From positions 1-20,279 of the forward strand of contig NZ_PQWO01000042.1 in the NCBI RefSeq assembly GCF_003231495.1: DNA of 20,279 bases, given 5' to 3'. Position 1 is the stretch's first letter. Each line of letters opens with the position of its first letter. A program made the position numbers and the translations under genes. Shown piece after piece: positions 1 through 20,279 of this stretch. The notes under the pieces are model-generated. The model was not told where the DNA came from, searched no databases, and saw only the letters and a list, made by a program, of their open reading frames with translations. Source of the DNA: Acaryochloris thomasi RCC1774 (GTDB lineage: Bacteria; Cyanobacteriota; Cyanobacteriia; Thermosynechococcales; Thermosynechococcaceae).

Positions 1-708
1 GGCTAAGCTCGCCACCACCGCCAGAATGATAATGCCCAGTACGTCATCAATGACAGCGGCTCCGACAATAATCTGTCCTTCGGTTGATTTCAGATGACCT
101 AGCTCTGAGAGTACCTTTGACGTAATTCCGATACTGGTGGCCGTTAGAGCCGCGCCTGCAAAAATCGCTGGAATAATTGGTACGTGAAAGAACACCACCA
201 GTCCGACTGTTCCTAACGTGAAGGGAGCAACCACTCCCACCACCGCGACAATGGCTGCCTGATAGCCCACCTTGCCCAGCTCTCGCAGATCGGATTCTAG
301 ACCGATTTCAAATAGCAGCACGATCACGCCCAGCTCGGCCAAGACGGAAATCACTTCGCTCTGGCTGGCAAAGATATGGGCAACAGCCTCAGCATCTAGA
401 TTCCCCAGCCACTGTAGAGCCGTCATCAACAAAGAGTCAGTTGCTGCAGCTCCTGCCTCGGGGAAAACAATTAGGTGTAGAGCAGAAACGCCCACGATCA
501 CGCCACCAACGAGTTCACCTAGAACAGGCGGCAGGTCGAGACGTTTTGAGAGTTCGCCCCCCAGCTTACTCATCAGATAAACGATAATTAGCGTTAGCAA
601 AACGCCTGTCAGGACAAAGGGGGCATACTCTGCCTCTGGGGTTGTGGCTAACAGAGAGGGCATCGGAGGCCCATCAACAGGGAACGTAAAAAGAGTTGTC
701 GATAGCAT
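1..708 (-). CDS. cation:proton antiporter (CPA2 / NhaS-type Na+/H+ exchanger), N-terminal part; the gene runs off the left edge
   Basis: My own minus-strand translation; it is absent from the ORF track because it is truncated by the window edge. It reads ...LDLPPVLGELVGGVIVGVSALHL...LAELGVIVLLFEIGLESDLRELG...ALTATSIGITSKVLSELG...GAAVIDDVLGIIILAVVASLA. It is multi-TM with motifs typical of Kef/NhaS-type antiporters. In-frame ATGs lie at 708 (AAGG 8 nt upstream) and at 663, so the start is uncertain. The + ORF 272..580 is its antisense shadow. Confidence 0.8.
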   Translation of the reverse strand, partial: MLSTTLFTFPVDGPPMPSLLATTPEAEYAPFVLTGVLLTLIIVYLMSKLGGELSKRLDLPPVLGELVGGVIVGVSALHLIVFPEAGAAATDSLLMTALQWLGNLDAEAVAHIFASQSEVISVLAELGVIVLLFEIGLESDLRELGKVGYQAAIVAVVGVVAPFTLGTVGLVVFFHVPIIPAIFAGAALTATSIGITSKVLSELGHLKSTEGQIIVGAAVIDDVLGIIILAVVASLA

Positions 709-1271
709 TTGTAAAACCTTTAGTAAGGAGTGGAAGATGGAATGAGGAGTCAATACGGCTCGCTATCCAAACCAAAACCGCTGGGTAGAAAAAGAGTTCA
801 TTCAATCAAAAATATTAAAAACATTGATCTTAATAAATCATAAAGTCCTTTAGCGATAGATTCAAATCATTAATTCTTGGATAATCAATTAGTTTTATCT
901 ATGGATCCTTCGCGGATGGATGTCGAATCTGGTCAGCAGACTGTGTTGATTACCGCCAAGGGGATGGGGATTTCGGCTCAGCATCTTTCGCTATAGTTCA
1001 TTCTAGGCATAGCTTCTGAGCTTCTAAAACATTTCAGGTGTTTGCAAAGAGAAGCGTAAGAACTCAAATGACTACGGCATCGAAGCCCCCTGCCAGTCAT
1101 TCCAGGCATCAACACAAAAAGCACTAAAGATAGAAAAAAATCAATGTGCTTCGCAGAGATATGGATATTAGATTTCTGAGCTAATTGAAGCGTATAAGAT
1201 TAGGCTATTTGATTCTATGTAAAGTTTTTGTTACATTAATTTACGTAAAGATACAGCACATGGAGATCAAT

Positions 1272-1469
1272 ATGTTTGCACCTATCGTTTTGACACTGAA
1301 GCAGTTGATCGGTAAGCCTCAGTTCATGAAGATGAGAGGCAAGGCGATCGCAATGCACTCCCGAGTGATCACCAATGTCTGCAACCAGTTTGGAATTGAA
1401 CGAACACCCCGGCAGAATATGATTCGGCTCGCCCGTGACAATGGCAAGCGGCTCGGTCTTCTCGCATAA
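1272..1469 (+). CDS. pgr5: PGR5 (proton gradient regulation 5) homologue, 65 aa
   Basis: MFAPIVLTLKQLIGKPQFMKMRGKAIAMHSRVITNVCNQFGIERTPRQNMIRLARDNGKRLGLLA matches, from memory, the pattern of Synechocystis Ssr2016 and plant PGR5: FAPxV...GK..F..xRGKAIAxHSxVIT..C...G....RQ..IRLA..NG.RLGxLA. ATG at 1272 with GGAG at 1262-1265. The longest ORF in the track starts at a TTG at 1185, which is probably not the real start. Confidence 0.85.
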   Translation: MFAPIVLTLKQLIGKPQFMKMRGKAIAMHSRVITNVCNQFGIERTPRQNMIRLARDNGKRLGLLA

Positions 1470-1550
1470 CGACAAAGATGGGATGCTCTTCGCATCTGAG
1501 TCGTTGATGCTATATGAAACCACCTCACCCCGACCATCACTATTTTCTGT

Positions 1551-4500
1551 TCAAATCCCCCCGCTAGTCCGATGGGCAGATCGCTTGAGCCACAAATAAG
1601 TGGATGGAATAAAGTAGAGAGCTAGTAGTGTTGCACCACCCAAGCCACCAGCAATTGCGATCGCAAGCGGGGGCCAAAACCCAGTCGGATCTAACATGAG
1701 CGGCACAAAGCCAATAATCGTAGTTACCGTTGTGGCAATGATGTGGCGCGTCGCTTTCAATACAACCTCTTGGGTGGCTTTGCGATCTCCTTGACGAGCT
1801 AGAGGATCAGCCTGCAGTGCGGCTAATACCACAATCGAATCATTGAGGGCGAGACCAATCAGCCCTAGGGTTCCGAGAATGGCTGTGAATCCAAAGAGGG
1901 CGTCAAAAGTCCATAGGGCGAGGGCGGCTAAACCGATGGCTGCGATCGCAACGACAGCCAACACCCCCGCCAAAGCGAAAGAGTTAAAGGACAGCACCAG
2001 AATTGCCGTCATCAGAACCATCAATACACCTACGGTAGAGAGAAGATTACCGACAGCACTTCCCCTTGCATCAGCCTCGCCGCCGTACTCAATCCGATAG
2101 CTAGGAGGGAGTCCAAAATTAAGATCTTTGAGTTGCTGCTGAAATTGGGTGAGGACCGTATCCGGTAAAGCTCCAGCCGTTAGAAATGCCTGGACGGTAT
2201 TGATTCGTTGACCGTCTCGACGAACGATGGTGCTGATATCCGGTACCAGGCTTGTCGAGGCCAGTGCTCCGAAGGGAACTCGACTGCCGTTGCTAGATAA
2301 CAAATCGAGCGATTCAATTTGGGAAAGATTCCCCCGTTGGCGATCGGCAAGACGGACCCGCACGGGTAGCTCTTCAGTGCCCTCTAAAATGGAGCCGCCT
2401 GTCACACCGTCCAAACTGCTGTTGAGCTGAGTTGCGATCTCACCATTATCTAACCCAGCCCGTTGAGCGATCACTTCATCGACAGTAAGGGCTAACTTAG
2501 GTGCAATTTCGGTCAAGTCTGCCTGGGTGTGAATCACGTTGGGTACCTGGGCCAACATCCCTCGCATTTGATTGCCGAGTTCTCTCAACTGATCGATATC
2601 AGGACCATAAAGCCGCAGCTCAATAGGGGCATCGAAGGGTGGTCCCTGTTCCAGTTGTTTGACTAAGATCTGTGCTTCGGGGAAGTCTCTATCTAGCTTG
2701 GTTTGTAACGTCTGAACGGTCCCGCGCAGGTCATCAGTATCGTTGAGCTGCACAATCCCTTGGGCATAGTTGGCGGCATTCCGACGATTGCTGATGATGT
2801 TATAGAAAAAAGAGGGCGCACTTTTACCCAGAAACCATTGCACATCAGCCACTTTAGGATGTTCTTGCATCACCTCGCGGGCTTTTAGAGCTAGAGTTTG
2901 AGTGGTTGAGATCGCGCTTGTCGCAGGCAGCTCAATTTCCACCTGAAACTGGTCGCGGTTGGTGGGCGGAAAAAACTGCTGGGGCAAACTCGCAAACTGG
3001 ATAAATCCAGTGATGGGCAACACCATCGCTAAAATAATTCCCAAAATAGGCCGCCGGAAGACCGTCGCCAGACTCCAGCGATAGACGGTTGTCAGGCGCG
3101 AGTTTGCGAATCCATGCACCCACCAACGTTTTCGTGCAGGCTGTGGAAAACGCTGATGCATTAGACCCGTTAGGGCTGCAATCACCGTCAGCGACAAAAC
3201 CAGCGAGCTGATCAAAGCTAGAATGACCGTGCTGCCAATCGTGCCGATAAATTCTCCCGTCCCTCCCGGTGAAGTCGCGATGGGGACAAAGGCCAACACC
3301 GTAGTCATCGTCGAAGCCAGCAGCGGAACGGCTAATTGCTTAACGGCTTGCTGAATCGCTTGGGCGGGCGTTCCCCCTGCTTGCAGATGGAGTTGCACCT
3401 CATCTACGACCACAATGGCATTATCAATCAGCAACCCCAGAGAGATAATCAGCCCCGTCACAGACATCTGGTGGAGCGGAATGCCTAGGGATTTCATAGC
3501 TCCGAACACGGTCAGAGTGGCTAAGGGCAATGCGGCCCCCACAATCAGAGCCGATCGCCACCCCAGAATTACCAGCGATACTCCAACCACCAGGAGAGAA
3601 CTCATCACTAAGTTGCCAACCACCCCATTCAACCGCTGTTGAACGTAAAGACTTTGATCTAGAACAACCGTCATTCCTATACCATCAGATAAATTCGTTT
3701 CAAAGGTGTTCAGAACCTGATGGGCTTGCTCCGCCCAAGTATCGACCCGAAAGTCAGACTCTACGGTTGCAGAAACGACAATGGCAGGTTGTCCATCAAT
3801 CAGGGTCAGATCTGAAACGGGCTGCTGAACGCCCTTCGTGACTTTGGCAATGTCACCCAGTTGGGCGACTTTCCCGGTTGCTTCCACTCGAATCGGAATC
3901 CGCCGCACCCGTTCGAGGGAATCGAGATTACTGCTCACTTCGAGTAACAGCTCATCTTGATTTCGCAACTCCCCTGCCGAAACTTTGGCATCGCTGGCGT
4001 TGATTTGCTGGGCGAGAACCTGAGCTGTCAATCCTAACTGAGCGAGTTCTGCAGAGTCTGCCTCCACGAGAATCTCTTCATCCGGTTCACCAAATATCTC
4101 TACCTTGTCAGTGCCTGAAACGTTACGCAATTGGGCTTCAAGTCCTTCTGCCACGCGGCGCAAAATGGCAGAATTGGCAGGGGAATCCAGTTCCCATTTT
4201 AGGCCCACAATGAGGGCGCTAGCCTTGACGCCACTGTCTTCATACTCTGGTTCTAAGGCTTCTGCCGGTAGCTGAGGGGTGACATCTTCGAGCTGACTGC
4301 GAACTCTGGCCCAGACGGGATCGACGTTGCGGATATTCTCTTTCAGTTCGATGGCAACGACGGATAGCCCTGGATTGGATGTGGATTCGAGGCTATCGAT
4401 TTCTTCAATTTCAGATAGCTCTTCTTCGATTTTATCGGTGATCAAGGCTTCGACTCGCTCTGGGCTGGCACCGGGAAAAACTGTGGTGACGGTAGAGTTT

Positions 4501-4622
4501 CGCTGGGTTATTTCAGGATCTTCTAGGCGCGGCAGGGTTAAGAATGCTGACAGTCCCCAGACGATGATGAGAGCGATCGACAGGAAGAGAAGCTGTCGAT
4601 TGCGGTAGAAGAGATTCAGCAT
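1551..4622 (-). CDS. efflux RND transporter permease subunit (AcrB/HAE-type), 1023 aa
   Basis: Size, ATG start and 12-TM architecture with two large periplasmic loops. The N-terminus MLNLFYRNRQLLFLSIALIIVWGLSAFLTLPRLEDPEI and TM blocks such as GLLIDNAIVVVD and ALNDSIVVL are typical of RND pumps. Confidence 0.95.
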   Translation of the reverse strand: MLNLFYRNRQLLFLSIALIIVWGLSAFLTLPRLEDPEITQRNSTVTTVFPGASPERVEALITDKIEEELSEIEEIDSLESTSNPGLSVVAIELKENIRNVDPVWARVRSQLEDVTPQLPAEALEPEYEDSGVKASALIVGLKWELDSPANSAILRRVAEGLEAQLRNVSGTDKVEIFGEPDEEILVEADSAELAQLGLTAQVLAQQINASDAKVSAGELRNQDELLLEVSSNLDSLERVRRIPIRVEATGKVAQLGDIAKVTKGVQQPVSDLTLIDGQPAIVVSATVESDFRVDTWAEQAHQVLNTFETNLSDGIGMTVVLDQSLYVQQRLNGVVGNLVMSSLLVVGVSLVILGWRSALIVGAALPLATLTVFGAMKSLGIPLHQMSVTGLIISLGLLIDNAIVVVDEVQLHLQAGGTPAQAIQQAVKQLAVPLLASTMTTVLAFVPIATSPGGTGEFIGTIGSTVILALISSLVLSLTVIAALTGLMHQRFPQPARKRWWVHGFANSRLTTVYRWSLATVFRRPILGIILAMVLPITGFIQFASLPQQFFPPTNRDQFQVEIELPATSAISTTQTLALKAREVMQEHPKVADVQWFLGKSAPSFFYNIISNRRNAANYAQGIVQLNDTDDLRGTVQTLQTKLDRDFPEAQILVKQLEQGPPFDAPIELRLYGPDIDQLRELGNQMRGMLAQVPNVIHTQADLTEIAPKLALTVDEVIAQRAGLDNGEIATQLNSSLDGVTGGSILEGTEELPVRVRLADRQRGNLSQIESLDLLSSNGSRVPFGALASTSLVPDISTIVRRDGQRINTVQAFLTAGALPDTVLTQFQQQLKDLNFGLPPSYRIEYGGEADARGSAVGNLLSTVGVLMVLMTAILVLSFNSFALAGVLAVVAIAAIGLAALALWTFDALFGFTAILGTLGLIGLALNDSIVVLAALQADPLARQGDRKATQEVVLKATRHIIATTVTTIIGFVPLMLDPTGFWPPLAIAIAGGLGGATLLALYFIPSTYLWLKRSAHRTSGGI

Positions 4623-4737
4623 TAATCAGTCCGAAGGGAGTATCTGTGGAGAGTGAATTACTGTGTTGTTGTTACTGAGGCAATAGAAGAACAAGGAGTG
4701 TGATCGAGAAAATCGCGATGATCTATCTCAAACTGGG

Positions 4738-5761
4738 TCACTCGCAATAATCATGGTCGCGGTACCACGCTACGGTGTCCCTCAAGGTTTCTAAGAGTGG
4801 TCGAAAATTGACATCTAGGACATCCATGGCCTTGGCCGAGTTGAACTGCTGCTGCGTCAGCATGATTTTGACGACATCCACTGACAAATCCACTAGTGAC
4901 TGCCCGGTTAATCGACTGATCAGTGTCAGTAGCCGAGCCAGGAGATGCATGGCCCATCCGGGCAGTTTGCGCTGGGGGCCTTTCACGCCGCTGACCTCAG
5001 ATAGGGTGGTGAGGATTTCTCCGGCTGAGTGGTATTGACCACCAACGAGATATCGTTCACCGGATTGCCCCTGCTTAACGGCGGTGATCATTGCTTGGGC
5101 GACATCACGGGCATCAACAATTGAGAGGCCTCCGGTTAAAATAAACGGAACCTTTTGCTGGAGAAAATTCAATACAAACCGACCGGACTCCGAGGGGGCA
5201 GCATCACTGGGGCCAAAGATTGTGCCGGGTTGAATCAACACGATGGGAAGGGAACGGTGCTCTAGGAACTGATCAACAGCGGCCTCTGCCATGACTTTGC
5301 TTCTGAAGTACAGATTGTCGATATTGAGTTCGCCGGGGAGAGAAGACTCGTCGCTGGGGCTTCCATCGGCCATCAGACCGAGACAGCCCGATGTACTGAC
5401 ATAGATAGATAACTTTCTGGATGCCTGCTTGGTCTGCGGCTTCCAGCAATGAGAGCGTGCCTTGAATATTAATTTGCTCTAGCTGGGGCCAATGGTCGCC
5501 CAATCCGTAATATTCACGGAAATAGGCGGCGGCATGGAATAGGATGTCGCAGTCCTGTAGATGAGATGCAAAGTTTGCCACGGCCCTCATGTCTCCCTGC
5601 ACGAACTGAAGGTAAGAATGATTGCCGAGAACTCGCTGTCCTTTTTCGATGGAGCGCACTAGGGCTTGCACTTCATATCCCTGGCGTAGTAAGCAGGCTA
5701 CTAAATTACTGCCCAACAGGCCTGTGCTTCCGGTGACAAATGCTTTCATGGCCCTACTCAT
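4738..5761 (-). pseudogene. extended-SDR NAD(P)-dependent epimerase/reductase (dihydroflavonol-reductase-like), split by a +1 frameshift
   Basis: Two overlapping ORFs (5273..5761 and 4738..5373) form one SDR. The Rossmann motif VTGSTGLLG is in the first ORF and the catalytic YFRSK in the second. Homology-like sequence ends at ...QKVIY in frame 1 and resumes as VSTSGCLGLMADGS in the next frame, at the repeat ATAGATAGAT (5401-5410). This is either a genuine pseudogene or an assembly error. The ATG at 5761 overlaps the stop of the upstream adaptor gene; an alternative ATG lies at 5749. Confidence 0.8.
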
Positions 5762-7064
5762 TAAAGGTTACAAGCTGATCGGGGACGATGCGATGGGTGC
5801 CACGGGTGATGATGCGATCGCCACTTTCCACCATCCCCCTCACCAAAGAGCGACTACCTTCGGTGTATAAAATTTCGACATCTCGACGGGCTACTTTGTA
5901 TACATCGTTGTTAGCCTTCACCACATAGGCCGACCATAGGCCGCGATCTCCTTTCACGAGCGCAGCAGTAGGCATCCAGAAACCTTGAGCCGGTTCTGTT
6001 TCTTTGAGAATCAGTCGAGCGGTGCTGCCAACGGTCAACTCCTGAATGCCAGAGAGCTGCAAAACAACGGTGACGGTGCGGCTGTTACCTTCTAGCTCCG
6101 GCAATTTTCCAGTCACCTTAGCTGAGTACTGTTGACCCTGAACCTTAATTTTCTGAATACTGCCCCGCGTCAGGGTCTCTGCGACCTGATTGGGGATACC
6201 CATTCGAGCCTCTAAGTTGTTCCCTTCCACGAGGCGGAGAACCGATTGCCCAGCTCCGACAACAACGCCTTCATCAACAGTGCGGGCGGAGACAATACCC
6301 GAGAAGGGAGCCTTGAGAATACTTTTCGAGAGGCTAATATCAATGGCTCGGATGCTGGCATCTAGTTGAGCAACCTGAGCATCCTGGCCGGTGATTTGCT
6401 CGCGGCGAGTTCCGGCTAATAGTTCATTGAGCTGGCTTTGTGCTTGCTGGAGGCGGTTTTCCAGAGCACCGGCACTGAACTTTTTCTCTTCCATTTCTTC
6501 GCGAGAAATCGCTCCTTCACTGTAGAGAGAGGATCGCCGCTGCTGCTGTAGTTTGGCAAGCTGTACTTGATTACGGAGATCGCCGACGGCGGATCTCGCT
6601 GCCGCAATGTCTTCGGGGCGAGGGCCGGTTTGCAGTTCTTGAAGCTGTGCGATCGCACCTCTTTTCTGAGCCTCAAGCTGCTGTCTTTGGGCAACCAAGT
6701 CTCGGGTGTCGAGCTGCGCAATAGAAGCACCAGCTTCCACTCGATCGCCATCATCGACTCGAATCGCGATCACACTGCCTGCGCGTTCAAACCCTAAATC
6801 ACTGGTGCGTCGAGCGGCGATTTCGCCCGTATAAGTGCGCTCCACGGTGTACTGATTGACAGCTTCTAGCACCGTTGTCTCCACCGGAAGAGCCTGCGCC
6901 TGGGCAACAGTAACAGGAGCTGAGTTCTGTGTCGTTCCGCGCACACCAAAGAAGGCGGCCACCAGCACGGGCGATAGTAACAACCACTTCCAGGAGAGAC
7001 GACGAGGCCCAGTATTGTGCGGTGCTTGCGGGTTTGGGGGTGGATCAATTTGCGAAGTCGTCAT
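5754..7064 (-). CDS. efflux RND transporter periplasmic adaptor subunit (MFP/HlyD family), 436 aa
   Basis: N-terminal membrane anchor (WKWLLLSPVLVAAFFGV). Lipoyl/barrel-sandwich motifs (GEIAARRTSDLGFERAGSVIAIRVDDGDRVEAGASIAQLD). Long coiled-coil hairpin (QRQQLEAQKRGAIAQLQEL...), and beta-barrel and MP-domain-like C-terminus. ATG at 7064. Confidence 0.9.
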   Translation of the reverse strand: MTTSQIDPPPNPQAPHNTGPRRLSWKWLLLSPVLVAAFFGVRGTTQNSAPVTVAQAQALPVETTVLEAVNQYTVERTYTGEIAARRTSDLGFERAGSVIAIRVDDGDRVEAGASIAQLDTRDLVAQRQQLEAQKRGAIAQLQELQTGPRPEDIAAARSAVGDLRNQVQLAKLQQQRRSSLYSEGAISREEMEEKKFSAGALENRLQQAQSQLNELLAGTRREQITGQDAQVAQLDASIRAIDISLSKSILKAPFSGIVSARTVDEGVVVGAGQSVLRLVEGNNLEARMGIPNQVAETLTRGSIQKIKVQGQQYSAKVTGKLPELEGNSRTVTVVLQLSGIQELTVGSTARLILKETEPAQGFWMPTAALVKGDRGLWSAYVVKANNDVYKVARRDVEILYTEGSRSLVRGMVESGDRIITRGTHRIVPDQLVTFNE

Positions 7065-7143
7065 GGCCTTACAAGCTGAGAGTTCAGTAGGCTCTTATAC
7101 AAAAAGTTGATATAAAACTTGTTGAGTATTATTTCCGTAGCGT

Positions 7144-7163
7144 ATACTCAATATGTTGAGTAT
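7144..7163. promoter_or_regulatory. candidate PadR operator: palindrome ATACTCAA-TATG-TTGAGTAT, with a third half-site TTGAGTAT at 7122-7129
   Basis: Perfect 8-bp inverted arms separated by 4 bp, in the 139-bp divergent intergenic region. The palindrome fills the spacer between a perfect minus-strand -35 TTGACA (7168-7163) and TATACG (7146-7141). It also overlaps a plus-strand -10-like TATACT (7143-7148). Confidence 0.5.
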
Positions 7164-7203
7164 GTCAAGAATGCTCTTTTAACGTGATCGGTTTCAAAAA
7201 GCG

Positions 7204-7758
7204 ATGGCCCTTGCCCATACGGTATTAGCGCTGCTAGCTCAGCAGCCCAAGAGCGGATATGACGTCAGCAAATGCTTTGATGAGGGGCTGAGCTGCTATT
7301 GGCGCGCAAGTCAACAGCAGGTTTATCGTGAGCTATCGAAGATGGAAGCTCAGGGCTGGGTTGATTTTGAGACAGTTCCTCAGGAAGGGAAGCCGGACAA
7401 GAAAATCTATCAAATCACGCTAGAGGGTTGGGAAGAGTTCACCCGCTGGTATGCAGAACCGACAGAACGAACGCAGATTCGAGAGGATCTGTTGGTGAAG
7501 GTGATGATTGGCTATAAGATGCCTCGCGATCTACTACGAAAGGAGTTGCATCATCGGCTGAAGCTGCATCAGGCTCAGCTGGCTATGTATAAAGAGAAAC
7601 AGGCTGCGTATCTATCGAAAGTGAAGCCACCTGCAGAGATTCAGTTCAAATACCTGACTCTGAAGCGTGGTATTGCTTATGAGGAGAGTTGGCTGACCTG
7701 GTGTAGCGATGTGTTGGAGTTCCTAGATCAGTATGAAGCTGATACGGATGGTCGTTGA
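7204..7758 (+). CDS. PadR family transcriptional regulator, 184 aa
   Basis: N-terminal winged-helix pattern LALLAQQPKSGYDVSK...QQQVYRELSKMEAQGWV...GKPDKKIYQITLEG is typical of the PadR family, and a C-terminal helical domain follows. ATG at 7204, divergent from the efflux operon. Confidence 0.9.
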   Translation: MALAHTVLALLAQQPKSGYDVSKCFDEGLSCYWRASQQQVYRELSKMEAQGWVDFETVPQEGKPDKKIYQITLEGWEEFTRWYAEPTERTQIREDLLVKVMIGYKMPRDLLRKELHHRLKLHQAQLAMYKEKQAAYLSKVKPPAEIQFKYLTLKRGIAYEESWLTWCSDVLEFLDQYEADTDGR

Positions 7759-7846
7759 TATTCAAGACAAGTAATGAACGCGAGCTACAAGGACCAGATT
7801 ATCAGCATTGAGAAAGGAAATATTCGGTCTCAGAATCACTTCATCT

Positions 7847-8238
7847 CTAAGATCTTTGGGGTAGCTGTATAAAAAATCGAGGGACTCCTAGCATTCTCGC
7901 ATCTTCCCGGATTGTTACAACACAACCCGTTTCGTCTAATTTCCATGAGTCGTTGGTGGAGCGAAGATGATTGCGGCAGCGCTCATCGAGTTCAGAGCTA
8001 TATCGCTGAACCCACCGATAAATAGTCGTGTGATCAACTTCAACGCTACGCTCAAAGAGCATCTGTGCACCGTCTTGGTAGCTCAGGCGATAGCGAAGAG
8101 ACCAGCATACTGCCCAAAGAATGAGGCAGGGCGGTTATGGGCGATATTTATACAGACAATCAATAGGCATAACTGAAAGCTAGGAGTGGCAAGGCTCTCA
8201 GCCTAACATCCGAGCAGCCTATCGTTGCAACGTAACGC
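7847..8238 (-). mobile_element. IS6-family transposase remnant: N-terminal fragment with an in-frame stop and a truncated DDE domain
   Basis: A single frame runs from ATG 8170 to 7847 and reads MPIDCLYKYRP*PPCLILWAVCWSLRYRLSYQDGAQMLFERSVEVDHTTIYRWVQRYSSELDERCRNHLRSTNDSWKLDETG... This parallels IS26/IS257-type Tnp (...ILWAVRWY..Y.ISYR.L.EML.ERG..VDHSTIYRWVQRYAPE...W..DETY). TAA lies at 8137-8135 and similarity is lost right after DET. An IR-like sequence with a GTTGCAAC core at 8221-8238 resembles the IS26 terminus GGCACTGTTGCAAA. Confidence 0.65.
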
Positions 8239-8430
8239 TTGGACTTTAGCGCGGTGGGGAGCCTATTAGCGCTTCTGATTTCTTTTTTGAACCATATGTT
8301 CATCACCATAAATCGTGACGGTCATGAGGAGACATCCAGTAAAACCGGTGCTCACCCCAACAGATATCGGTAATGGCGATCGTATCGGGATTGCCTCCAG
8401 GTAGAGAGAGGCAATGTACTACTATCCTGA

Positions 8431-9690
8431 ATGAGAATAGACTGGTGTTCCGCTTGCCTAAGGACTACCCCTGATCCATTAGCGACGACAACTATGACAA
8501 CCACTCTGCCTCAATCCAGAATTCTTTGGCCTCAAGTGTTTGCTCTGGCGATGGTACAAGGCGCGATCGTCCTTTCCTGGGTTATTTACAACCTATATCT
8601 CGGAGACTTATTAAAGCAATTTGGCTTCTCTGCGGGGTTCGTATTCAGCATTATCCTGCTAGAGAATAGCTTGGCGATAGTAATGGAACCGTTAATGGGA
8701 CGTTTCTCCGATCAGACTCAACGGTGGTTTGGAAGCCGTTTTCCCTTTATTGCTGGAGGAGTAATCCTCGCCTCTTTTCTGTTGATTGCAATTCCAACGA
8801 TTGTGATCTTTGGGCAGCCCATAGGTTTAATCCGATGGCTCTTACCCATCGTAGTCGTGGCCTGGGCGCTCTCCATGACGCTCTTTCGTAGTCCAGCTTT
8901 GTCATTGATGGGGCGATATGCCTATGGCAGTGGTTTACCCCAAGCCGTCAGCCTACTGACAGTGATGGGTGCCCTCGCAGGTGCAATGGGACCACTCGCC
9001 AACCAATTCATTTTGAGTCTAGGGCCAGCGATCGCCTTTGGGGTTGCATCTATCGTCTTATTAGGGTCCGCAGCACTGCTCCGCAGTGTCCAGCCTGAGG
9101 CTCAAGTTGAGGCACCATCCTTATCTCTCTCTAATGCGAAGTCACGTCTATCAGTCATCCGATTGATTCTGATATTTATAGTGGGATGGGGCTTTGGCAT
9201 GGGATTTCGATTACAAATGTTTGCCTTCCCCAAAATTTTGGCTGAGATTCCTGGACTTGATGTGAAATTGATCCTGGGAGCGATCTTTGTAACCATTGCC
9301 TTAACAGCTATCCCGACAGGGGCTGTGGCGCGCAGAATCGGAAATCGATCGGCCATGACGATCGGGTTTAGTGGCATGATCGTGACGCTAGCCTTGATGA
9401 GCTTCGTCCATCAAACGATTGCGGCTGTCGTGGCAGCAATCTCTCTTGGAACCTGTTTAAGTCTAGTCAACAATGGAACTCTACCCTTTGCCCTATCAAT
9501 GGTCCCCACAGACAAGGCTGGCGTAGGAACCGGGATGTTCTTCAGCGGTGGGGCGCTAGCCGCAAATTTGTTTGGTTCACTGTTTAAAGAGACAGATACA
9601 TTCGCACCCTCAATACTGCTATTGACTGCAATCATTGGCTGGTTCGTTGCCATGGTTGCCGTTGGGAGCAGCCGCAAGCTTGAAGCCTGA
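8431..9690 (+). CDS. MFS transporter (GPH/SLC45-like loop motif), 419 aa
   Basis: About 12 predicted TM helices. The loop 2-3 motif GRFSDQTQRWFGSRFPFIAGG resembles the G-x-SD-x-T-x-x-R-x-G-x-R-x-P signature of glycoside-pentoside-hexuronide type carriers. ATG at 8431; the alternative ATG at 8494 (MTTTLPQSR...) is equally plausible. Confidence 0.85.
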   Translation: MRIDWCSACLRTTPDPLATTTMTTTLPQSRILWPQVFALAMVQGAIVLSWVIYNLYLGDLLKQFGFSAGFVFSIILLENSLAIVMEPLMGRFSDQTQRWFGSRFPFIAGGVILASFLLIAIPTIVIFGQPIGLIRWLLPIVVVAWALSMTLFRSPALSLMGRYAYGSGLPQAVSLLTVMGALAGAMGPLANQFILSLGPAIAFGVASIVLLGSAALLRSVQPEAQVEAPSLSLSNAKSRLSVIRLILIFIVGWGFGMGFRLQMFAFPKILAEIPGLDVKLILGAIFVTIALTAIPTGAVARRIGNRSAMTIGFSGMIVTLALMSFVHQTIAAVVAAISLGTCLSLVNNGTLPFALSMVPTDKAGVGTGMFFSGGALAANLFGSLFKETDTFAPSILLLTAIIGWFVAMVAVGSSRKLEA

Positions 9691-9737
9691 ACAGGGGGAT
9701 TGTTGTAATCAGCAGCCAGGAATCTCGACTGGGGAGC

Positions 9738-10688
9738 CTATTGCGGAATGTGCTGGTAGGTCTTGGCCATCGATTGAAACTCAGGCATATATTGCGCGGC
9801 ATCATCCTGACCCACGATGCCAATCATGATGACGTAGCCCCCCGCCTCGGGGAACAGCATGGCTTGATAGATCTTTAAAGGGACTTGGGATTGGCTATCT
9901 TTGGCGTTGGCAATGATTTCGAAACCCTCTTGGTTGTTAATTGCGATCGCATCTACCTTTGCCACCTCGATCTCCTGAATTTGAGAGAACTGTTCTAACC
10001 TCTGAAGGGCAAACATCTTGCGATCCAGCACAGGCACAGCCCCTAAAGAAGGTGCCACAATAAACAATGGGTCAGATGGAGACTGCGCGGGGGCAACGCC
10101 ATCCTTAGAGAACGCTAAGACCTTGCCAGATCCCTGCAGTTCTTTGACTTCAACCAATTGAGCAGAAGGTTCAATGCGAAAGGGCAGCACGCGAGCCTCA
10201 GCGGACTGCGGTATCAGAGTCGCCGACAAAGCCGCTTCTTTGAGGGGGGCGCTCAAGCGATCCGCCGCATCCTCTGGGAATGTGGCCACCACCACCTTGG
10301 TCTGATTCTGCTGATCGGCAAACACCACCAGCCATTTTAAGAATTGCTGTCCGTAGGCTTTCTGAGACACTTTAAGCAGCAGTCTTGATCCATCCCCTAA
10401 GGACTGCTTAGAGAGCAAGTGCAAACCTCGCGTCGCTAACCGCTGCGAATTAAACCCTTTCACCACCTCGGCATATGGCCTTGGGATGGCGCTAACCATA
10501 ATAGAGGCCCCCGTTTCTGGCTGCTGTACGCCGTAAAAGGTAGGAGCCTTTTCAAACCCCTCCGGCGGCTCAATACTCACCCCCACTTCTGGAAAAGATT
10601 CTAGAGTCTGAGGCTGGACCGTTTGCCCCCGAACAGGCATCGTGGCCTGAAATAGCAGCAGCCCAATAAATATAGCCTGACGAAGCAT
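9738..10688 (-). CDS. secreted hypothetical protein, 316 aa, apparently two tandem alpha/beta domains
   Basis: ATG at 10688. Sec signal peptide MLRQAIFIGLLLFQATMPVRG|Q. Coding-like composition, with no catalytic motif recognised. Confidence 0.7.
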   Translation of the reverse strand: MLRQAIFIGLLLFQATMPVRGQTVQPQTLESFPEVGVSIEPPEGFEKAPTFYGVQQPETGASIMVSAIPRPYAEVVKGFNSQRLATRGLHLLSKQSLGDGSRLLLKVSQKAYGQQFLKWLVVFADQQNQTKVVVATFPEDAADRLSAPLKEAALSATLIPQSAEARVLPFRIEPSAQLVEVKELQGSGKVLAFSKDGVAPAQSPSDPLFIVAPSLGAVPVLDRKMFALQRLEQFSQIQEIEVAKVDAIAINNQEGFEIIANAKDSQSQVPLKIYQAMLFPEAGGYVIMIGIVGQDDAAQYMPEFQSMAKTYQHIPQ

Positions 10689-10929
10689 GGAAAATAACGA
10701 AAGAAAACTATCTCCAAGATAGCCCCTCTTTTGAGAATAATGCCCCCATCTTCAATTCAGAACACGCTAGGATTTTTATGATTATTACGCTATTGGCAAG
10801 CAATAAACCTCAGTGAATTTCCTCAATTTGAGTTGCCTCTGTGAGAACTCAAGTCCGAATGGGAAACCTGACTAATGTGAGTCTCATGCCGAGGCGCAAT
10901 TCCCATCACATTCCTCACAGGTCTTTTTC

Positions 10930-12897
10930 ATGACAGTTCCGAACGTTCTGCTCCGACATCTCCCTCAATCTGTCCTTATTGCGATCTCCATGACCGTTGC
11001 TAGCCCTGCTTTGGCTGCACCTGATTTTGCGTCAAGGCTTCACCCACTATCTGAGACCGCTGTTTCGGTCACTCCCCATCCTGAATTACAGGCTGCATTA
11101 GACATCTCGATAGACAGTGAAGCATCCGTGCTGACGGCAGAGAATGAAGCTTTAAAGCTGGTCGCTAACCCTACTGCGATCGCAAAGAACCTGGATGTAG
11201 AAAAGATCTCAGTTACACCCTCCACAGCATCGACCTTACAGATAGCTGAATCACCCGAACTAGGAACGATAGACACCGCCGCCACTGAAGAAGTTATCGA
11301 GGCTGATGGTGCGACCCCACAACCTGATGCTGCAGCAGAGACCGAGGCCGTCGAGCCTGAGGTGGACGAGGTCACGGCAGAACCAATCGAGCTTCAAGAT
11401 GATGTTGCAGAGTCCAAAGAGACTTCAGAGTCTGAAGAGACCCAAGAGTCCGAAGAAGAGGGAGAATCAGCAAGAGTTCTAACGCCAGAAGAGCTTGCAA
11501 AGCAGCAGATGCTTATTGAAGCTGACAACCTTTTTACGGCAGGTGATATCGAGGCTGCTGAAGCTCTGTATCGCCAAGCGAAGGATCCGTTCTTTGACAC
11601 AGCCGAGGCCCAACCGCGTGCAGAAGCATTTTCAGACCCAGCACAGCTAACCCCTGGTGGCAAAGTCTTCTGGCGAGAATCCGCCGCAGGCTTAGAAAAA
11701 AATCTCAAGACGCGGGCTTTAGTACCCGGCAAACTTTTGATTGAGAGACATCCTGAATTTGTCCCCGGGTACCTGCGCTATGCAAAAGCACTGCGTACCT
11801 ATAACCAGCTAGCAGAAGGGCTAGCGGTTCTCGAGCGCGGAGCCGCCCGCCACCCCAATCAGCCTGATTTACAGCAGGGCTTGATTGACTTTCAGGTTGA
11901 ATCAAAGCGCTGGCTCGAAGCTTCAATTACCGCCCGTCAGTTTGCACTTCTCAACCCCGATCATCCCCGAGCTAATGAATTTATGGCCGCAGCAGAAGAG
12001 TATCAAACTCAGTTTCGGAAGGTGCTGCGATCTCAAGTTACATCCAACGCGATCGGGGGAGTGATCACAGGAGCCTTGAATGTTGCCCTGACCGGCAATC
12101 CCTTCAATGCCGTTTCCACGATTCAGTCTTCTATGCTGCTGCTGCGGGGTGAAGATTCGGTGGGTCGATCGGCTACAAAGCGAGCTAAAAAGCGCTTTGA
12201 CATGATTGAAGATCCTGAAGTACAGGCCTACGTCAACCGCATCGGCAATAAGCTGGTGGCCGTCACTGGCCGCGAACTGGAATACGAATTTAACATCATT
12301 AAAGATGAAAATCTAAACGCCTTTGCACTTCCCGGCGGCAAAATCTTTATCAATGGTGGGGCGATCACCAAGAGCAAATCTGAAGCGGAGCTAGCGGGTT
12401 TAATTGCCCACGAACTCTCCCACTCCGTCCTTTCCCACGGCTTCCAGCTCGTGACGGACGGCAACGCCACCAGCGGATTGACCAGCCTCTTGCCCTTTGG
12501 CAGCTTATTTACGGGCTTAGCGCTCACTGACTACAGCCGCGACATGGAAGAGCAGGCAGATCTGCTGGGTACAAGGATGCTCACCTCTGCCGGTTATGCA
12601 GCAGATGGCCTTCGAAACCTAATGGTAACGATAGGAGAAGAGCAGTCTGATAGCCCCAAAAAACCAGAATGGCTCTCCAGTCACCCCGGCAATGAGAAGC
12701 GGGTCAATTACCTAGAAGAGCTGATTGAGCAAAACGGCTACAATCGCTATACCTACGAAGGGGTTGCCGAGCATCTCGAAATGCAAGAACGGGTGCAGGC
12801 TATCTTAGATGCCCCTGAAGAGGAAGACGAAGAGAAGGCCCTCGACGATGAAGCGGAAGATCTTAAAGATCAGCAGGCAGCCGACGCCAAAGAGTAA
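10930..12897 (+). CDS. secreted M48-family zinc metalloprotease with an N-terminal acidic region and TPR-like repeats, 655 aa
   Basis: Signal peptide ...VASPALA|AP. HExxH in LIAHELSHSVLSHG with a downstream EEQADLLG, plus the typical M48 block NAFALPGGKIFINGG. TPR-like helices (AGDIEAAEALYRQA, PGYLRYAKALRTYNQLAEGLAVLERG). Acidic low-complexity stretches lie at residues about 60-190 and at the C-terminus. Confidence 0.9.
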   Translation: MTVPNVLLRHLPQSVLIAISMTVASPALAAPDFASRLHPLSETAVSVTPHPELQAALDISIDSEASVLTAENEALKLVANPTAIAKNLDVEKISVTPSTASTLQIAESPELGTIDTAATEEVIEADGATPQPDAAAETEAVEPEVDEVTAEPIELQDDVAESKETSESEETQESEEEGESARVLTPEELAKQQMLIEADNLFTAGDIEAAEALYRQAKDPFFDTAEAQPRAEAFSDPAQLTPGGKVFWRESAAGLEKNLKTRALVPGKLLIERHPEFVPGYLRYAKALRTYNQLAEGLAVLERGAARHPNQPDLQQGLIDFQVESKRWLEASITARQFALLNPDHPRANEFMAAAEEYQTQFRKVLRSQVTSNAIGGVITGALNVALTGNPFNAVSTIQSSMLLLRGEDSVGRSATKRAKKRFDMIEDPEVQAYVNRIGNKLVAVTGRELEYEFNIIKDENLNAFALPGGKIFINGGAITKSKSEAELAGLIAHELSHSVLSHGFQLVTDGNATSGLTSLLPFGSLFTGLALTDYSRDMEEQADLLGTRMLTSAGYAADGLRNLMVTIGEEQSDSPKKPEWLSSHPGNEKRVNYLEELIEQNGYNRYTYEGVAEHLEMQERVQAILDAPEEEDEEKALDDEAEDLKDQQAADAKE

Positions 12898-13015
12898 AAA
12901 CTCAATCGTTGCCCGTCGGAGAGAGCTGGTATAAAAAGAGTAGAAGGCCAAGGACGGTTCTAAATTCCGGTCCAACAGCCTTTTAGGCTGAAGTCAATCC
13001 GCTCAAGGAGATAAG

Positions 13016-13174
13016 GTGCTCTTTTTTGTTTTCTCCGTCGTGCTGTGGCTGAGTGTGCTGGCCAATCAGCTATTGGTTATCTTTCCACTCAAGCTGCTGC
13101 AGGCTTTCGCTTTACCACCGATGCTTGGCTCATTGGTGCTGCTGGGCATCTTTGCCTGGATTTTTGGCGATTAG
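13016..13174 (+). CDS. possible small membrane protein, 52 aa, two predicted TM helices (below the 60-aa length of the shortest ORFs in the track)
   Basis: GTG at 13016 is preceded by AAGGAG (13005-13010) with 5-nt spacing. It is the first start codon after an in-frame TGA (12989-12991). Translation: VLFFVFSVVLWLSVLANQLLVIFPLKLLQAFALPPMLGSLVLLGIFAWIFGD. Stop TAG at 13172-13174. Confidence 0.4.
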   Translation: MLFFVFSVVLWLSVLANQLLVIFPLKLLQAFALPPMLGSLVLLGIFAWIFGD

Positions 13175-13201
13175 AGATTCTCTCTCGAACGTTGCTAGAC
13201 G

Positions 13202-14827
13202 TTAAGAATCAGCAAACCGCAGCAGCATCTGGCTGCGCTGGATGGTCGGGGTCTCACCATAGTTTGTGAGGGTCACAGAGGTGAGCTGCCGACTCCAAGG
13301 ATTCAACAAGGTCTCAAGCTGACGGAGTTTAGGCAGCTTGCGCTCTAGTAAGGGGCGCATTACGGTCCAGTCCAGATAGAGATACCCCTGATTAGGGGTG
13401 GGTAAGGTGGCAAGGGCGGCTTGAAAGTCCTTTTGGTTTGCGATCGCATCCTCCGTCAGCCCCTGCTTGAGCGCTGCTAGCGAAGTCGCCAAAATCCGGT
13501 GGTCCGCCTCTACGGAAAAAGCACCTGTCACCTCAGCATTCAGCACCATAGAGCTAGAGACTTTAGATGGATTATCGGCCTCAGAAGAAACCAGGTGGGC
13601 CCAAGTCGAGACCTGATGATCGGCCAACGAATAGGGAATTACGCCAATATTTTGTTTCTGAGCCGCTTTGTCGAGCACCTGCGTTAGCTCTTGACCGCCA
13701 TCATCATGGACAAACAGCCAGTCTGCCCCCAAGAAAGAATTTTGAGCCGCCGTGAACGGATCAGAACTGGGCAACATCGCCACCGCATACTCACCCGTCA
13801 CGTTCGAGAAAACCTCGCGGGGCAGATTAATAGACCACTGCTGCCCCCCCTGCTTTAAAGTATTTCGGACCCACTGATCTAACGGATCGTAGCCCTTCAG
13901 ATCCGCACTAAGCTGGGTCCAAAGCTGCTGTAGATTCACCCCAGAAGCCACTAATGGACTGCTGGCCGGAATATAATCGAGCGCCCGAATTGGGGCGGTC
14001 ACAGTTGGTGTCACCAGCGCTTTAGAGCGGGAAGAGTCCGCCACCAAGACAGTCTCTGCTAGCAGACCCTGACGAGTTTGCCCTAGCTGGACAGCCAGAC
14101 TGCGATAGGGGGGCGAACTCAAACGAGAGAAAGCAGATAAATCCGCATAAACAAAGCCATCTTGCTGCTCTTGCTTCAGGTGGGTCACGGCCTGCTGATA
14201 GTCAGACGTATTGGTCAGGCTCTCAGATTGGCTACTGTCAATCGCGGCCCTCAAAACCGACGCCGAATTCGCAACCAGCACATAGCGATCGTCAACAATG
14301 GCCGTCGACACCCCTTCAAAGGGCTGCAGCCCCGAGATTTCTGATCCTAGGGGCTGCGGAGACTTAAATTGAGTTGAAATCAGGCTAATGTCGCTGTACT
14401 GCTCAAAACTAAGGGGCTGTCCGGCTGAGACCTGCTGCTGCCAAATCTGTTCAATGCAGGCTTGGCTTTCCTTTGCACCCCGTGTTGTCACCGCAAACAG
14501 ATAGTGATGCTGCTGCACCGGCCCCGTCAGCGCAAACATTAGCTCATCACTGACCCAAGGTTTCAAGTCACGAGCATAGTTGACGCCAGCGTTCGTCAAC
14601 AGTACCTGAGGCCACTGGAGGAGCGATGTCGTGTTCCCCGAATCAGGAAGCTGTTTAGGATTCACCGAGAGCAGCAAGGGGGATTGCTGGGGTACGAACC
14701 GAGCGGTGGCTGGTCCTGAATTTATTTCAGTCGCGGGAGGCGTTTCAGCCAAAGCCATACCGCCACTCATACAGAAGCAGAGAAAGATGGCTATCAGTTG
14801 GATCCAAGGGAAACGTCGCGTCATCAT
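13202..14827 (-). CDS. secreted hypothetical protein, 541 aa (length and taxon fit what I recall of DUF3352; unverified)
   Basis: ATG at 14827. Signal peptide MMTRRFPWIQLIAIFLCFCMSGGMALA|ETPP. Long uninterrupted ORF with coding-like composition. No enzymatic motif recognised. Confidence 0.75.
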   Translation of the reverse strand: MMTRRFPWIQLIAIFLCFCMSGGMALAETPPATEINSGPATARFVPQQSPLLLSVNPKQLPDSGNTTSLLQWPQVLLTNAGVNYARDLKPWVSDELMFALTGPVQQHHYLFAVTTRGAKESQACIEQIWQQQVSAGQPLSFEQYSDISLISTQFKSPQPLGSEISGLQPFEGVSTAIVDDRYVLVANSASVLRAAIDSSQSESLTNTSDYQQAVTHLKQEQQDGFVYADLSAFSRLSSPPYRSLAVQLGQTRQGLLAETVLVADSSRSKALVTPTVTAPIRALDYIPASSPLVASGVNLQQLWTQLSADLKGYDPLDQWVRNTLKQGGQQWSINLPREVFSNVTGEYAVAMLPSSDPFTAAQNSFLGADWLFVHDDGGQELTQVLDKAAQKQNIGVIPYSLADHQVSTWAHLVSSEADNPSKVSSSMVLNAEVTGAFSVEADHRILATSLAALKQGLTEDAIANQKDFQAALATLPTPNQGYLYLDWTVMRPLLERKLPKLRQLETLLNPWSRQLTSVTLTNYGETPTIQRSQMLLRFADS

Positions 14828-14981
14828 TAGCAGAGAGACCCTGATGTGGCTGACTCATTCGAGCGATGGCAGGACCCTCAACGAGACTTGTACAGTCCTC
14901 GGTTTTTGCCTCTGACACCCAGACCTATTATTTCAGCAAAGTTGCGCTTGATACAAATTCATCTGTAGGGCAGCCCCAGCC

Positions 14982-15188
14982 CTAACCAGCGGTAGGGTGG
15001 AAGAGCGTGTCCAGATAAACGCGAGCCGCCCGGCGATCGCTTTCGCCGTGCTGAAGCAGAAAAAGTGATAGAGCTGCTGAAAAGACACGGTCTTGATCCC
15101 AGTCGGGATGCGCCTCTAGATAGCTCTTCAAGGTCTCATGAAGCTCTTCAGGTATTTCAGCCAAAATGCTAATTGTCGTTGCGTTCAT
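14982..15188 (-). CDS. small conserved cyanobacterial hypothetical protein, 68 aa (DUF2811-like from memory)
   Basis: MNATTISILAEIPEELHETLKSYLEAHPDWDQDRVFSAALSLFLLQHG... matches my recollection of a conserved family (SILAExPEELH..L..xL..HP.WDQDRVF.AALSLFLLQ). I prefer the ATG at 15188 over the longest-ORF start at 15269. Confidence 0.65.
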   Translation of the reverse strand: MNATTISILAEIPEELHETLKSYLEAHPDWDQDRVFSAALSLFLLQHGESDRRAARVYLDTLFHPTAG

Positions 15189-15548
15189 GAACAGTGACCT
15201 TCTGTGATGTGGAGATGGAATGTAACTAACCTCTACCTCTAAGATTTTCGCAGCGAAACGAAGCCCCAAGCTGCCGCGACAAACCCATAAAGGGTATGGC
15301 TCTTTGCAAGATGATGGCTAGAGAGTACCGGCACGTTACTGGACCGGTCGCACCATTATTTGCGATCTAGGGGTGGGATTGTCAATGGGGGGACGGAGGA
15401 AGTCTAAGCGGATGCTTGAGCGACCTTCACGACAGATTAGGGCTTCCTGGCGTTTTTGGTTACATAAATTCAATTCCTCCTGGGGAAATTGCTCAAATCC
15501 GTCGAAATCCACAGAACTGCGGCTGGCCCCAATAAACTCGTTCTTCCC

Positions 15549-15621
15549 TGTGGAAAACTTCTGCTTTTCTGTGGAAAACCTCTTGATAAGTTGTGGAAAA
15601 ATTCCTTTGGTCTGTGGAAAG
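15549..15621 (-). promoter_or_regulatory. phased array of four DnaA boxes (TTTTCCACA x3 and CTTTCCACA x1, read on the minus strand)
   Basis: TGTGGAAAA at 15549-15557, 15570-15578 and 15592-15600, and TGTGGAAAG at 15613-15621. All share one orientation with start-to-start spacing of 21/22/21 bp. The spacers are not conserved. The array lies in a non-coding region between divergent genes. Confidence 0.75.
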
Positions 15622-15750
15622 CCTGGGGAAATCATTTTTGAATGATTAAAATTACAAATCTCTTTGAAAAGTCAGCATCTGATCATCTGACGAGCGGATC
15701 GGCTAATCTCTGCTAGCGACTCTGTTCTGCGGCCCGACACCCTTGACAAA

Positions 15751-16623
15751 ATGTTCCATAATATTGAGAGATCTACTGAACGCGGTGTCAAAAAGGATTC
15801 CCATGACAGGAGCTTCTTCAGGAGTTTGCAGAACAATGACAGGTCAAGTCTCAACTCTTCGGCAGCTGAGTCGCCGTTACCGGTGAAAGATCTAAGATCG
15901 AGCCAACGCCCCAAACGGTCTAGTCGAGTCATCAATCGGTTGCTGAAGACTGCGCTTAAAGCGTGGCTGAGATCGCAACTCACCTCTATTGCCGATCTCA
16001 AGATTGAAGTGGAAGGTTGCGATCTCAACCTTTTAGCAGGCACCATTCCAAAAGTTTGCTTGATGGCAGAGAAAGCCGTTTATCAAGGCATTCATTTCAG
16101 CAAGATTGATATTGTTGCCCATCAAATCCAGGTCAACCTCAAGCAGATTCTCAGAGGCAAGCCCCTGCAGCTCATGCAGCCCATTCCCATTGAGTTTTCT
16201 GTCTTGCTGCAGGCCACAGACCTCTACCAATCACGTACCGCTCCCCTAATGCAGTCAGCGGTACGTGATTTGTTGCAAGTACTGCTCAGAACATCACAAG
16301 AAGATGCGATCACAGATGACGCCCTATCTTTGCCAGCCATCAAGATCCAAGAGATTCAGTTTAAGAATAATGGGTTTATATTAAAAGTACAGGTGCCCTC
16401 TGTAATAGATTCCTCGACTGCCACACTCGAAACTTGCCTCACCATTGGTCACCCCCAGGAACTGCTGTTCTATGACCTCACCTATCAAACAGAAAGCAAA
16501 CACAATCATTTAGAGCAGCCTCAGACGACCTCAATCAACCTGGGTACCCAGGTCAACCTAAAATCGCTGCTCCTTACGCCTGCTTCACTCATCTGCAAGG
16601 GACAGATTGAAGTGCAGCCCTAG
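15751..16623 (+). CDS. DUF2993 / LmeA-like protein (cyanobacterial type); start uncertain
   Basis: From about residue 60 the sequence fits my recollection of cyanobacterial DUF2993 proteins: LLKTALKAWLRSQLTSIADLKIEVEGCDLNLLAGTIPKVCLMAEKAVYQGIHFSKIDIVAHQIQVNLKQILRGKPLQLMQPIPIEFSVLLQATDLYQS. The first 60 residues are S/R-rich low complexity. An in-frame GTG at 15883 is an alternative start. Confidence 0.65.
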   Translation: MFHNIERSTERGVKKDSHDRSFFRSLQNNDRSSLNSSAAESPLPVKDLRSSQRPKRSSRVINRLLKTALKAWLRSQLTSIADLKIEVEGCDLNLLAGTIPKVCLMAEKAVYQGIHFSKIDIVAHQIQVNLKQILRGKPLQLMQPIPIEFSVLLQATDLYQSRTAPLMQSAVRDLLQVLLRTSQEDAITDDALSLPAIKIQEIQFKNNGFILKVQVPSVIDSSTATLETCLTIGHPQELLFYDLTYQTESKHNHLEQPQTTSINLGTQVNLKSLLLTPASLICKGQIEVQP

Positions 16624-16722
16624 CAAACAAGTGACGCTAGAGTTGATTACTAATCCCACCGAATAATAATTGGTGAGCCTGGAGAATGGTGCTACGCTAT
16701 AGAGCCAGCCAAAAGGCTCTTG

Positions 16723-16794
16723 GGGCGATTAGCACAGTGGTAGCGCGCTTCCTTCACACGGAAGAGGTCACAGGTTCGAACCCCGTATCGCCCA
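16723..16794 (+). tRNA. tRNA-Val (anticodon CAC)
   Basis: Manual cloverleaf. Acceptor GGGCGAT/ATCGCCC with discriminator A. D arm GCAC-AGTGGTA-GCGC. Anticodon arm CTTCC-TTCACAC-GGAAG (anticodon at 16755-16757). Variable loop AGGTC. T arm ACAGG-TTCGAAC-CCCGT. No encoded CCA. There is one A.C mismatch in the D stem and one in the T stem. Confidence 0.85.
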
Positions 16795-16822
16795 TCTAGC
16801 TGGAAAGTACTAACAATTAAGG

Positions 16823-16863
16823 CTCTGGTGGCACCCCTCTATGTGCCACCAGAGTCTTTTTTA
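16823..16863 (+). terminator. Rho-independent terminator downstream of tRNA-Val
   Basis: Perfect 12-bp stem CTCTGGTGGCAC / GTGCCACCAGAG (16823-16834 and 16843-16854) with an 8-nt loop, followed by a run of six T (16857-16862). Confidence 0.8.
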
Positions 16864-16955
16864 TTGTCAATAAGGAGGGAGTAGATATGTCAGGTTTGGT
16901 CAATTTCAATCATTTTCTGGCTGGAAATTGACAGGAAGACAAGGGAGGTCATAAC

Positions 16956-18344
16956 CTAAACTTTCACCAGCGGCTTAGAGACAGACCGCGATCGCAACTT
17001 TTCCACCAGAACCGGTGACGTCTGCCCCAGTGTTACTCCTCGTCGTCCCGGCTTCACGGGTCGCTTATTGACCAAATTCAGATCCAGCCGCGTCAGAATT
17101 GTAGCTAAAACAATCTTCAGCTCGTACTGCGCCAAAGCCGCCCCTACACAGCGACGCGCCCCAGCCCCAAACGGTATAAACTCATAGGGCGAAAACTGCC
17201 GCTCTAAAAACCGTTCGGGGCGAAATTCTCGGGGCTGAGGATATAGCTCTTCACGTTGGTGGACCAGATACATGGCACCCATGAGCAACATTCCTGGCTC
17301 TAATTGATAGCCGCATAGCTCTATTGGCACCTCAACGCGGCGCGGAAAGGTGAGCATTGCGACGGGATAAATGCGAAGCGTCTCGTTACAGACTGCATTG
17401 AGATAGGGCAACTGCAGGAATTGAAATGGATCAGCAGGGTCGGAGACCGTCTCTAGCTCTGCCATCAGCCTTTGCTTCACTTCAGGAAAAGAGTGAACCC
17501 AGTACATCGCCCAAGTGAGCGCTGTTGCCGTGGTTTCATGCCCCACCAGCAAAAACATCATTAGCTCATCTCGCAATTCTTGATCAGTGAGGCCGTTACC
17601 CTCCTCATCTTTTGCTGCCAACAACAGTGAGAGAATATCAACCCGTTCAGGATCTGCTTGGGCACGTCGCTCACTAATTTCAGCCAACAGAAGCCGATCC
17701 GTTTGTTCCGTCATCAGACGGAATTTCCCGCCGGGACTCCAGTCTCCCAGATCTTTTTGTAGCCAAGGCAAGAATACAATAGCGGAGGTGATGGGAGAAC
17801 CCGTAATATCAAGACGCTGCCCCAATAATCGTTCAAGCTGCTGATAACGTTCTCCCTCATGCAGCCCAAACACAGCCTGCAAAATCACCCGCATTGTGAT
17901 TGTCTGCATTGAACAACGGACATCTATCGGCCCGTTTGTCGGCCACTGCGAGATCACGCCTAGTGTAATCTCTTGAATCAGGCGTCCATAAACGCCAAGG
18001 CGCTCTCCATGAAAGGGGGGCATTACCAATTGACGGCGAGTGCGGTGCTGGTTTCCGTTCAGCATCAGTAGATTATGCTCACCCAGCAGTGATGCCAGAA
18101 TCCGATTGGCATCTCCAGGAGCGCTCAGTTCTTTGCCAGCGCCAACGTCATGAGTCAGTATGTACTGCAGTGCCTTAGGATCGCTGACGATAATTAGGCC
18201 ATCCGATTCACCCCATAGCACTCTAGCGTTGAAAATATCGCCATAGCGTTTGAAATTGGTGTTCAGATAACCCAATGGATTCAAAATCCACTGAGTGAGC
18301 TGTAAAGGGAGTGGCGTTTTTGGGGCGGGAACAGTCTTTGTCAA
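16956..18344 (-). CDS. cytochrome P450 (CYP110-like), 462 aa
   Basis: Heme-binding FGAGARRCVGAALA, ExxR in NETLRIYP, and I-helix LLVGHETTA. The N-terminus PLQLTQWILNPLGYLNTNFKRYGDIF resembles cyanobacterial CYP110 members, from memory. The longest ORF starts at a TTG (18344) and there is no early ATG. Confidence 0.9.
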   Translation of the reverse strand: MTKTVPAPKTPLPLQLTQWILNPLGYLNTNFKRYGDIFNARVLWGESDGLIIVSDPKALQYILTHDVGAGKELSAPGDANRILASLLGEHNLLMLNGNQHRTRRQLVMPPFHGERLGVYGRLIQEITLGVISQWPTNGPIDVRCSMQTITMRVILQAVFGLHEGERYQQLERLLGQRLDITGSPITSAIVFLPWLQKDLGDWSPGGKFRLMTEQTDRLLLAEISERRAQADPERVDILSLLLAAKDEEGNGLTDQELRDELMMFLLVGHETTATALTWAMYWVHSFPEVKQRLMAELETVSDPADPFQFLQLPYLNAVCNETLRIYPVAMLTFPRRVEVPIELCGYQLEPGMLLMGAMYLVHQREELYPQPREFRPERFLERQFSPYEFIPFGAGARRCVGAALAQYELKIVLATILTRLDLNLVNKRPVKPGRRGVTLGQTSPVLVEKLRSRSVSKPLVKV

Positions 18345-18448
18345 GGTGCTTTCTTCTTGTCAACTCGATCAGATTCGGATGCTGGAATTCCATCGCTACT
18401 GACAATCTAACAAGATTCATCGGTATCTGTTGATCTCATCTGTCGCCA

Positions 18449-19756
18449 TTAAGCACATAGCTGAGTAAAGACGCTCTGGATGATTGCGATCGCACTTTCC
18501 ACCTCTTCAGCACTGACCACCAACGGCGGCACAAACCGAACCACCTGGGGACCGGCAGGCACCAATAATAATCCGGCCTCCATTGCCGCTTTGACTACAT
18601 CAATCGATTTGAGGGAGGGGGCCAAAACCATGCCGTTGATCAGCCCCCACCCTCTGATTTCTGAGATGTGATGGGGATATTGAGCAGCAAGCTGTGTCAA
18701 CCCAGATCGGAGCTGTTCTCCTCGCTCCCGCACATTTTCAATCAGTGACTCTGTTTCTAGCGTCTGACAAACGCAGAGCGCTGCTGCAGAGGCAAAGGGA
18801 TTGCCGCCAAAGGTGCTAGCGTGATCTCCTGGCTCAAAAATATTGCAGGACTCTTTGCACAGCATTGCGCCAATTGGGATGCCGCCTGCCAACCCCTTTG
18901 CAAGGGTGAAAATATCTGGCTCAATGCCCAAGTTCTCATAGCCCCAAAGTTTGCCGGTGCGACCCATGCCCACCTGAACTTCATCGAGGATGAGTAGAAT
19001 TCCATGCTGGTCACAAAGCTGGCGGACCTTCTGGAAATATTCAGCGTTACCAGGGTTGACGCCGCCTTCGCCTTGGAGAGGTTCGAGTAAGATCGCTGCG
19101 ACTTGGGGTTGGGGCTGATTTAAGGTTGCGATCGCATCCCGCATCGCCTCAAAATCATTAAACGGCACGTAATGGAAACCCGGAACCAGCGGATTAAAGT
19201 TTTTCTGATACTTTGGCTGACCCGTCGCCGTAATTGTCGCTAGTGTCCGACCGTGAAAGCTTGCATTCGCGGTCACAATCACTGGGTTCTTAATATTCAG
19301 AACCGTATGCCCATACTTGCGAGCCAGTTTAATAGCTGCTTCGTTGGCTTCCGCACCTGAATTGCAGAAAAAAGCACGATCTGCACAGGAATGCTCGGTC
19401 AACCATTGGGCCAGCTCTCCCTGCTCAGGAATGTAGTAGAGATTAGATACGTGGTGTAGCTTTTGAATTTGAGTCGTGACGGCTTCGATTAAAGCCGGAT
19501 GCGCGTGGCCCAACGTACAAGTGGCAATGCCCGCTACGAAGTCTAGATATTCTTTGCCGACTGTGTCCCAAACGCGGCAGCCTTCACCCCGCTCTAGCGC
19601 AATCGGAAAGCGACCATAGGTGCCCATGACGTGACGGTCGAATTCTGTGGCGTCAAAAGATGCGATCACAGTTGTCGGCACAGGGGCCAAGTTGGTGGGA
19701 CTCACGGGCTTATCCTTATGTTGATACTGAATTAGATAAAAGTTCTGTCCTAGCAC
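18449..19756 (-). CDS. argD: acetylornithine aminotransferase (class III PLP-dependent aminotransferase)
   Basis: Very close to my recollection of Synechocystis Slr1022: VMGTYGRFPIALERGEG..WDT.GKEYLDFVAGIATCTLGHAHPAL...QKLHHVSNLYYIPEQGELAQWL..HSCADR.FFCNSGAEANEAAIKL...DEVQVGMGRTGKLWGYE...FTLAKGLAGG.PIGAM. The ORF starts at a GTG (19756), so the start is uncertain. Confidence 0.9.
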   Translation of the reverse strand: MLGQNFYLIQYQHKDKPVSPTNLAPVPTTVIASFDATEFDRHVMGTYGRFPIALERGEGCRVWDTVGKEYLDFVAGIATCTLGHAHPALIEAVTTQIQKLHHVSNLYYIPEQGELAQWLTEHSCADRAFFCNSGAEANEAAIKLARKYGHTVLNIKNPVIVTANASFHGRTLATITATGQPKYQKNFNPLVPGFHYVPFNDFEAMRDAIATLNQPQPQVAAILLEPLQGEGGVNPGNAEYFQKVRQLCDQHGILLILDEVQVGMGRTGKLWGYENLGIEPDIFTLAKGLAGGIPIGAMLCKESCNIFEPGDHASTFGGNPFASAAALCVCQTLETESLIENVRERGEQLRSGLTQLAAQYPHHISEIRGWGLINGMVLAPSLKSIDVVKAAMEAGLLLVPAGPQVVRFVPPLVVSAEEVESAIAIIQSVFTQLCA

Positions 19757-20159
19757 TCTGCGAGCTATCTCTAAAAATCTCCCAGAGCGAAGAAGTGAAG
19801 GACTAAGGAAAAATAAAAGCTGTTGATCGAAGAAATCTAATGTCTAAGTTAGCACGGCCGAACTTGCTCATCGATGAGTCAGCATAAGAAGGTGGGCCGA
19901 CATACACTTAATCTCCTTTGAGAAAAGTCCTTATCAAGTACTGGCTCTACCGCATGAGGGCACTCTAGTACGGAGGCGAGCCCCTCGTCCAAGCAGAGAA
20001 AAACCACCAAAAACAAACAAGGAGCCACGTTGCCAACCTCATTACAGAATATGTCTTCCAAATCTCTTTCACCCTAGTGCTCTAGCCGTTCAGAGAGTCT
20101 AAACATATTCACAAATCAGACCATAGAGACCATCGCGATTGCCAGCGGGAGGTAAGTAG

Positions 20160-20279
20160 CTAGGCGGAATTAAACTTAAGACGGTGTACCTTGTATTTGC
20201 CCTTTTCACCTCGAGCGGTCATCCCTTCGATGACGGCAATCGCTAAATCGTACTCATTGCTAAACATCTGCCCCGCTAT
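20160..20279 (-). CDS. 3' end of an unidentified gene (39 codons plus stop); the gene continues past the right edge
   Basis: My own minus-strand translation: ...IAGQMFSNEYDLAIAVIEGMTARGEKGKYKVHRLKFNSA*, with stop TAG at 20162-20160. Composition is coding-like. I cannot assign a family. Confidence 0.4.
   Translation of the reverse strand: MAGQMFSNEYDLAIAVIEGMTARGEKGKYKVHRLKFNSA

Follow-up and report, generated by a model that had tools for sequence, protein, structure and literature searches.

The window, meaning the whole stretch of DNA analysed here, is a complete 20-kb contig (20,279 nucleotides) of the draft assembly of Acaryochloris thomasi RCC1774. It contains an array of predicted DnaA boxes between a gene for a DUF2811 protein and an LmeA gene, the latter with an annotated start near 15883 and a product of 246 aa. 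The annotated LmeA and DUF2811 genes are both shorter than the ORFs in which they lie, and the non-coding gap between them therefore amounts to approximately 690 bp. The features of the region are the following:

14982–15188, minus strand: DUF2811 gene, encoding 68 aa (Pfam PF10929, E = 1.7e-29); an identical 68-aa protein is recorded for A. thomasi RCC1774.
15355–15385, minus strand: putative proximal DUF2811 promoter, with TTGACA at 15385–15380, a 19-bp spacer and AATAAT at 15360–15355.
15481–15489, plus strand: weak box, TGGGGAAAT; at locus L095 it reads TGTGGATAG and pairs convergently with the inverted box at 15505.
15505–15513, minus strand: inverted weak box, AAATCCACA; the family-wide form is TCTGGGGATT, and L095 carries a perfect TTATCCACA.
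15549–15557, plus strand: DnaA box 1, perfect TGTGGAAAA (reverse complement TTTTCCACA), the box nearest to DUF2811, unchanged in loci L003, L004 and L075.
15570–15578, plus strand: DnaA box 2, perfect TGTGGAAAA, starting 21 bp past box 1.
15592–15600, plus strand: DnaA box 3, perfect TGTGGAAAA, starting 22 bp past box 2.
15613–15621, plus strand: DnaA box 4, TGTGGAAAG, one mismatch, starting 21 bp past box 3; at L075 this box is a perfect TGTGGAAAA.
15624–15632, plus strand: weak box 5, TGGGGAAAT, two mismatches, starting exactly 11 bp past box 4, from which 2 bp separate it.
15630–15647, no strand: inverted repeat AATCATT-TTTG-AATGATT, lineage-specific and partially retained in L075.
15645–15658, no strand: A+T-rich motif, ATTAAAATTACAAA, with the near-invariant family form ATAAGAATT(R)CAAA, exactly 12 nt past weak box 5.
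15669–15675, plus strand: AAGTCAG island past the A+T-rich motif, read as TGACTT in the DUF2811 direction; AAGTCA is invariant in four relatives and kept in several distant loci.

The initial annotation, made from the letters of the window and its ORF list, had described most of this layout accurately. The starts of the four plus-strand boxes (15549, 15570, 15592 and 15613) are indeed 21, 22 and 21 bp apart, and the exact copies of the direct repeat CCTGGGGAAAT (15479–15489 and 15622–15632), the weak box AAATCCACA in opposite orientation and the inverted repeat are all where it had placed them. It had also reported an A+T-rich tract to the right of the array, which we measure at 81% A+T for 15630–15672 versus 49% for the window, and a single further perfect copy of TGTGGAAAA in the window, which lies at 3142. 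As it had stated, neither dnaA nor dnaN was found in the 20 kb by ORF list and Pfam. For cyanobacteria, TTTTCCACA has been published as the DnaA box (PMC4674748). Three perfect boxes, one with a single mismatch and two with two mismatches fall within 171 bp, together with the inverted weak box, which ends about 35 bp from box 1 and is the sole inverted box at the array. For boxes with at most two mismatches, this count of 6 compares to 0.47 expected (P ~1e-5), and approximately 8e-12 phased triple arrays would be expected in the window, in agreement with the view that the array is beyond chance.

The claim that only the 9-mer is constrained, the spacers being free, also held. When compared with L004, the four boxes carry no substitution in 36 positions, versus 11 in the 37 spacer positions (Fisher p = 2.4e-4); the comparison with L075 gave 1/36 for the boxes versus 16/37 for the spacers (Fisher p = 2.7e-5). 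L003 says nothing on selective constraint, because it is approximately 93% identical throughout. Spacers carry an information content of about 0–0.5 bit, which excludes a recent tandem duplication, and only about 10 positions of each 21–22 bp repeat unit are conserved. As judged from these alignments, the boxes are under selection and the spacers are not. Plasmid iterons are direct repeats of 17–22 bp that are conserved over their full length and adjoin a rep or par gene. Iterons or partition repeats were rejected here, with conservation reaching about 10 positions of each unit and not its whole length, and no rep or par gene was found in the window by Pfam.

The array is tied to DUF2811 well beyond A. 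thomasi. Among 120 loci selected by the box pattern, DUF2811 adjoins the array in 26, in divergent orientation in every case; the distance from its start codon to box 1 is 246–409 bp in 23 of these, about 200 bp in L080 and 665–677 bp in L083 and L098. We also took DUF2811 loci regardless of boxes, namely the 80 whose protein comes closest to that of A. thomasi. In this similarity-based sample, 67 of 76 loci (~88%) carry at least three same-orientation TTTTCCACA-type boxes upstream of the gene. These arrays are located 300–550 bp upstream of DUF2811, with spacings of 21–22 bp and 11 bp. At least one perfect box is present upstream in 69 of the 76 loci, while the downstream controls of equal length hold one perfect box altogether. 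A natural control is provided by A. marina, where the DUF2811 paralogues on records of 273 kb and 303 kb, which are probably megaplasmids, have no upstream boxes. Box spacings across the family peak at 21–22 bp (179 intervals) and 10–12 bp (61 intervals), and the array is conserved over several cyanobacterial orders. The boxes were sought in the syntenic regions of relatives and were present there, so that the DnaA role put forward by the initial annotation survives this check. DUF2811 alone among the neighbours is a constant partner in fixed orientation. LmeA was considered in the same capacity and set aside, since the loci L001 and L002, which carry LmeA homologues, have no DUF2811 synteny.

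The boxes belong to a longer control region, whose shared elements are, in order, the A+T-rich ATAAGAATTRCAAA, weak boxes in 11-bp steps, perfect boxes in 21–22 bp steps, the inverted weak box, TTGACA and DUF2811. The family consensus of the weak-box run is TGTGGAAAn-nn-TGTGGAATn-nn-TGrGGAAAA; most relatives have two or three such boxes, versus one after the A. thomasi array, weak box 5 at 15624 being its counterpart. The gap between ATAAGAATTRCAAA and the last weak box is 12 nt in 47 of 78 loci, and the A+T-rich motif reaches ~1.5–2 bits per position over 76 unique loci. In a majority of 28 DUF2811-linked loci, the most A+T-rich 30-mer is found at +70 to +90 from box 1. The motif is promoter-like, with TAAAAT at 15647–15652, and can be read in two directions (rightward AAGAAT/TAAAAT, leftward TGyAATTCT); it may however be the site of another protein, since its conservation is more uniform than that of a typical -10 element. 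At the other end of the region, TTGACA, approximately 165 bp from box 1, is invariant in a 15-locus alignment and in alignment A2, and in 53 of 101 loci TTGACAAnCCCACCCC is positioned around -193 relative to the start codon. A simple promoter scan of the region called neither the A+T-rich motif nor the TTGACA site. In several lineages, additional boxes lie between -55 and -80 relative to the DUF2811 start codon, within the presumed 5' UTR, a position typical of repression.

In order to place the array relative to replication origins, we compared 28 DUF2811-linked arrays to 16 cyanobacterial dnaA-dnaN loci, with dnaA and dnaN identified by Pfam. The resemblance is close. The dnaA-dnaN origins, including those of Anabaena PCC 7120 and S. 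elongatus PCC 7942 and loci L109, L044, L058 and L113, have the same TTTTCCACA box with cTGTGGAAAAc flanks, as well as a run of boxes in one orientation, spaced by 21–22 bp and 11 bp, after which comes a -10-like, A+T-rich sequence (TAAGTATAATTAC at the origins, ATAAGAATTAC at the array). The 9-mer, flanks and phasing are thus common to the array and the forward box arrays of the 16 dnaA-dnaN loci. These same features and the selection on the boxes make a DnaA-binding platform the most economical reading; this part of the initial annotation stands, while the chromosomal origin that it offered as one form of the platform found no support. In such a reading the array would be a non-canonical oriC of A. 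thomasi and 15630–15672 its unwinding element. The phased boxes do adjoin the 81% A+T tract, a triple array adjoins DUF2811 in the Halothece MAG L055 as well, and origin function is not always strictly dependent on the orientation of box clusters (PMC13643167). However, DnaA-trios, written as CTACTACTACTA and CTACTACTA ((CTA/TAG)n type) and scored by 12-mer matching with a threshold of 11/12, occur beside the boxes of 8 of the 16 origins and of none of the 28 arrays; at the A. thomasi array, scanned from -400 to +500 bp, the best 12-mer match was 8/12. All 16 origins have at least one perfect box in opposite orientation, and a tandem box pair is also part of their layout, whereas opposite perfect boxes are found in 0 of 28 DUF2811-linked arrays and these arrays lack the tandem pair. 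Half of the sampled origins present a GC cluster, CTACTACTACTA DnaA-trios and an unwinding element right before dnaN, an assembly that none of the arrays has. In the class I layout, TTTTCCACA is followed by the GC cluster, the CTA trios and the DUE; the A+T tract of the array lies 3' of TGTGGAAAA, i.e. on the opposite side, and the A+T-rich motif was likewise dismissed as a DnaA-trio or DUE by geometry and trio scoring. The neighbours also differ (dnaA and/or dnaN at the origins, the customary place in cyanobacteria, and DUF2811 at the array). Furthermore, a dnaA-dnaN locus with 10 boxes and a trio (L109) and a DUF2811 array (L110) come from the same MAG, where the richer dnaA-dnaN cluster and the array are found together, many of the 67 array-bearing unselected loci belong to lineages with dnaA-dnaN origins, and the predicted oriC of A. 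marina is linked to dnaA/dnaN (PMC4009838). No switch of the origin type appeared in local GC skew along the 20 kb, a stretch too short for this to count much either way. We thus regard an origin at this position as very improbable.

Other explanations do without DnaA, or assign it a different task. That the conserved unit is not a DNA-level element, but a structured non-coding RNA, a small protein gene or a recent duplication, has a probability close to negligible: although ORFs of 99 and 90 aa overlap the array, a gene is called at its position in L004 and the intergenic gap as a whole is well conserved among close relatives, the overlapping ORFs shrink to 42–54 aa in L075 and the 22-bp step shifts identical 9-mers between frames (VEN versus CGK), while a duplication would have to account for the near-absence of information in the spacers. 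Rfam 15 gave no credible match at gathering or permissive thresholds (E up to 10), and the folding z-scores of the two strands, +0.82 and +1.49, indicate structures less stable than those of shuffled sequences. A conserved rightward sRNA was discarded as well, downstream terminators showing no enrichment (8/72 loci versus 12/72 on the control strand). We also consider it improbable that the repeats are operators for a protein other than DnaA, such as the DUF2811 product autoregulating its own gene. DUF2811 is always beside the array and its product is small, mostly helical and highly conserved; in plasmid partition and control systems, arrays of direct repeats often neighbour the gene for the small protein that binds them. 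Against this, the identical 9-mer, flanks and phasing occur in dnaA-dnaN origins and at guaA- and CDF-linked sites with no DUF2811 nearby, the plasmid-borne DUF2811 paralogues lack the repeats, and no DNA-binding fold could be assigned to the protein, its predicted model being too uncertain for a fold search (pLDDT of 61) and neither a PDB profile search nor a search for additional Pfam domains giving a match.

A locus of the datA or DARS type, which would titrate DnaA or switch its nucleotide state and thereby act on replication timing, is a possible but unlikely alternative, in which the link to DUF2811 would be positional or the protein would serve as a co-factor. In E. coli, datA and DARS1/DARS2 influence how much DnaA is available or which nucleotide it carries; datA combines a box cluster with an IHF site and promotes DnaA-ATP hydrolysis, and IHF is the accessory protein that both datA and DARS2 need. 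Like them, the array is a probable non-origin cluster of DnaA boxes, and its A+T-rich motif would be the counterpart of their accessory-protein site in fixed register. High-affinity boxes on one helical face, together with weak boxes in 11-bp steps, would suit an oligomerisation platform, and the conserved additional motif in fixed register could bind an accessory protein; no IHF-like site was seen by eye around the A+T-rich motif. Comparable arrays of three boxes are found again downstream of guaA and next to a CDF transporter, both conserved positions, which is suggestive of a set of DnaA sites on the chromosome. Titration of DnaA by the chromosome is documented in E. coli (PMC12371093). On the other hand, four to six boxes offer a small titration capacity, and the strictness with which the array keeps its orientation and distance to DUF2811, as well as the 5' UTR boxes of some lineages, points to control of the gene. 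The geometry of a DARS core is also absent. In such a core, three boxes lie close together, and box I, immediately adjacent to boxes II and III, has the opposite orientation to them; the strong boxes of the array share one orientation at 21–22 bp from each other, and its lone inverted box is weak.

We therefore favor, with a probability of about 0.55, the reading in which the array is a non-origin DnaA-box cluster that forms part of a conserved upstream control region of DUF2811. The cluster would most likely be a DnaA-dependent operator of this gene, and possibly a titration site as well. Of the three roles considered by the initial annotation, that of a DnaA-controlled promoter is the best supported, for DUF2811 and not for LmeA, which is not a conserved neighbour. 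Binding of DnaA to the array is expected from the identity of the motif, and the promoter function of the motifs and the sign of the regulation are predicted. According to this model, DnaA would occupy the three perfect boxes and the near-perfect one (15549–15621), which the 21–22 bp spacing would align along a single helical face. With rising DnaA-ATP, the oligomer could spread onto the weak boxes in 11-bp spacing, of which 15624 is the one present here, and the last DnaA molecule would be positioned at a fixed 12 nt from the near-invariant, promoter-like A+T-rich motif (15645–15658). Together with the inverted weak box (15505) and TTGACA (15385–15380), this arrangement would make DUF2811 transcription dependent on how much DnaA is present or on its nucleotide state, with some titration of DnaA as an unavoidable by-product. 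A distance of ~165–240 bp separates the perfect boxes from the putative proximal promoter downstream of them, a long way for simple repression to act over.

A control site of this kind has counterparts in other bacteria. B. subtilis carries clusters of DnaA boxes outside oriC as well as DnaA-regulated promoters (sda, ywlC, yydA and dnaA), and its clusters are credited with both control of the adjacent gene and retention of DnaA. Like the array, they are intergenic consensus boxes away from the origin, beside specific genes and conserved in relatives, but they belong to another phylum and have other target genes; the regular phasing of 21–22 and then 11 bp and the A+T-rich motif in fixed register are peculiar to the array. 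In the regulatory region of E. coli dnaA, DnaA boxes lie between promoters P1 and P2, a layout that resembles that of the array and in which boxes in the promoter region make transcription DnaA-responsive. In P. aeruginosa, oriCII lies upstream of gidA, and this origin-like second cluster serves as a site of transcriptional control (PMC13438810). The array differs from both in that its gene is not dnaA, gidA or a known replication gene, and in that its promoters are predicted only.

A broader proposal, which we consider doubtful, is that DUF2811 and the array form a cyanobacteria-specific DnaA control module, where DUF2811 would be either a DnaA-regulated modulator of initiation acting in feedback, with a logic comparable to that of sda, SirA and Hda, or an accessory factor of a datA/DARS counterpart. 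If true, such a module could explain why DnaA is retained in cyanobacteria that are able to replicate without it. We found no literature on DUF2811, and no prior description of cyanobacterial non-origin clusters or of DnaA ChIP-seq in cyanobacteria. These observations bear on the control of replication initiation in polyploid cyanobacteria and on the role of DnaA where it is dispensable for replication. They nominate DUF2811 as a candidate member of the cyanobacterial DnaA regulon, and the array, as a defined cis-element in fixed register with a conserved gene, provides a genetically testable target. Origin predictors that rank TTTTCCACA clusters may take the DUF2811 array for oriC where the dnaN-linked cluster is weak; the DnaA-trio test separates the DUF2811-linked clusters from origins.

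The array is located within a ~690-bp non-coding gap between DUF2811 and an LmeA/DUF2993-family gene, and every feature that the initial annotation had described (boxes, 11-mer repeat, weak box, inverted repeat and A+T tract) is present in the sequence. Those features are listed here with the flanking genes and with the elements recognized by comparison with related loci.

Features of the gap and its flanks, read from the sequence or, where so marked, assigned through the family
14982-15188, minus strand: DUF2811 gene, 68 aa
15385-15380, in the DUF2811 direction: TTGACA, invariant across the family
15479 and 15622 (starts): 11-mer direct repeat CCTGGGGAAAT
15481: further weak box, from the family architecture
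15505 (start), reverse: inverted weak box AAATCCACA, a family-conserved element
15549, 15570 and 15592 (starts), plus strand: DnaA boxes 1-3, perfect TGTGGAAAA
15613 (start), plus strand: DnaA box 4, TGTGGAAAG; box starts are 21/22/21 bp apart
15624: weak box adjoining box 4, in the family register
15630-15647: inverted repeat
15630-15672: A+T-rich tract, 81% A+T
15633-15644: 12-nt gap from A+T motif to weak box, in the family register
15645-15658: A+T motif, the window counterpart of the family motif
near 15883: annotated start of the LmeA/DUF2993-family gene

The window is one complete contig of 20,279 bp from Acaryochloris thomasi RCC1774, and its sole other perfect TGTGGAAAA is at 3142. 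Neither dnaA nor dnaN was found on the whole contig, as initially noted for the vicinity of the array, and the remaining genes correspond to an RND pump, PadR, MFS, an M48-like protein, DUF3352, tRNA-Val, P450 and an aminotransferase. The argument that four such boxes exceed chance was borne out, with ~8e-12 phased triple arrays expected in the window and six boxes with ≤2 mismatches lying within 171 bp where 0.47 were expected (P ~1e-5).

The gene order DUF2811-gap-LmeA and the four boxes with unchanged spacing are kept in the syntenic regions of two relatives, L003 and L004, where their presence had been proposed as a check. L003 is ~93% identical throughout and hence uninformative on constraint. 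When comparing the window to the more distant L004, substitutions affect 0/36 box and 11/37 spacer positions (p = 2.4e-4); for L075, a Thermosynechococcaceae MAG, the values are 1/36 and 16/37 (p = 2.7e-5). Since substitutions in these two loci fall almost exclusively in the spacers, a recent tandem duplication is excluded and the 9-mers are under selection, in agreement with the initial reading that they alone are constrained.

We then searched a single genome of each species for TGTGGAAAA-N12/13-TGTGGAAAA-N12/13-TGTGGAAAA, which yielded at least 120 loci, mostly cyanobacterial, against a chance expectation of ~3e-4 for the whole collection (estimated from 4^-27 and 596 Gb). Among the matches listed, cyanobacterial loci sort into recurrent classes: rich clusters between dnaA and dnaN, with forward boxes followed by reverse boxes (at least 16 loci); simple arrays of single orientation adjoining DUF2811 (at least 26); and simple three-box arrays downstream of guaA (at least 17) or near a cation-diffusion-facilitator (CDF) gene, the latter mainly in Microcoleus (at least 24).

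In each of the 26 DUF2811-linked loci listed, DUF2811 is divergent from the TGTGGAAAA direction; the distance from box 1 to its start codon is 246-409 bp in 23 of them, the outliers being L080 (~200 bp) and L083/L098 (665-677 bp). This class appears to be general, as indicated by 80 metagenomic DUF2811 loci, those closest to the A. thomasi protein, gathered by protein alignment alone. Box counts were restricted to the 76 loci with at least 600 bp upstream; 67/76 carry three or more same-orientation boxes (≤1 mismatch) and 69/76 at least one perfect box, located at ~-300 to -550 relative to DUF2811, while equal-length downstream controls contained one perfect box altogether. Box spacings in 101 loci have two maxima, one at 21-22 bp with 179 intervals and one at 10-12 bp with 61, corresponding to two and one helical turns.

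The loci share a common architecture, which in the DUF2811 direction begins with TGACTT, ~11 nt and the A+T motif TTTGYAATTCTTAT, nine of whose positions each carry ~1.5-2 bits. The gap that follows is exactly 12 nt long in 47/78 loci. Weak boxes, two or three of them in 11-bp register, precede a set of two to four perfect GTTTTCCACAGG boxes spaced at 21-22 bp. Next come a weak box conserved in inverted orientation, TCTGGGGATT, then an invariant TTGACA and, behind it, cAnAAT, at ~-193; the presumed 5' UTR and DUF2811 complete the order. The features initially noted at the edges of the array map onto this architecture, and are thus conserved parts of the element. L095 has true boxes in place of the two weak ones at 15481 and 15505, with the sequence cTGTGGATAG ... 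TTATCCACAg. Several lineages also carry boxes between -55 and -80, within what is presumed to be the 5' UTR. One or two extra perfect TTTTCCACA boxes were seen near the DUF2811 start, downstream of TTGACA, at -54 (L131), -65 (L140, L141), -75/-65 (L145), -81/-71 (L148) and -72 and -199 (L161); the A. thomasi window has none of these start-proximal boxes.

Non-origin DnaA-box clusters and DnaA operators are well documented in E. coli and Bacillus; for cyanobacteria, no description of non-origin clusters was found in the literature searched. The DUF2811 array is a new, widely conserved cyanobacterial cluster of this kind, and we favor its being a DnaA operator of DUF2811, with a probability of roughly 0.55. 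DnaA would occupy the perfect boxes on one helix face and, as DnaA-ATP rises, the oligomer would spread onto the weak boxes in 11-bp steps, stopping 12 nt from the A+T promoter-like motif; boxes, inverted weak box and putative TTGACA promoter would together make DUF2811 transcription DnaA-dependent. The layout resembles that of the E. coli dnaA control region and the P. aeruginosa oriCII-gidA case (PMC13438810). Read rightward, the A+T motif would offer AAGAAT or TAAAAT with the last weak box at ~-35; read leftward it would offer TGyAATTCT, with the boxes as a roadblock in a long DUF2811 leader. We favor the leftward reading, toward DUF2811, as no other partner is conserved. For the same reason, the suggestion of a DnaA-controlled promoter for both flanking genes is retained for DUF2811 and not for LmeA. 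A simple scan gave a sole sigma-70-like match, CCGACA-17-CATAAT at 15734-15762 (+), and a TTGACA lies at 15744-15749. Both are ~120 bp upstream of where the annotated LmeA gene begins (~15883), so LmeA is probably transcribed from a promoter of its own that is distinct from the array.

The main rival to the operator reading, a datA-like titration or DnaA-activity locus, is distinctly less probable. Binding of the repeats by another protein, such as DUF2811 itself, is improbable: origins, as well as guaA- and CDF-linked sites without DUF2811, show the identical motif with the identical phasing, and DUF2811 paralogues on probable A. marina megaplasmid records lack the repeats. Unlikely, too, is the initially proposed non-canonical chromosomal oriC, for which dnaA-dnaN loci of other cyanobacteria served as the comparison set. 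Core origins were reportedly described by Richardson et al. in 2016 as a box pair, DnaA-trios and an unwinding element. Non-Nostocales dnaA-dnaN clusters show this textbook layout, with a tandem box pair, a GC cluster, CTACTACTACTA and an A+T-rich tract directly before dnaN (for example TTTTCCACATTTTCCACAgcccCTACTACTACTAtatttaaat in L109). A trio match of ≥11/12 adjoins the boxes in 8/16 dnaA-dnaN loci versus 0/28 DUF2811-linked loci, window included (0/16 guaA-linked and 0/23 CDF-linked), and opposite-orientation perfect boxes occur in 16/16 versus 0/28. Relative to the boxes, the A+T tract of the array is on the side opposite to that in dnaA-dnaN origins; box-cluster orientation is not always critical (2026 study, PMC13643167). 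Furthermore, one Phormidesmis MAG holds both a dnaA-dnaN cluster (L109; 10 boxes and trio) and a DUF2811 array (L110), and the predicted A. marina origin is dnaA/dnaN-adjacent (review table, PMC4009838). No origin-type skew switch was seen in the 20-kb contig, which is weak evidence.

Box clusters adjoining neither dnaA nor dnaN have been reported in T. elongatus BP-1, Halothece, Dactylococcopsis and Leptolyngbya PCC 7376 (PMC4009838). Since the Halothece array examined here (L055) adjoins DUF2811, this type of array may underlie some of the published predictions of non-canonical oriC. Non-heterocystous dnaA-dnaN regions contain an especially clean core origin, composed of TTTTCCACA(T)TTTCCACA, GC cluster, CTACTACTACTA and A+T-rich tract (L109, L044, L058, L064, L113 and L030, at ~+180 to +230 relative to the first forward box; also L007 and L122). 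In the Nostocales dnaA-dnaN loci sampled, except L007, the trio was not found within the 900 bp scanned.

A structured RNA was rejected (no Rfam match; folding z-scores +0.82 and +1.49), as was a protein-coding reading, the overlapping ORFs not being conserved in L075 and the identical 9-mers being read in two frames. No terminator enrichment was found right of the array. DUF2811 itself is extremely conserved, with 33 invariant positions across 20 sequences of 75-88% identity (alignment A3), and is predicted to consist of a disordered N-terminus and three helices; its structure model has a pLDDT of 61, no PDB relative was detected, and no mention of it was found in the literature searched. The A. 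marina paralogues, at 10001-10213 in L125 (CP000840.1, 273 kb) and L126 (AP026078.1, 303 kb), records that appear from their size to be megaplasmids, have no DnaA boxes in their ~900-bp, very A+T-rich upstream region; downstream of each come small unknown genes and a gene of the SepF family.

Arrays of the guaA (GMP synthase) class, three perfect TGTGGAAAA 21-22 bp apart immediately downstream of the gene, occur in many filamentous cyanobacteria (L009, L025, L032, L042, L051, L067, L077, L087, L094, L096, L101, L105, L114, L115, L117), with an additional reverse box pair ~45 bp upstream in L009, L087 and L117. CDF-class arrays lie ~1.1 kb from the CDF gene start and have strongly conserved spacers, ctTGCCgatTTC / CCCCCCTTTTCC (L008, L010, L014, L016, L027-L029, L037, L041, L043, L049, L052, L063, L076, L079, L086, L106, L108, L123). 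The unclassified L056 and L066 carry dense divergent phased arrays, reverse then forward, that look like origins. Non-cyanobacterial phased arrays of TGTGGAAAA were seen in Saccharibacteria (L005, L039, L070, L104) and Thermoanaerobaculia (L006, L022, L071) as well as in these two. On plasmid pSOE2 of Candidatus Pantoea edessiphila (L047, 4358 bp), at least 11 TGTGGAAAA units recur every 21 bp exactly (53-240 and 4154-4330, spanning the record junction), resembling iterons with a DnaA-box-like core, here in a host outside the cyanobacteria. Elsewhere in the window, a 211-aa ORF (4738-5373, minus strand) matches only the C-terminal half of an NAD-dependent epimerase model (profile 125-240) and overlaps a 162-aa ORF immediately upstream (5273-5761, minus strand); the two may represent a frameshifted or split epimerase gene.
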